Shown piece after piece: positions 1 to 64,000 of a stretch of 64,000 bases of DNA. How positions within the stretch are numbered: position 1 is the stretch's first letter; each line of letters opens with the position of its first letter. Source of the stretch: Pseudomonadota bacterium. GTDB lineage: Bacteria > Myxococcota > JACRCW01 > JAFGSX01. A model generated the notes under the pieces. It made no database searches. It saw only the letters and a program-made list of their open reading frames with translations, and had not been told where the DNA came from. A program made the position numbers and the translations under genes. The stretch is from NCBI GenBank assembly GCA_043821645.1, contig JBDRCO010000113.1, forward strand, positions 151,053 through 215,052. The letters run 5' to 3'.

Positions 1-1308
1 ACGGGAGGAAAGGGCCCTCTGACCGGTCTGCTCGCCTCCGCCCGCAAGCGCCTGCAGTACTACGACCTGAGCGAGGCCCAGATCGACGCCCTGCCGGCCC
101 AGGGCGCTCAGAAAGCAGTCCCCATTGTCAGTCCCTATCCCGGTGTCGTCGTCGAGAAACACGCCAACGAGGGTATGCGCATCGACCCGGGCATGCTGGT
201 CTACCGTATCGCGGACCTGAGCCGGGTCTGGGTCATCGCCACGGTCTACGAGTACCAGCTCCCCTTCGTGGCCATGGGACAGCGCGGCACCATGACCCTG
301 GCCTACGCCCCCGGTCGCGTGTACGAGGGCGAGGTCACCTACATCTCGCCCACCGTCGACGAGCAGGCGCGCGAGGTGAAGGTGAGGCTGGAGTTCACCA
401 ACCCCGATGGCTCGCTCAAGCCCGGCATGTTTGCCAGCGTGCACCTCGAGCGCACCCTCGCCGACAAACGCATACAGGTGCCGCGCGCTGCCGTCATCGA
501 CACCGGCGAGCGGCAGATCGCCTTCGTCGCGCACGGCAAGGGTCGCTTCGAGCCCCGCCCGGTGACCATGGGCATCGAGACTGAGCATGGCCAGGTGGAG
601 ATTGTCGAGGGGCTCACTGCGGGCGAGATGGTGGTCACCAGTGGCCAGTTCCTGCTCGACAGCGAATCGCGGGTCCGCGAGGCCCTGGCCAAGATGATGC
701 GCGACAACCTGGCCTCGGAGCCTGCCGCTGCTCCGGCTACGCCGACCCTCGAGCTGCCACAGGTCGGTCGCGAGGCCCTGGCGACGAGCATTCGAAGCTA
801 CCTGGCGATCCATGATGCCCTGGCGACCGACAAGCTCGACGGTGTCTCGGCCAGCGCCCGAATGCTGGGTGGCGCGCTCGCCGCGCTCCTCGCGGTCGAG
901 GTTCCGGGTTCACCACACTTCTGGCAGGAGCAGAAGGACGCTTCGAGTCTGCCGCAGCTCGCCGCCACGCTGATGTCCGCTGGCGACCTGGCCTCGGCCC
1001 GGGTGGCCCTGGCGCCACTGAGCGATGCACTGCTTCCCGTGATCGAGAAGCTGGGAGTGCCCGCGGACCTGGGTTTCTCCGTCGACAAGGTGCACTGCCC
1101 CATGTACCGCGCGGACCAGGGCGGTGCGAGCTGGTTGCAGCGTAGTGGCGAGGCACGCAACCCGTACTACGGGGCTGCCATGCTTGGATGCTTCGACGAC
1201 CGCTCGGCGCTGTTTATCGCGGGCGCTCCACAGGAATCCTCGCGCTCTGCTTCACCGACCACCTTGAAGCCGCCAGCTGCCGCAGGCCACACCGGGCACC
1301 AGCACTAG
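1..1308 (+). CDS. cusB: Efflux RND periplasmic adaptor subunit (CusB-like) with C-terminal DUF3347-like metal-binding domain; 5' partial
   Basis: Frame is open from base 1. Membrane-fusion motifs (IADLSRVWV, NPDGSLKPGM, GEMVVTSGQFLLDSES). C-terminal HCPM...W.Q...NPYYGAAMLGC and a His-rich tail. Lies directly upstream of cusA. Confidence 0.88.
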   Translation, partial: TGGKGPLTGLLASARKRLQYYDLSEAQIDALPAQGAQKAVPIVSPYPGVVVEKHANEGMRIDPGMLVYRIADLSRVWVIATVYEYQLPFVAMGQRGTMTLAYAPGRVYEGEVTYISPTVDEQAREVKVRLEFTNPDGSLKPGMFASVHLERTLADKRIQVPRAAVIDTGERQIAFVAHGKGRFEPRPVTMGIETEHGQVEIVEGLTAGEMVVTSGQFLLDSESRVREALAKMMRDNLASEPAAAPATPTLELPQVGREALATSIRSYLAIHDALATDKLDGVSASARMLGGALAALLAVEVPGSPHFWQEQKDASSLPQLAATLMSAGDLASARVALAPLSDALLPVIEKLGVPADLGFSVDKVHCPMYRADQGGASWLQRSGEARNPYYGAAMLGCFDDRSALFIAGAPQESSRSASPTTLKPPAAAGHTGHQH

Positions 1309-1318
1309 GAGCCCCCCC

Positions 1319-4300
1319 ATGATCGCCAAGCTGATTGCCTGGTGCGTGCACAATCGGGTGTTGGTGCTGTTGCTGACCGGCTTCCTGGTCGTCGCGGGGC
1401 TGTGGTCCGCGCGCAGCATCACCGTCGACGCCATCCCCGACCTGTCCGATGTGCAGGTGGTCATCCGTACGGAGTACCCCGGCCAGGCCCCCGAGATCGT
1501 CGAGGACCAGGTCACCTTTCCACTGACCACCATCATGCTCGCGGTCCCCTATGCCAAGGTGGTGCGCGGCTACTCGATGTTCGGCGCCAGCTTCGTCTAC
1601 ATCATCTTCGAGGATGGCACCGACATGTACTGGGCGCGCAGCCGCGTGCTCGAGCAGCTGTCCGTGGTCTCCAGCCGACTCCCGGCGGGCGTGACGCCGC
1701 AGCTCGGCCCCGACGCCACAGGCGTTGGTTGGATCTACGAGTACGTGCTGACCACGGGTCCCTACTGCCCTGACCATCCCGATGGAGCCTGGCACGATCC
1801 TGTCTCCGATCGCTGGTATGCCTCTTTCGAGGAGGTCCCCGAAGCGGCCCGCAAGGGTGCCACCCACCACCGCGTGTTTCCGCCCGCGCGGGTGAACGAC
1901 TTCGATCCCGTGACCAGTCGCCGCTATGACGATCCGGCTGCTGCTCCCGCCGACACGCGCTCGCGTCTCGAGGAAGTCGTGCTGAAGCGCGGCTTCGAGA
2001 CCTGCCCGCTCGACGGCAAGCCACTGCACCAGCCGGATCAAGATCTCTCGGAGCTGCGCAGCCTCCAGGACTGGTACCTGCGCTACGAGTTGACGGCTCT
2101 CGACGGTGTCAGCGAGGTCGCGGCGGTGGGCGGCTTCGTCAAGCAGTACCAGGTCGTGGTCGATCCCGTGAAGCTGCAAGCCTTGAAGGTCCCCCTGGCC
2201 AGGGTGGAGATGGCCATCCGGCGGAGCAACCTCGATGTCGGCGGCAGCGTGATCGAGATGGGCGAGGCCGAGTACATGGTGCGTGGCCGCGGCTACCTGG
2301 GGCATCCCGATGCCGATCAGCAGGGGCCCATCGCCGCCGGTCAAGAGAGCCGCGCCCGCAGCCAGCGCGTACTGCAGCAACTCGAGGGCATCGCGCTCGA
2401 CGCCACGGACAAGGGTGTTCCGATCCGACTCGGCGACGTGGCCTCGGTTCGGCTCGGCCCGGACATGCGCCGGGGCCTGGTCGAGTGGAATGGCGAGGGC
2501 GAGGTGGTGGCCAGCATCGTGGTCATGCGCTTCGGCGAGAACGCCCGCGACGCCATTGGCCGGGTGAAAGACAGGCTACGGGAGCTGGAGCACGGGCTGC
2601 CGCCGGGCGTGGCAGTCCTCACCGCCTATGATCGCTCGGACCTGATCGATCGGTCGGTGCAGACGCTCACGCGCACCCTGTTCGAGGAGATCACGGTCGT
2701 CGCCCTGATCATCATCCTGTTCTTGCTACATGCGCGCAGCGCCCTGGTGGCGGCCTTCGTGCTGCCCACCGGTGTACTTCTCAGCCTCACGGCCATGTAC
2801 CTGCTGGGCATGAACGCCAACATCATGAGCCTGGGAGGCATCGCCATCGCCATCGGGGTGATGGTGGATAGCTCGATCATCATGGTCGAGAACGCACACA
2901 AACATCTCGAGTGGGAGGTCGAGCGTGTGGCCGCGGGCCAGACCGCGCGCACTCGCGTCGCGGTCATCATCGAGGCCGCCAGCGAGGTCGGACCGAGTCT
3001 CTTCTTTGCGCTCTTGATCCTGACGGTGGGCTTCATCCCCGTGTTCGCCCTCGGTGAGCAGTCCGGGCGTCTGTTCAAGCCCCTGGCCTACACCAAGACC
3101 TTCTCGATGGGTGCGGCGGCTTTGCTCGCGATCACCGTGATCCCGTCGCTGATGTACTACTTCATCTCCGAGCACCTGCTGCCTGACGGCTGGTCGAGAC
3201 TGCGGCGCTGGGGCACCACTGCGATCGTGGTCCTGGCACCGGCGCTGGTCCTGCTGCTGGCGCCTCTGCCCGAGCTTCCCATCGCCCGCTCATGGCTGGC
3301 CCTGGCCTGGGTCGTCCTGTCACTGCTGGCCATCCTGCCTCAGCGCATCCTGGGTGAGCACCAGAATCCCGTGGCCCGCGCGCTGCAATGGCTTTACGCG
3401 CCCGCCTTTCGCCTGGTCATGCGGCACCGCCGGATCACCCTCGGGCTGGCCGTCGCGCTCTTGCTGTCGACGCTGTGGCCACTGAGCCAGCTTGGCTCCG
3501 AGTTCATGCCGCCCCTCGAGGAAGGCGATCTGCTGTACATGCCAACCACCGACCCCGGCATCAGCGTGACCAAGGCGCGCGAGCTGCTGCAGCAGACCGA
3601 CAAGCTGATCCTGCAGTTCCCGGAGGTGGCGAGTGTGCTGGGCAAGGCCGGGCGCGCCGATACGGCCACCGACCCGGCCCCGATGAGCATGCTCGAGACC
3701 ACCATCGTCCTGCATCGCGACAAGTCGCACTGGCGCCAGCGCACCGTGGACCGCTTCTACTCGACCTGGCCCAGGTGGTTGAGCTGGCTCCCCAGGCTGG
3801 TCCTGTCCGACACACGGCCCATCAACGGCGACGACCTCGTCTACGGCTACGAGCTCCCCGGTGGGGTGCACGTGCCCGGACTCAACGAGACCGTGAGCAT
3901 GCCGGGCCTGACCAATGCTTGGACCATGCCCATCCGCACCCGCATCGACATGCTGTCCACGGGCATCCGCACCCCGGTGGGCATCAAGGTCCTCGGCGAT
4001 GACCTGACCAGCTTGACCGAGATCGGGGAGCACATCGCGCAGGTGCTGAAGACGGATTCGGCCACCGGCGCCCACACCCTGAGCGCCTTTGCCGAGAAGA
4101 GCATGAGCGGCCGCTACTTCGACGTGCAGGTCCGGCGCGACGAGATCGCCCGCTACGGCCTGCAGGTGGCGGATGTGCAGGCGGTCATCATGAGCGCCCT
4201 GGGCGGCATGAACGTTGCGCAGACCATCGAGGGGCGCGAGCGCTATCCCATCAACATCCGCTATCCCCATGAGCTGCGGGACAATCGCACCGCCCTGCAG

Positions 4301-5113
4301 CAGATCCTGGTGGCCACGCCGTCGGGGACGCAGGTACCCCTGGGCCAGCTCGCCACCTTCACCACCCGCACCGGCGCGGACATGATCAAGAGCGAGAACG
4401 CGCGTCTCACCAGCTGGGTGTACGTCGACATCGCGGGCATCGACATCGGCAGCTACGTCGAGAACGCACGGCGGGTCATCTCCCGCGAGGTCCCATTGCC
4501 CGCGGGAACGTCCATTGTCTGGTCCGGCCAGTACGAGTACATGGCCGCGGCCAACCGTCGGCTGGCGGTGGTGATCCCGCTCGCCGTTGTGCTGATCGTG
4601 CTGCTTCTCTACCTCGCCACACACAGCTGGCTGCGGACGTCCATCGTGCTCCTCGCTGTGCCCTTCAGTCTGATCGGAGCCTTCTGGTTGCTGTACGCCC
4701 TCGACTACAACCTGTCCCTGGCGGTCTGGGTGGGCATCATCGCCCTGGCCGGCCTCGACGCCGAGACCGGGCTGGTGATGCTGCTCTACCTCGAGAACAG
4801 CCACGACAAGTTCGCCGCCGATGGTCGCATGCGCGACGATGAGGACCTGATGGCGGCCGTCCACGACGGTGCCGTGCAGCGCATCCGGCCCAAGACCATG
4901 ACGGTCATGACGACCTTCATCGGGCTGGTACCCCTGCTGTTTGCAGCTGGAGCCGGGGCCGACACCATGCGGCGTCTGGCTGCGCCCATGATAGGCGGCC
5001 TGGCGTCGAGCTTTTTGCTCGAGCTGCTGATCTACCCGGTGCTGTTCTTCGTCATCAAGCGAGTGACCACCCACCTCGGTGCGAGCCACGGAGCGCCAGG
5101 CGACGTCGTCTGA
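1319..5113 (+). CDS. cusA: CusA/CzcA family heavy-metal efflux RND transporter
   Basis: DAIPDLSDVQV, GPDATGVGW, NIMSLGGIAIAIG, GSEFMPPLEEG and RIRPKTMT motifs typical of CusA/SilA. Confidence 0.93.
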   Translation: MIAKLIAWCVHNRVLVLLLTGFLVVAGLWSARSITVDAIPDLSDVQVVIRTEYPGQAPEIVEDQVTFPLTTIMLAVPYAKVVRGYSMFGASFVYIIFEDGTDMYWARSRVLEQLSVVSSRLPAGVTPQLGPDATGVGWIYEYVLTTGPYCPDHPDGAWHDPVSDRWYASFEEVPEAARKGATHHRVFPPARVNDFDPVTSRRYDDPAAAPADTRSRLEEVVLKRGFETCPLDGKPLHQPDQDLSELRSLQDWYLRYELTALDGVSEVAAVGGFVKQYQVVVDPVKLQALKVPLARVEMAIRRSNLDVGGSVIEMGEAEYMVRGRGYLGHPDADQQGPIAAGQESRARSQRVLQQLEGIALDATDKGVPIRLGDVASVRLGPDMRRGLVEWNGEGEVVASIVVMRFGENARDAIGRVKDRLRELEHGLPPGVAVLTAYDRSDLIDRSVQTLTRTLFEEITVVALIIILFLLHARSALVAAFVLPTGVLLSLTAMYLLGMNANIMSLGGIAIAIGVMVDSSIIMVENAHKHLEWEVERVAAGQTARTRVAVIIEAASEVGPSLFFALLILTVGFIPVFALGEQSGRLFKPLAYTKTFSMGAAALLAITVIPSLMYYFISEHLLPDGWSRLRRWGTTAIVVLAPALVLLLAPLPELPIARSWLALAWVVLSLLAILPQRILGEHQNPVARALQWLYAPAFRLVMRHRRITLGLAVALLLSTLWPLSQLGSEFMPPLEEGDLLYMPTTDPGISVTKARELLQQTDKLILQFPEVASVLGKAGRADTATDPAPMSMLETTIVLHRDKSHWRQRTVDRFYSTWPRWLSWLPRLVLSDTRPINGDDLVYGYELPGGVHVPGLNETVSMPGLTNAWTMPIRTRIDMLSTGIRTPVGIKVLGDDLTSLTEIGEHIAQVLKTDSATGAHTLSAFAEKSMSGRYFDVQVRRDEIARYGLQVADVQAVIMSALGGMNVAQTIEGRERYPINIRYPHELRDNRTALQQILVATPSGTQVPLGQLATFTTRTGADMIKSENARLTSWVYVDIAGIDIGSYVENARRVISREVPLPAGTSIVWSGQYEYMAAANRRLAVVIPLAVVLIVLLLYLATHSWLRTSIVLLAVPFSLIGAFWLLYALDYNLSLAVWVGIIALAGLDAETGLVMLLYLENSHDKFAADGRMRDDEDLMAAVHDGAVQRIRPKTMTVMTTFIGLVPLLFAAGAGADTMRRLAAPMIGGLASSFLLELLIYPVLFFVIKRVTTHLGASHGAPGDVV

Positions 5114-5133
5114 TGCAGGGTGTATGTTGAGAG

Positions 5134-6546
5134 GTGGAGATGTTTTCGGCGGAGAGTCAGAGCGTGGGCACGACGATCCTGTTCATCGACGACGACGAGA
5201 CCGGACGCGAGGTCGCCCGCTACAACCTGACCAAGGCCGGCTACACCGTCGACATGGCGACGCGCGGTGATGAGGGGCTTGAGCGCTTTGATCCCGCCCG
5301 ACACGCGGTCGTGATCACCGACGTGCGCATGCCCGGGGTCTCGGGTCTCGATGTGCTGCGGCAGGTGCGCAAGCGCGCACCGACCCTGCCCGTCATCGTG
5401 ATCACGGCCTACGGTTCCATCGAACTCGCGGTGGACGCCATGAAGCAGGGCGCCACCGACTTCATCGGCAAGCCCTTCAATCGCGATCACCTGCTGCTTG
5501 CCGTCGAGCGCGCGCTCGAGAATGCAGCCTTGCGCCGCGAGGTTCGCACACTGCGGCTCAAGAGCCGTGGCATCGAGCGCCCCATCATCGCCGCCTCGGA
5601 CGCGATGCAGCAGGTGCTACACCTCGCCGACCGGGTGGCAACCTCCGACGCCAGCGTCCTGATCACCGGCGAGAGCGGTACGGGAAAGGAGCTGATCGCG
5701 CGTCGCCTCCATGTGCGCTCAGAGCGGGTTGAGGGCCCGTTCGTGGCGGTGAGCTGCGGGGCCCTGCCCGCCGATCTGCTAGAAAGCGAACTCTTCGGCC
5801 ACGTCAGGGGTGCGTTCACGGGCGCGACCACGGACCGCACGGGCCGCTTCCGCAAGGCCGAGGGCGGCACCCTCTTTCTCGACGAGGTGGGGGAACTCCC
5901 ACTGCCGCTTCAAGCGAAGTTGCTGCGGGTGGTCCAGGAACGCGTCGTCGACGTCGTAGGCTCGGACCGTCCCGTCGAGGTGAACCTGCGCCTGGTGGCT
6001 GCCACCAACCAGGACCTCCACCAGAGCGTAAAGGCCGGGAATTTTCGTGAGGACCTGCTTTTTCGCCTCAACGTCGTCGAGATCGCGCTGCCACCACTGC
6101 GCCAGCGCCCGGAGGACATCGAGCCACTGGTCCGTCACTTCGTTTCGCTGCACGCGGGCGGTCGGGAGCTCGAAATACCGGACTCCGTCGTGGCGGCACT
6201 CAAGAAACGATCCTGGCCAGGAAACGCGCGCGAGCTTCAGAACGTCTGTGAGCGCCTGGCCGTCCTGGCGCAGGGTTCGGCGGTCGCCCTGGCCGATCTC
6301 CCCCCGGCAGCCGTTCCAGAGGCGTCAGCCCCCAGCGAGGCTTCCTGGCCGCCCCTGCCCGCCGACGGTCTTTCTCTGATCGACCTCGAAAGGAGCGTGA
6401 TCGCGCGCGTGCTCGATTTCAAGGAGTGGAACGTGAGTCAGGCTGCCATCTACCTCGGTGTGCCTCGCCACGTCCTCGTCTATCGGATGGAGAAGTACGG
6501 GCTTGGGCGCCCGCAGCGGGAGCCCGGTGATCACCGACGATCGTGA
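5134..6546 (+). CDS. Sigma54-dependent response regulator (NtrC family: REC, AAA+, HTH)
   Basis: REC domain (IDDD, TDVRMP, KPF); [30 protein letters not shown]-terminal Fis-type HTH. Confidence 0.95.
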
Positions 6547-7651
6547 ACACGGATGGCGCGCGGTGCTTGGTCCGCGGGTGTGGTTGCTGGTCTGGATCCC
6601 GATCCTGGTCATCGGGCTCGGCCATTACTCCACCGATGCCAGCAGCACCTGGGTCCACGACATCCTGCGCCGCACCTACTACCTGCCCATCCTGTTCGCG
6701 GCGTTCTTGCTGGGACTTCGCGGTGGATTGCTCGCCCCCGTCGTGGTCATCGTCAGCTATGCCCCCCACGCCTTCCTGCACGAGCATGTGCTGCACGTCG
6801 ATCCCGCGCGAAACCTCGAGAAGGCACTGGAACTCGTGCTCTACCTGGTTGTCGGTGCCGTGGCCGGGCAACTCACGGACCGCGAGCGTCAGCGCCGTCG
6901 CGCGCTCGAACAGGCCCTCGACACGCAACGCCGGTTGCAGCACCAGCTGGTCCGCGCAGGTCGACTGAGCGCTCTGGGCGAAGTGGTGGCAGGCATCGCT
7001 CACGAGATCAAGAACCCCTTGCATGCACTGCGCGGGACCGCCGAGATCCTGGACCCGCTCATTCCACACGACATCGAGGAGCGACGCATGTGGGAGCTTC
7101 ATTGTTCGGAGCTGGATCGCTTATCGACGGTGGCCGAGCGCTTTCTGTCCTTTGCGCGACCGTCCGCCGCCAACACGGATACGATCCTGGATCTCCGGGA
7201 GGTGGTGAGGCGAACTCAGGAGCTCGCGACAGCCCAGGCCCGGCAACAGCAGATCTCACTGGATCTCGAACTGGGAGAACTGCCGGCGCTGGTGAGGGGT
7301 GATCGCGACCAGCTCGCCCAGATCGGGCTCAACATCGTGCTCAACGCCCTGCAGGCTCTGGGCGACGGACCTGGGCGCCTGTTGCTGGCCGTGGACCCTC
7401 TCGTCGACCGCTCGGAGGCCCGGGTAGTGCTGCGAATCGAAAACGATGGTCCTGCGCTGGACCCGCTTCAGATCGAGCACCTGTTCGACCCGTTCACCAG
7501 TGGCCACGATGAGGGTACCGGGCTCGGACTGTCCATCTCGGCACGACTGGCCGAAGCCCATGGTGGCTACATCGAGGCGGCCAATGCTGGGCTCGGCGTG
7601 CGCTTTTCGCTATATCTACCCCGTGCCACCGAGGGAGTGCCGGCACCGTGA
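6527..7651 (+). CDS. Membrane sensor histidine kinase
   Basis: Several TM helices, H-box AHEIKNPL, N-box NALQA, G-box GTGLGL. GTG start at 6527 is inferred from its overlap with the regulator gene end. Confidence 0.9.
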   Translation: MITDDREHGWRAVLGPRVWLLVWIPILVIGLGHYSTDASSTWVHDILRRTYYLPILFAAFLLGLRGGLLAPVVVIVSYAPHAFLHEHVLHVDPARNLEKALELVLYLVVGAVAGQLTDRERQRRRALEQALDTQRRLQHQLVRAGRLSALGEVVAGIAHEIKNPLHALRGTAEILDPLIPHDIEERRMWELHCSELDRLSTVAERFLSFARPSAANTDTILDLREVVRRTQELATAQARQQQISLDLELGELPALVRGDRDQLAQIGLNIVLNALQALGDGPGRLLLAVDPLVDRSEARVVLRIENDGPALDPLQIEHLFDPFTSGHDEGTGLGLSISARLAEAHGGYIEAANAGLGVRFSLYLPRATEGVPAP

Positions 7652-10323
7652 AGCTGCCACTTGAAGTCACACCGGCTCCCCTGGTCGAGCACCAGGAGCC
7701 TGCAGAGACCCGCGCACACCGGCCTCGCGACCTGGCAGATCTCGTCGACACGGCCCTGGTGCTCCTGGACCCGCAGGATCACCTGGTCGCGATGAATGGC
7801 GCAGCCTGCAACTTGCTCAACGTCGACCCTGCGAATGTGCCGCAGGCCGTCGCAGGCATCCCCTTGCTGCTCGAGATGGACCTGCTGCGCTGGGCCATTG
7901 ACCTGGCGCGCAGCGAGGGCGAGAGCGAGTTCCGGACGCAGCTGGAGGATGGGCACTGGTACCAGGTCCGCGCGTGCCGCCGTGAAGATGCGGAATCGAA
8001 CGGAACCTCCGTGGCGATGTCGTTCACGGATGTCACCGGGCTCGTCTGTGACATCGAAAAAGCGAGGGAGAGCACGGAACTCTATCGCGGCTTCGTCGAG
8101 CGTGCGCGTTCCATCACCTTTCGTTCGGCGCTCAACTTCAAGCCGTATTTTTTCCATGGTGCCGTCGAAGAGCTCACGGGCTACAGCACCGAGGCCTTTT
8201 CGTCGGGTCATCCGACCTGGGACCAGGTCATCCATCCCGAAGATCGCGAGGCACGCCTGGCGGATGGCGCCGTGCTGGCGATGCATCCGGTGGACGCACT
8301 GGAGTTCGAATACCGCATCCAGCATCGCGATGGCCGTGAGCGCTGGGTGCGAGAAAGCGTCCACAACATCTGCGGTCCCGACGGCACGCCGCGATGGATA
8401 CAGGGCTCGATCATCGACATCTCGAAGCGTAAGGCCGCCGAGATCGCGTTGCTGGAGGCGCAGGAACATTTCCGTCTGGCCTTCGCCACCAGCCCGGACG
8501 CGATCGCCATCAGCCGGCTCGACGATGGGGTATACGTCGACGTCAATGACGGATGGATCGCGCTCAGTGGTTTCCAGCGTGATCAGATCAAGGACCGCAC
8601 GGATCTCGATCTCGGCATCTGGTGGAATCTCGAGGACAGGCAGATCTTTGCCCGGGCCCTGCGAGAGGATCGGGTGCTTCGTAACTGGGAGATCCGCTTC
8701 AGGCACCGCGATGGTCAGGAGATCATCACGCTGTGTTCCGCGGCCCTGCTCCACCTCGGGGGCCAGACCTGCATCCTGACCCTGGCGCGGGACATCCGGG
8801 AGCTCAAGGCCGCCGAGCAGCGCCTGCGCGACAGCGAGGCGCGCTACCGCCTCATGGCCGAGAACGCGAGTGATGTCATCGCCCGCCACGACGCCACTGG
8901 ACACTTCCTGTATGTCTCCCCGGCAGCGCGCCGCATCTTCGGCTATCACCCCGAAGAGCTCCTCGGGCGTTCCCTCGTCGAGCTGGTGCTGCCGATCCAG
9001 CGCCCGGAACTCGAGAACGAGTTCCTGTCTATGCAGACCACCCGGGATACACGAACCCGGGTCTTCTCGATACAGCATCCGGACGGCGCCGCGACCTGGG
9101 TCGAGGTCGCCATGCGAGGGATGCACGACGAGCGTGACAACCTTCGGGAGATCGTGACCATCTCGCGCGACGTCACCGAGCGCCGCCAGGCCGAGGACGA
9201 GAGACGCCGTCTGGAACTGCAATTCCTGCAGACCCAAAAGCTCGAGAGTCTGGGCGTGCTCGCCGGTGGTATCGCGCACGATTTCAACAATCTGCTCGTG
9301 GGCATCCTGGGCAACCTCGATCTTGCGCGAGGTGAATCAGGGCTCGCACCGGCGGTGCTCGGCTTGCTGGGCGACACCGAGCGCGCCGCGAGGCAAGCAG
9401 CAGACCTCACCAACCAGATGCTCGCCTTCTCGGGTCGCGGCAGCTTCGAAGTCCAGCCCGTGCAGCTCAGCGCACTCGTGCAGGACATGCGACAACTGCT
9501 GGAGTCGGTGGTGGCTCGCCGGGCCCGCGTCGAATATGCCCTGGCCAGCGACCTCCCCTGTGTAGACGCCGATGCCACGCAGTTGCGCCAGGTCCTGCTC
9601 AACCTGGTCACCAATGCCGCCGAGGCCATCGAGAACGACCAGGGCGTCATCCACATCGAGACCGCGGTCGGCACCGGCGAGCCAGACCAGGTCCTGCTGC
9701 GTGTACGCGACAACGGCAAGGGCATGTCACCGGAGGTGCAGGATCGCGTCTTCGAGCCCTTCTTCACGACGAAGTTCACCGGGCGGGGCCTGGGCATGGC
9801 CGCTGTGCGCGGTATCGTCCACAGCCACAAGGGTGAGATCCTGTTCGAGAGCGTCCAGAACAAGGGATCCAGCTTCCAGGTCCAGTTTCCCGCCTCGACC
9901 AGCAAGGTCACTGACGTCCCCAGGAGCGAAGACCAGCCCTCCGGATCGTGGAAGGGTTCAGGCACGGTGCTCCTGGTCGACGACGACGAGATCGTGCTCG
10001 AGGTCGGACAGCGCATGCTTCGAAAGCTGGGCTTCGACATCCTGCTCGCCCGGGACGGCCGCGAGGCCCTGGACGTGTTCGCGCAACATGCTGGAGACAT
10101 TCGCTGCGTGATCCTCGACCTCACCATGCCAGGCATGGACGGCGAGGCGACCTACCGCGTTCTGCACGACAGCGCACCCTCCTTGCCCGTCATCGTGTCG
10201 AGTGGCTACACAGCCCAGGACCTGCAAGAGCGCTTTGGTAAGAGCTCGGCCCTGGCCTTCATCCAGAAGCCCTACCGCACCGCCGACATCGCCGAGAAGC
10301 TCCAGCTGCTGCTTCAGGCTTGA
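7648..10323 (+). CDS. Multi-PAS hybrid histidine kinase with C-terminal receiver domain
   Basis: PAS/PAC repeats (IHPEDR, RIQHRDG..RWV), AHDFNNLL, FFTTKFTGRGLG, REC (LVDDD, LDLTMP, KPY). Confidence 0.93.
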   Translation: MKLPLEVTPAPLVEHQEPAETRAHRPRDLADLVDTALVLLDPQDHLVAMNGAACNLLNVDPANVPQAVAGIPLLLEMDLLRWAIDLARSEGESEFRTQLEDGHWYQVRACRREDAESNGTSVAMSFTDVTGLVCDIEKARESTELYRGFVERARSITFRSALNFKPYFFHGAVEELTGYSTEAFSSGHPTWDQVIHPEDREARLADGAVLAMHPVDALEFEYRIQHRDGRERWVRESVHNICGPDGTPRWIQGSIIDISKRKAAEIALLEAQEHFRLAFATSPDAIAISRLDDGVYVDVNDGWIALSGFQRDQIKDRTDLDLGIWWNLEDRQIFARALREDRVLRNWEIRFRHRDGQEIITLCSAALLHLGGQTCILTLARDIRELKAAEQRLRDSEARYRLMAENASDVIARHDATGHFLYVSPAARRIFGYHPEELLGRSLVELVLPIQRPELENEFLSMQTTRDTRTRVFSIQHPDGAATWVEVAMRGMHDERDNLREIVTISRDVTERRQAEDERRRLELQFLQTQKLESLGVLAGGIAHDFNNLLVGILGNLDLARGESGLAPAVLGLLGDTERAARQAADLTNQMLAFSGRGSFEVQPVQLSALVQDMRQLLESVVARRARVEYALASDLPCVDADATQLRQVLLNLVTNAAEAIENDQGVIHIETAVGTGEPDQVLLRVRDNGKGMSPEVQDRVFEPFFTTKFTGRGLGMAAVRGIVHSHKGEILFESVQNKGSSFQVQFPASTSKVTDVPRSEDQPSGSWKGSGTVLLVDDDEIVLEVGQRMLRKLGFDILLARDGREALDVFAQHAGDIRCVILDLTMPGMDGEATYRVLHDSAPSLPVIVSSGYTAQDLQERFGKSSALAFIQKPYRTADIAEKLQLLLQA

Positions 10324-12044
10324 CGAGGCGGCAGTGTCTTGCCGGCGGCCTGGTACGCGTGAGTCATGCTCCGGACCTGGCCCGTGAGCAGCAGGATGGA
10401 CAGCAGGTTGGGGATGGTCATCAGCCCGAGGGCCACATCGCCAAAAGCCCACACGACCTCGAGAGCAAACACGGCACCGAGGAAGTGCATGCCGCAGAAC
10501 ACCACCCGGTAGGGCAGGACCCAGCGCGGGCCGACGAGGTAGAAGACGGCCCGGTCGCCGTAGTAGCTCCAGCTGATGGCCGTGGACAGGCCGAACAGGA
10601 ACACGGCCAGGGTCACGAGCAGATGCCCCCAGCCGAACCCGAGGCGACTGAGACCCTGCTTGAAGCCCCAGGCGGTCAGGGGCGAACCATTCTGGAGTGC
10701 CAAGCCTTCGACGGCGACCTGGGCCTGCATCCCGCGCCCATCTATGGACGTCCAGCGCGCCCCTGCGAGGTCTCCGGCCTTGACCTCGAGCTTCCCCTCC
10801 AGGGCCTGGCCATCGTCAAGCACCAGCTTCACGTCGTCGATGAGGCCGTGGTTGTAGACGAGGGCGAAACCTTGCGGTACCCCATGCACGACGTCGAACC
10901 GACCCTCCGCCAAGTCCTCGACCCGCAGCACGCCATCGGGCTGTACCCGTGCTCCCGCCACCAGGGCGCGAACAGAAGCCTGGGTAGTGAGGGCGATGCG
11001 CTGGACTTGCTTGCCGTGCCAGACGCCGGTGCACACGATCACCAGCCCGGTCATGGTGCAGATCACGAGCGTGTCGATGAAGGGCCCGAGCAGGGCCACC
11101 ACACCTTCCCGCACGGGCTCGTCGGTACGCGCCGCGGAGTGGGCGATGGGTGCGGAACCCTGCCCTGACTCGTTGCTGAACAGACCCCGCTTGACGCCCC
11201 AGGTGAGCATGAAGACGAAGCCTCCACCGGCAAAGCCGCCGACCTGGGCCGCAGGCTGAAAAGCCGCCGTCACGATCTCGATGATCGCAGGTACAAGGCG
11301 ATCGGCGTGGAGGGCGAGCACGAGCAGGCTCGAGCTCACGTAGAGCGCGGCCATCACCGGCACCAGCTTCGAGGTCACGCGACCGATGCGCCGCACACCG
11401 CCGAGGATCACCGCCGCGACCAGAGACGCCATGACCAGACCTGTGACCCAGGTGGGCAGGTTCAGATCCTGGCGCAGTTGATCCGCGACCGTGAAGGACT
11501 GCACGGCGTTTCCCGAACCAAAGGACGAGATCACGGTGAAGACAGCAAAACCAATGGCCAGCGGTTTGAATCGTGGACCCAGTCCACGCTCGATGCTGTA
11601 CATGGGGCCACCCGCGACGCTGCCGTCGGGGAGCACGCTGCGGTGGCGCAAGGCAAGGGTGCACTCGGTGTACTTGAGTGCCATGCCGAAGACTGCCGTC
11701 ACCCACATCCAGAACAGCGCACCCGGACCCCCGTAGTGAATGGCGGTGGCCACACCTGCGATGTTGCCAATGCCCACCGTCGCCGACAGCGCCGTGGTCA
11801 GAGCCTGAAAATGCGACAGGTCACCCTCATGTGAGGGATCATCGAAGCGCCCACGCACCACCTGCAGGCCGTGGCGAAACAAGCGCACCTGCACCACGGT
11901 CAGGCGGAGCGTCGTCACCAGCCCGGTACCCACCAGCAGCACCACGATGGCAGGCAAGGCCACTGGCCAGCCCCAGACCACATCATTGAGACCGAACACG
12001 AGCGTGCGCACCAGCGCGTGCAGTTGTTCGAGCATCCCCGCCAA
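10314..12044 (-). CDS. Alanine/glycine:cation symporter (AGCS/AlsT family)
   Basis: SATVGIGNIAGVATAI..GGPGALFWMW, GGPMY, RGLFSNESGQGS, WSYYG motifs. Confidence 0.93.
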   Translation of the reverse strand: MAGMLEQLHALVRTLVFGLNDVVWGWPVALPAIVVLLVGTGLVTTLRLTVVQVRLFRHGLQVVRGRFDDPSHEGDLSHFQALTTALSATVGIGNIAGVATAIHYGGPGALFWMWVTAVFGMALKYTECTLALRHRSVLPDGSVAGGPMYSIERGLGPRFKPLAIGFAVFTVISSFGSGNAVQSFTVADQLRQDLNLPTWVTGLVMASLVAAVILGGVRRIGRVTSKLVPVMAALYVSSSLLVLALHADRLVPAIIEIVTAAFQPAAQVGGFAGGGFVFMLTWGVKRGLFSNESGQGSAPIAHSAARTDEPVREGVVALLGPFIDTLVICTMTGLVIVCTGVWHGKQVQRIALTTQASVRALVAGARVQPDGVLRVEDLAEGRFDVVHGVPQGFALVYNHGLIDDVKLVLDDGQALEGKLEVKAGDLAGARWTSIDGRGMQAQVAVEGLALQNGSPLTAWGFKQGLSRLGFGWGHLLVTLAVFLFGLSTAISWSYYGDRAVFYLVGPRWVLPYRVVFCGMHFLGAVFALEVVWAFGDVALGLMTIPNLLSILLLTGQVRSMTHAYQAAGKTLPPRQA

Positions 12045-12050
12045 CCCCTC

Positions 12051-12680
12051 TTAGCCGTGCCCGCCACGACGACGCAGCCACCACTCGGCCAGCCACCAGG
12101 ACCCGAGGCTCCCCATCAGCGCTCCGCACACCACGTCGCTGGGATGATGTTTGAGCTCGATGACGCGCAGGAACATCACCAGCAACATCCCGACCAGTGC
12201 GAGACCTCGCCAGGCAAACGCTGCGCCGGCGCGAACGGCCACTCCAAACCCGACCGCCGCATCCGCCGCGTGCCCCGAGGGAAAGCTGTTGTGCGCGCTG
12301 TCCAGGGCCAGGGGCCTGAACATCCCGTCGTCGGCGAGGGGCCTTGGCCGCCCCACCGCGATCTTGAGCGCTCGAACAAGCACCAGCGCCACCAGCATCT
12401 GGGCCAGCACGTAGGCCGCGACCACCTGCAAGCCCTGGCGATCCCGCCGCGCCAGTGCGCGCGCGGCGACCGCGGCATAGGCCAGGTAGAAGCTCCAGTG
12501 CAGGTGGTGCAGGAGCCAGCGTAGCCCTTCCGGCAATCCCTGGTAGGCGGTGTGCAGCGCCTCACCGTGAACCCGGAGCACAGGGTCGAGGGCAAAGCCC
12601 GCCGTCACGGCCGCCAAACATCCGCCGATCAGCGCCGCGTGGCGTCGAGGCCACCCGGCCTGTTGCCCCTGCGCGGTCAC
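12051..12680 (-). CDS. PAP2 family phosphatase (possibly lipid A or undecaprenyl-phosphate)
   Basis: K..VGRPRP, SFPSGH and R....HH.SDV motifs. GTG start overlaps the upstream stop (GTGA). Confidence 0.88.
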   Translation of the reverse strand: MTAQGQQAGWPRRHAALIGGCLAAVTAGFALDPVLRVHGEALHTAYQGLPEGLRWLLHHLHWSFYLAYAAVAARALARRDRQGLQVVAAYVLAQMLVALVLVRALKIAVGRPRPLADDGMFRPLALDSAHNSFPSGHAADAAVGFGVAVRAGAAFAWRGLALVGMLLVMFLRVIELKHHPSDVVCGALMGSLGSWWLAEWWLRRRGGHG

Positions 12681-13630
12681 GCGGTTCCCGTCTCCTTTTC
12701 GGGCGGGACCTCCGCGGGCGGCGGATTTCTCCAGCGACGGTGCATCCACACCCACTGCTCGGGCCGCGCGCGCACGGCACGCTCGATGCGCGCCGTGAGG
12801 TCCGCGGTCAGGCACAGGGCGTCGACCTCACGTTGCCCCGTGCTGTCCACGGGAACCCGCTCGATGTGAAGCCGATGCCGACCAGGTGCGGTGCGATGCG
12901 CATAGCCAAACCACACGGGGGCGCGGGTGCGCAGGGCCAGGTCCGCGGCCGTGCGTGGCGTCTTGGCCAGCTGCCCGAAGAAGGGCACCCACAGCGAGGG
13001 CACGCTGGTGTCGACGTCGACCAGGATGCCCAGAGCCTCGCCCCGCTTGAACATCCCGAGCATCTCTCGCACCGTCGAGGGATCGCCCCGGTTGAGGGTT
13101 CGCATGCCACCCGAGAGGCGCCAGCGCTTGAGCAACTCGGTCAGGCGAGGATCAAAGGTCGGGCGCGCCACCGAAGCGACACGAAAGCCGCGGTAGGCCA
13201 TGTACTGCGCCATCAGCTCCCAGTTGCCAATATGGCCGGTGATGAAGATCAGACCCCGGCCGGCCGCGTAGTCCGCCGCAAACGCGGCAAGATCCTCGTC
13301 CCGGGCCTCGACCACGGTGTCGAAACGCCGGCGCCAGCGCGCCATCAGCAGCCACTCACCCCCGCTCTCACCGAAGTGCCGGAACACCTGGCGCCCGAGT
13401 TCCCGCGCTTGATCCGCATCGACACCCAGGCGTTCACGAAGCTGCGCCTCGACCTGGCGCCGCGTCGAACCCAGCAGGGATCGTGCAAGCCATCCAAGGC
13501 CGCGACCCAGGGCGAGCACGGCGGCGTCCGGGAGCACCCATGCCCGGCCCTGCAGCGCGCGCACGAGCATCAGCGCCAGGGTGTGGCGCACCCACTTGGC
13601 CGCACGTCTCGTCCAGGGCCGCTCGCTCAT
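12677..13630 (-). CDS. Lipid A biosynthesis acyltransferase (LpxL/HtrB-like)
   Basis: HIGNWE acyltransferase motif, VPFFG, PEQWVWMHRRW C-terminus. Confidence 0.9.
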   Translation of the reverse strand: MSERPWTRRAAKWVRHTLALMLVRALQGRAWVLPDAAVLALGRGLGWLARSLLGSTRRQVEAQLRERLGVDADQARELGRQVFRHFGESGGEWLLMARWRRRFDTVVEARDEDLAAFAADYAAGRGLIFITGHIGNWELMAQYMAYRGFRVASVARPTFDPRLTELLKRWRLSGGMRTLNRGDPSTVREMLGMFKRGEALGILVDVDTSVPSLWVPFFGQLAKTPRTAADLALRTRAPVWFGYAHRTAPGRHRLHIERVPVDSTGQREVDALCLTADLTARIERAVRARPEQWVWMHRRWRNPPPAEVPPEKETGTA

Positions 13631-13697
13631 GATGCGAGGAGGCTACCAGAAAGAGCGCATCGCGGGTCGACAGGTGTGGACGCGTGGACGGCGCTGC

Positions 13698-15809
13698 TCA
13701 AGCCTGCTGCGCCTGTATGGCCGTGATGGCGACGGTGTTGACGATATCCTCGACCAGACAGCCGCGGCTGAGGTCGTTGACCGGCTTGTTGAGCCCCTGC
13801 AGCACAGGTCCCACCGCGATGGCGTGGGCCGAGCGCTGTACCGCCTTGTAGGTGTTGTTACCGGTGTTGAGGTCCGGGAAGATGAACACGGTGGCGCGGC
13901 CGCCAACCAGCGAGTCCGGCAGCTTGGTCTTGGCCACGCTGGCGTCGACGGCGGCGTCGTACTGCAGAGGTCCCTCGAGCACCAGGTCGGGGCGCAGCCG
14001 CTTGGCCAGCTTGACCGCCTCCTTGACCTTGTCGACGTCAGCACCACTGCCCGACTCGCCGGTCGAGTAGGACAGCATGGCCACGATGGGGTCGATACCG
14101 AAGGCCCGCGCCGTGTCCGCACTCTGCACCGCGATCTCGGCCAGCTCCTGGGCGGTCGGATCGGGATTGACCGCGCAGTCGCCGTACACCAGCACGCGAT
14201 CCTCGAGGCACATGAAGAACACGCTGGATACCAGGCTGCAGCCCTTGCGGGTCTTGATCACCTGCAAGCCGGGCCGGATGGTGAGCGCCGTTGAATGCGT
14301 CGCGCCAGCCACCATGCCGTCAGCGCGCCCGGTGTGCACCATCATGGTACCGAACACAGGCCCCTCGACGATGTGCTCGCGCGCTGCTTCCAGGGTCATG
14401 CCCTTGTGCGCCCTGGCCTTCTGGTAGATGCGAGCGAACTCCTCGGCCATGTCACAGTCGAGGGGATCGATGATCTGCGCTCCGTCGAGGTCCACGCCCA
14501 GCTGCCCCGCCTTGTTGCGCACCTCGTCGGGTTTGCCCAGCAACACCAGGTCTGCGGCCTTGAGGCGCAGGATGCCATCCGCGGCCTTGAGGATGCGGTC
14601 CTCCATGCCCTCGGGCAGCACGATGCATTTCTTCTGGCTGCGGGCGCGGCGGATCAGCTCGAACTTGAACCGCGCGGGCGACATCAGCTGCGAGGCGCTG
14701 CCCCGGATGGCCTGGATGAGCGCGTTGCTGTCGACGTAGGTGTCGAACTGCTGCTTGGCGATCTCGAGCTCGCGGATGTTCCCGGGCTCCAGGGTCGACT
14801 TGAGCCGCGTCAGGGCGAGGATGGTCTCGTAGGTGTTCACCGGTGAACGCACGATGGGCACGCGCGGGCCGGGCAGGCCTTGCAACAGGTTCATCACGGG
14901 TACGGACAGATCGCGCTCGCCAGTCAGCACCATGCCGCCAATGTTGGGTGAGGTGGTCGACATCAGGGACACGATGGCCATCAGGATGGCGTCGTGGCGG
15001 TCGATGTGGGTGACCAGCAACACGTTGTTGTCGAGCAGGGGGATCATGGTCTCCACCGAGCCCGAGGCCACGATGGTCTTGCCGATCTTGTTGTGCAGGT
15101 GATTGCGCCCGAACAGCACGTCGCCACCCAGGTGCGCAGCCACCTCGTCCATGCGGGGGGTCGACAGGTTGGGCTCGTGCGGGATCTTGGCGCAGATGTT
15201 GACACCACAGGCCCGGAGCCGGCTCGACACCTTGCCCTCGAGCTGCTCGATGGCGTCGCGGTTTACCTTGTTGATGATCACGCCAATGACGTGGCAACCC
15301 TTCTCTTGAAAGGCGTCGAGACCGACCTTGGCCTTGGAGAAGATGGTGTCAGCGTCGCTGGAACTGCCGTCGACCACCATCAGCACCGGCGCGTTGAGGT
15401 TACGCGCGATCTGAGGATTGAGCTCGGCTTCCATCGACGAGGTCGCGGACAGGAAGTCCGTACCCTCGACCAGCACGAAGCCGCATTTTTCCTCGAGCTT
15501 CTTGCATGCAGCCAGGACGCGCTCGTGCAGCTCGTCCTCGCGACCCGTCGACAGCAGCTCCTCGGCCACCTGGTCGGTGACGCCGTACATCTCGGTGTCC
15601 GCGGCATCCAGCTTGAAGACCTCGTGCATCAGGTGGATGTCGCGATCCACCACCTCGCTGGTGGTGCCGACGGGACGGTAGGGCCGCGCGATGGGCCTGA
15701 AGAACCCGATGTTGCTCACCGTGCGCTCGAGCGCGTTGAGCAGCCCCAGGGACACCAGCACCTTGCCACTGAAGGGTTCGGCAGCACTCACGTACAGCAG
15801 ATTCGCCAT
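13698..15809 (-). CDS. pta: Phosphate acetyltransferase, long form (BioD-like and DRTGG N-terminal domains)
   Basis: IVLPEG, AMLSYSTG.SG, EGPLQYDAA, FPDLNTGNNTYKAVQR, VNDLSRGC. Confidence 0.95.
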   Translation of the reverse strand: MANLLYVSAAEPFSGKVLVSLGLLNALERTVSNIGFFRPIARPYRPVGTTSEVVDRDIHLMHEVFKLDAADTEMYGVTDQVAEELLSTGREDELHERVLAACKKLEEKCGFVLVEGTDFLSATSSMEAELNPQIARNLNAPVLMVVDGSSSDADTIFSKAKVGLDAFQEKGCHVIGVIINKVNRDAIEQLEGKVSSRLRACGVNICAKIPHEPNLSTPRMDEVAAHLGGDVLFGRNHLHNKIGKTIVASGSVETMIPLLDNNVLLVTHIDRHDAILMAIVSLMSTTSPNIGGMVLTGERDLSVPVMNLLQGLPGPRVPIVRSPVNTYETILALTRLKSTLEPGNIRELEIAKQQFDTYVDSNALIQAIRGSASQLMSPARFKFELIRRARSQKKCIVLPEGMEDRILKAADGILRLKAADLVLLGKPDEVRNKAGQLGVDLDGAQIIDPLDCDMAEEFARIYQKARAHKGMTLEAAREHIVEGPVFGTMMVHTGRADGMVAGATHSTALTIRPGLQVIKTRKGCSLVSSVFFMCLEDRVLVYGDCAVNPDPTAQELAEIAVQSADTARAFGIDPIVAMLSYSTGESGSGADVDKVKEAVKLAKRLRPDLVLEGPLQYDAAVDASVAKTKLPDSLVGGRATVFIFPDLNTGNNTYKAVQRSAHAIAVGPVLQGLNKPVNDLSRGCLVEDIVNTVAITAIQAQQA

Positions 15810-15958
15810 CGTCAACCTCGATCTCACCCCGGTTGTTCGGACATCCAGGCGCTTCTTGCAGGCGCCTGGCGTCGACGTCTACGGGACCCCACGCGGCCTG
15901 GCAAGACTCATCCTCGTCGTAAAAACCACGATTGTCGACGCGCGACTGGCCAGGTCGG

Positions 15959-17116
15959 TCAGGGACAGGCGGGAGTCACACACGAACAGCTGGTCGCGGC
16001 TGCGGACCCCGCCACACACCACCAGGCTCCATCGATGCAGGGTGCCGCGGGTCCGTAGCTACTGCAGGCCTGGCCGCCGGCGCCATCGTCCCAGGCCCAC
16101 ACACAGCTCACCGCGGAATCGCAACCGGGGTCGCGGCCTGTGCTGCATGCCTCGCCATAGCCCTCGCAGCGCGCGGCGAAATCGAGACCGCCGGGACATT
16201 GCCAGCGCGTCCCTGTGCACTGCGCAGGGGCGGCGTGCAGATCGCAGCAGTGCTCGCCGCTGGGACCGCTCGCCACCGGCGCGAAGCAATCCGGTGTGAC
16301 GGGGCCACAGGGCCCGGCGGCATCCGGGCTGCCCGCATCTCCAGGCACGCTGGCATCCGCCTGTCCCGCGTCCCCCACGAGCCCGACATCCGATTCATAC
16401 AGGTCGGGCACCCCGGCCTCCGCAGGCCAGGGCGCATCCCCCGCGGCCATATCGAAGGGGGCCACATCCGCCAGGCCCTGGTCCGCGCTCGAGGCGGCGT
16501 CGAGGTCTACCCCCGCATCCAGGCTGGAACTTGCATCTGGCTGCACGCCGGCGTCGATCCGGCCGCGGTCGATCACGCCGGCGTCGGAGTGGCTTCCGCC
16601 ATCCACGGTCGGCGCGCGGCAGGTCACCAGGCCACCGCTTCCGTCGAGGCAGGACTCCCAGGGATCGCAGGCCGGGTAGAGGGCAAAAGTCGAGTTGACG
16701 CAGGCACAGCCGCCTTGCCCCGCGCACCACGGCGGTGGCACGTGGCACTCGGCGCGCATCCCGGACCCCTGGCGCACCAGGCAGATCTCGTCGGCTTGAC
16801 AGAACCAGGTCTCGCCATCGTCCAGCTCGCAACGGGTGGCCGTGGGGTCCGAGCACAGGGCTTCACAGCTCGGGCACTGCTCCCAGCACCCATCCAGGCA
16901 AACCCGTGCCTCACCGTCGCACAGCACCGCGCGCTGGAGCTGGCAGGCGCGCTCCGGGCAGCGGCCACAGCTGGACTGGCAGGAACCCTCGCAACACACG
17001 AGATCTGGACCGCAGGCATGCTCCGCATCGCAGGCCTTGCCTGTCAGGGGCACCTCCGGCGGCAGGCAGGCGGAGACGAACAGCACGGGCAGCAGCACGG
17101 CGCAGCGCAAGGTCAT
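15959..17116 (-). CDS. Cys-rich lipoprotein with Asp-Ala-Gly-rich linker
   Basis: Lipobox VSAC after a hydrophobic stretch; two Cys-rich regions separated by a DAG/DLG low-complexity linker. Confidence 0.7.
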   Translation of the reverse strand: MTLRCAVLLPVLFVSACLPPEVPLTGKACDAEHACGPDLVCCEGSCQSSCGRCPERACQLQRAVLCDGEARVCLDGCWEQCPSCEALCSDPTATRCELDDGETWFCQADEICLVRQGSGMRAECHVPPPWCAGQGGCACVNSTFALYPACDPWESCLDGSGGLVTCRAPTVDGGSHSDAGVIDRGRIDAGVQPDASSSLDAGVDLDAASSADQGLADVAPFDMAAGDAPWPAEAGVPDLYESDVGLVGDAGQADASVPGDAGSPDAAGPCGPVTPDCFAPVASGPSGEHCCDLHAAPAQCTGTRWQCPGGLDFAARCEGYGEACSTGRDPGCDSAVSCVWAWDDGAGGQACSSYGPAAPCIDGAWWCVAGSAAATSCSCVTPACP

Positions 17117-17277
17117 GGCCCGGCCATGATACCGGTCCGGTGGTCCTGCCGTCACCTCAGACTCCTGTGTCCCTGCATGGATGCCGCCCGCGGGCGCAGC
17201 TCTGCCTCAGTTCAAGGACAGGACGCAGGCAGGTCGTGCCTGGTTGAACAAAACGCGTCGAGACCCGGGCCTGCATC

Positions 17278-17313
17278 TGTGCAAGCGCCTGCACACGGTG
17301 CACAGTCATGCAC
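17278..17313. promoter_or_regulatory. Two tandem palindromes TGCA-N6-TGCA; candidate enhancer (UAS) for a sigma54 activator
   Basis: TGTGCA-agcgcc-TGCACA (17278-17295) and GTGCA-cagtca-TGCAC (17298-17313), about 100-130 bp upstream of a -24/-12 element. Confidence 0.55.
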
Positions 17314-17410
17314 ATATCCATGGCACAAATGGCAGGATTCCGATCCCGCACCGTCCCGGCACCCGTCAGATTCCCAAGGAATTAAAGCTATCTTGCGCTC
17401 CCGCCCCCCC

Positions 17411-17426
17411 TGGCCCAGGCCTTGCT
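17411..17426 (+). promoter_or_regulatory. Sigma54 (-24/-12) promoter
   Basis: TGGC-CCAGGCC-TTGCT matches TGGC-N7-TTGCW with exact spacing, 70 bp upstream of the ATG at 17497. Confidence 0.7.
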
Positions 17427-17496
17427 TTGCTTGCTGCTGAACGAAAACAGTGTAAACCAGAGACACAGGCCACAGGGCAGACGCGGGAGGATTCCG

Positions 17497-18885
17497 ATGA
17501 ACAGGCGGTTGCGATGGGGACTGGCGTTTGGAAGCGTGCTCCTGACCTCGGCTTTCAGCGCAGGCTGCAATCCCTGCGAGGACCTCGGCGACGTCTACAT
17601 CTGTGGCACCTTTGGCAACCTGTCCTTTGCCACAGAGCTGGGCTGGGGTGGCCCCTCGGTGCAATGGCCACCGGTGGCCACGGACAGCTCGAGCGTGCTG
17701 CTCAGCAATGGCCAGGAACTGACCGAGGTGGACCCCCAGGGCCTCACCACCCCGGCGCAGTTCTTCGATGGCACGGTGTCCGCGCCCTCCCTGGACTCCG
17801 ATGGCCGTGTGTACCTGGTGCAGGCTGGATGGGCCGACACCCAGGTGGTGGCCTCTGGCCCGCATGGTCCCGACGCCTCGGTGTGGACCCAGCCTGTGGG
17901 CGGCGACATCTCCACCACTCCACCGACCATTGGCAACGGCCAGATTCACGTGGCCCTGACCAGCCCTGATCGCAGCGCCTGGTCCCTGCTCAGCCTCGAT
18001 GCCGACAGTGGTGAGGTGACCACCGAGCGCGACGACACCTCGCCCACCGCGGTCGCCGCCGACGGCTCGCTGCGCTACCTGGTCGAGGCACAGGACTGCG
18101 GCGCCAGTTACAACGGTCTGGTGGCCGAGGATCCCGACGGCAGCATCCGCTGGCGTCACGACGAGCCCATGGGCATCCGCGACTTCGCACCTGGCCCCGA
18201 TGGCGAGACCTACCTCGTCACCGGCGACCGCGTGCTGCGCCGCGTGGGCTCCGACGGCAGCGCCGAGTGGAGCTTCGCGCCCGACTGCGCGGACTGCAAC
18301 GTGGCCGCGGCTCCCACCGTCACCGACGACGCGCTGTACTTCCCGGTGTGGCAGGGCTTCGCCCAGAACGGTGGCTGCAACGAGGAGACCCCGCCCATGG
18401 GGCAGGACAGCCTGGACCCGCTGTATGCCCTGCGCCGCGATGGCAGCCTGATGTGGGTCTACGATGGCTTCGAGACCATGGCCAACCGCCACAACTCGGG
18501 AGACCCCACCGGTGGCCTGCTCATGCTGTCCATGAACAGCAAGGTCCGCCACCACCCCGCTGGCCGGCCCACCATCGCCGACGACGGCACGCTCTTCGTG
18601 GCCTGCGACGGCGCCGTGGTGGCCCTCAGCCCCGAAGGCAAGGAGCTGGGCTACGCCATGTACCAGCCCTCGGCCGGCGAGAACCGCACCAGCAACGGCC
18701 TGCTGCTCAGCTCGACCTTCAACAACGCCGTGTTCACACCCGCCCCGATGCTGGCGCCGAGCGGCTCGCTCTACGTGTGGGACGGCATGATGCTGCGCGG
18801 CTTCGACGTGGGCAAGCCCGCGGCCCGCATTCCCTGGAACGCGCCCTTTGGCGGCTACCGCAACGCCGGCCGCGTGGGCGGCTGA
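17497..18885 (+). CDS. PQQ-like beta-propeller repeat lipoprotein
   Basis: GGGAGG RBS; lipobox SAGC; repeated P.(I/V)..DG..Y and DG...W blade motifs. Confidence 0.78.
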   Translation: MNRRLRWGLAFGSVLLTSAFSAGCNPCEDLGDVYICGTFGNLSFATELGWGGPSVQWPPVATDSSSVLLSNGQELTEVDPQGLTTPAQFFDGTVSAPSLDSDGRVYLVQAGWADTQVVASGPHGPDASVWTQPVGGDISTTPPTIGNGQIHVALTSPDRSAWSLLSLDADSGEVTTERDDTSPTAVAADGSLRYLVEAQDCGASYNGLVAEDPDGSIRWRHDEPMGIRDFAPGPDGETYLVTGDRVLRRVGSDGSAEWSFAPDCADCNVAAAPTVTDDALYFPVWQGFAQNGGCNEETPPMGQDSLDPLYALRRDGSLMWVYDGFETMANRHNSGDPTGGLLMLSMNSKVRHHPAGRPTIADDGTLFVACDGAVVALSPEGKELGYAMYQPSAGENRTSNGLLLSSTFNNAVFTPAPMLAPSGSLYVWDGMMLRGFDVGKPAARIPWNAPFGGYRNAGRVGG

Positions 18886-18980
18886 GCGCTCCCTCGTCGA
18901 GCCTGCGCACGATCCACGACCCCTGTCCTCGTTCACGCTATGCTCGGCCGCGCAGGTCAGGTACCGGCGAGGGTGACCCC

Positions 18981-19694
18981 ATGAGCCTCTCCACACACCG
19001 CTGTGGTCTCCACCTTGGCCTGCTGTGCTGTGCTGCCACGCTGCTGGCCACCCCTTCATTGCGAGCCCAGCACGCCGCCCCCGAGCCATCCAGCAAGGGA
19101 GACCCCGCGGTGGAGGAGAAGGGCTGGTTCGACGGTTTTCTCGACGACGACGGCAATGTGGTGGGCCTGATTACGGCGGGCAGCGGCGTGATCGGCGGTC
19201 TCGGCGTGTGCGCCCTGGTGGCCCTGAGCCCCACCTGTTGCGCCTTGCCGCTCGGCTTTCCCATCGCGGCGATCACCACCGGTGCTGGAGCTGCCGTGGC
19301 CGCGGCGGTGATGAGCGACTGGTCCTGCGGTCAGTTGTGGTTGCCGGCCCTCGCTGGGACCTTTCTCGGCGCCACCACCGGCCTCTTTGCCAGTATCAGC
19401 GGCATCATCGTCTTCACCATGGCCGGTGCGGCCATGGGGGTGAGCACCTTCGATCCCGCCACCGCCACCGCTTCAACCCTGCTCCTCGTGGGCATCGCCG
19501 GGGGCGCCAGCATGGTGGTGGCAGTGCTCGGCTCCGCACTCACCGGCGCCCTGGTGAAGTTCCTGTTCGACCTCACCGTCGACAGGCCGAGCCAGCGCAG
19601 CGACCCGCCACGGCGCCGCTCCCCGAAGCCCCGCAGGTCCAAGCAGTCCCAGATGCCCCGTAGCCCGAGCACGGGACACGCCGTGGCCTACTAG
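18981..19694 (+). CDS. Hypothetical membrane protein with signal peptide
   Basis: Signal-like N-terminus, about four Gly/Ala-rich TM segments, basic tail; GC3-biased codons. Confidence 0.6.
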   Translation: MSLSTHRCGLHLGLLCCAATLLATPSLRAQHAAPEPSSKGDPAVEEKGWFDGFLDDDGNVVGLITAGSGVIGGLGVCALVALSPTCCALPLGFPIAAITTGAGAAVAAAVMSDWSCGQLWLPALAGTFLGATTGLFASISGIIVFTMAGAAMGVSTFDPATATASTLLLVGIAGGASMVVAVLGSALTGALVKFLFDLTVDRPSQRSDPPRRRSPKPRRSKQSQMPRSPSTGHAVAY

Positions 19695-19785
19695 GACCCC
19701 CCACCCCAGTGCGGCCGGAGAGGCAGACAGACCCTTGCCAGGTCGGGCATAATGCGCCCGGGTCCGTACTCCGGGGAGGTCCACC

Positions 19786-20802
19786 GTGCCACTGTGCTCG
19801 CGCTTCATGGCTCGTGTCATCCGCGTCGCGGTCGCTGCCACAGCCTGTGGGGCTTGCGCCACCACACCCAGCACCACAAGCACTTCCGGCCAGGCCACAG
19901 CCTCCGACGTCACCGCCGAGGACGCAGCGTCGGGCCGCGAGCTGCAGCTGCACGAGGTGTTTCAGCATTTCTTCAGCATGCCCGCCGGCGTCGAGATCTC
20001 GCCCGCTCTGCGCAGTCCGCAGACCCTCGACGACGTCAAGAGCGTGATCCGCAGTGACAACTTTTTCTTGTACGAGGGCGCAGATCGCTTTTTCGAAAAA
20101 TACCTACTCGACCATCCCAATGACGTCGAGGCCATGGCCTGGCAGGCCCAGATGCACCTGGCCTGGGCCGACTCGGCGCTGGTCACGGAGCACGCCCTGG
20201 GACGCAGCATCGAGCAGTTGCACAAGCAAAAGGACAACTTTGCACAGCTGTCGCAGGACGGCAGCCTGAGCGCGGACACGCGCAGCAGTGCGGCCACCCG
20301 CGCGCGGGAGACAGGGTGGTTGCTCGACGCCACGGTGGATGCCCGCGACCGCCTGCGCGGCCTCGCCGTGGGCAAGCTGCACAGTGCCCAGGAGCGCTGC
20401 GCCCTGGTGCTCGAGCTGGCGCCGACCTCCTACCTGGGCACGCGACTGAGCGCCGACCTGTACCGCCTGTCCGAGCAGTGGCCCGAATTCGAACGCACCG
20501 TGGCCGAGCTGGAAAAGAAGCAGCCCGACAGCGCAGGCCTGCACTTTCAAAAAGGCGTGGACGCCTACAAGCGCCAGCACGACCTGGCCCTTGCCGAGAA
20601 GGAGCTGAAGGCGTCGCTGGCCAGGGACGAGAACTTCGTCAAGGCTCGTTACACCCTGGCCCTGGTGCTCCTCGCCAGCGGTCGGATCGACGAGGCCTCG
20701 GCAGCTATCGAGCTGGTGCTGAAGCAAAGCCCTGGCCATCCGCTGGCACACTCCGTCAAGAAGTACATCGCCGAACTCAAGCAGGCGGCCTTGCCGGTCT
20801 GA
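19786..20802 (+). CDS. TPR-repeat protein, probable lipoprotein
   Basis: GGAGGT RBS; ACGAC lipobox-like motif; C-terminal TPR-like helices (ARYTLALVLL..GRIDEA...P.HPLA). Confidence 0.75.
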   Translation: MPLCSRFMARVIRVAVAATACGACATTPSTTSTSGQATASDVTAEDAASGRELQLHEVFQHFFSMPAGVEISPALRSPQTLDDVKSVIRSDNFFLYEGADRFFEKYLLDHPNDVEAMAWQAQMHLAWADSALVTEHALGRSIEQLHKQKDNFAQLSQDGSLSADTRSSAATRARETGWLLDATVDARDRLRGLAVGKLHSAQERCALVLELAPTSYLGTRLSADLYRLSEQWPEFERTVAELEKKQPDSAGLHFQKGVDAYKRQHDLALAEKELKASLARDENFVKARYTLALVLLASGRIDEASAAIELVLKQSPGHPLAHSVKKYIAELKQAALPV

Positions 20803-20810
20803 TTATCTCA

Positions 20811-20941
20811 GGGGGGGGCGTCGGGCGCCCCCTCTGCGTCGGGCACAGGTCCCGGCGCATTCACCCCCGCCAGCGCTTTCACGGACACCTCGCGGCGCTG
20901 TGCGCGCTCGGTGCCGATGTCACCTTCGGGGGCGTCGGGCG
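20811..20941. repeat. Structured intergenic repeat element, copy A (REP/BIME-like)
   Basis: GGGGGCG-loop-CGCCCCC-TC-TGC[stem]GCA-TTCACCCCCG...TCGGGGGCGTCGGGCG; same architecture as 30222-30334. Confidence 0.65.
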
Positions 20942-21014
20942 ACCAACACCTGGAAGCTCGTGCCCTCATCATGCAGCGCGCCAACCCAGTGAACGCTGGA
21001 CGACAGGGGCTTCG

Positions 21015-21449
21015 TCACCTGCCCTTGTTCCCGATTCGCAACGCGAACAAGCTGCCCTTGCCCGCCGGGCCACCGTCGCTGGCCGGGCGCTTGGACGGGG
21101 CCTCGGCACCCGTGACCCCGCTGGCGCGCGCGGCGTCGAACAGCCCCGCGTTCTCGAACAGGGCAGTAGCTGCCGTGTCCGAGAGCAGCAACACGCTCAC
21201 CAGCTCGCTCAGCTGCACCACCGCGCTCTCGGCGGCGTCACCGGCCTCGCGCTGCAGCTTGCCCGCCACCGCCAGCAGGTCCAGCGCCACGGTCTCGCGC
21301 CGCCCCTCGGGTACCGCCGCCAGGCGCTCGCGCCAGAGTTCCACGTCGTCCTCGTAGAGCAGCACGTCGCCCTCGACCAGAGCCATGGCGTGCAGAAGCT
21401 CCTGGGCCTCGCTGCACAGCTCGCCAGGTGCGACTGGAGCTTCGCTCAT
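21015..21449 (-). CDS. Hypothetical acidic helical protein
   Basis: ATGA overlap with the nadE-like stop; coding-type codon bias. Confidence 0.7.
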   Translation of the reverse strand: MSEAPVAPGELCSEAQELLHAMALVEGDVLLYEDDVELWRERLAAVPEGRRETVALDLLAVAGKLQREAGDAAESAVVQLSELVSVLLLSDTAATALFENAGLFDAARASGVTGAEAPSKRPASDGGPAGKGSLFALRIGNKGR

Positions 21450-22495
21450 CGCTTTCTCGCTTTCCCGCGTCGAGTGCTCTTGCTTCGATGCGTGGTCGCA
21501 TCACCGGCGAAGGGCTCGGGGCGCCATAGCGCTGGCGAGCCAAAGGCCTTGTGATGGCCGGCCATCACCAGATCGATCACGCGCATGAACTCGTCCCGCC
21601 GCAGGTCGGTGGAGCTCAGGACCTCGAGCAACTCGGCCTCGTCCCAGGGCACCACACCTTCGGCTTCGATGCGGCACTGGCCGATGATCACGTCGAGGGC
21701 AGCGCCGATGCGCGTGTAGGGCATGCCCAGCTCATCCTCGGCATCCTGACCCTTCCAGTAGCCCGGAGACGCGGGCTTGGCCGACAGGCGCAATGCCAGC
21801 TCCTCGTCCACGGCCGCGAGACCGACGCGCAGCAGTGCGCGCACCTCGTCCTTGTGCAGTCCGGTGATGGGAAACAGATCTGCGGTGGTGCCCTTGCTCG
21901 AGTAACCCAGGTAGGTCTCGTCGAGATCACCGGTGCCGACCACCAGACAACCGGTCCGGTTAGCCTCGTGGTAGAGCACGTCGTTGCGCAGACGCGAGAC
22001 CAGGTTCCCCTGCACCAGGCGACGCTGGGCCGCCGACACCGTGCCCAGTCGCCGCGTCATGCTCGCAAGCACGGGCCGGAGATCGATGAGGGTGTAGGGC
22101 AGCTGCAGGGCGTCCAGCAAGGCGCGAGCGTCGTCGAGATCTTGCGGATCACCACCGCAGGGCAGCAGATAGGCCCGGCTGCGCTCGGGCACAGCCCGCG
22201 CGAGCAGCACCGCCGCCAGCGAGGAGTCCACACCCCCCGAGACGCCGAGCACGCAACCACGCGCCCCGATGCGATCGACCTGGGCTCGGATCCATCGTGC
22301 GATCAGATCCAGGGCTCGGAGACCTGTTCGGTGGGTCAGTGCCTGCCAGCTGGCCTCGATGCGCTGCACGCGGCGCCAGGAGGCAGCCTGGCGAGCATTC
22401 CGCTGACGCAGGGCAGACAGGAGGGCAGGTCCGTCATCCGACGGGCGACGACGAGGAGAACGAGCGTGGGACGGTTTTGCTCGAACAGCGGGCAC
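21446..22495 (-). CDS. NAD synthetase (NadE)-like ATP pyrophosphatase, divergent
   Basis: GVSGGVDS PP-loop, GN..SRLR, LVVGTG...E...GY..K, K.ASPG.W.GQ..EDELG..Y, HK near the C-terminus. Confidence 0.82.
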   Translation of the reverse strand: MPAVRAKPSHARSPRRRPSDDGPALLSALRQRNARQAASWRRVQRIEASWQALTHRTGLRALDLIARWIRAQVDRIGARGCVLGVSGGVDSSLAAVLLARAVPERSRAYLLPCGGDPQDLDDARALLDALQLPYTLIDLRPVLASMTRRLGTVSAAQRRLVQGNLVSRLRNDVLYHEANRTGCLVVGTGDLDETYLGYSSKGTTADLFPITGLHKDEVRALLRVGLAAVDEELALRLSAKPASPGYWKGQDAEDELGMPYTRIGAALDVIIGQCRIEAEGVVPWDEAELLEVLSSTDLRRDEFMRVIDLVMAGHHKAFGSPALWRPEPFAGDATTHRSKSTRRGKARKR

Positions 22496-22501
22496 GTCGG
22501 C

Positions 22502-22993
22502 TCACTTGCCGCCGGGACGCCCCTTGGTGCTGCTCGTCCGGGGACGCGACACGGTACGGGTGGGGGTCGTGGTCGTGCTGCCCTTGCCGCTGTTGGTTGT
22601 CGGACGACGCACGGTGCGCCGCGTGGGCCGACTCACGCTGCCCTTACCACTGCCGGTCGACGGCCGGGTGGCGCCCTTGCCGCTGCCCGTCGAGGGGCGG
22701 CTAACCTGATCCTTCTGTGCGGTGTACTGCGCCTTGACCGCGCTGTAGAGCGTGGTGGCGATCTTGACCTCGCGACCGGCCAGACCCTGCTGGGTCGAGC
22801 TGGCGCCCTCGCGCTTGATCTCACCGAGCAGCTTCTTGGCGCCGTCAAGCACCTTCTTGGCGCGGTCGAGATCGCTGGCGGTCACCTTTCCGTCGGCGAT
22901 GGCCTTGAAGGCGGTCTTTGACAGCTGTCCGGTGGCGCGCGCGTCACCGGCGGCCTTGGCGGTCTTGGCCTGCAACTTGGCGATACTGGTCAT
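22502..22993 (-). CDS. Hypothetical protein with helical N-terminus and Ser/Thr/Arg-rich RP.T.SGKG repeats; candidate RiPP precursor
   Basis: GAGGAG RBS; C-terminal repeats RPSTGSGKG x2, RPTTNSGKG, RPRTSSTKG, ending RPGGK. Confidence 0.75.
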   Translation of the reverse strand: MTSIAKLQAKTAKAAGDARATGQLSKTAFKAIADGKVTASDLDRAKKVLDGAKKLLGEIKREGASSTQQGLAGREVKIATTLYSAVKAQYTAQKDQVSRPSTGSGKGATRPSTGSGKGSVSRPTRRTVRRPTTNSGKGSTTTTPTRTVSRPRTSSTKGRPGGK

Positions 22994-23109
22994 GCCCCAC
23001 TCCTCGGTCGACCTGCGACCCTGGTCCGCGCATAGTAGTATGAGCGGTTCGTTGGTCTTCTATCACAAGCCATGGATTTTTGGCGGGGACTGCTGCCAGG
23101 GGAGCAAGC

Positions 23110-23922
23110 GTGGCCAAGAAAGTGGCAACCGCCAAAACCGCGGTCTGGCCAGCCCATGATCTACGCTTTCACCGGGCCACGCGTACCTGGAGCCGCGCAG
23201 CCCGAGATGCGCAACGTCGGCTCCCGGCCGAGCCTGCGGTGCGGCCGGTGGGATCTGGCCCCGTGATCGAACTCCCGCTGGTGAGCGATGCGATCGGTGT
23301 TTCCCTGTTCGAGGCGCTGGCCCATCGGGAATCCGTGCGCGCCTACGCCGATGCTCCGCTCACCTTGGTGCAGCTCTCCCTGCTGCTGGGGCTGTCCGCG
23401 CAGAACACCGCAGGCCCCTGGACCTCGCGCGGCGACGGCATCGAGCGCGTGGCGCGCCTGTACCCCTCGGCGGGAGGCCTGCATGCCCTGGAGCTGTACC
23501 TCGCGCTCGACGACGGCAGCGTCGAGGGGCTGGCGGCGGGACTCCACCACTACTGTCCGCAACAGCACGCCTGTGAATGGCTGTGCGGACGGGTCGATGC
23601 GATCGAGATCCTGTTCGAGCGAGCCCGCAGTGTTCTCGATTCGGGCCGGCGCCCTCCCGTGCTCGTGCTCATCACCTCCCGCATGGCCCGCGCACGATCG
23701 CTGTACCCGGCCACGGCCTACAGCATGGTGCTCAAGGAGGTCGGCGCACTTTTGCAGACCCTGTACCTTGCGGCGACGGCGCTGGGCCTGGCGCCCTGTG
23801 CCCTGGCCGCCCTCGACGATGGGTCCCTGCTCGAAGACTGCGCGCAGCTCGATGCCCGGCGTGAGCCCCTGCTTGGCGAGCTCGCCATCGGACTCCCCCG
23901 GTCAGGCTCACCAGCACGGTGA
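23110..23922 (+). CDS. SagB/ThcOx family FMN-dependent dehydrogenase (nitroreductase fold)
   Basis: W..HDL.FH..TR, R.SVR.Y, YPSAGGLH.LELY, GLHHY.P..H, Y..VLKEVGALLQTLYLAATALGLAPCA. GTG start follows a GGGAG RBS. Confidence 0.85.
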   Translation: MAKKVATAKTAVWPAHDLRFHRATRTWSRAARDAQRRLPAEPAVRPVGSGPVIELPLVSDAIGVSLFEALAHRESVRAYADAPLTLVQLSLLLGLSAQNTAGPWTSRGDGIERVARLYPSAGGLHALELYLALDDGSVEGLAAGLHHYCPQQHACEWLCGRVDAIEILFERARSVLDSGRRPPVLVLITSRMARARSLYPATAYSMVLKEVGALLQTLYLAATALGLAPCALAALDDGSLLEDCAQLDARREPLLGELAIGLPRSGSPAR

Positions 23923-24013
23923 GTCGCGCAGGCGTTGCGCAGTGCGGCAACCTGACCTATGTCACGTTCCATCACAAGAAACGGGCACCGCGTGCCCGCT
24001 CATGGAGGACCTC

Positions 24014-24382
24014 ATGCTTCGCCGCGCCCTGTTCGTGTTGCTCCCCATCCTCACCCTCGCGTGCACCAAGCCTGCCGAGACTCCGGCCGCCGTGGAACCC
24101 ACCAAGGCCCCCGAACCGGTCGCGGCACCTGCCCCGGTCGCACAGCCTGCCGAGGCTGTTGCCGCCGAGCCCGCGTCGCAGCCTGCCGAGGCCGCGGCCG
24201 CAGCAGTCGCCTTCCCGGCCGAGCTGGTGGGTACCTCGGTCAAGGACCCGGTCTGCAACATGGACGTCACGGTCAAGGCCGACTCGCTGCACAGCGAGCA
24301 CGAGGGCAAGCACCAGTTCTTCTGCTCGGCCAACTGCAAGGAGAGCTTTGACAAGGATCCGGGCAAGTACGCGGCCAAGTAG
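24014..24382 (+). CDS. YHS-domain lipoprotein (metal binding)
   Basis: GGAGG RBS; lipobox TLAC; Pro/Ala linker; DPVCNMDV...H.FFCS..CK..F..DP.KY. Confidence 0.88.
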   Translation: MLRRALFVLLPILTLACTKPAETPAAVEPTKAPEPVAAPAPVAQPAEAVAAEPASQPAEAAAAAVAFPAELVGTSVKDPVCNMDVTVKADSLHSEHEGKHQFFCSANCKESFDKDPGKYAAK

Positions 24383-24409
24383 GCTGTCGCTCTCGCACAC
24401 CGACGAGGC

Positions 24410-24766
24410 TCAGCCCCCGGCCGATCCGCCTCGCTCCTCGACAAAGCGCGTGATCCGCACGTGGTTGTCACCACTCAGGTCCACGAAGCGCAGGTGAGTC
24501 ACGGGTCTGTTGCCGTGCCAGCCGGCGCCCACCACCTCGGCCTTCACCTCGATGGGCAGCTCGTCTCCAGGGAGCGAGAACCGCAGGTTCACGATGGTGC
24601 CCACCTCGTGCGCCAGCCCGAGATCGAAGCGTAACCCACCCGGCGAGATGTCCACCGCACGGCAGAAGGTCTTCTCGCTCGCGTGGTGCTGATCGACCCA
24701 CAGGTCGACATCAACGCGGGTCTCCAGCCGCCGCTCTGCTTCCCTGTCCTCGTCTGTCGTGCTCAT
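24410..24766 (-). CDS. PilZ domain protein
   Basis: ERR...R and DISPGG c-di-GMP-binding motifs. Confidence 0.85.
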   Translation of the reverse strand: MSTTDEDREAERRLETRVDVDLWVDQHHASEKTFCRAVDISPGGLRFDLGLAHEVGTIVNLRFSLPGDELPIEVKAEVVGAGWHGNRPVTHLRFVDLSGDNHVRITRFVEERGGSAGG

Positions 24767-24927
24767 GCATGCACCCTGGGGAGGTTGTCCTCCTGATCCT
24801 GACGCCTGTGCCCCGCCAGCGCAACCCACGGCCGCGCAAGCTGTTGGAAGAACCCGACATCGGTCATTTGTATGAGGGACACCTACATGGTGCGAGTCGA
24901 TACTACCCTCGAATCAAGGAGGCCATC

Positions 24928-26523
24928 ATGTCCGCAGCCGTCAAGCACCGCGTGGTTCCCTCCGAGGCTGCCCGCGTCCGCAAGGATCTCTCTTTGGTGC
25001 AGGATTCGGTGCGCCGGGGCGACTGGCTGAGCAAGGGCGACAGGGGAGCCGACGTGCAGGCCCTGCAGCGCGGCCTGCGCGACGCCGGGGTTTACAGCGG
25101 CAAGATCAGTGGTGTTTTTGACCAGGCCACGGGCCAGGCCGTGCGCGCCTACCAGAAGGCCCGCGGGCTGACCGTGGACGGCGCCGTGGGGCCGCAGACC
25201 CAGGGCTCGCTTAAGGCCAACAATCTCTTCGTCAAGGACGGCTTCGTGACTGCGGCGCGAGCCGGTCAGTCGGGCCAGGACATCCTGGCCGCCGAGAAGA
25301 AGCTGGCGGCCCTGGGTTACAAGACCGGCAAGGTCGACGGGGTGTTCGACAGCAGCACGGCCAGCGCGGTGCAGGCCTTTCGCGCTCGCGAGACCAGCCT
25401 GCCCGACGGCAAGAAGGAACTCGACCGGGCCGTGTGGCAGCGCCTGCAGCACGTCAACCAGAGTCAGGTGGCGCCCAAGCAGAACACCACCCGCCAGCGC
25501 CAGATCGGTTCGCTGCAGGAGCACCAGCGGCTGGACGACCTGACCGCGCGCACCGCCGCCGCGGGCAATCTGCATGCGGGGACCAAGGGGCGCGCCGCGG
25601 GTAACCTGCAGCGCCACCTCAAGGCCGCAGGCATCAATCCAGGCCCGGTGGATGGCGTGTACGGGCCCATGACCAGGGACGCGGTCAAGCGCTTCCAGAC
25701 CCAGAGCACGCTGCCCGCCACTGGCAAGGTCGACGCCAAGACCTGGAGCGCGCTGCGCGATCGCCTTTTTGCAGCCGGTGGCAAGGCCTCGCCTGCGCAG
25801 AGCAAGGGTGAACACGGAGCCGCGGTGCTGCACACCGAGAAGCAGCTCAAGACCCTGGGCTACAACGTGGGCAAGGTCGACGGACGCTACGACGCTGCCA
25901 CGACTGGCGCGGTGTCGCGCTTTCAAGCCAAGCACGGCCTGTCGCAGACAGGCCAGGTCAACACGGCCACCCTCAAGGCCATCGACAAGACGGTCGAGGC
26001 CAAGAAGCCGCGCGCGGATCGCATCATCGATGATTTCAAGACCACCCCGCCCAAGAACGACTACAAGGTGCAGACGTGGCGAGGGGTCAAGGTCAACGGC
26101 CGCACCCGTGAGATGATCCAGCGCGCCGAGTTCATCATGCGGCACAAGTACGGCCACAAGAACTTCACCTTTGCCATCACCCAGGGCAGCTACAACAAGG
26201 GCGGCGTGGCCGCCAGCGCTGGCACCCACGACGGCGGCGGCGCCGTGGACATCCGCACTCGCGACTCTTCGAAGTCGACCGTCGACCACATGGTCAAGGC
26301 CATGCGCGAGGCCGGCTTTGCCGCCTGGAGCCGGGGTCGGGGCCACGACAGCTTCTCGCCCCACATCCACGCCATCGCCATCGGCGACCGCGAGGCGGCC
26401 TGGCTGGCCAAGTCGCAGGTCAAGAACTACGCGGCCGGGCGCAATGGCCTGTCCAACAACGCCCTGGACCCCGATCGCTCCCTGGGTCGGCCAGTCCCGG
26501 CGTGGGCGCGCAAGTACCTGTAA
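24928..26523 (+). CDS. Peptidoglycan hydrolase with four PG_binding_1 domains and a C-terminal Zn peptidase (M15-like)
   Basis: AAGGAGG RBS; four V..LQ..L...G....DG.FG..T..AV..FQ repeats; SAGTHDGGGAVD...HIH catalytic motif. Confidence 0.85.
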   Translation: MSAAVKHRVVPSEAARVRKDLSLVQDSVRRGDWLSKGDRGADVQALQRGLRDAGVYSGKISGVFDQATGQAVRAYQKARGLTVDGAVGPQTQGSLKANNLFVKDGFVTAARAGQSGQDILAAEKKLAALGYKTGKVDGVFDSSTASAVQAFRARETSLPDGKKELDRAVWQRLQHVNQSQVAPKQNTTRQRQIGSLQEHQRLDDLTARTAAAGNLHAGTKGRAAGNLQRHLKAAGINPGPVDGVYGPMTRDAVKRFQTQSTLPATGKVDAKTWSALRDRLFAAGGKASPAQSKGEHGAAVLHTEKQLKTLGYNVGKVDGRYDAATTGAVSRFQAKHGLSQTGQVNTATLKAIDKTVEAKKPRADRIIDDFKTTPPKNDYKVQTWRGVKVNGRTREMIQRAEFIMRHKYGHKNFTFAITQGSYNKGGVAASAGTHDGGGAVDIRTRDSSKSTVDHMVKAMREAGFAAWSRGRGHDSFSPHIHAIAIGDREAAWLAKSQVKNYAAGRNGLSNNALDPDRSLGRPVPAWARKYL

Positions 26524-26538
26524 GGCTTGGGGCGAGCC

Positions 26539-28041
26539 TCACTCGAACTGCCAGCTCGCGATCTCGATGCCAAGCACCGTGGCGGTGCTGAGCAGGGCCA
26601 GACCTCCCACGCCAGCCGTCACCAGGCCGCCAATGCCGAGCCCGCTGGCCAGGCTGTTGAAGGTGGCCGTGTCGTCGGCCCAGTGCGCATCCACCGCCGC
26701 GCCGTGGGCGATCCAGGCACCGCCGTAGCTGGCGCCGCCGACCAGGATCACCGCACCCGAGATGGTGGCTGGCAGGATGTAGGGCGCGAGCACCAGGCGC
26801 GCGATCTCCCAGGGACTCAAGGCCACGGCCTCGGGCGGCGGGGTCGGAGCCTCGGCGTGCTGCTCGGCGAAGGTTGTGCCGAAGGGCTGCTCGAACAGGT
26901 GCCGCTCGAAGTAGTCGTCCAGCAGGCCGCGGCTGGCCGTGGTGGCCGCGCTGTGCGCAGGACCGAGCGCAGCCACCTGCACGCCCTGCACCTCGACCGG
27001 GCGTTCGCGGCCGTCGACGACCAGGGCCAGCGGCGTCGAACCCATGAGCATCAACCAGAAGCGCTGGGCTGCCTCCTTGTTGAAGTCGGCCTGCCTGAGC
27101 CAGCTCGCGTCGTGCAGTGCCGCGTGCCCCTGCACCTGCTCGTCGACACGCAGAAAGGTGGCCTGGTGGGCGCGGTTGAGGTCGATGACGACGGTGTCAC
27201 CACGTCCCGAGGGCCCGCGTATGGTGGGGCTGAGTCGGGCCACCGGGTTGTGGATGCGCGCGTTGGCCGCGGCGACGAAGGCATCGAGTTCGGCGTAGGT
27301 GATGCGCCTGTCGTCGTCGAGATCTGCGGCGCCGAGCAGCCCCGATCGCACCTCGTAGCTGAACACGCCCGAGAGCAGGCGCTCCCACTCGTGCACCTCG
27401 GCGCGGCCGCTGGTCGACAGGATCAGCCCCGCGCGCTCGAGGCCCTTGAGCCCCGGCTCGCTGGCCGCTGCGGGCACCCGATCACCGTAGTAGCCGCCGC
27501 CACGGGCGCTGACCAAGAGAGCCGCGTTGCAGGCATCCACCATCACCGTCAGCTCGACCTGTTCGGCCACCTCGCCCAGCGCAGCGGCGAGATCGCGCTG
27601 GGTCAGCCCCCCGTCGGACAGGTAGACGAGCCCACGCCCCTCGCGGTCGACGTCACCGTGGCCGGAGTATGCAAACAGCAGGGCCGGTTGCTGACCTCTT
27701 TGCCGTGCTGCCTCCAGCCTCTCACGGCTGTCGGCGATGGCCCCGAGCACAGCCTGGCGCGAGGGTGCCTGCGGCGACACCGCGGGGAACAGCAACGCGG
27801 TCTCGTCGTCGAGCTCGGCGAGCAGGGTGACGCGATCGTCGGTCTGGCCCAGTAGCAGCGACAGGCGCACCGCATCGTCGTCCGCAAAGCGCAAGGGGGG
27901 CAATGCGGGTCGGGGCGAGCGGTTGAAGCCGACGATGATGGCCTCGCGATAGCGCTCGGGCTGTAGCGCGCTGGACGCCTGGGTCTGCGCCTCGACCTGG
28001 CCGAGGGCGAGGCCCAGCAGCAGCAACGAGGCCGTGATCAT
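26539..28041 (-). CDS. Caspase-family (peptidase C14) protein with signal peptide and C-terminal membrane segments
   Basis: LRFADDDA, YSGHG and DAC catalytic dyad, GAADLD.D..IT..EL. Confidence 0.85.
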   Translation of the reverse strand: MITASLLLLGLALGQVEAQTQASSALQPERYREAIIVGFNRSPRPALPPLRFADDDAVRLSLLLGQTDDRVTLLAELDDETALLFPAVSPQAPSRQAVLGAIADSRERLEAARQRGQQPALLFAYSGHGDVDREGRGLVYLSDGGLTQRDLAAALGEVAEQVELTVMVDACNAALLVSARGGGYYGDRVPAAASEPGLKGLERAGLILSTSGRAEVHEWERLLSGVFSYEVRSGLLGAADLDDDRRITYAELDAFVAAANARIHNPVARLSPTIRGPSGRGDTVVIDLNRAHQATFLRVDEQVQGHAALHDASWLRQADFNKEAAQRFWLMLMGSTPLALVVDGRERPVEVQGVQVAALGPAHSAATTASRGLLDDYFERHLFEQPFGTTFAEQHAEAPTPPPEAVALSPWEIARLVLAPYILPATISGAVILVGGASYGGAWIAHGAAVDAHWADDTATFNSLASGLGIGGLVTAGVGGLALLSTATVLGIEIASWQFE

Positions 28042-28862
28042 GGCGCCGCCCGGTCCACCAGCAGCACGTTCTCTATCTGCACCACCGGCGAGCCAGGCCA
28101 GGTGATCTGGGCCAGGTCCTCACCCCGGGCACGGGCCGCAGCCAGCAGCCCTTCGATCGCATCCAGACGTATGGGTTGGGCGCTGAACAGCGCCACCAAA
28201 CGCAGCCGCCCCGCGTGGTGACGACGGCCCAGCTCGGTCTCATAGGGTAGGGCCTGCGGGGCCGCAGCGACGGACAGAGAGATAGACTGACCCTCGTCAG
28301 GCAGGGGATAGTACCAGAAGGGCTGCAGGGCATCGTCGACACCGAACAGGAACAGCCGGTTCCTGCTTGGGTCGTTGCAGCGCGCACTGAAGCGCAGGCG
28401 CTGATCCAGGGGCACGCCCTCGGGTCGGCGCGCGTCCACCACCAGGCCGGTGTTCGGGTCCACCGCCGCCACGCCGAAGCCCTGCTCGACCACGGCCGCA
28501 TCGCCACCACGAGCGACCAGGCCGCTGTCCCGATCCGGGATCGCGATGGTGAACACCAGCGCCGCTGCCAGGGCCGCTGCGGGCGCCAGCACGAAGGCCG
28601 CCCACCAGCGTCGCTGCTCCCGGGGCCTGGCCTGCACCGCGGGATCGGCAAGCACGGCCTGGAGCACGCGGTGCGCGGACAGGCGCTCGGCCCCCTCGCC
28701 GAGAACCGCCCTCTCCTGACCGGCGCGCTCGTCATACACCCGCCGACATTCATCGCAGTCGGCGACGTGCGCGCGCAGCTCGCGCAGACCTCCGGCGTCG
28801 AGCTCACCCGCGAAGTAGGCATCGATGCGCCGCCGCGTATCGCTGTGTGCCGTCTCAGTCAT
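28038..28862 (-). CDS. zf-HC2 anti-sigma factor with one TM helix and a periplasmic domain
   Basis: HVADCDEC motif, one TM helix, ARGG motif; overlaps the ECF and caspase genes. Confidence 0.82.
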   Translation of the reverse strand: MTETAHSDTRRRIDAYFAGELDAGGLRELRAHVADCDECRRVYDERAGQERAVLGEGAERLSAHRVLQAVLADPAVQARPREQRRWWAAFVLAPAAALAAALVFTIAIPDRDSGLVARGGDAAVVEQGFGVAAVDPNTGLVVDARRPEGVPLDQRLRFSARCNDPSRNRLFLFGVDDALQPFWYYPLPDEGQSISLSVAAAPQALPYETELGRRHHAGRLRLVALFSAQPIRLDAIEGLLAAARARGEDLAQITWPGSPVVQIENVLLVDRAAP

Positions 28863-29463
28863 CCAGCCTGTTCTCCCGGATAAAGCGCCTGAGTGCGTTC
28901 TCTATGCTGGCGAGACCCTTGCGCAGGCGGTGACGGGTCAAGCCCAGACGAGCCGCCGCGTCGCGCTCGCACAAGCCCTGGACCAGACAGTTGTCGTAGA
29001 TGTCGCGGACGTCGCCCTGCAGCCCCTGCACGAAGCGCTGCCGCAGAGCCTGGGCCTCGGCGTGCTCGACCTGGGCCGCGGGATTGGCCCACTCGGCCTC
29101 GACCTCGGTCCGCTCGGCGCGCTCCGGGTCCAGCACCTCGAAGCGCGAGCGGCCCGAGCGCCTCAGGTCGTGCACCACGTTGCGAGCGATGGTCTTGAGG
29201 TAGGCCTCGTAGGGCTTGAGGCCAGAGTAGGCCTGGCGCGCCTCGGGGGTGAAGGCCTTGACGAACACGGTCTGCAGGGCGTCGTCCAGGTCGGCCTCGG
29301 AGCGCAGCCCGCAGGCCCTGAGCACCCGGCGCAGGATGGGCGCGGTGCGCTCGAACAGGTCGCCGAGGAGCTCGGGATCGCCAGCGCGAAAGCGCGCCAG
29401 GGCGGCGGGATCTCCCACCAGGAGTTCGGCGCTTGGCGCAGGAGGAGGTGGGGCTGTGTCCAC
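28855..29463 (-). CDS. ECF RNA polymerase sigma factor
   Basis: DDALQTVFVKA and YL..IARN (region 2), plus a region 4 HTH. Confidence 0.85.
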   Translation of the reverse strand: MDTAPPPPAPSAELLVGDPAALARFRAGDPELLGDLFERTAPILRRVLRACGLRSEADLDDALQTVFVKAFTPEARQAYSGLKPYEAYLKTIARNVVHDLRRSGRSRFEVLDPERAERTEVEAEWANPAAQVEHAEAQALRQRFVQGLQGDVRDIYDNCLVQGLCERDAAARLGLTRHRLRKGLASIENALRRFIRENRLDD

Positions 29464-29617
29464 GGTGCTTCAACATCTCAGACAGCAGGACGGACCACAA
29501 GCGAGCCTGGTCGAAAAAACCACCTCTGCCTTTGCAGATCGATCCGTGGCATTCATGCGTTGGCACGGGGAACCGGGAGCCGGAATCAGTGGCCTCTCCT
29601 TGCCAGCGGAGGACTCC

Positions 29618-30214
29618 ATGTCCAAGTTCTCGTCTCTGCTCGACCGCATCATGAAGGGCGACTACCAGGACGCCAGTTCCGAGCAAAAGGAGGCGGACCT
29701 CGCCGAGATCAAGAAGGTGTGCAGCATCGCCGCGGCCGCGGTGTCCTTCCAGCCCATTCCTCTGGTCGACAGCGCGCTCATCGCGCCCATCCAGATTGGC
29801 ATGGTGCAGGCCATCGCGCGCATCCACGGCCACAAGCTGGACCGCCAGTCCATCCTCGAGATGCTGTCCACCTTTGGCGCCAGCATCCTCGCCCAGAACG
29901 CCATGATGGCCGCTGCCAAGCTCATCCCCATCGCCGGCTGGCTGATTTCCGTGTCCATGGCCTACGCCCTGACCTGGGCCATCGCCGAGGTCAGCGATCA
30001 CTACTTCCGCACCGGCCGCGGCGCGTCCAGCGCCGAGCTCAAGGACATGTTCAAGCGCGTGTACAAGTCCAAGAAGCAGGAGAAGCAGGCCGAGCACAAG
30101 GGCAACGCCACGCTCAAGGACAAGCTCGACCAGCTCAAGCAGGCGCGTGCCGAGGGCCTGATCAACGACGAGGAGTTCGAGAAGAAGAAGGAAGATGTGC
30201 TCGCTGGGTTCTAA
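29618..30214 (+). CDS. DUF697/YcjF-like protein with C-terminal SHOCT domain
   Basis: GGAGG RBS; PIPLVD...IAPIQIGMV..IA.IHG; LDQLK....EGLI.DEEFEKKK. Confidence 0.82.
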   Translation: MSKFSSLLDRIMKGDYQDASSEQKEADLAEIKKVCSIAAAAVSFQPIPLVDSALIAPIQIGMVQAIARIHGHKLDRQSILEMLSTFGASILAQNAMMAAAKLIPIAGWLISVSMAYALTWAIAEVSDHYFRTGRGASSAELKDMFKRVYKSKKQEKQAEHKGNATLKDKLDQLKQARAEGLINDEEFEKKKEDVLAGF

Positions 30215-30221
30215 CTTTTTA

Positions 30222-30334
30222 AGGGGGCGGTCGGCCCGCCCCCTCTGCCAGCGGAGTGAATCCGCTGGCATTCACCCCCGGCAGCAGCTGCGGTGATCGC
30301 CTGGTTCCAGGTCGGGGCGGTCGGCCCGCCCCCT
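30222..30334. repeat. Structured intergenic repeat element, copy B; may act as a bidirectional terminator or stabiliser
   Basis: Perfect 9-bp hairpin at 30222-30244, perfect 10-bp hairpin at 30246-30270, then TTCACCCCCG, then a 21-nt direct repeat of the first hairpin at 30314-30334. Confidence 0.7.
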
Positions 30335-32913
30335 CACAAAGACATCACAATCTCACGTGCGGGATCTCGCAGGTTGTAGTGCGAACTCATGGCGTGGCCG
30401 TAGGCCCCTGCCGTCGCGACCAGCAACACATCTCCCTCGTGGCAAGCGGCCATCCGGCGCGCGAACCCCAGGGTGTCGCCGCTCTCGCAGATAGGCCCCA
30501 CCACGTTGGCCGGTGCTGTCACAGCTTGACCCAGCCGCGACAGGTTGACGATCTCGTGGTGCGCCCCGTACAGCGCGGGCCGGATCAGGCTGTTCATCCC
30601 TGCATCCACGCCCACGTACGCCACGTCGCCCTTGCGCTTGGTCTGGGTCACCCGCGCAAGCAGCACGCCGGCCTCGGCGACCAAAAAGCGCCCGGGCTCG
30701 ACCCACAGCTGGCAGCGCGGATGCGCCCGCCGCACCGCGGCCAGGCTGTCGTCGACGGCGGCCAGATCCAGGGCTCGCTGGCCAGGCCTCTCGACCACGC
30801 CGAGCCCACCGCCGACGTCGATCACAGCGAGGTGAGCAAAGCGCTCGGCCAGCTGTGCCAGGGTCAACGCCGTCTCGGCCCAGCTCTCGGCCCGGCGGAT
30901 GCCACTGCCTGCGTGCGCGTGCAGGCCCACCACTCGGGCCCCGCAGGTATCCACGGCGCTCTCGAGGTCATCGAGCTGCTCCAGGGCCACCCCAAACTTG
31001 GCGTGCTGCCCGGCGGTGCGCACGTGCGCGTGGTGTCCCTGGCCGTGACCGGGGTCCACTCGCACGAAGAGATCGCGCTGCGCGAACAAGTCCGGCCAGT
31101 GCCGCAGGGGATGCAGGTTGTCGACGGTGACCCGCACCCCCAGGTCCAGGGCGCGGGCGTATTCCTCCCGGGGAGCGAAGTTGGGCGTGAACAGCAGCCT
31201 GTCGGCACTCAGTGCCGGCAGCACCGCGCGCACGTGGTCCAGCTCCCCGCTCGACACGCACTCGAAGCCGAGACCCAGACGATCGAAAAGCCGCAAGATC
31301 TCGGGGTGGGGATTGGCCTTGAGGGCATAGAACACGCGGTCGATCGAGCCGAGGTCCAGGAGTCGCTGTGCGGCCTGCTCCAGGCTCGAGGGGTCGTAGA
31401 CGTACACCGGCGTGCCGCGCCCGGCCTCGTCGAGGAGTTGCTCGCGGTGCCGGCGCCACCAGCGCGGTACCTGGTCCTTGCCATCCCGGGGAGCGAACAG
31501 GTCACGCCACGAGGCACCCTCCTCGTCGTCGGCACGATCCTGAAACAGCAGCCAGTGCAGGCGCCGCACCAGCCGCTCCGACTGATCCTCGTCGACCACG
31601 AAGGTCAGGTTCAGGTCGCTGGCAGCCTGGCTGACGAGGTGGATGCGCTGCTCCTCGAAGACCTCGAGGGCCGGCCCGAGGTGATGCAGGATGCCGCGGA
31701 TGTTGCGGCCGACCAGGCTGATGGCTGCGCAGGGGCCAATGGTGCGAGCACGGCAGTAGCGACCTAGCCCTCCGAGCAGGTCGTGCAAGACCGAGGGTTC
31801 CAGGGAGTTGGCCTGGGCATCCAGCGATACCGTGACATTGCTCTCCGACGTGGACACCAGGTCCACCGACAGGCCGAGCTGCTTGAACACCGCGAACACG
31901 TCCGCCAGGAAGCCGACCTGCTGCCACATGCCCATGGTGTCCATGGACACCAGGGTGAGCTGGCCCCGCGCGGCAATGGCCTTGACCTGCCCTGGCCCGG
32001 GATCGACGCTGCCATCGATCACGGTGCCGTCGACGTCGGGGTGGGTGGTGCAGCGGATGTGCAGCGGAATGCCGTGGCGCCTCGCGGGAGCCAGACAGCG
32101 CGGGTGCAGAACCTTGGCGCCCATGGACGCCAGCTCCTGGGCCTCGTCGTAGTCGAGATGAGGCAGCAACAGGGCCGCCGGGATCTGGTGCGGGTTGGCC
32201 GTGTACATCCCCGGCACATCGGTCCAGATCTCGCAGCGCGCCGCACCCAGGCGTGCGGCCAGCAGGGTGGCCGAGGTATCGGAGCCGCCCCGCCCCAGCA
32301 GCACGGTGTGGCCCTCGGCGTCGCGAGCGATGAAGCCCTGCGTGACCAGGATATCGGCCTCGAGATCCGCCAGACGCGCGGCCAGCGCAGGGTCCGGCGC
32401 GTCGTCACAGCTCGCCGACAGGAGGTTGCGTCGCTCACCTGCCAGGGGATCGTGCTGACTCGTCATCAACTCGCGCGCGTCCAGCCACTGCGCCGTCAGA
32501 CCCTGTTGCTGCATCCAGGCCACCCCCAGCCGGGTGGCCATGAGCTCACCATGGGCGAGCACGCGAGCGCGCAGGCGTGGGCTGACCTCACCGATGAGCG
32601 CGATACCGTGCGCCAGCCGCTCGAGCGAGCTCAGGTCATCGGCGATGGGCAGGGGCTCCCCCAGACCCAGATCGCGGGCCAGCGCACGATGACGCTGCGC
32701 GATCATCTGGAGCAGATCACCGGGGTGCTCGGCCAGGGCCTCGTCGAGAAGCCGCTCGAGCGCATTGGTGATGCCGCTGAGTGCGGAGCACACCACCAGG
32801 GGCCGCAAGCCCTCGCCGAGGCAGCGCCGGGCCTGGGTGGCAATGGTCTGCCAGCTCTCCACCGTCGCCACGCTGGTACCGCCGAACTTGAGCACGACGA
32901 AGGACGGAGCCAT
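30334..32913 (-). CDS. lysAC: Bifunctional aspartate kinase / diaminopimelate decarboxylase
   Basis: VLKFGGTS, LGRGGSD, GAKVLHP and ACT domains, followed by YALKAN (PLP lysine), HAHAGS, EPGRFLVA, GPICESGD. Confidence 0.93.
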   Translation of the reverse strand: MAPSFVVLKFGGTSVATVESWQTIATQARRCLGEGLRPLVVCSALSGITNALERLLDEALAEHPGDLLQMIAQRHRALARDLGLGEPLPIADDLSSLERLAHGIALIGEVSPRLRARVLAHGELMATRLGVAWMQQQGLTAQWLDARELMTSQHDPLAGERRNLLSASCDDAPDPALAARLADLEADILVTQGFIARDAEGHTVLLGRGGSDTSATLLAARLGAARCEIWTDVPGMYTANPHQIPAALLLPHLDYDEAQELASMGAKVLHPRCLAPARRHGIPLHIRCTTHPDVDGTVIDGSVDPGPGQVKAIAARGQLTLVSMDTMGMWQQVGFLADVFAVFKQLGLSVDLVSTSESNVTVSLDAQANSLEPSVLHDLLGGLGRYCRARTIGPCAAISLVGRNIRGILHHLGPALEVFEEQRIHLVSQAASDLNLTFVVDEDQSERLVRRLHWLLFQDRADDEEGASWRDLFAPRDGKDQVPRWWRRHREQLLDEAGRGTPVYVYDPSSLEQAAQRLLDLGSIDRVFYALKANPHPEILRLFDRLGLGFECVSSGELDHVRAVLPALSADRLLFTPNFAPREEYARALDLGVRVTVDNLHPLRHWPDLFAQRDLFVRVDPGHGQGHHAHVRTAGQHAKFGVALEQLDDLESAVDTCGARVVGLHAHAGSGIRRAESWAETALTLAQLAERFAHLAVIDVGGGLGVVERPGQRALDLAAVDDSLAAVRRAHPRCQLWVEPGRFLVAEAGVLLARVTQTKRKGDVAYVGVDAGMNSLIRPALYGAHHEIVNLSRLGQAVTAPANVVGPICESGDTLGFARRMAACHEGDVLLVATAGAYGHAMSSHYNLRDPAREIVMSL

Positions 32914-32977
32914 GACTCCTCCCCGCGCGACCCGTTGAATTCGGGTGCGCGTGCAAGGGGTGCACGTGAGTGGAAGG

Positions 32978-34485
32978 TCAGCCGTCTCGCGGCGTCGTGT
33001 CGTCGAGAGGAACCACGGTGAGCTTGAGCCCGTCCACCGCGACGATGCGGACCCGGGTCTTGGGTGGGATGACCTGCGACGAGAACGCGGCCCAGGTCTC
33101 GGGTCCGTGCTGAACCTTGCCACCCTGGGCTCCGATCTCGGTCAGGGTCAGGGCCGGCTGGCCCACCATGCCCTGGGCGCCTGTCACCGGGGGCCGCTGC
33201 CGCGAGCGCATGACCATCACACCGGTGAAGGCAAGGACCCCGAGGGTGGCGATGACGGTGGGCCACATGGCCCAGGGTGATACCCCGTAGGATGGCTCCG
33301 CCCACAAGTTCGGGTCCACGTCGTCGACGAGGATCATGCCGCCAATGACCACCGCGGCGGCACCTCCGATTCCGAGCGCACCGAAGGAGGGCAAGAAAGC
33401 CTCGGCCACCAGCATCCCCGCGCCGACCAGGATGAGCAGGATCCCGCCCACGTTGACCGGAACGATCTGAAACGAGATGAAGGCCAGCAGCAGCGAGATG
33501 GCGCCGAGCACGCCCGGAAAAATCACGCCCGGGTGGTACATCTCCATGGCAATGCCCAGGATGCCGGCCATGAACAGCAGATACGACACGTTGGGGTTGG
33601 CGAAGGTGTTGACCACCTTGCTGCCAAAGGACATCTCGTGGTGCTCGACCAGGGCCCCCTTGCAGCGCAGGGTCTTCCACTCGCCCGCGACCTCGACCAC
33701 CAGGCCGTCCGCCTTCTCCAGCATCTCGTCGACGTCCCGCGCCAGCAGATCGATGACGCCGATCTCGAGCGCCTTGCTGCTCACCACCGACACCGACTCG
33801 ACCACGGCCTTGCGCGCCCACGCCTTGTTGCGATGGCGCTGCTCGGCGATGCCCTCGATGAAAGCGGCGGTGTCCTCCTCGGCCTTGGCGGCCAGGTGCT
33901 TGGCGTTGTCGTCCTGTCCCTCGCCGCCCCCCCACCGACACTCACCGGGTGCGCAGCTCCGATGTTGGTGCTGGGGGCCATGGCCGCAACGTGGGCTGCC
34001 ATGGTGATGAAGGCGCCGGCCGAGGCTGCGCGTGCTCCCGAAGGGGCCACCAGCACGGCCACCGGAATCCTGGCCGCCATGAAGCCCTTGACGATGTCGC
34101 GGGTGGAGTCGAGCAAGCCGCCGGGCGTGTCGAGGCGAAACACCACCATGCCGAAGCCACGCTTCTCGGCCTGCTCGATGCTCTTGAGAAAGTGATCCTT
34201 GGTACCCGGGTTGATGGTGCCGTCGACGTCACTCATCAGCACCCGCGTGATCTTGAGCTCACCCTCCGCGGCCGGGCGGCTCGCGGGCTGCGAACTTGGC
34301 TCGGGCGGCGTCTCCTCGACGGGTTTGGGCAGATCCGCAAGGTCGCTCGCCGAGGCACCACCCGACACCGGCGGCGGGCCCGCGGCCGCCCCGAGCAGGC
34401 TACTGAGAACGGCGAGCCCGACCAGGGCGCCCGAGGTCACGGCCACGCGGCCGATTCGCGTCGACAGGACAGATGTTCTTCGCAT
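32978..34485 (-). pseudogene. nfeD: NfeD family membrane-bound ClpP-class serine protease, frameshifted at a G7 tract (33927-33933)
   Basis: LDTPGGLL, RAASAG and IGAAHPV lie in one frame; the sequence continues in another frame as ...KAEEDTAAFIEGIAEQRHRN..WA, then TM helices and a C-terminal OB fold (GETWAA). Confidence 0.85.
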
Positions 34486-34499
34486 GCGCGAGGACTCCT

Positions 34500-35315
34500 T
34501 CAGCGTGGATGGCGTCCCGGCACGGGCAGGGTCCGTCCCAGGCGTTCCATCACGCTTTTCAGATCGTCCCACACCTGCCGCTTGGCCGAGGCATTGCGCA
34601 GCAGGTAGGCCGGGTGAAAGGTCGGCATCAGGTCTATGCCCTGGTATTCGGTCCAGTGCCCGCGCAGCCTGGACACGGGCGTCGTCGAGCGCAGCAGGGT
34701 CTGGACGGCCACCTTGCCAAGGGTCACGATCACCCGAGGTCGGATGGCGTCGAGCTGGTCCTTGAGGAAAGGTTCACAGGCTTCGACCTCATCGGTTTCC
34801 GGATCGCGGTTCCCGGGCGGCCGGCACTTGACGATGTTGCAGATGTAAACCTTCTCCCGGGTGTAGCCCATGGCCTCGATCATCTTGGTCAGCAGCTCGC
34901 CCGCTGCACCGACAAAGGCCAGGCCCTGCTTGTCTTCTTCGGCGCCAGGGCCCTCACCCACGAACACCAGCTCGGCCTCGGCGCTGCCCTGGCCGAACAC
35001 GATGCTGTGGCGCCCCCGGTGCAGCTTGCAGCGCGTGCACTCGCCCAGATTGGTGCGAACCTGCTGCAGACGGGCTGCCGGGTCTCCGCTGGCGCGCGGT
35101 GCACCATCGGCAACGGGATCCTGCCGTCTCACCTCGTCGACAGGCTTGGCGTGGTGCTCGGAAGGCTGTGGGGGGTCCGCCTGTGGCGCGGTGAGGCGGC
35201 CCGCGGCCGGAGCCGGCACGCCGCTCAGTCTGGTCAAGCCGAGCCAAGCGAGGTGACCCCGCAACCCGTCCACCAGTTCTCGCCGCAGCGCATCCCGGTT
35301 GCTCTCGCCCACCAC
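34500..35315 (-). CDS. udg: Uracil-DNA glycosylase family 4 (4Fe-4S)
   Basis: CTRCKL, GEGPG..ED.QG..FVG.AG, NIVKCRPP.NR, TFHPAYLLR. Confidence 0.92.
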   Translation of the reverse strand: MVGESNRDALRRELVDGLRGHLAWLGLTRLSGVPAPAAGRLTAPQADPPQPSEHHAKPVDEVRRQDPVADGAPRASGDPAARLQQVRTNLGECTRCKLHRGRHSIVFGQGSAEAELVFVGEGPGAEEDKQGLAFVGAAGELLTKMIEAMGYTREKVYICNIVKCRPPGNRDPETDEVEACEPFLKDQLDAIRPRVIVTLGKVAVQTLLRSTTPVSRLRGHWTEYQGIDLMPTFHPAYLLRNASAKRQVWDDLKSVMERLGRTLPVPGRHPR

Positions 35316-35341
35316 GCTCCTCCCTCTTGTGAGACGTCCGA

Positions 35342-35728
35342 TCAGCTCGCCTCGACGCTGATGGTGTAGCCCGGAAGCACGGCGCTGGCCAGTAGCATGT
35401 CGCGGAGTCCGTCCCTCGGGAAGGGCCCGTAGCCCAGCGAGGTCCCGTAGAGGCGCAGTGTGCACAGCCTGTCATCCCGCTCGAAGCGTCCACCTCCGAG
35501 CACCTGCACGCGCGGCTCCGGGATCACGATCCCCTGGGCGTCGCTACGGGTCACTGCCACGCCCTGCTCGGCGCAGTAGCGCTCGACGATATGGGCATGA
35601 AAGCTCGCCAGGGATCGCGCAGCGAGACAGAGCTGCACCGCACCCTCGTGCCGCAGCAGCACGAACTTGCCACTCCCGGATTCTCCGTCGTCACGGTAGT
35701 GAATCAACTGCAGCCGCACGGCGCTCAT
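35342..35728 (-). CDS. Janus/Ocnus family (PHPT1-like phosphohistidine phosphatase) homolog
   Basis: GKFVLL, FHAHI, LGGGR, LYGTSLGYGP and LPGYTI align in order with the PHPT1 motifs FKYVLI, YHADI, LGGGR, VYGYSMAYGP and YPDYEV. Confidence 0.72.
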   Translation of the reverse strand: MSAVRLQLIHYRDDGESGSGKFVLLRHEGAVQLCLAARSLASFHAHIVERYCAEQGVAVTRSDAQGIVIPEPRVQVLGGGRFERDDRLCTLRLYGTSLGYGPFPRDGLRDMLLASAVLPGYTISVEAS

Positions 35729-36433
35729 TCAGTAGCAGGTCTCTTCCCACCACCCCGCAGGGCAGTAGCCGTCTTCCCAGTATCCGTCGTAGATCCAGCG
35801 CCACTCGCAGATGTCGTAGCCGTACGAGTCGCAGCAGTAGCACTCCTCGATCTGGTACGAGGTGTCGACCCAGTAGTCAGGCTCACAGGAATCCTGTTTC
35901 CAGGTCCACCAGCAGTACGGATAGCCCGCGTCCGTCGTCGGCATGGGCGTGCCGTTGAACACGCAAAAGCACTCCTGACCCAGCCACTGCCCTCCGCTGG
36001 TGGTGCAGGTGGTCATCATCTGGTTGTCTGGATCGCAGACACACAGGCTGTTGAGACACTCGTAGCCCGAGTTCTGGTCGCCAAAGTGCGGTGCGCAATC
36101 CTGCCACACCCGGCAAGGCTGGGTCCCTGGAGGAGGCACGCGGCTGTCGGACCCCGCCGCATCCCTTCGTGGCCCGATGACCAGGTCCAGGCCCGCGGTG
36201 TCGCGAAGCCCGCCGCTATCCAGGCGGGGGCCGATGTGCCCGTCCAGGGATCCCCCGTCGAGCAAGGCAGGCCCGTCGTGCCCAGCGCGGTCCAGGCCCT
36301 GCTGGTCGCGACCCCAGGCATCCGCCAAGGTTCCCCCATCCGGGCCAGGCCCCTCGACCACGTCGCGCTTGGTCGAGGCCGGCGCGCACGCCACGGCCAC
36401 GACCAGCATCGCACTGAAACCGCACAGCCTCAT
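35729..36433 (-). CDS. Cys/Trp/Tyr-rich lipoprotein
   Basis: Lipobox AVAC, D-A-G linker, Cys-rich aromatic acidic C-terminus; its stop abuts the next ATG. Confidence 0.72.
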   Translation of the reverse strand: MRLCGFSAMLVVAVACAPASTKRDVVEGPGPDGGTLADAWGRDQQGLDRAGHDGPALLDGGSLDGHIGPRLDSGGLRDTAGLDLVIGPRRDAAGSDSRVPPPGTQPCRVWQDCAPHFGDQNSGYECLNSLCVCDPDNQMMTTCTTSGGQWLGQECFCVFNGTPMPTTDAGYPYCWWTWKQDSCEPDYWVDTSYQIEECYCCDSYGYDICEWRWIYDGYWEDGYCPAGWWEETCY

Positions 36434-36498
36434 GCTCTCCATTGTAGACGGGCTCGCCTGGGTCGACAACGCGAGGTCGTGCGAAGCCAAAGAAGGGA

Positions 36499-38001
36499 TC
36501 AGCGAGGAGCCTGGAGCTTGAGGTCCAGGCTGGCGCCATCGGCGCTGGTGACCAGGGCGGTCAGGTCAAAGTCCTGGTCGAGCTTGAGTTCCAGGGTCAG
36601 CTCGCCAGCGTGCTGTGCCAGCCATCCGGCCTCGATGCGCAGTGAGCCCAGGAACTCGCGATCCACGCTCTGGGCGTCCACGGCCTCGTACACGCCCACC
36701 ACCAGAGGGTTGCCCAGGGCCGGGAGCTGCTGGATGGTGGTCCGGCGAACGCAGGGGATGCCCGTGTTGCGCGGGATCACCTCGGTGCTCCCCAGCCCCG
36801 GGATGATCACACCGATGGGAATGGACACCACGTCCACCAGGTCAGGTCCTCCGGGCATGCCCAGGCCACGCCCGAGAATCGCAGCGCCCACCGCCACACC
36901 CAGCTCCGGGTTGATGTTCTTGCCGGGATCGCTCCTGAACGCCGCAGCCATGCGTCGCTGCAAGGCGAGCATGCGGGTCTGACCTCCCACGAACACCAGC
37001 TCATCGATGTCAGGTGGAGCCATGCCGGCCTTGCGCACGAGTTGCTCGCTAGCCCCCAGGGTCTTCTCGATGAGGTTGCTGGTGAGCAGCTCCAGGGCAT
37101 CGCGGGTGAGCGCGTGCTCGAAATCCAGCGGCTGGGTGCCCTTGTAGGCCAGCATGGGTACCCGGATGGTGGACTGCTCGGCCGTCGACAGCTCGATCTT
37201 GGCGCGCTCGGCGGCGAAGATGACCCGCTGCATCAAGGTGCGGTTGTTCTGCACCTCGACGCCATGCTGGTTCTCGAAGCGCTCGACCAGGCGGCGCGCG
37301 ATCTGCTCGTCGAAGTCGCTGCCACCCAGAAAGGGATCGCCGCCCGAGGCCAGTACCAGCACCAGCGAACCGCGGATGGCGACCAGGCTGATGTCGAAGG
37401 TGCCGCCCCCGAGGTCGTAGACCAGGATGGTCTGCTCGATGCCTCGCTTCTTTGCCGTGTACAGCGCCGCGGCCGTGGGCTCGTTGACGATGCCACGGAC
37501 GTCCAGGCCACCCATTTCCGCAGCGGCACGCAAGGCCTGGCGCTGCGAGTAGCCGAAATGCGCGGGCACGGTCAGCACACACTCGTCGAAGTCCTCACCT
37601 GCGGCCGCGTTGGCCAGCTCGACCATGCGATGGATGACGTTGAACGCGATCTCCGTGAAGCCCACGGCCTGGCCGTGCACCATGACCGCGGCCTTGCCGC
37701 CTTCTCCCTCGACGATGTCGTAGGAGAAGCGTTCACGGGCGTGCGAGACGAAGTGCGATCGGAACGGTCTGCCGATGAAGCGCTTGGGAGCGTGAATGGT
37801 GTTGCGCGGATCATCGATGACCATGCGCAGGGCCTCGGCGCCGACCACATAGCGGTCGCGGGCCTTGAACCACACCACCGAGGGCAGGATGTGGCTGCGC
37901 TCCGACACCGGGACCACGTGCAGGGTCCCCTTGTGGTCTATCCAGGCCGCCTTGGTGTTGGTGGTCCCGAAATCGATTCCGAGAACAGGGTTCGTCGGCA
38001 T
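36499..38001 (-). CDS. Hsp70 family protein (non-DnaK paralog lacking the lid)
   Basis: GIDFGTTN, TVPAHF, NEPTAAAL, YDLGGGTFD, VGGQTR. Confidence 0.92.
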   Translation of the reverse strand: MPTNPVLGIDFGTTNTKAAWIDHKGTLHVVPVSERSHILPSVVWFKARDRYVVGAEALRMVIDDPRNTIHAPKRFIGRPFRSHFVSHARERFSYDIVEGEGGKAAVMVHGQAVGFTEIAFNVIHRMVELANAAAGEDFDECVLTVPAHFGYSQRQALRAAAEMGGLDVRGIVNEPTAAALYTAKKRGIEQTILVYDLGGGTFDISLVAIRGSLVLVLASGGDPFLGGSDFDEQIARRLVERFENQHGVEVQNNRTLMQRVIFAAERAKIELSTAEQSTIRVPMLAYKGTQPLDFEHALTRDALELLTSNLIEKTLGASEQLVRKAGMAPPDIDELVFVGGQTRMLALQRRMAAAFRSDPGKNINPELGVAVGAAILGRGLGMPGGPDLVDVVSIPIGVIIPGLGSTEVIPRNTGIPCVRRTTIQQLPALGNPLVVGVYEAVDAQSVDREFLGSLRIEAGWLAQHAGELTLELKLDQDFDLTALVTSADGASLDLKLQAPR

Positions 38002-38004
38002 GGA

Positions 38005-38445
38005 CTAGCCCTTCTCCTCGTCGCCAGGTCCCCCAGGCAGGCGCTTCCCCAGCAGCGAGCCGTGCAGAGGCAGGACCGGTCCCTCTTCCTGCATCGGTGT
38101 CGGCGGGCCCGGGGCGTAGTCCCTCAGCTTGTCCTCGGGCGTGGCCTGCTCGGCACCGCGAACCCGGATCTCCGACAGCTGTGCGCGCAAGCCGGCGATC
38201 TGAGCCTCCCGCCGGGATCGCGCCTCGGCCGCGCCGCTGCCCGCCTGCTCCGGATGCACCTGTTCGATCTGCTCGAGCAGGTGATCCAGCAGGGCCGCCT
38301 CGGACGAGCTGAGCTGACCCTTCTGGATCAGCTCCTGGACCGTGTCGAAGGTGATGGGGGGCGTCTGCAAAGGCGGCTCGCCGCGATCGATGGCTTCGCG
38401 CTCGGCCTGGACCCGGAAGCGAAGCATCATGTCGTCGATCTTCAT
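38005..38445 (-). CDS. Hypothetical protein
   Basis: GGAGGT RBS; ends 3 nt before the Hsp70 start; coiled-coil-like. Confidence 0.6.
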   Translation of the reverse strand: MKIDDMMLRFRVQAEREAIDRGEPPLQTPPITFDTVQELIQKGQLSSSEAALLDHLLEQIEQVHPEQAGSGAAEARSRREAQIAGLRAQLSEIRVRGAEQATPEDKLRDYAPGPPTPMQEEGPVLPLHGSLLGKRLPGGPGDEEKG

Positions 38446-38498
38446 CCTGACCTCCGGTCGCTGTCTCGACTGCGCGAGCCCGTCACGGCCACCCAGTA

Positions 38499-38570
38499 TA
38501 GCCCCGGTGGGATTTGAACCCACGGCATGTAGCTTGTAATGCTACCACTCTACCGCTGAGTTACGGGGCC
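38499..38570 (-). tRNA. tRNA-Val(TAC), atypical
   Basis: Cloverleaf: GGCCCCG/CGGGGCT acceptor stem, ACTC/GAGT D-stem, GTAGC-ATTACAA-GCTAC anticodon arm, GTGGG-TTCAAAT-CCCAC T-arm. No encoded CCA. Confidence 0.85.
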
Positions 38571-38658
38571 GCGACCGAGCAATATAGCCGATACGTCTCA
38601 GGCCGGCCAAGGGCGCAGACCAGACGCCATCCGATGCGGATTCGCTGTCCTGTCGTGC

Positions 38659-41094
38659 TCAGTGCGCGGTGGGCAACGGTTCCACGGGTGTGGTGTCGAG
38701 CGCCGGCTGTGCATTGGCGGCCTCGGCCTGGTTGAGCTGTTCGAAGAAGCGATCCGGATCCTCGAGCGCCAGGGCATGGCGCAGCACCTCGTCCATGTGC
38801 TCGACCGGCATGAAGCGCATTCCCTCGCGAACGATCGCAGGCAACTCTTCGAGATCTTTCTCGTTTTCTTTAGGAATGATCACCGTCTTGATCTCACTAC
38901 GATAGGCCGCCAGGGCCTTCTCCTTGAGCCCGCCAATGGGCAGCACCCGGCCGCGAAGGGTGATCTCGCCTGTCATGGCGACCTCGGCCCGGGCCGGAAT
39001 GCGCGTCAGGGCGCTGACCAGCGACGTGGCGAGGGTGATGCCTGCCGAGGGGCCGTCCTTGGGCGTGGCACCCTCGGGCACATGAATGTGCACGTCGATG
39101 TGCTGATAGAAATCCCGCGGCAAGCCCAGCGAAAACGCGCGCGAGCGCACGTAGCTCATGGCGGCCTGGGCCGACTCCTGCATGATGTTGCCCAGGGCGC
39201 CGGTGGTGATCAGCTTGCCCTTGCCGGGCATCACCGTGACCTCGGTGCCGAGCAGTTCGCCGCCGACCTGGGTCCAGGCCAGGCCCGTGGCCACCCCGAT
39301 CTGGTCCTGTTCCACACGCTTGCCGGTCCTGAAGCGCGGCACGCCGAGCATCTCGCGCACCAGCTCCGGGGTGACGTCGAGCTCGGTCAGGTCCTCCTTG
39401 ACCACACGGCGCGCGATCTTGCGGCAGCAGCTGGCGATCTCGCGCTCGAGCTGCCGCACACCGGCCTCCCGGGTGTACTCCCCGAGGAGTGTGCCCAGCG
39501 CAGCCTCGCTGAAGCGGATCTCCCGCTTGTCCAGTCCATTGGCCTTGCGCTGCTTGGGCACCAGGTGCTTGACCGCGATGTCCAGCTTCTCGACGTCGAT
39601 GTAGCCGGGGATGCGGATGATCTCGAGACGATCCTGCAGCGGCACCGGGATACCCTGCAGATGGTTGGCGGTGCAGATGAACATGACCTTGGACAGGTCA
39701 TAATCGACGTCGAGATAGTGGTCGTTGAAGGTGTGGTTCTGCTCCTGGTCGAGCACCTCGAGCAAAGCGCTCGAGGGGTCTCCCCGAAAATCCGAGCTCA
39801 GCTTGTCGACCTCGTCGAACAGGAACACGGGATTGGACGATCCCGCCTTCTTCATGCCCTGCAGCACCTTGCCCGGCAGGGCACCGATGTAGGTGCGGCG
39901 GTGACCGCGGATCTCGGCCTCGTCGCGAACCCCGCCCAGGGAGGCGCGAATGAAGCGGCGACCGGTGGCGCGCGCGATGGACTTGGCGAGCGAGGTTTTG
40001 CCCACCCCGGGCGGTCCCACGAAGCACAGGATGGGCCCCTTCATGTCCTCGACCAGGCGCTGCACGGCCAGGTGCTCGATGATGCGCTCCTTGACCTTGT
40101 CGAGCCCGCAGTGATCCTCATCCAGGATGTGCTCGGCCTCGTCGAGGTCCAGCTGATCCTCGGTGAAGTCGTTCCACGGGATGCCCAGCATCCAGTCCAG
40201 GTAGTTGCGCACCACCGTGGCTTCGGGGCTCATGGGGCTCATCATCTTGAGCTTCTTGAGCTCGCGGTCGGCCTTCTGGCGCGCCTCCTCACTCAGACGC
40301 TTCTTGGTGATCTGCTCCTGCAGCTCCTCGAGTTCGCCCTTGAACTCGTCCTTCTCGCCGAGCTCGGTCTGGATCGCCTGCATCTGCTCGTTGAGGAAAT
40401 ACTGGCGCTGCGAGCGCTCCATGCTCTCCTTCATGCGCTCGCGGATGCGTTGCTCGGTGCGCAGGATCTCGAGCTCGCCGTGCAGCAGGGCCAGCAAGCG
40501 CTCCAGGCGATCGCCGATCCCTCCCAGCTCGAGCAGACCCTGCTTGTCACTGGTCTTGAGCGGGAGCTGCGCGATGAGAAGCTCCGACAGCTTGTCCGCG
40601 CTCTCCGTCGACGCCACGTCGGTGATCAGTTCGGCCGCCAGGCGCTTCTTGAGCTCGGCATAGCTGGCAAAGGCCTCCTTGACCTGGCGCACCAGGGCCT
40701 CGGCTTCCACCACTGGGGCGGCCGTGTCCTCGAGCTGCTCGGCGACCGCGGTCATGGCGCCCTCGACCAGCTGCAGTGCCGTGGCCTGGACCCGGACCTG
40801 GCCCTCGACCAGAACCTTGACCGTACCGTCGGGCATGCGCAGGAGCTGCAGCAGCTTGCTCAGACACCCGACCGCGTACAGATCCTCGACACCGGGATCG
40901 TCGATGCGTGCCTTGCGCTGGGTCAACAGCACGATCTGGCGATCGCTCTTCATGGCCTTCTCGAGCGCCGCGATCGACGGTGGCCGCCCCACGAACAGGG
41001 GCACGACCATGCGCGGGAACACGACGATGTCGCGAAGGGGCAACACAGGAAGACGCGCACCGGATTCCGGCGGCGTGGTCACGGTCTCAGTCAT
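38659..41094 (-). CDS. lon: ATP-dependent protease La
   Basis: [44 protein letters not shown]. Confidence 0.97.
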
Positions 41095-41101
41095 GATGAC
41101 C

Positions 41102-42364
<1,263 letters not shown>

Positions 42365-42475
42365 GGCCTCGGCCGGGGCACAGGGGCGCACCGGCGTCCG
42401 ACGTCCGACGTCCGGCTCAATGTATCCACGCGACGCTCCGCTGGCAAACTCGCGGGTCCAGGCACACGGCCCGTG

Positions 42476-43084
42476 TCAGCCCTCTTTCTTGGGCTCGTCC
42501 GGGCGGCGCTGGATCACGTCGTCGACCAGACCGTAGGTCTTGGCGTCGGCGGCGCTCATGTAAAAGTCGCGGTCGGTGTCCTTCTCGATGCGCTCGAGGG
42601 CTTGACCCGTGTGGTGCACCAGGATGTCGTTGAGGGTCTTCTTGAGCTTCATGATCTCGCGGGCGTGAATCTCGATGTCCGAGGCCTGTCCCGAGAAACC
42701 GCCCAGGGGCTGGTGCACCATGATGCGCGAGTTGGGCAGGGCGAAGCGCTTGCCCTTCTCACCCGCCGCCAGCAGCACCGCGCCCATGGAGGCCGCCAGA
42801 CCCACGCAGATCGTCGACACCGGCGAGCGGATGTACTGCATGGTGTCGTAGATCGCCATGCCCGCGCTGATCGAGCCGCCCGGGCTGTTGACGTAGATCA
42901 TGATGTCCTTCTCGGGATCCTCGCTCTCCAGGAACAGCAACTGTGCCACCACCACGTTGGCGATCTGATCGTCGATGGCCATGCCCAGGAACACGATGCG
43001 GTCCTTGAGCAAGCGCGACCAGATGTCATAGGCGCGCTCGCCGCGGGCGGTCTGCTCGATGACGGTCGGTGGGAAGTAGCTCAT
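42476..43084 (-). CDS. clpP: ATP-dependent Clp protease proteolytic subunit
   Basis: [28 protein letters not shown]. Confidence 0.97.
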
Positions 43085-43132
43085 GTCGTCTCCCCTGCCC
43101 GCTCGACGACGGGCGCAGCGTGGGTCCTCACC

Positions 43133-44425
43133 CTACTTATCGACAGCGGTCCCGCCGGCCAGGTTGGCGATGACCAGATCCAGGGCGCGCTCCAGGCGCA
43201 TGCTGAACGTGAGTTCCTCGATGCGATCACCCTTGTAGGCACCGCGAACCTTGGCTTCCGGCTGCCCGAGCCTCTCCGACAGCTCCTTGAACTTGGCCTC
43301 GATGGCCTCGCTGTCGATCTCGATCTTTTCCTGATCGGCGATGCCCTCGAGCACCATGCCTCGCCGGACCCGCCATTCCGCGCGCGAGCGCATGTCGGTG
43401 CGCAGCATGTTGGGATCGATGCCCATGGCCTTGAGCTGCGGCATCGGGATGTTGCCGAGGGTCTGGTACAGCATGAGGTCGAGCTGGCGCTCGATGAGCG
43501 AGGGCGGAATCTCGAACGCGTTTTCCTTGATCAGGGCGTCGATGACCGCATCGCGATACTTGTCCTCGGCCTCGTCCTGGGCGCGCTTGGCGAGGCGCTC
43601 GCGGGTCTTGTCGCGCATCTCGGCCAGGGTCTCGAACTCGCCGAGGTCCTTGGCGAACTCGTCGTCGAGCGCGGGCAGCTGCTTGCGCTTGAGCTGGACC
43701 GGCGTGATCTCGAAGTGCGCGGTCTTGCCCGCGACGTCCTTGTTGGGGAACTCGGTTGGCAGCTCGGCATCGATCTCGAACTTCTGGCTCAGGCTCTTGC
43801 CTGGCAGGGCCTCGACCACGGGCACCAGGAAGTTGGGCTCGGCGGTGTCGATGACGTAGCCCACACCGTTGCCACCCTTGAAGCTCTCGCCGTCGACGGT
43901 ACCCGTGAAGTTGCAGGCCACCAGGTCGCCCTTCTCGATCTCGGTGCGGTCCTCCACCGGGACCACCTGGGCATGGTAGCCGCGCTGGCGCTCGAGCTCG
44001 GCCTCGACGTCGGCATCGGTCACGTCCGACCCGGGGCGCTCGACGGTGAGGCCCTTGTAGTTCTTGACCTCGAGCTCTGGCCGGATCTCGACCCGCGCCG
44101 AGTAGCGAAAATCCTGCCCCGGGATGAACTCCTGGTTCTGGATCTGCGGCTGGTTCACCGGATGCAAGCTGTGCTGGTCGACGGCGTCGCTGTAGCTGCT
44201 CGAGATCAGCTTGCCGATCACGTCGTTCTCGACGTCACCCTTGTAGTACTTCTCGAGCACGTGCCGAGGCACCTTGCCCTGGCGAAAGCCGGGGATCTTC
44301 ACCCGCTGGCCCAGCTTGCGGTAAGCGCGATCCAGCTCCTTGAGGATCTGGTCGCCGTCGATGGTGACGTCGAGCTTGCGCTCGACCTCGGAGATACTCT
44401 GGCATTCGGTCTTCATGGCCATCAT
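43133..44425 (-). CDS. tig: Trigger factor
   Basis: [10 protein letters not shown] signature, FKBP domain, [10 protein letters not shown]; upstream of clpP. Start could be 44425, 44422 or 44416. Confidence 0.95.
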
Positions 44426-44498
44426 CCTGTCTCTCGCTGGGCTCGCGCGTCGCCGCGTCCGTCGTGGTCGCGGGCGATGGCGGTGTGAATGTCGTGCG

Positions 44499-44585
44499 TG
44501 GTGCGAGAGGGGGGACTCGAACCCCCATCCCGTTTCCGGGGCTGGAACCTAAATCCAGTGCGTCTACCGGTTCCGCCACTCTCGC
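44499..44585 (-). tRNA. tRNA-Leu(TAG)
   Basis: GCGAGAG...CTGGA-TTTAGGT-TCCAG, long variable arm, GGTTCGAGTCC, ends ACCA. Confidence 0.96.
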
Positions 44586-44630
44586 CCTGTCTCTCCTCGG
44601 CAGGGCGCAACAGCCCTGTGTAAGGCGGGC

Positions 44631-44659
44631 ACGCTAGCCGCTGCATGCAGCGCCGTCAA
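44631..44659 (-). promoter_or_regulatory. Sigma70-like promoter for tRNA-Leu/tig
   Basis: TTGACG-N17-TAGCGT upstream of the tRNA. Confidence 0.55.
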
Positions 44660-44717
44660 GCGAGTAACATCCTGGAATAACGAGGCTTTGGCCAAAAGCT
44701 GGGCGCCAGGCAGGCAC

Positions 44718-45668
44718 TCAGTTGCAGGCGGCCTGGCACCAGCCGATGTCGAGACCGTAGTTGTTCAAGGTCAGCGAGGCGCAGCACACGAAACCACCTC
44801 GGCAGTCGCTGTCGTCGACACAGATGAGGATGTTGTTGGGATTGGCCGTGTAGCAGGTACCGCTGGACACGCAGGACGTGCCACCGGCCGCGTTGAAGCA
44901 GCACTCCTGGTTACCGGTGCAGTCCTCGGCGCCATCGCAGGTCAGGACCATCTCGTACTGTCCACACAGAGGCTGAGTGGTGTCGCAATAAAGGGACGAG
45001 CTGATCGGGGCGACGCAGCACGCATCATTGTTGCCACACAGATCGGCGGCGCAGACCACGCCACGCTCGGCCGTTCCGGTATAGCTGCTGAGCCCTGCGT
45101 CGAAGCCTATCCCTCCCTCGGGTAGGCCAGCCTCGCGCCAGCTGGCATCCGCCAGGAACCACAGGTCGTAGCCCTGGATATCGGGCAGGGTCCAGCCGTC
45201 CGGACGACTCCAGCCATCGGGGAGCGTCCAGCCATCCGGAATCGTCCAGCCGTCGGGCCGCGTCCAGCCATCCGGACGCGTCCAGCCATCGGGTCGGCTG
45301 CCGTCGTGCGTGCTGGTCCTGTCCCGGGCCGTCGCATCGCGAGCGGCGGCATCATGGGCCGTGAACTGGTCCGAACCCGAGGCGTCGCGCGCCGTGACAT
45401 CGGAGGCGACCTGATCGGTGCTGGCGACGTCCCTGACCGTGAGATCCATGCCGGTGAGGTCTCGCCCCACCAGATCGCCGACAAGCGCATCACCAGGACC
45501 GCTGTCGGCCACCAGTTGCGCGCAGGTACCGTCCTGGCAGACCAGGCCGCTGGCGCAGGGGTGATCGTCGCTGCACTCGTCGCCAGGCTCACCTGGTGGG
45601 GCATGCTCCGGCGGACAGCCGAGCAGGACCAGACCCAGGCATGCCAATGTCAGACCGCTCCAGCGCAT
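44718..45668 (-). CDS. Cys-rich lipoprotein with PDGW(T/S)x hexapeptide repeats
   Basis: Lipobox LLGC; Cys-rich N- and C-terminal regions; D-x4 linker. Confidence 0.78.
   Translation of the reverse strand: MRWSGLTLACLGLVLLGCPPEHAPPGEPGDECSDDHPCASGLVCQDGTCAQLVADSGPGDALVGDLVGRDLTGMDLTVRDVASTDQVASDVTARDASGSDQFTAHDAAARDATARDRTSTHDGSRPDGWTRPDGWTRPDGWTIPDGWTLPDGWSRPDGWTLPDIQGYDLWFLADASWREAGLPEGGIGFDAGLSSYTGTAERGVVCAADLCGNNDACCVAPISSSLYCDTTQPLCGQYEMVLTCDGAEDCTGNQECCFNAAGGTSCVSSGTCYTANPNNILICVDDSDCRGGFVCCASLTLNNYGLDIGWCQAACN
45186..45293 (-). repeat. Six 18-bp coding tandem repeats (PDGWTR-like)
   Basis: CC(C/G)GA(T/C)GGCTGGA.. unit repeated six times in frame. Confidence 0.9.
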
Positions 45669-45783
45669 GTTGCACCTCATGAGTGTCGTGATGGGCAGAG
45701 AATAGCGCACCCGGGGCACTCTGTCGCGTGCGGGGAGCTGGAGCTGGAGAGGCAGCGGGAGCTTGGGCGAAGCGGACGCGAAC

Positions 45784-46437
<654 letters not shown>

Positions 46438-46561
46438 GATCGTCTCCTCTATCCGGGCCGGCCTCCGCCACCACGGTGACGACGAGGCAAGGCCTCCAGT
46501 TTTTTCTATCAGGGTGCGTCGCTGCGCAGCGTCCGCACGATGGTCAGAGGTCCCGGGATGC

Positions 46562-47428
46562 TCAGGTCACCGGCGCTTCGCTGGCGGCGATGTCCGGCGT
46601 GGTGACCGGCTCACCATTGGCCTTCTCCCGCGGCTGATCGCGCTTGACCACCTCGACCTTGGGGCCGCGTCGGGCGCCGGCGTTGCGCTGTGCGGCGTCC
46701 GCGGGCACGACCTCGTCCTTGGCGCGGGACTCGGCCATGGCCTGGTGGCGCTGGCCGCCGTCGATGCAGGCGTCGGCGATGGCAGAGGCGAACAGGCGCA
46801 CCGAGCGAATGGCGTCGTCGTTGCCAGGGATCACGTAGTCGATGCCGTCGGGATCGCAGTTGGTGTCGACGAGGGCCAGGATCGGGATCTTGAGCCGCCG
46901 CGCTTCCTGCACGGCGATGTGTTCCTTCTTGGGGTCGACGATGAACACGGCGCCGGGAAGGCGGCCCATCTCCTTCATGCCGATCAGGTTCTTCTCGAGC
47001 TTGGCCTTCTCGCGGCTGAGCTGCAGCACTTCCTTCTTGGGCAGGCGCTCGAAGGTGCCGTCCGTCGCCATCTTGTCGATGGACTTGAGGCGGTCGACCG
47101 AACCCTTGATGGTCTTGAAGTTGGTCAAGGTGCCGCCCAGCCAGCGGTTGTGCACGTAAAAATGACCAGCGCGGGTGGCCTCTTCGATGACGGCATCCTG
47201 GGCCTGCTTCTTGGTGCCGACAAACAGCACCTTCTCGCCGCGCTCGGCGATCTTGAGCACGAACTCATACGCCCGCTGGAACAGGACCACGGTCTGCTGC
47301 AAGTCGATGATGTAGATGCCGTTGCGAGCACCGAAGATGAAGGGCTTCATCTTGGGGTTCCAGCGCTTGGTCTGGTGGCCGAAGTGCACCCCGGCCTCGA
47401 GCAATTGCTTGATTCCGATCTTGGACAT
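46562..47428 (-). CDS. rpsB: 30S ribosomal protein S2
   Basis: [37 protein letters not shown]. Confidence 0.98.
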
Positions 47429-47440
47429 CACGAACTCCTT

Positions 47441-47535
47441 GGGGTTGTTGCCTCCACGTCCAAGCGGCTCGAGCCGAGGGAGCCATGCTCCCGCGACACC
47501 CCCGAGACGCCGTCCAGGGCGTGTGCGTGTTGCGC
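47441..47535 (-). ncRNA. rpsB leader (t44/S2 autoregulatory RNA)
   Basis: CGCACACG...GGGGGTGTC...CGTGGAGGCAACAACCCC upstream of rpsB, resembling the conserved t44 motifs. Confidence 0.7.
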
Positions 47536-47563
47536 TGCGATCTTTTTACGCAGCGTGGGCGGT

Positions 47564-47592
47564 CAGATAGCAGAGCGCACAGGGCCTGGCAA
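47564..47592 (-). promoter_or_regulatory. Sigma70-like promoter for rpsB-tsf
   Basis: TTGCCA-N17-TATCTG with an extended TG. Confidence 0.5.
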
Positions 47593-47662
47593 GCAAGCGG
47601 AATGGCACGATCATGGCATCTGGCTCGGTACACCGGGCCAGGAAGCTCGGATCCTTGAACAT

Positions 47663-47691
47663 TTGCCATCTGACGGGGCCTGCGCTATATG
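47663..47691 (+). promoter_or_regulatory. Sigma70-like promoter for rpoZ
   Basis: TTGCCA-N17-TATATG. Confidence 0.5.
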
Positions 47692-47732
47692 GTGCGCCCC
47701 GTTCCCGGGATGCACCCAGTAGGGAGATCTGC

Positions 47733-47990
47733 ATGGCACGTGTCACCGTCGAAGATTGCCTGGACAACCTCGAGAACCGTTTCGCCCTGGTCCTGCTGGC
47801 CACCGGTCGCGCGCGCCAGCTCATGAAGGGCTCGCGGCCTCTCGTGCACCACGACAAGAACAAGGAGCCCGTGCTCGCCCTGCGCGAGATCGCCTCGGGC
47901 AAGGTTCGCTTCGACAAGGACGCGCGGGAAGTTCTGGGCACACCGATCCGCGAGCTGCGCAGCAAGTACGACCGCATCGAGACAGCCTAG
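47733..47990 (+). CDS. rpoZ: RNA polymerase omega subunit
   Basis: [31 protein letters not shown]. Confidence 0.96.
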
Positions 47991-48015
47991 ACCGCCCGCC
48001 GGCGTCGGCGAGTTC

Positions 48016-48828
48016 GTGTCAACATCTCCGTCGTCACCCCGCGCCAAGAAGCACTTCGGCCAGAATTTTTTACACGATCCCTCGGTGCTCGAGGCCGTGG
48101 TGCGCGCCTGTGCGCCACAGCCGGGTCAACTTGTGGTCGAGCTCGGAGCCGGCACCGGCAACCTCACCGAGGTCCTCGCCCGCCACGCCGACCAGGTCCT
48201 CGCCGTCGAGCGCGACCGCGATATGCTTCCCCTGCTGCGCGAGCGCTTCGCGGGTAGCCCTCACGTGACCCTGCTCGAGGCCGACGCCAAGGCCCTCGAT
48301 CTGGCCGACCTGGCCCGGGGACAACCCGTGCTGCTGTGCGGCAATATCCCCTACCACCTTTCTGCGCCCCTGCTCGGCCTGGCCCTCGACGCCGCTGAGC
48401 TCGTCGACCGCGTGGTGTTCATGGTGCAGCGCGAGCTGGGCCAGCGCCTGGCCGCCAGCGCGGGGACACGCGCCTGTGGCGCCCTGTCGGTCCTGCTGCA
48501 GCAGCGCTTCGATCTCGACCTGCCGCTGCGCATTGGCCGCGGAGCTTTCAAGCCAGCACCGCGCGTGGACTCGGTGCTGCTGCGCTTGCAGCCGCAGCAT
48601 CCGCCTCGCCATCCTGTCGACGATGCGACCCTGTTCAGCCGCGTCGTGCACACCGCGTTCGCACAGCGGCGCAAGCAGCTCGGCAATGCCCTCGGTCGTG
48701 CTTTTCCCGACGTGGACGGAGCTTTTCTGAACACGGGGATCGCTGCTTCTCGACGCGCGGAGAGCCTGACGATGGCGGAGTGGGTGTCGCTGACCCGTGC
48801 CCTGGATCCTGGTGCACAGGGAGGTTGA
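48016..48828 (+). CDS. rsmA: 16S rRNA dimethyladenosine transferase
   Basis: KKHFGQNFL, ELGAGTG, GNIPY, F.PAPRVDS, AFAQRRK. Confidence 0.95.
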   Translation: MSTSPSSPRAKKHFGQNFLHDPSVLEAVVRACAPQPGQLVVELGAGTGNLTEVLARHADQVLAVERDRDMLPLLRERFAGSPHVTLLEADAKALDLADLARGQPVLLCGNIPYHLSAPLLGLALDAAELVDRVVFMVQRELGQRLAASAGTRACGALSVLLQQRFDLDLPLRIGRGAFKPAPRVDSVLLRLQPQHPPRHPVDDATLFSRVVHTAFAQRRKQLGNALGRAFPDVDGAFLNTGIAASRRAESLTMAEWVSLTRALDPGAQGG

Positions 48829-48842
48829 GTTCCGGGCCGCGC

Positions 48843-49010
48843 TCACGCTCCGAGACGCATCTCCTCTTCGATGGAGTCGAAGAACAACATGTACGAGAGT
48901 GCGTCGGAGACCTCGCTGGCCAGGTCTTGCCGCAGCTCGAGAGTGGCGACCACCTCGAGCAATGCCGCTTCGAGAGAGTTCGGCTCGCTGTTCATCGGGT
49001 GGGGTTGCAT
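48843..49010 (-). CDS. Small acidic hypothetical protein (55 aa; below the ORF-track cutoff)
   Basis: MQPHPMNSEPNSLEAALLEVVATLELRQDLASEVSDALSYMLFFDSIEEEMRLGA; GAAGAGGA RBS. Confidence 0.5.
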   Translation of the reverse strand: MQPHPMNSEPNSLEAALLEVVATLELRQDLASEVSDALSYMLFFDSIEEEMRLGA

Positions 49011-49360
49011 GTCATTTCCTCTTCATGTCGTTCTATGCTGACAAGACGCAAGGTGCGGGCCAGTGGTCGCAAAAACAGGCCTGGTCCACAAAAGCCCCGT
49101 GATCCTCTGTCTCTCGTCGACAGCAGTGTGTTCAGCGGGATCTCGAAGATCCGGCGCGATTGACGCATTTCAGCCACTGCTGGCTCAGAAAATCTGAGAG
49201 GGCGACACGCTCCCACCCCTCAAGGCGTGAGCTCGATCACGGTGTCAGGGGAATGGGGAGAGGAGTGCGCTTCACGACCCAGTGAGCCCACGCCTGAGCG
49301 AGCACATCGGTCGCAGCGAGGGGATCCGACGCCGCAGCCGTGGATAGTCCCGGCAGGCTC

Positions 49361-49624
49361 CTAGTAGCCTCTCTTCTGGGCCGTGCGGATGAGCTGGTCC
49401 ATGTGGCGCGAGAGGTAGCGCTTGAAGTGCTCGCGATCTATGTCGAGGGCCTTGAGGGTATCTTCGAAGATCTCCTCGAAGCCCCTGGCCTGGCCACGCT
49501 TGAGTTCCATGGCGACCTTGAGCATGGCCACGGCATACAGGTCATCGTCTGGAACCGGAGCCGGAGCCACCGGCGCGGGCTGCGACAGGGTCAGCACATT
49601 GGTTTTGCTGGCTTTTTCTTGCAT
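49361..49624 (-). CDS. Small hypothetical protein (87 aa)
   Basis: Strong GC3 bias and an amphipathic helical pattern. Confidence 0.65.
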   Translation of the reverse strand: MQEKASKTNVLTLSQPAPVAPAPVPDDDLYAVAMLKVAMELKRGQARGFEEIFEDTLKALDIDREHFKRYLSRHMDQLIRTAQKRGY

Positions 49625-49926
49625 TTTGCGCGCTCGTCGACCTGATGTATGGTCACATATTATAGGGCCTTTCGATACTATGTCAACACCACATGATCAG
49701 TACGAGATCTCGTGATCCTGGGGAATCTCGCCCTGCTCAATCCACTGTCAGTTTTTCGACGCGCTGCGCTGCTGGCTTGTGGCACTGAAGCCGACAGGAT
49801 ACTGTGTGGACAGGTGCTTATCTTGAGCATCGGAAGGGGTGAAAACGCCGGTCGTAGCAGGGAGCCTCGCGCACCTGACTGTACCCAGGACCGGCACGAA
49901 CAACGGGGGAACCAAGGAGGTAAACC

Positions 49927-50811
<885 letters not shown>

Positions 50812-50885
50812 TTTCGAGGGGGCGTCGCAGACCCCGACACGCTAGGCTGCTGGGCTTCGAGGATGGACCTCGACGAGGATCCCGG

Positions 50886-51374
50886 GTGAGCACGCGATCG
50901 CAGTCCAAGGCCAGCGACGACGGTCTGCGCGTGGTGTGCAGCAACAAGCGCGCGCACCGGGACTACGAGATCGAAGAAACCTTCGAGGCGGGCCTGGTGC
51001 TGGTTGGCACCGAGGTCAAGAGCCTGCGCGAGGGCCGGGCCCAGCTCAAGGACGCCTACGCGGTGGTCGAGAACAACGAGGTGTTCCTGGTGGGCTGTCA
51101 CATCAGTGCCTACCCCATGGCCACGGTCTTCAACCACGAGCCCGAGCGGCGGCGCAAGCTGCTGCTGGGCAGGTTCGAGATCAAGAGGATCGCCGTGCGC
51201 GTGCGCGAGCGCGGACAGACCCTGGTGCCCCTGCGCATCTACTTCAAGCGACACCTGGCCAAGGTGGAGATCGCCCTGGTGCGAGGCAAGGCGCAGGCCG
51301 ATCGACGCCAGGACATCCGGCGCCGCGACATGGATCGCGACATGGAGCGCGAGGTCCGGCAGCGCCATCGCTGA
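50886..51374 (+). CDS. smpB: SsrA-binding protein
   Basis: NKRAHRDY, EAGLVL.GTEVKSLR, RRRKLLL, RGK..DRR. Confidence 0.96.
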   Translation: MSTRSQSKASDDGLRVVCSNKRAHRDYEIEETFEAGLVLVGTEVKSLREGRAQLKDAYAVVENNEVFLVGCHISAYPMATVFNHEPERRRKLLLGRFEIKRIAVRVRERGQTLVPLRIYFKRHLAKVEIALVRGKAQADRRQDIRRRDMDRDMEREVRQRHR

Positions 51375-51495
51375 CGTCGTGATCCCTCCCGGCGCATCCC
51401 CATGGCAGCGGGTGGCGCAGTCCACACCGGCTGCGCTATGCTGTGCCCGGCCCGCGACCGGCCACGGACCCCGGGGGGCTGCGAGCGAGGTTGCC

Positions 51496-53322
51496 TTGAA
51501 GTTCTATTGTGCGTTCCTGCTCGGCATCGCCCTCGCGTCACCGCTGCACGCCTTCAAGCTGATCGAGGGTCCCAAGTGGGACCTGGCCGACGGACCAATC
51601 GGCTACTACATCGATCCCGCGGGCAGCGACGACGTGAGCGATGGTTCGGATGTCGACGCCCTGAAGCTGGCTTTTCGCAACTGGGCCTGCGTGATGTGTT
51701 CGTCGATTCAGTTTCGCTACGACGGCGAGGTCTACAAGCCCTGCAACCCGGGCGGCAGCTGCCCGGGGGGCTTGTTCTGCCTGGACCTGGGCAACGGCAC
51801 GGGGGCCTGCGTGCCCCAGGACGCACGCATCGACGATCCCTCGGCGCTGACCGACCGCCTGAACCAGGTCGCCGAGGACGGCCACAACATGCTGTATTTC
51901 GTCGAGACCGAGGCCGACTGGCCTTTTGGACCGGGCACCATGTCGGCCTCGATCCTGGGCGTGTGTGAGCGCGGTGGCGGGCCCAGCGACTCGGACATCG
52001 TGTTCAACGGGGCGGACCATTCCTGGTCGAGCACGGACCCCATGTCCGCCGACGCGGACATCACCTCGATCGCCGCTCACGAGATCGGCCACTTCGTGGG
52101 TCTGGATCATCCCTGCGAGGACGAGAACAACACCGACACCTGCGTGCCCTCGGACCAGGCCATCATGTTCCCGGTCTACCCAGGAGGACTGGTGCGCGCA
52201 CCCCTGCCCGACGACCAGGCGGGCATCTGCGAGCTGTTCGGGCCGGGCAAGGAGGTGTGCGAGGGACGCAAGGTCACGGGCGAACCCTGTGCCCAGAATT
52301 GCGAGTGCGAGGCCAACCTGCGCTGCATTCTGGGGGAGGATGGCGGCCGCTACTGCGCTCCTCTGTGCGCCGGAGATGACTCGCACTGCCCGCGCGGCAT
52401 GGCCTGCATGCTGGCCTCGCGCCGCGGGTCCACTGGAGTGCCGGCGCAAGGAGCGTGTTCCAAGGTCATCGACATCAACGCCCTGCCACCGTCGGCGGCC
52501 TGCAACCGCGATCTGCAGTGCCAGAGCCGGAGTTGCACCATCGTGCCTGACCTCGGCCGCACCGCCTGCGTGCAGACCTGTCTGAGCAAGGATCAGTGCC
52601 CGGGAGGCTACCTCTGCGTGTCCAACACCTGCGTGGTCGCCAACCCGGATCACGGCGTGCCCTGTCCGGAAACCGAGAAGCCCGAGGAGTGCGGCTGCGG
52701 CCAGCTCGCGCGTCCGGCCTGGCTCGGTCTGTTCGCCCTGCTCGGCGGCCTTGCCCTGTGGCGGCGGCGACGCGGCCTGGGCAGCCTGGTGCTGCTGGCT
52801 GCTCTGCTGCCGGGGCTGGCGCAAGCGACGGTGGTGGCGCCGCTGGACCTCGATCGCATGATCGCGCTCTCGGACACGATCGTGAACGGCCGGGTCCTAG
52901 CGATCTCCGTCGAGGAGTTGACACCGCAAGGCCTGATCGTCACCCGTGTGCTGCTACGGGTGGACGAGGCCGTGGTCGGAGCCAGCACAGGCGAGGTGAT
53001 CGAGGTGCTGGTGCCCGGCGGAGACCTCGGCGCGCGCCGGCAGGTCGTCCCCGGCTCGCACCACTTCGCGGTCGGCGAGGAGGTCGTGCTCATGCTCAGC
53101 CGCTGGCGTGATCACCTGGTGCCGGTGGCCGTGGGGGTGGGAAAATTCTCGGTGCGCCGCACTGACGACGGACAGGCCTGGGTGCACGAGGTGAACACAG
53201 GCGTGCCGGCAGCACATGTCGATGGATCAGGGCACACTGTATTCGGGACCCGGGTCACCCTCCCGGACGTCCCGCTCGAGGATCTGATGCAGGAGCTGCG
53301 CGCCCGCGTCGCGCATCGCTAG
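51496..53322 (+). CDS. Matrixin (M10-like) Zn metalloprotease with Cys-rich repeats, internal MYXO-CTERM and a fused second exported domain
   Basis: Signal peptide (TTG start inferred); HEIGHFVGLDH plus Met-turn AIMFP; CGC...LLGGLALWRRRR; then a domain paralogous to 53329-54039. Confidence 0.8.
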   Translation: MKFYCAFLLGIALASPLHAFKLIEGPKWDLADGPIGYYIDPAGSDDVSDGSDVDALKLAFRNWACVMCSSIQFRYDGEVYKPCNPGGSCPGGLFCLDLGNGTGACVPQDARIDDPSALTDRLNQVAEDGHNMLYFVETEADWPFGPGTMSASILGVCERGGGPSDSDIVFNGADHSWSSTDPMSADADITSIAAHEIGHFVGLDHPCEDENNTDTCVPSDQAIMFPVYPGGLVRAPLPDDQAGICELFGPGKEVCEGRKVTGEPCAQNCECEANLRCILGEDGGRYCAPLCAGDDSHCPRGMACMLASRRGSTGVPAQGACSKVIDINALPPSAACNRDLQCQSRSCTIVPDLGRTACVQTCLSKDQCPGGYLCVSNTCVVANPDHGVPCPETEKPEECGCGQLARPAWLGLFALLGGLALWRRRRGLGSLVLLAALLPGLAQATVVAPLDLDRMIALSDTIVNGRVLAISVEELTPQGLIVTRVLLRVDEAVVGASTGEVIEVLVPGGDLGARRQVVPGSHHFAVGEEVVLMLSRWRDHLVPVAVGVGKFSVRRTDDGQAWVHEVNTGVPAAHVDGSGHTVFGTRVTLPDVPLEDLMQELRARVAHR

Positions 53323-53328
53323 GAGGTC

Positions 53329-54039
53329 ATGAAGATGAAATGGCAAGACCGCTGGACCACGGCCATCGTGTTGCTGGGCTTGAGCACCCTGACCGGCGCC
53401 GAGGTGCAGGCCACCACGGTGCTGGCCGTACCCCTGGAGCAGATGACGGCGGAGGCCGAGGTCGTTGTCCACGCCCGGGTCGGCGCACAGCAGGTGACCT
53501 GGGACCAGGACCACACACGCATCCTCACCCTGACCAGCATCGAGGTCATCGAGGGCATCAAGGGCGCACGCAAGGGCGACCTCCTCACCATCTACCAGGT
53601 CGCGGGCACGCTCGACGGTGTCACCTTCAGGATCCCTGGCGCGCTGGACTTCGCGCCCGGTGACGAGATGGTCTTCTTTGCGCAGCGCTTCGAGGACAAG
53701 ATCGTCAGCTACGGCATGGGCCTGGGCAAGTATCGCGTTCAGGGCCAGGGGCCGGACAAGGTGGTGATGCCGGAGTTCGGCGACGTGACCTTCGTCAAGC
53801 GTGACAGCGACGGAAGTTATGTTCCCGGCGGCGCTCCCCCCGAGGTGGTGCTGCCTCTGGCGGCCTTCCTGTCCAGGCTTCGGACCGAGCTTGAGCACCC
53901 GACCTGGCAGCCCACGCCTCGCCTGCGCACCCGCGCGCACCCGGACAGCAATGGTGCAGGCGGGATGAATCGCGCCGGACCTGCGTCGGCGAGACAGAGG
54001 GTACCCGACGCCCCCTCGGGCAAGGGAGGTGCGCGATGA
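53329..54039 (+). CDS. Secreted matrixin-associated protein (possible TIMP/NTR-like fold)
   Basis: AGGAGG RBS; signal peptide VQA|TT; LEQMTAEAEVVVHARV...AGTLDG....IPG...F..GDE. Confidence 0.72.
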   Translation: MKMKWQDRWTTAIVLLGLSTLTGAEVQATTVLAVPLEQMTAEAEVVVHARVGAQQVTWDQDHTRILTLTSIEVIEGIKGARKGDLLTIYQVAGTLDGVTFRIPGALDFAPGDEMVFFAQRFEDKIVSYGMGLGKYRVQGQGPDKVVMPEFGDVTFVKRDSDGSYVPGGAPPEVVLPLAAFLSRLRTELEHPTWQPTPRLRTRAHPDSNGAGGMNRAGPASARQRVPDAPSGKGGAR

Positions 54040-56297
54040 AGAAGCTCCTCCTCGTCGTCACGATGCTGTCCCTCGCGGCACCTGCCGCTGCCTACGAGTT
54101 CCTGCAGTGTGGCTGGCGCATCACCGGCTGGTACAACAACGGCTGTCCCGCGGGCAGCAAGGACAGCGACAGCTGCGGCTGCGGCGCCAGTGCCGCACCC
54201 AGGTGGTACGGATCGCAGCTCACTATGAAGGTCGAGAACGAGGGCAACAACGGCATCAGCGCCACGCAGTTCGTGCAGGCTGGCCGTGAGTCGGCCCAGG
54301 CCTGGAGCAACGTGTCCTGCTCCAGCTTCGCCTTCGACGCCAGCCAGACCCTGGCCGCCAACAGCGACGCGCGCTGGGGGAATCACAACAACAGCGACAG
54401 CGAGCACGGTCTGTTCTGGGTGTCTACCGAGACCGAGTGGCAACGCGTCACTGGTTCCGGCGCCGGCGGTACCCTGGGCGTGACGGTCTCACCCTACGGT
54501 GGCTATGGCTGCACCGATCGCAGCTTCTACGACACCGATATCCTCATCAATGGCTTCCTTTACGAGGGCTGGTCCTACAACGGCGTCAAGAGCACGGTCA
54601 TGCACGAGATGGGGCACTCGCTGGGCCTGGGCCACCCCTGCCTCATGGGCCTGCTCACGGGCCAGTGCTCTGGCGAGTGCCAGGCCCTGATGGGCGCCAC
54701 GGGCGGCGAGTTCACCACACCGCAGCAGGATGACATCAACGGCATCTGCCAGCTCTACCCTGGTACCGCGGGAGGGCTCGGCGCCTCGTGCAGCTCGCCC
54801 AGCAATTGTCAGAGCGCACCCATCTGCGTCACCTATGACGGCTTCAGCTACTGCACGCACACCTGCGGCAGCTGCGAGGACGGCTACGAGTGCAAGAACG
54901 TCAACAGCCAGGACGTGTGCGTGCGCAAGGGCGCGCCCTCGGCCGGCGACGTGTGCACAGGCGTGTGCGCCACCGGAGCGATCTGTGTGCGCGACGGCGG
55001 CACGGACCAGGCGCCCATCGCCCACTGCTACGTCTCGTGCACGCCCCCCTCGACTGCGGGCTGCCCGACCGACAACCGCTGTGTCGAGCTCGACGGCGGT
55101 GGTGGCATCTGCTGGCCGGCGGGGACACAGCAGGCCGGGGAGCTGTGCGGCACGGCGCAGACCGGCGACTGTGCCACGGGCCTGGTGTGCCTCGGTGACG
55201 ATCCCAACAACAACACCATCGCGCACTGCTATCGCGAGTGCGATGAGACCAGACCCTCGTCTTGCGGCACGGGTTTCCTGTGCTACGACATCGGCTCGAA
55301 CACCGGTGTGTGCCTGCAGGCCGCGGGCCCCAACCAGGCCTGCGAGCCCCCCGCAGCGGACTACACCTGCGAATCGGGCTGGGAGTGCACACCGCCGCCG
55401 GATGGCGGGGATACCTACGTGTGCAACCGCGCCTGCACCATCAACCAGCCCACGTCCTGCGGCGAGGGTGAGACGTGCATCACCTATGTCAATGCCCAGA
55501 ACGAGCCTGTGGCTGCCGCCTGCTACCCCGAGGGGAACAAGCTGGAAGGCGAGATCTGCGTCACCGGCTACGACTGCGCCCCCAACCTGGTGTGTGTGCG
55601 GGTGTCGTCGACACGCACCGAGTGCCTGGTGCAGTGCGTACCATCGTCGCCAAACTGCCCGCACAGTGGACAGACCTGCGAGGCCCTGCAGAGCGGCGAG
55701 GGCATCTGCTTCCCGGCAGGAGGCAGCACCACCAGCGACGGCGGGACCACCACCACCGACGCTGCGAGCAGCGGCGACTCCGGTGTGGTCAACCCCAATG
55801 GCCGCGACTACATGGAGCCCTGCAGCCAGGACGGCGACTGCAAGTTCAACCTGTGCAGGGGAGTGGCCGGCCGCGGCACCATCTGCCTGCAACCCTGCGA
55901 CCCCCGCCTGGGTCACTACGACTGTCCAACCTCGGACGATTCGGGCTGCGTGCCCGAGGATGTCACCGCGCTCAACTTCGGCGGCACCTGCCAGCCCGAT
56001 GTCAGCGATCAGGCCTCCCTGGGCGTGGGCCAGTCCTGTTCGGTGGATGACGGCTATCGCCTGTGCTCGAGCGGATTGTGCGAGAACGGGACCTGTCTGA
56101 TGGTGTGCAACAACACGCAGTGTCCGACGAGCTACGAGTGCGACATGTCCGAGATCGAGGATCCGGGCGTGTGCCGCCCGCTGCGCCAGGCGCCCCTGTG
56201 CGGCTGCGCCACCACGGGTTCCGAGGCCCTGGCCTTGAGCCCACTTCTCGCCGGCCTGCTGCTGTGGCGTCGGCGCCGAGGCGCGGGCGCGCGCTGA
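54036..56297 (+). CDS. Matrixin Zn metalloprotease with extensive Cys-rich repeats and C-terminal MYXO-CTERM
   Basis: Signal AAA|YE; HEMGHSLGLGH plus ALMG Met-turn; CGC...LLLWRRRR C-terminus. Confidence 0.87.
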   Translation: MKKLLLVVTMLSLAAPAAAYEFLQCGWRITGWYNNGCPAGSKDSDSCGCGASAAPRWYGSQLTMKVENEGNNGISATQFVQAGRESAQAWSNVSCSSFAFDASQTLAANSDARWGNHNNSDSEHGLFWVSTETEWQRVTGSGAGGTLGVTVSPYGGYGCTDRSFYDTDILINGFLYEGWSYNGVKSTVMHEMGHSLGLGHPCLMGLLTGQCSGECQALMGATGGEFTTPQQDDINGICQLYPGTAGGLGASCSSPSNCQSAPICVTYDGFSYCTHTCGSCEDGYECKNVNSQDVCVRKGAPSAGDVCTGVCATGAICVRDGGTDQAPIAHCYVSCTPPSTAGCPTDNRCVELDGGGGICWPAGTQQAGELCGTAQTGDCATGLVCLGDDPNNNTIAHCYRECDETRPSSCGTGFLCYDIGSNTGVCLQAAGPNQACEPPAADYTCESGWECTPPPDGGDTYVCNRACTINQPTSCGEGETCITYVNAQNEPVAAACYPEGNKLEGEICVTGYDCAPNLVCVRVSSTRTECLVQCVPSSPNCPHSGQTCEALQSGEGICFPAGGSTTSDGGTTTTDAASSGDSGVVNPNGRDYMEPCSQDGDCKFNLCRGVAGRGTICLQPCDPRLGHYDCPTSDDSGCVPEDVTALNFGGTCQPDVSDQASLGVGQSCSVDDGYRLCSSGLCENGTCLMVCNNTQCPTSYECDMSEIEDPGVCRPLRQAPLCGCATTGSEALALSPLLAGLLLWRRRRGAGAR

Positions 56298-56372
56298 AGC
56301 CGCGGACACCCCGCCCACCCGGAACCCACTGAGTCTGTGCCAAGACCGTCCGGCGACTGATCGCGCCCGGGC

Positions 56373-58034
56373 TCAACGCGCGCGGAATACCGTATACAGC
56401 GCCACGCCGTCGACGCGCTTCTCGTACGCGACGGTGCGCCGAGCGCTGCGTGCCAGGAGCTCGGGGTAGCTGGCCCAGCGCCGTTCGTGCACCAGCACGT
56501 ACAGATCTGCACTGTCCTGGTCGACCACTCGCAGGTCTGGACGCAGGTAGCCGTCGCGCGCCAGCCAGCGGTAGGTCTTGACGTATTCCTTGTTGTTGGG
56601 CTCGAAGTGCAGCGTGGCACCCTTGGGCGCGTTGGCGTCGAGCCAGGCCGCCAGTTCCTTGTCCGCGACGTCGTAGTACTGGCGCTCGAAGCCGATGGCT
56701 GTGGCCCCGCGGAGCCCTCCGATGCCCGCTCCGTAGTAGGACAGGCCAAAGGGGTGGCTGCTCGACGTGGCGACGGCCGCCGGCACGATGACGATCACGG
56801 CGATGGCCACCGGAAGCAGGCTCGCGCGTACGGCCAGGCGCGGCCACTGCTGCACCAGTGCCCGGGCCATGGTGTCGACCCCCACGCCGACGAGCGCAGC
56901 CACGAAGGGGAAGAAGGGCAGGAACAGCTTGACGCCGCCGTACTTGGGCGCTCCCAGAAAGGCCACGACACCTATGGTGACCGCCAGGTTGAGCAGCACG
57001 AAGAGCGCCCGCGCGCCCTCCTCGTCGGCACCACTGCGCAGGAACCGGGACAGCCCGCGCAGTCCGAGCAGGCCCGCCGCTGCCGCTGCCACCAGCACCA
57101 GGGGCGTGGTGGCCCAGGCCAGCACGAAGGGCGCGTGCCACGGCGCGAAGGGCTTCTCGTAGATGTGGCCCAGGTAATACAGGTAGATCGGATAGTGGTT
57201 GAGGTGGAAGGCGACGTAGGCCCCGATGCGCTGGAAGGAGTCGAACCACAGATGTGGCCACAGCGCCACGAACACCAGGGGGCCCGCGATCACCATGCTG
57301 AGCAGGGACAGCGGCACCGCGGGCAGGACCAGGGTGGCCCCGTCGCTGCGCCGCACCTGCCGCCAGCGTTCGAGCGCCAGGAACAGGACGATGGGAATCA
57401 AGGCGAAGGGCGCGTTGAGCTTGGTCAGCAGGGCCAGTCCGAAAACCGGACCCGAGGCCAGCGCCCAGAAGCGGGAACTGCGGCCGCGCCAGAACGCATA
57501 GCAGGTGGCGAAGTAGAGGGTGGCCACGGGCACGTCGAGGGTCGCCACGTGACTGTGGAAGAAGAAGCGAGGCATGCAGAACAGCGCCAGCACCGCCGCA
57601 GTGGCGGCCACGGGCCCCCGCCAGGCATGCACGAAGGACGCGAGCAAGAACGCCAGGATCGCCGCCAGGGCCACCACTCCGGCGCGCGCGGCGTCGAGGC
57701 CGGGCAGCACATTCGTCCAGCGATGCAGCACGGTGTAGCTCAGGCCCATGGCCCACTTGGCCAGGGGCGGGTGCTCCTTGTTGCGGCTGTAGGCGCGATC
57801 GACGCCGGCCCTGGTGTAGGCCTCGCGGTCGCCGGTCAGCATGCGGCCCAGGTGCTCGACGTAGGCAATGCCCGCCGGGGCATAGAAGTCGTCGTCGTCG
57901 GTGATGCCGGTGGAGCGCAGGGTCGCCAGCAACCAGCTCGCCACGAACAGCGCGAGCAGCAGCGAAAGCAAGCGCCGTCCCCTGTCGACAGACCAGAAGG
58001 CGCGCAAGGCCTGGGCCATCCCCGCCGTGGTCAT
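56373..58034 (-). CDS. Glycosyltransferase family 39 (ArnT/PMT-like, GT-C)
   Basis: TDDDDFY, EHPPLAKW, ATLDVP, GLALLTK; multiple TM helices. Confidence 0.82.
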   Translation of the reverse strand: MTTAGMAQALRAFWSVDRGRRLLSLLLALFVASWLLATLRSTGITDDDDFYAPAGIAYVEHLGRMLTGDREAYTRAGVDRAYSRNKEHPPLAKWAMGLSYTVLHRWTNVLPGLDAARAGVVALAAILAFLLASFVHAWRGPVAATAAVLALFCMPRFFFHSHVATLDVPVATLYFATCYAFWRGRSSRFWALASGPVFGLALLTKLNAPFALIPIVLFLALERWRQVRRSDGATLVLPAVPLSLLSMVIAGPLVFVALWPHLWFDSFQRIGAYVAFHLNHYPIYLYYLGHIYEKPFAPWHAPFVLAWATTPLVLVAAAAAGLLGLRGLSRFLRSGADEEGARALFVLLNLAVTIGVVAFLGAPKYGGVKLFLPFFPFVAALVGVGVDTMARALVQQWPRLAVRASLLPVAIAVIVIVPAAVATSSSHPFGLSYYGAGIGGLRGATAIGFERQYYDVADKELAAWLDANAPKGATLHFEPNNKEYVKTYRWLARDGYLRPDLRVVDQDSADLYVLVHERRWASYPELLARSARRTVAYEKRVDGVALYTVFRAR

Positions 58035-59053
58035 GGCGTCACCCCTTCGACTGGTCGCAGCGGCGGTTCCTGCTTGAGCGGACGCGCGCGCTGCAGCGGA
58101 GCCCCGGTCGGGGATTTGGCATCGACGGCTTGCAGATCGATGCAGAAGTGGCGGGCTCCGTCGCCCGACGTGCGGATCTCGACCACCAGACGCTGCGTCG
58201 CGGTGTCCTGATCGAGCGTGATCTGGTGTTCCTGATAGCCCACCTCATTGCGCTGGGTATAGCTGCCCAGAGGGCGGTCGTCGGCGCGAAGCTCGAGTTC
58301 GACGGGCTTGCCGCCGGGAGCCTGGGCGGCACTGTCCGCGAGTCCGTGCAGCACCGTCAGCTGCTTCAGTGCTCGAGGCCAGGGCAGGTCGATGAGGAGC
58401 TTGCCGGCAGTGATCGGGTGAGCCCACAGGCAACGCCGGGGGCGTCCACCAATGGCCAGGGTGGTCGGGCCGACGTGATTCCATTCGGGCAGCGAGGGGC
58501 AGCGATAGGTCTGGGTGGCGACATCGAAGTCATCGCAGGGCACGACCCGATCCGCGAGCTCGAAGCGGGCGTGCAGTGCTGCGATGTCGTCGAGCAGCAG
58601 CGATCGGCCGCTGCGACCACCCGCCTCGGGGACCTCCGCGCTGCTGGCCGCGGCCGCAGCCTCGAACAGACGCAGGCGCAGCGCACCGACCTGGCTCTCC
58701 TGGTGCGGAATCAGCGCCGAGAAAGCGGCCGGACCGGGGGACCAGCCTGCCTCGACCAGCAGCAGTCGCCCGGCAGGAGCACCTTGATGGACAGGCGCCG
58801 CGAGCCTGACGTCGGCATCACCCAGGCCCTGCCGCAGTCTCTCGACGACATCGTCCCGCCATGGGGGATGCACCACGATCACGGCGCCCTGGCGGCGTTC
58901 CTGGAGCCAGCGCAGAGCCTCGGCCAGGTCCGCGTCCGAGATCGCGGCGTCCCTCGAGAACAGGCGCACGGCGAGGGTCCCCAGCAGGGCCAGGATGATC
59001 AGAGTGAGCCCCAGCAGGCCACGCCATCGTGCTTGTGTGCTGTCCTCGAGCAT
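58031..59053 (-). CDS. Hypothetical membrane-anchored periplasmic protein
   Basis: N-terminal TM helix; C-terminal beta-sandwich-like domain (CLWAHP...HFC); ATGA overlap with the GT39 gene. Confidence 0.68.
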   Translation of the reverse strand: MLEDSTQARWRGLLGLTLIILALLGTLAVRLFSRDAAISDADLAEALRWLQERRQGAVIVVHPPWRDDVVERLRQGLGDADVRLAAPVHQGAPAGRLLLVEAGWSPGPAAFSALIPHQESQVGALRLRLFEAAAAASSAEVPEAGGRSGRSLLLDDIAALHARFELADRVVPCDDFDVATQTYRCPSLPEWNHVGPTTLAIGGRPRRCLWAHPITAGKLLIDLPWPRALKQLTVLHGLADSAAQAPGGKPVELELRADDRPLGSYTQRNEVGYQEHQITLDQDTATQRLVVEIRTSGDGARHFCIDLQAVDAKSPTGAPLQRARPLKQEPPLRPVEGVTP

Positions 59054-59117
59054 GGCCCGGCCTTGTAGCATCCCTGTGCCTGCACCTCAACGCGGGTGCC
59101 GCCGCGTCGAGGAGGTG

Positions 59118-61460
59118 CTACTCGGACTCGCTCTCGAGATCCGAGGCCTCGGCATCGAGCAAGGTGGGCTGCTCGGGCGAGGTGGCGACCACGGGGAAGA
59201 AGCTCGGGGCCTCCTGCTGAAAAGCCTCGGCGCTTCTAAAATAATAGTCCTCTTGCAGGATCTGGGGCGGTGCGGCGGACTGCCAGTGAATGGTCTGGCT
59301 GCGGTGCATGATGAAGGCTCCACCACCCTTGCGATACTCGGCGCGCAGCTCGTAGATCTCGTGCGGCGCGCTCCCCATGGCGCGCACCTGGCGCACCAGC
59401 AGGCCGCCGTGCTGCTCGCGCAGCAGGATCAGGTGTGCGGTCTGGTCGTTGTTGTGGGCAAAGCGGCCTCGGCGCCACAGGGCCAGGCCCGACTCCGTGG
59501 TGTCGACGAACTCGCCGGCGCCCGCCTGTTGCCAGGCCTCGGTGAGCACGCGCTGGGCCAGGGGAAGCAGGCGGGGCAAGTGCAACCTGGGTCGCACCAG
59601 TCCGGTGCGCGCCGCGAGCTCCGCATTCCAGTCGTCGCCGACGTGGTGGTGGAAGTGATACACGCCGCCGATGTAGACCCCGCGCAGGCTGAAGCTCTGC
59701 TGCAGGTGCACGTTGGCGAGCGAGCGCTTGGTCGCGGTGAGCAGGAGCGATTCACTGCGCGCCAGGATGGGCACCGGCCCCCACAGCACGCGGATGCTCA
59801 TGCGCTGCGCCTGGAACGGGTCGCCACTGACCTGTATGGCGACGGCCCGGGGGCTGTGGTCGAGGTGCAGGTACTCGATCTCGATGCTCTCCCCTTCCTT
59901 GATCGCAACCTGGTGTTCGGGCTGCAGGGTCAGGAACGTCCCGCCGCCCGCCAGGGTTCCCACACCGAGCCCGGTGACGTGGAGCAGGCGCGCCAGCACT
60001 CCCTTGATGATGGCCTCGGTGAAGCCGCCGAGGCCGCGCAGGTTGATGATGCGATGGCCACGCGTGTCGCGAGACCAGATGGGGGGCAACACGCACAGCG
60101 AACTCTGACCCGCAAAGGCCGTGGGATCCGTCGTCGGCACCGAGCCCACACCGGCGATGAAGGTGCGGTTGGTGTACAGGCCCTCGGCCATCTGCGCCTC
60201 GGTGAAGGACTTCTCGGTGCCGTTGGCGAAGCGGGATCGGATGCGCACCACCGTCGAGCCGAAGATGCCCTCGGCGATGATGGCAGCGGGGATGCGCTTG
60301 AGATAGCCCAGCATGCCCTTGGTCTTGTTCACCAGATCCGCGGTGAAGAAGCGTCCCGCGCCGGGGCCACCCGCGGCGTGACTGCTCACGCGCTGCCAGT
60401 CACCGTCGAAGGCCACCGCCGATAAGCGGGCCGGCACCACCACGCCGTCCGACGTGAAGTAGTGCACGAAGGCATCCACCACGCGCCGCTCGAGCCGACG
60501 GCGCACGGGGTCGAACAGATCGAAGCGTGTGATCAGCCCCGCCAGCAGGCTGTAGCCCCAGCCCGGAACCCCCGCGAACACCGCGTTGTCCGCCGCGGTA
60601 CCGGCCGGATAGGTGCAGATGCAGCGCACGAAGGGATACAGCCCCTGAAAGCTCCGCTCCAGATCTGCTCCAGCCAGACCCGCCAGATCGAAGCCATGCG
60701 GCCGTAGCAGCACCCGGTCAGGAAACAGCGCCGACAGCACGGCCAGCGCCAGCAGGGGATCCCCGAGCTCTCGACGCGCCTTGCGCGCCAGGCGTCGGGC
60801 CGAGACACGCCGGGCCAGCGCCCGCTCGATGGCCAGCCGCAGCAGCCAGATCTGCTTGATGGTGGCCTCGCTGGGGTCGATACGCTCGACCGCGGGCAGC
60901 GGGGAGCAGAAGGCCTCCCGGTAATCGGCCGGCAGCGTGGCCAGGGCCTGCTCGTCGAGAGAACCCAGGAGAATGGTGCCAGCCCGGTAATGCACGAGGT
61001 CCGGGTAGAAGGCCGCGTAGGCCGCGACGAGCACGTGGTGATCCAGGCTGCCATCGCCACTGACGACGAGAATATCGAGCGGCTTGCCCTCGCTGGCGAG
61101 GAGCTGCAGCGCCTCGCGAATGCGCTCCACCGAGGCCACGCGATCGGCGTCCGTGTCCACCTCGTGCAGGGAGAAGCCACGCGCGGCGAGGGCCTCGAAC
61201 AGACCCCGCGGAACCTTGTGGCGCTTGCCCGGGTGCATCACCACCAGCACGTTCCCGGGGGACCGGTCCTGGTGCATGGCCGCGCGCACGTAGAACTCGA
61301 CCCGGTCCGGGGGCAGCTCCGAGAAGGGCACGCTCGGCGGCGGAGCGGCAACCAGGGAGGTCACCGCGGGCGCTGGTAGGGCGGTCCCGGGCAGCAGCTC
61401 TGCGGGTCCGTCCTGATCTGCCCGGACTGCGCTAGCCGCGCGCTGCTCGCCATCTCCCAT
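59118..61460 (-). CDS. Large protein with a divergent diacylglycerol-kinase-like domain
   Basis: VVSGDGS resembles GGDGT; YPAGTAAD resembles P.GTGND; QVSGDP resembles Q.DGE. Confidence 0.62.
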   Translation of the reverse strand: MGDGEQRAASAVRADQDGPAELLPGTALPAPAVTSLVAAPPPSVPFSELPPDRVEFYVRAAMHQDRSPGNVLVVMHPGKRHKVPRGLFEALAARGFSLHEVDTDADRVASVERIREALQLLASEGKPLDILVVSGDGSLDHHVLVAAYAAFYPDLVHYRAGTILLGSLDEQALATLPADYREAFCSPLPAVERIDPSEATIKQIWLLRLAIERALARRVSARRLARKARRELGDPLLALAVLSALFPDRVLLRPHGFDLAGLAGADLERSFQGLYPFVRCICTYPAGTAADNAVFAGVPGWGYSLLAGLITRFDLFDPVRRRLERRVVDAFVHYFTSDGVVVPARLSAVAFDGDWQRVSSHAAGGPGAGRFFTADLVNKTKGMLGYLKRIPAAIIAEGIFGSTVVRIRSRFANGTEKSFTEAQMAEGLYTNRTFIAGVGSVPTTDPTAFAGQSSLCVLPPIWSRDTRGHRIINLRGLGGFTEAIIKGVLARLLHVTGLGVGTLAGGGTFLTLQPEHQVAIKEGESIEIEYLHLDHSPRAVAIQVSGDPFQAQRMSIRVLWGPVPILARSESLLLTATKRSLANVHLQQSFSLRGVYIGGVYHFHHHVGDDWNAELAARTGLVRPRLHLPRLLPLAQRVLTEAWQQAGAGEFVDTTESGLALWRRGRFAHNNDQTAHLILLREQHGGLLVRQVRAMGSAPHEIYELRAEYRKGGGAFIMHRSQTIHWQSAAPPQILQEDYYFRSAEAFQQEAPSFFPVVATSPEQPTLLDAEASDLESESE

Positions 61461-61570
61461 GGATCTGCCTGTGTGTTGCGCCGTCGGGGTCTCATTCTAA
61501 TGAGTGGGCTGCCACAGCGTCTTGAAAAAACGGCACTTTTCTCGAGGATGCCGGTCTGGGCCTGGCTCAC

Positions 61571-61598
61571 GGAACTTTTCTCAAGGGTCCGGCGTCAG
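61571..61598 (+). promoter_or_regulatory. ECF (sigmaE-type) promoter, likely autoregulatory
   Basis: GGAACT-N16-CGTCAG immediately upstream of the ECF sigma gene. Confidence 0.7.
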
Positions 61599-61603
61599 TT
61601 ACC

Positions 61604-62365
61604 ATGAGCCGGACGCGCGGCGAGACCAGCGTGCTCCGGCCAGGACAGCACGTGGCTTACCTGGGAACATACGGAGCTGCAGCGCTGGCCCTCCCCGCGA
61701 CGGTGAATACCGTATCCGCGGAGGATGCCACGCCTGCTGAGCCCACTCGAGCCCCCGCGCATGAAAAGCAGGGGCCCGATCCGGACGCCGAGATCGCACG
61801 CCTGGCCGCCCTGGGCGATGCCCTGGCCTTCGACACCATCGTGCGGACCCATGGCGAGCGCGTGCGCGCGGTGGCCCGGCGCATGCTCGGCGACCCGGCC
61901 GAGGCCGAGGACCTGTCACAGGAAGTGTTCGTGTCGGTGTACAGCGCCATCCACAGCTTTCGCGGCGAGGCCAAGCTGTCGACCTGGATCCTGCGCATCA
62001 CCCGCAACCACTGCCTCAACCGCATCAAGTCCTGGCGCCGACGGCGCGCCGGGCAGGACCGTCTGACCCACGACGTCGAGAGCCTGGGCTCCTGGCCTGG
62101 TGTGTCGGCGCCCACCCAGGGACCTGAGAAGAACCTGCTCAGCCGCGAGGTCCAGGGCCAGGTGCAGCACGCCATCGCCGAGTTGCCCGCGGAACAGAGG
62201 TGGCTGGTGGTGCTCAGGGACATCGAGGGTCTGGACTATGACGAGATCGCCGCGACCACGGGTCTGCCCCTGGGCACCGTGAAGTCGCGCCTGCATCGCG
62301 CCCGGGAACGCCTGGCCACACGCCTGGCACCGGTCGCCCGCGCCCAGCGGGGGAGCAGCTCATGA
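61604..62365 (+). CDS. ECF sigma factor (RpoE-like)
   Basis: AEDLSQEVF, FRGEAKLSTWI, YDEIA..G.PLGTVKSRLHRAR. Start position uncertain. Confidence 0.92.
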   Translation: MSRTRGETSVLRPGQHVAYLGTYGAAALALPATVNTVSAEDATPAEPTRAPAHEKQGPDPDAEIARLAALGDALAFDTIVRTHGERVRAVARRMLGDPAEAEDLSQEVFVSVYSAIHSFRGEAKLSTWILRITRNHCLNRIKSWRRRRAGQDRLTHDVESLGSWPGVSAPTQGPEKNLLSREVQGQVQHAIAELPAEQRWLVVLRDIEGLDYDEIAATTGLPLGTVKSRLHRARERLATRLAPVARAQRGSSS

Positions 62366-63009
62366 CCCAGCACCGCACGCCGGACCGCAGCCTATTCTCG
62401 TCGCGCGTCGACGGTGATCTCGACGGCAACACGGCCCGCGCCTTTGACCAGGATCTGGCCGAGAATCCGGATCTGGCCGACGAGTTCGAGACCTTTGCCG
62501 AGGTCATCCACCTGCTCAATGTCCTGCCTCGGCCCGAGGCGGATCCCGATTTCGCCCTCAAGGTGCAGCGTCGCATCCGCCGCCGCCAGCGTGGGCGTCG
62601 CCGCGCGCGTCATACCACGACCGTGGCACCGGCCCTGGGCAGCCTGGGTACGGCCATCGCTCTGCTGATCGTGGTCGGGGTGGGCCTGATGACACAGCCC
62701 CTCAACTTGCCAGTGTCTGAGCCTGCCACCACCAGCGCCCGCGGGCCCTCCGCGGCCACCGTGGCCCTCGTCGCGGGCCTCGACGTGGCTCCGGCTGCGC
62801 TGGCCCAGGTCCTGGCAGAGGCAGCCGCCCGGGGACTCATACGGTCCTGGAAGCCGGGCGACACCGCGGGTGTGTTCACGGTTATCATCGACGAGACCCA
62901 GCTCGCCGTGGCCCTGGATCTGCTCGGCAGCGGCACACCCTTGCACCTGGGCGCCGCCTCGGCTGGTGCCCGCGCCACCCTGCACATCACCGTGCGACCG
63001 GCGGGCTGA
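62362..63009 (+). CDS. Putative transmembrane anti-sigma factor
   Basis: S..VDGDL anti-sigma-like N-terminus, one TM helix; ATGA overlap with the sigma gene. Confidence 0.75.
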   Translation: MTQHRTPDRSLFSSRVDGDLDGNTARAFDQDLAENPDLADEFETFAEVIHLLNVLPRPEADPDFALKVQRRIRRRQRGRRRARHTTTVAPALGSLGTAIALLIVVGVGLMTQPLNLPVSEPATTSARGPSAATVALVAGLDVAPAALAQVLAEAAARGLIRSWKPGDTAGVFTVIIDETQLAVALDLLGSGTPLHLGAASAGARATLHITVRPAG

Positions 63010-63088
63010 CATGCTATAGCTCCTGGCAGGAGCACCGGGCGCCGCAGTCCACGACTTTTTCCGTCGTCACGGCGCGCGTCTGCACAGC

Positions 63089-63949
63089 ATGAGCAGCGAC
63101 ACGGACCTGCACCCCGCCCCGCTCGCTGGGGCTGATCTCGTCGTCATCCGCCCCAGCACGGGCTGGGTGCCGGTGAACCTGCGCGCGCTGTGGGCCTACC
63201 GGGAGCTGCTGGTCTTCCTGGCCTGGCGAGACATCAGCGTGCGCTACAAGCAGACCGTGCTCGGCGCCCTGTGGGCCATCATCCAGCCCTTCTTCTCGAT
63301 GGTGGTGTTCACCCTGTTCTTCGGCACCCTGGCCAAGATCCCGTCGGACGGCGTGCCTTACCCCGTGTTCAGCTACGCCGCCCTGCTGCCCTGGACCTAC
63401 TTCGCGGCCGCGGTGTCGCGCTCCTCGAACAGCCTGGTGGGCAGCCAGAACCTCCTGACCAAGGTGTACTTTCCACGCCTGGTCATCCCGCTGTCGTCGG
63501 TGCTGCCGCCGCTGGTCGACTTCTGCATCGCCTTCACGGTGCTCATCGGGCTCCTGATCTATTACGGGATCGCCCCGACCATAAATGTGGTGTGGCTTCC
63601 GGCTTTTCTGCTGCTGGCCATGGTCACGGCCCTTGCGGTCGGTCTGTGGCTGAGCGCCCTCAATGTCGAGTACCGCGACGTGGCTCACACCCTGCCGTTC
63701 ATGGTGCAGCTGTGGCTGTTCGCGTCGCCGGTGACCTACCCCACCAGCATGATTCCGGAGCGCTGGCACAGCCTGTACGCGCTCAACCCCATGACAGGCG
63801 TGATCGAGGGCTTTCGCTGGGCCCTGCTCGGCACGGGCCAGCCGCCCGGCCCCGTGACCCTGGTGTCGACCAGCGTGACCTTGCTGTTGCTCGTCGGTGG
63901 CGCGTACTATTTCAGGCGCACCGAGCGCACCTTCGCGGACCGCGTGTGA
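63089..63949 (+). CDS. wzm: ABC-2 transporter permease (Wzm, polysaccharide export)
   Basis: LWAYRELL, RYKQTVLG..WA, KVYFPR, YRDV, LNPM. Confidence 0.9.
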   Translation: MSSDTDLHPAPLAGADLVVIRPSTGWVPVNLRALWAYRELLVFLAWRDISVRYKQTVLGALWAIIQPFFSMVVFTLFFGTLAKIPSDGVPYPVFSYAALLPWTYFAAAVSRSSNSLVGSQNLLTKVYFPRLVIPLSSVLPPLVDFCIAFTVLIGLLIYYGIAPTINVVWLPAFLLLAMVTALAVGLWLSALNVEYRDVAHTLPFMVQLWLFASPVTYPTSMIPERWHSLYALNPMTGVIEGFRWALLGTGQPPGPVTLVSTSVTLLLLVGGAYYFRRTERTFADRV

Positions 63950-63956
63950 GGAGAGC

Positions 63957-64000
63957 GTGACCCAGCCCGCCATACAGGTCCGGGGACTCGGCAAGCGCTT
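63957..64000 (+). CDS. wzt: ABC transporter ATP-binding subunit (Wzt-like), 3' partial
   Basis: GAGGAG RBS, then VTQPAIQVRGLGKR directly after wzm. Confidence 0.65.
   Translation, partial: MTQPAIQVRGLGKR

Follow-up and report, generated by a model that had tools for sequence, protein, structure and literature searches.

A short-loop NadE paralogue encoded beside lysine-repeat proteins in two phyla: a candidate protein-modifying pair

NAD synthetase counts as a housekeeping enzyme with a single purpose. Why, then, does a gene of this family lie directly downstream of a gene for a basic protein ending in short lysine-containing repeats? The question is raised by a locus of the window (the whole stretch of 64,000 nucleotides that was analysed), in whose ORF list we found four ORFs, all matching their earlier description. 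Three of them form a tight operon on the minus strand: the gene of a 163-aa repeat protein (22502..22993, homologues P0003-P0007), that of a NadE-family PP-loop ATP pyrophosphatase (21446..22495) and that of a 144-aa protein, here called A1 (21015..21449). The initial annotation had reported this three-gene arrangement with its 6-nt gap and its ATGA overlap, and we recovered both junctions in the ORFs: 6 nt follow the stop of the repeat-protein gene before the NadE-like ORF begins with GTG, and in ATGA the stop of that ORF overlaps the start of the A1 gene. The fourth gene, encoding a SagB-family dehydrogenase, is indeed divergent to the operon (23080..23922, plus strand); the distance, given previously as about 115 bp, is 86 nt when measured to the longest SagB ORF. 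These genes had been read as a leader plus multi-core precursor modified by a NadE-fold enzyme, with the SagB-type enzyme as part of the system and a YcaO protein acting in trans.

The enzyme matched PF02540 (E 6.7e-38) and TIGR00552 (126.7 bits, with a cut-off at 63.65), its best PDB matches were NH3-dependent NAD synthetases (88 bits to 2e18), and PF00733 gave no match. It did not reach the equivalog NF010587 (144.1 bits against 255), nor did its homologues in the genomes G003 and G034 (157.5 and 132.1 bits, same cut-off), and the C44 paralogue of the window genome (G000) passed the equivalog NF002048 (502.5 bits against 313). The recorded gene call for this ORF starts at an internal GTG and yields 307 aa (P0157). 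Because the alignments show conservation among homologues from residue 29 on, and because no alternative start codon lies between codons 1 and 43, the 349-aa form is favoured. It retains the PP-loop SGGVDS (residues 86-91; 22223..22240, minus strand), invariant in the alignments and recovered by a pattern scan, together with GN..SR.R, E193, K201, K215, the segment PG.W.GQ.AE.ELG and the C-terminal HK. The feature that defines its clade is a shortened loop, G-Y-S-S-K-G-T-T-A-D (residues 197-206; 21878..21907, minus strand), seen in HMMER alignments, in the alignment of the paralogues and in the pattern scan. Its K-G-T-T-A-D is two residues (G-D) shorter than the K-x-G-D-G-x-x-D of ordinary NadE, whose G-D loop we take to adjoin the reaction centre.

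Homologues of the enzyme fell into 32 protein clusters scoring at least 224 bits, followed by a gap down to 105 bits. All 23 pattern-matched members of these 32 had the loop K-G-x-x-x-D; the 6 next-best ordinary NadE proteins had K-[YF]-G-D-[GA]-[GA]-A-D, and alignments placed the long loop in both paralogues of the window genome and in the PDB NadE chains. The enzyme thus belongs to a distinct short-loop NadE clade. This clade is rare (10/401 and 3/201 genomes). The initial annotation had asked whether the enzyme might be the only nadE of its genome, which would have counted against its proposal and proved not to be the case; a second NAD_synthase gene was present in 13/13 clade-carrying genomes checked, making the enzyme an accessory paralogue that is never the sole NAD_synthase gene among them. 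PADLOC, run on the products of the four window genes and on two enzymes of the clade, returned no match.

In the AlphaFold2 model of the repeat protein, four helices span residues 4-98 with pLDDT above 90, and residues 99-163 have pLDDT values of 51-64, consistent with disorder. The model and inspection of the motifs bear out the earlier description of a helical N-terminus of about 95 aa followed by Ser/Thr-rich SGKG, STKG and GGK repeats. We delimited an N-terminal domain, named A3 (residues 1-95; 22709..22993, minus strand), and a tail (residues 96-163 with the stop codon; 22502..22708, minus strand) that carries STGSGKG twice, TTNSGKG and TSSTKG, ends in RPGGK, and belongs to a protein without any acidic residue beyond residue 94. 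The repeats exceed chance: of the 63,081 stop-to-stop ORFs of at least 60 aa in this genome, four place at least three such motifs in a stretch of 100 aa, and the repeat ORF of the window is alone in having four.

Across loci, the repeat proteins share a consensus of [ST][SG][SG]GK[GS] repeats and are very basic, nearly acid-free and almost always terminated by G(x)K. Among the 15 examined, the tail holds at most one D or E in 14 (four in the protein of locus L089), the C-terminal residue is K in 13, and lysine is the single invariant nucleophile of the motif; the repeats contain no Cys. Tandem Repeats Finder detected no DNA-level array in the tail, and conservation of the repeats is confined to the peptide level. 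The likeness between proteins of different subclades lies at the level of motifs in low-complexity sequence and would not in itself support common descent. Gene order and the in-frame fusion to A3 are what fixes the strand of the repeat genes. The window gene has a GC3 of 0.86; in the short repeat genes, where one antisense frame has its wobble position in common with the sense frame, GC3 alone is insufficient to assign the strand. With the model of the repeat protein, Foldseek returned no match among PDB folds at E <=0.001 (best 0.29), and there was no usable feature match in Protein Atlas. At the level of abstracts, a literature search retrieved no description of a pair of SGKG-type motif and NadE-like enzyme.

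The initial annotation had proposed looking for repeat ORFs next to homologues of the NadE-like enzyme. Such a gene lies directly upstream of the gene of the enzyme clade, on the same strand and at 2-60 nt, in 12 of the 16 loci, which come from two phyla. Five of the linked loci (the window, L035, L036, L075 and L076) combine an A3-repeat gene with A1; five others, in another Myxococcota family, encode short repeat proteins without the A3 domain; the remaining two belong to the second phylum, and one of these, from a genome of 42% GC, has KPTTSSGKGSA in about 13 copies. The number of repeats per protein ranges from 2 to 13, and at six loci other than the A3-type cassettes the repeat protein has no A3 domain and its motifs start near the N-terminus. 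In the phylogeny of the clade, each side of the deepest supported split includes loci with this linkage. No repeat gene is nearby at the four other loci (L085/L072, L088, L090 and L074). A search of the genomes G141, G233 and G402 with the L087 protein, a low-complexity and thus weak query, detected no repeat protein elsewhere; in G113 the sole match to the repeat protein lay at L086, the second locus of that genome, and was the repeat gene there. At L072, a 275-aa protein encoded downstream of the enzyme was unrelated to the A3 profile (hhalign probability 0.2%). Loci from related genomes do not count as independent, and the five A3-type cassettes may trace back to a single fusion event. Gene order and sequence indicate that the repeat protein and the NadE-fold enzyme form a conserved, tightly linked pair. 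A partial survey of the NadE literature, including PMC3376133, yielded no counterpart of such a cross-phylum linkage to a lysine-repeat gene.

The A3 domain also occurs outside these cassettes. It defines a Myxococcota family without Pfam assignment and with a conserved motif G-Q/L-I/L-S..F...TDG.VS..D, whose genes usually have an A1 gene as their downstream partner. At eight loci the A3-family gene has this 144-aa partner and neither repeats nor enzyme. All five A3 genes followed by the enzyme carry repeats, compared with none of the eight A3-A1 pairs without it; in the cassettes the 3' end of A3 continues in frame into the repeats, and the enzyme gene sits between A3 and A1. A3 and A1 therefore appear to constitute a separate Myxococcota two-gene module in which the repeat-enzyme pair has become embedded, and what had been taken for a 95-aa leader is, according to AlphaFold2, a confidently folded domain whose family is present at the eight loci lacking repeats and enzyme.

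The A1 family comprises 473 cluster representatives. The window protein is acidic, as noted before (23 D+E against 13 K+R), and is predicted (AlphaFold2, pLDDT 84.9) to contain a helical domain with a small hairpin at about residues 10-105, a disordered tail and a C-terminal S-L-F-A-L-R..K/R motif; some proteins of the family have PAKA-type, H1-like tails. When every sequence in the A1 and A3 alignments was compared with Pfam and E values up to 1 were allowed, there were scattered single matches only, including one weak match to SHOCT. For the A1 model, Foldseek returned no match at E <=0.001 (best 0.56), the best VIA-align Z score, 7.0 to generic helical repeats, was within the stated noise of the tool, and Protein Atlas offered no usable feature match. 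The structural rows of Protein Atlas for A1 and the repeat protein lay at a TM of about 0.5 or lower (best 0.52) and were mutually unrelated. The complex prediction for the A3 N-domain with A1 scored 0.00, which is uninformative either way. The C-terminal motif had suggested A1 as an encapsulin cargo, an idea we rejected as G000 has no PF04454 shell gene.

The SagB gene was confidently assigned (TIGR03605, 115.2 bits against a cut-off of 78.4) and is followed by an ORF with a YHS domain. It adjoins only one of the five complete cassettes; the cassette genome G034, 96% complete, has no TIGR03605 match, and in G003 the TIGR03605 copies are on other contigs than the cassette. We thus judged it an unrelated bystander and not, as first thought, a component of the system. 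The YcaO protein supposed to act in trans was not found either: PF02624 had no match in G000 (94.7% complete), G003, G034, G002 or G030, and control genomes matched. The initial annotation had already noticed that protease and exporter genes were absent, and we found no protease, exporter or other RiPP gene within about 10 kb of the window locus and no protease, exporter or recognition-element gene conserved there or at related loci. Since the SagB linkage is not conserved, YcaO was not found in these genomes and no protease or exporter gene is nearby, an azole RiPP is unsupported. Of the initial proposal, the conserved pairing with a NadE-fold enzyme and the plausible role of the repeat protein as a multi-site substrate stand; the leader-guided azole RiPP does not.

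How could a NadE-like enzyme act on such a protein? Somewhat short of even confidence, we favour a reading in two modules, one consisting of a basic repeat substrate and a short-loop NadE paralogue that acylates its lysines, the other being the embedding A3/A1 module. The enzyme would adenylate a carboxylate with ATP, as NadE does. This carboxylate would most likely be of the pyridine-nucleotide type, NaAD or NaMN, because motifs specific to NadE persist throughout the domain. The epsilon-amine of a repeat lysine, in place of free ammonia, would then take over the activated acyl group from the acyl-adenylate, and the product would be a multiply N6-acylated intracellular protein. We consider it unlikely that the reaction takes a more specific form, in which the short-loop paralogue no longer makes NAD with ammonia and moves activated NaAD or NaMN onto the SGKG lysines, tethering pyridine nucleotides on the flexible tail via their carboxamide nitrogen.

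Several known enzymes offer partial parallels. NadE itself (PF02540, TIGR00552; PDB 2e18, 3fiu and 1ee1) represents the fold family to which the window enzyme is assigned by sequence, with the PP-loop SGGxDS, GN..R.R, the E/K/K catalytic-site positions, P..G.W.GQ..E.ELG and the C-terminal HK in common; the window enzyme differs in its loop, its score under the equivalog cut-off, its occurrence always as an additional copy, its N- and C-terminal extensions and the lysine-repeat gene linked to it. As a precedent for the proposed mechanism, the PP-loop relative LarE (TIGR00268) comes nearest. This sacrificial sulfur transferase, which takes part in making the cofactor of lactate racemase, adenylates a nicotinic-acid-derived carboxylate that is then attacked by the enzyme's own cysteine side chain instead of ammonia, whereas the nucleophile proposed here is the lysine of a separate repeat protein. 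In NCBIfam, the cassette enzyme had no LarE match at E <=0.01, and the two NadE paralogues of G000 had weak ones. Lasso cyclases and AsnB-like amidoligases use ATP-dependent adenylation and then form an amide on a ribosomal peptide encoded beside the enzyme, but they belong to the Asn_synthase family, not to NAD_synthase. Lasso cyclases also need an Asp or Glu side chain, an acceptor that the repeat tails lack, and lasso systems work with a leader, recognition element and protease; the repeat-enzyme loci showed none of the three. Diphthamide synthetase (Dph6), an adenine-nucleotide alpha-hydrolase-type enzyme that amidates a protein carboxylate, is of another subfamily and, unlike the proposed enzyme, acts at a single EF2 site with the carboxylate on the protein and ammonia as nucleophile.

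The simplest alternative, which we regard as rather unlikely, is that we are dealing with a genuine NAD+ synthetase paralogue, in which case the repeat protein would not be its substrate and would serve as a regulator, as a scaffold or as a partner that binds phosphate or nucleotides. With its NadE domain model and its ATP and NadE motifs the enzyme could simply make NAD: the TIGR00552 and PF02540 thresholds are passed, the closest PDB structures are NH3-dependent synthetases, the database name agrees, and a quarter of the loci (4/16) lack a repeat gene. The rarity of the clade, the additional copy in every genome checked, a score of 144 instead of 255 bits and the loss of G-D in all pattern-matched members argue in the other direction, as does the tight cross-phylum linkage to lysine repeats, which had no counterpart in the part of the NadE literature covered. 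If the enzyme does act on the repeat protein, it might instead activate the C-terminal alpha-carboxylate of the G(x)K end, giving a C-terminal amide or an isopeptide bond to a repeat lysine in a cyclic or polymeric protein. The near absence of acidic residues in 14/15 tails and the terminal K of 13/15 proteins would fit, and related adenylating amidoligases work on peptide carboxylates, namely lasso cyclases and those of thiopeptide C-terminal amidation. The similarity to NadE, however, covers the parts that hold NaAD and favours a nucleotide-like acyl substrate, and one carboxylate per chain would leave the 2-13 repeats unexplained unless their lysines were acceptors; we give this possibility little credence.

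A broadly defined RiPP, in which modified SGKG units would be cut out of a multi-core precursor as small peptides, seems equally improbable: the short units do alternate with conserved spacers (RP, KP) and a dedicated enzyme gene follows directly downstream, beside the repeat substrate in 12/16 loci, yet no locus conserves a protease, exporter or recognition-element gene, the repeats of the A3 subclade are attached to a folded domain, and six precursors have no A3 and carry motifs from near the N-terminus. It is also very doubtful that the tail is a histone-H1-type disordered binder of polyanions such as DNA or polyphosphate, with the enzyme gene as a biochemically unconnected passenger. Its strong basicity and disorder, the H1-like tails of some A1-family proteins and a Protein Atlas row for the helical domain of AlgP (TM 0.40, below any meaningful bar) point that way; this would not account for a linkage at 12/16 loci of two phyla with gaps of 2-60 nt, nor for the conserved G-K context and the C-terminal K. 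Least credible of all, and already contradicted, is the earlier idea of a thiazole/oxazole-type RiPP made by the adjacent SagB with a YcaO in trans. The resemblance to such TOMM systems consists of a SagB-family neighbour and repeats rich in Ser and Thr; no YcaO was found in the five genomes searched, SagB accompanies one cassette of five and is not found in G034, and the repeats offer neither Cys nor the logic of a leader.

The linkage in two phyla suggests an undescribed protein-modifying pair. If acylation of the repeat lysines were true, the NadE fold would have a new function as a protein- or peptide-directed amidoligase, together with a new kind of substrate, and if the transferred group were the nucleotide, the result would be an NAD-like cofactor or store bound to the protein as a 'swinging arm', and with it a previously undescribed post-translational modification. 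The analysis also establishes A3 and A1 as Myxococcota families outside Pfam and calls for a correction of annotation: the proteins of the short-loop clade are entered in databases as 'NAD(+) synthase', a label too plain for them.

The four open reading frames of the initial annotation were recovered as first described. On the minus strand, the gene of the 163-aa repeat protein (22502-22993) is separated by a 6-nt gap from the NadE-like enzyme gene (21446-22495, 349 aa), which shares an ATGA overlap with the gene of the 144-aa acidic protein (21015-21449); both junctions were confirmed in the sequence. The SagB-family gene (23080-23922, plus strand, 280 aa) is divergent from this operon, as claimed, although the spacing to its longest ORF is 86 nt rather than about 115 bp. 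The G+C content of the window is 63-70% and the genome of origin, G000, is 7.07 Mb long with a completeness of 94.7%. Sequence comparison places the enzyme in the NadE superfamily, with matches to PF02540 (NAD_synthase, E 6.7e-38) and TIGR00552 (126.7 bits, cut-off 63.65) and a score of 144 bits against the equivalog model NF010587, under the cut-off of 255. One gene caller used an alternative start at an internal GTG (307 aa); we kept the long form because conservation begins at residue 29 in alignments of homologues and because there is no start codon between codons 1 and 43 of the ORF. The plus-strand gene matched the SagB family model TIGR03605 (115 bits, cut-off 78), and neither the 163-aa nor the 144-aa protein matched any family in Pfam or NCBIfam. 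In AlphaFold2 models, the repeat protein forms four helices (residues 4-98, pLDDT >90) followed by a tail with pLDDT 51-64 (residues 99-163), and in the 144-aa protein residues ~10-105 fold confidently into helices plus a small hairpin (mean pLDDT 84.9), ahead of a loose tail.

The enzyme belongs to a well-separated clade of 32 clusters scoring 224-675 bits, the next proteins, ordinary NadE, being at 105 bits. All 23 members matched by our pattern exhibited the loop K-G-x-x-x-D; the nine others fell outside the pattern, with for instance GTGN instead of GTGD, and one of them, the enzyme of genome G003 (P0159), had the short loop in the alignment. The loop K-x-G-D-G-x-x-D, two residues (G-D) longer, was present in the six next-best proteins, in the two other NadE paralogues of G000 and in the NadE chains of the PDB. 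The clade has kept the PP-loop, GN..SR.R, a Glu and two Lys, the P.G.W.GQ.AE.ELG segment and the C-terminal HK. It was detected in 10 of 401 Myxococcota genomes (11 loci) and in 3 of 201 genomes of a second phylum, whose related records are named Candidatus Xenobia and Eremiobacterota. In the maximum-likelihood tree, the clade was recovered with supports of 88/96 and the subclade of the Myxococcota family f11 with 98/99.

The linkage between repeat peptide gene and NadE-like enzyme, proposed from the window, was found again in two phyla: a repeat gene is located directly upstream, on the same strand, in 12 of the 16 enzyme loci whose upstream sequence was examined, related genomes among them not being independent. 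The repeat linkage was present on either side of the f11 split in the tree. Five loci (the window, L035, L036, L075, and L076) are three-gene cassettes in which the helical N-terminal domain of the repeat protein, hereafter A3, and its repeat tail are encoded upstream of the enzyme, and a protein of the 144-aa family, hereafter A1, downstream. The four relatives of the window correspond to G003 (enzyme 54% identical), G034 (52%) and two metagenome contigs (L075 and L076), and their repeat proteins carry 2-7 copies of RPSTGSGKG-type units. The five loci of f11 (L086, L087, L080, L089, and L091) encode repeat proteins of 74-152 aa without A3, with the motifs VRTGGGKSG or LRSGGSKGG, and the repeat stop lies 2-60 nt ahead of the enzyme start. 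None of the seven clade-bearing f11 genomes was among the A1-positive genomes of the 401-genome Myxococcota search. In the second phylum, the repeat protein of L097 is 63 aa long and contains GKGS units, its gene lying 3 nt ahead of the enzyme; that of L098, from a genome of 42% GC, has a length of 205 aa and repeats KPTTSSGKGSA about 13 times, its gene lying 55 nt ahead. What is conserved is therefore the repeat protein together with its short-loop enzyme; within the subclade of the window, A3 carries the repeats as a fusion, and A3 and A1 flank the enzyme gene.

No repeat gene was found upstream of the enzyme in L085/L072 (one locus of genome G113), L088, L090, and L074; L088 and L090 form one sister pair from one genus, and L074 stops within the enzyme gene. 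Searches of the L072 and L074 genomes gave no A1 and no A3. L085/L072 is the sole Myxococcota locus with a downstream partner but no upstream repeat gene. This partner (L085:4283-5197, minus strand, the same as L072:6935-7762, plus strand) is a 275-aa helical protein ending in ...GGGTTKGKVGRKA; its single Gly-Lys end resembles the C-termini of the repeat proteins, but no relation of the protein to A3 could be detected. In L088 and L090, a 158-aa ORF upstream of the enzyme appeared PilZ-type-like by eye; a PilZ gene is also present in the window (24410-24829, minus strand).

The motif is rare in G000, where only 4 of 63,081 ORFs of at least 60 aa contain at least three copies within a stretch of 100 aa. 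Since GC3 does not tell the sense frame of the short repeat genes from one antisense frame, their strand was taken from the way the operon is arranged and from the in-frame A3 fusion of the cassette subclade; a Shine-Dalgarno-like sequence precedes two of the short repeat genes.

All 13 clade genomes checked contain at least one other NAD_synthase gene, so that the refuting condition raised initially, a genome with no nadE besides this one, did not hold: the short-loop enzyme is not the NAD synthetase of the cell. In 12 of these genomes the open frame containing the other NAD_synthase spans 585-1270 aa, a length that fits two-domain NadE, and G000, the thirteenth, has a NadE matching NF002048 (502 bits vs a cut-off of 313) plus a third copy. 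This third paralogue (344 aa, L003:410-2181, on contig C87 of G000) adjoins the gene of an NrtR-like Nudix regulator, which scored 151.8 bits against NF050029, under the cut-off of 400.

The operonic pair is conserved, its enzyme is an accessory paralogue of NadE marked by a specific deletion in the loop, and the lysine-centred, carboxylate-free repeat is a candidate substrate. Lys is the only invariant nucleophilic side chain of the motif, flanked by Gly, Ser or Thr, and among the 15 repeat proteins compared the tail contains 0-1 Asp plus Glu in 14 (4 in L089). In the established NadE reaction, NaAD is adenylated on its nicotinate carboxylate, and AMP is then displaced by ammonia (PMC3376133). 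The clade enzyme would retain this NadE-type adenylation step, with the amine of the repeat lysine serving as nucleophile. In NadE of Bacillus subtilis, the G-D pair that this loop lacks probably lies beside the carboxylate that reacts and beside the site for ammonia. In LarE, a PP-loop relative, a protein side chain attacks the adenylated nicotinate carboxylate, which makes it the nearest precedent for the proposed chemistry.

Other readings of the pair have to be considered, each rated as less likely. The enzyme could be an ordinary NAD synthetase having the repeat protein as binding partner; it lacks three tested features of a functional NadE equivalog, namely a score above the model cut-off, the long loop, and the status of only copy. 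It might alternatively activate the C-terminal carboxylate of the repeat protein, whose last residue is Lys in 13 of the 15 sequences and Arg in two, usually within G-K or G-x-K. The repeat protein might also be a multi-core peptide that is released; within about 10 kb in the window, genes for a protease, an ABC exporter or any other RiPP function are lacking, and the genes found there relate to transport, lipid A, Pta, TPR, PilZ, peptidoglycan binding, and sigma/anti-sigma factors. Finally, the repeat tail could bind polyanions independently of any enzymatic link. We rate the system as a predicted adenylating amidoligase with a ribosomal substrate, with a modest chance that the chemistry is categorically new; the literature searched, which excludes subscription papers, yielded no account of a repeat protein as partner of a NadE-family enzyme.

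The SagB/YcaO azole-RiPP part of the initial proposal is not supported, and the system is not a TOMM one: SagB adjoins only the cassette of the window among the five complete ones, and YcaO (PF02624) was absent from the hits in G000, G003, G034, G002, and G030, control genomes giving matches. TIGR03605 had no match in the cassette-bearing G034 (96% complete), and the SagB copies of G003 are on contigs other than that of the cassette. The enzyme is not a member of a lasso-type system either. A second SagB-family gene of G000 is located on contig C43. In the window, SagB and the ORF that follows it together span 23080-24382; this ORF resembles a lipoprotein at its N-terminus and carries a YHS (metal-binding) domain at its C-terminus.

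The A1 family was present in at least 22 of 401 Myxococcota genomes, a lower bound because the search used a stricter mode. A search of 1.84 billion proteins gave 473 cluster representatives of the family at E <=0.001, and the 150 best of them all measure 90-174 aa. Of the 30 A1 loci examined, 11 have an A3 gene directly ahead of A1; three of these are cassettes and eight have neither the enzyme gene nor SGKG repeats, A3-A1 being therefore a module in its own right. The metagenome cassettes add two further A3-A1 loci. Fold searches with the models of A1 and of the repeat protein gave no match above noise. In L054 (1785-3290, minus strand, genome G017), a frame resembling a GMC-type oxidoreductase continues at its C-terminal end into A3 without a stop, and an A1 gene comes next. 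The two may be genuinely fused, or a TTG start may have been missed; G017 is only 72% complete. Two A1-family proteins (L050:1321-1773 of G262 and L065:1297-1755 of G390, both on the minus strand) have long Pro/Ala/Lys tails (PKAAAKPKA...) of histone-H1 or AlgP type, a composition hinting that the A3-A1 module may bind polyanions. Further A1-family genes of G000 (C105:8298-8705, minus strand, and C1:14972-15391, plus strand) are not beside a NadE-like gene.

Just upstream of the G034 cassette (L036:4735-8686), a 7TM-transglutaminase (PF14402, PF14400, PF01841), an ATPgrasp_ST ATP-grasp (PF14397), and a 440-aa Pfam-less protein are encoded in a row, another candidate peptide- or protein-modification set, found beside the cassette in this genome only. 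Elsewhere in the window (30334-33123, minus strand), a single 929-aa ORF combines amino-acid kinase, ACT, and Orn/DAP/Arg decarboxylase domains and has the appearance of a fusion between an aspartokinase-type and a diaminopimelate-decarboxylase-type enzyme.
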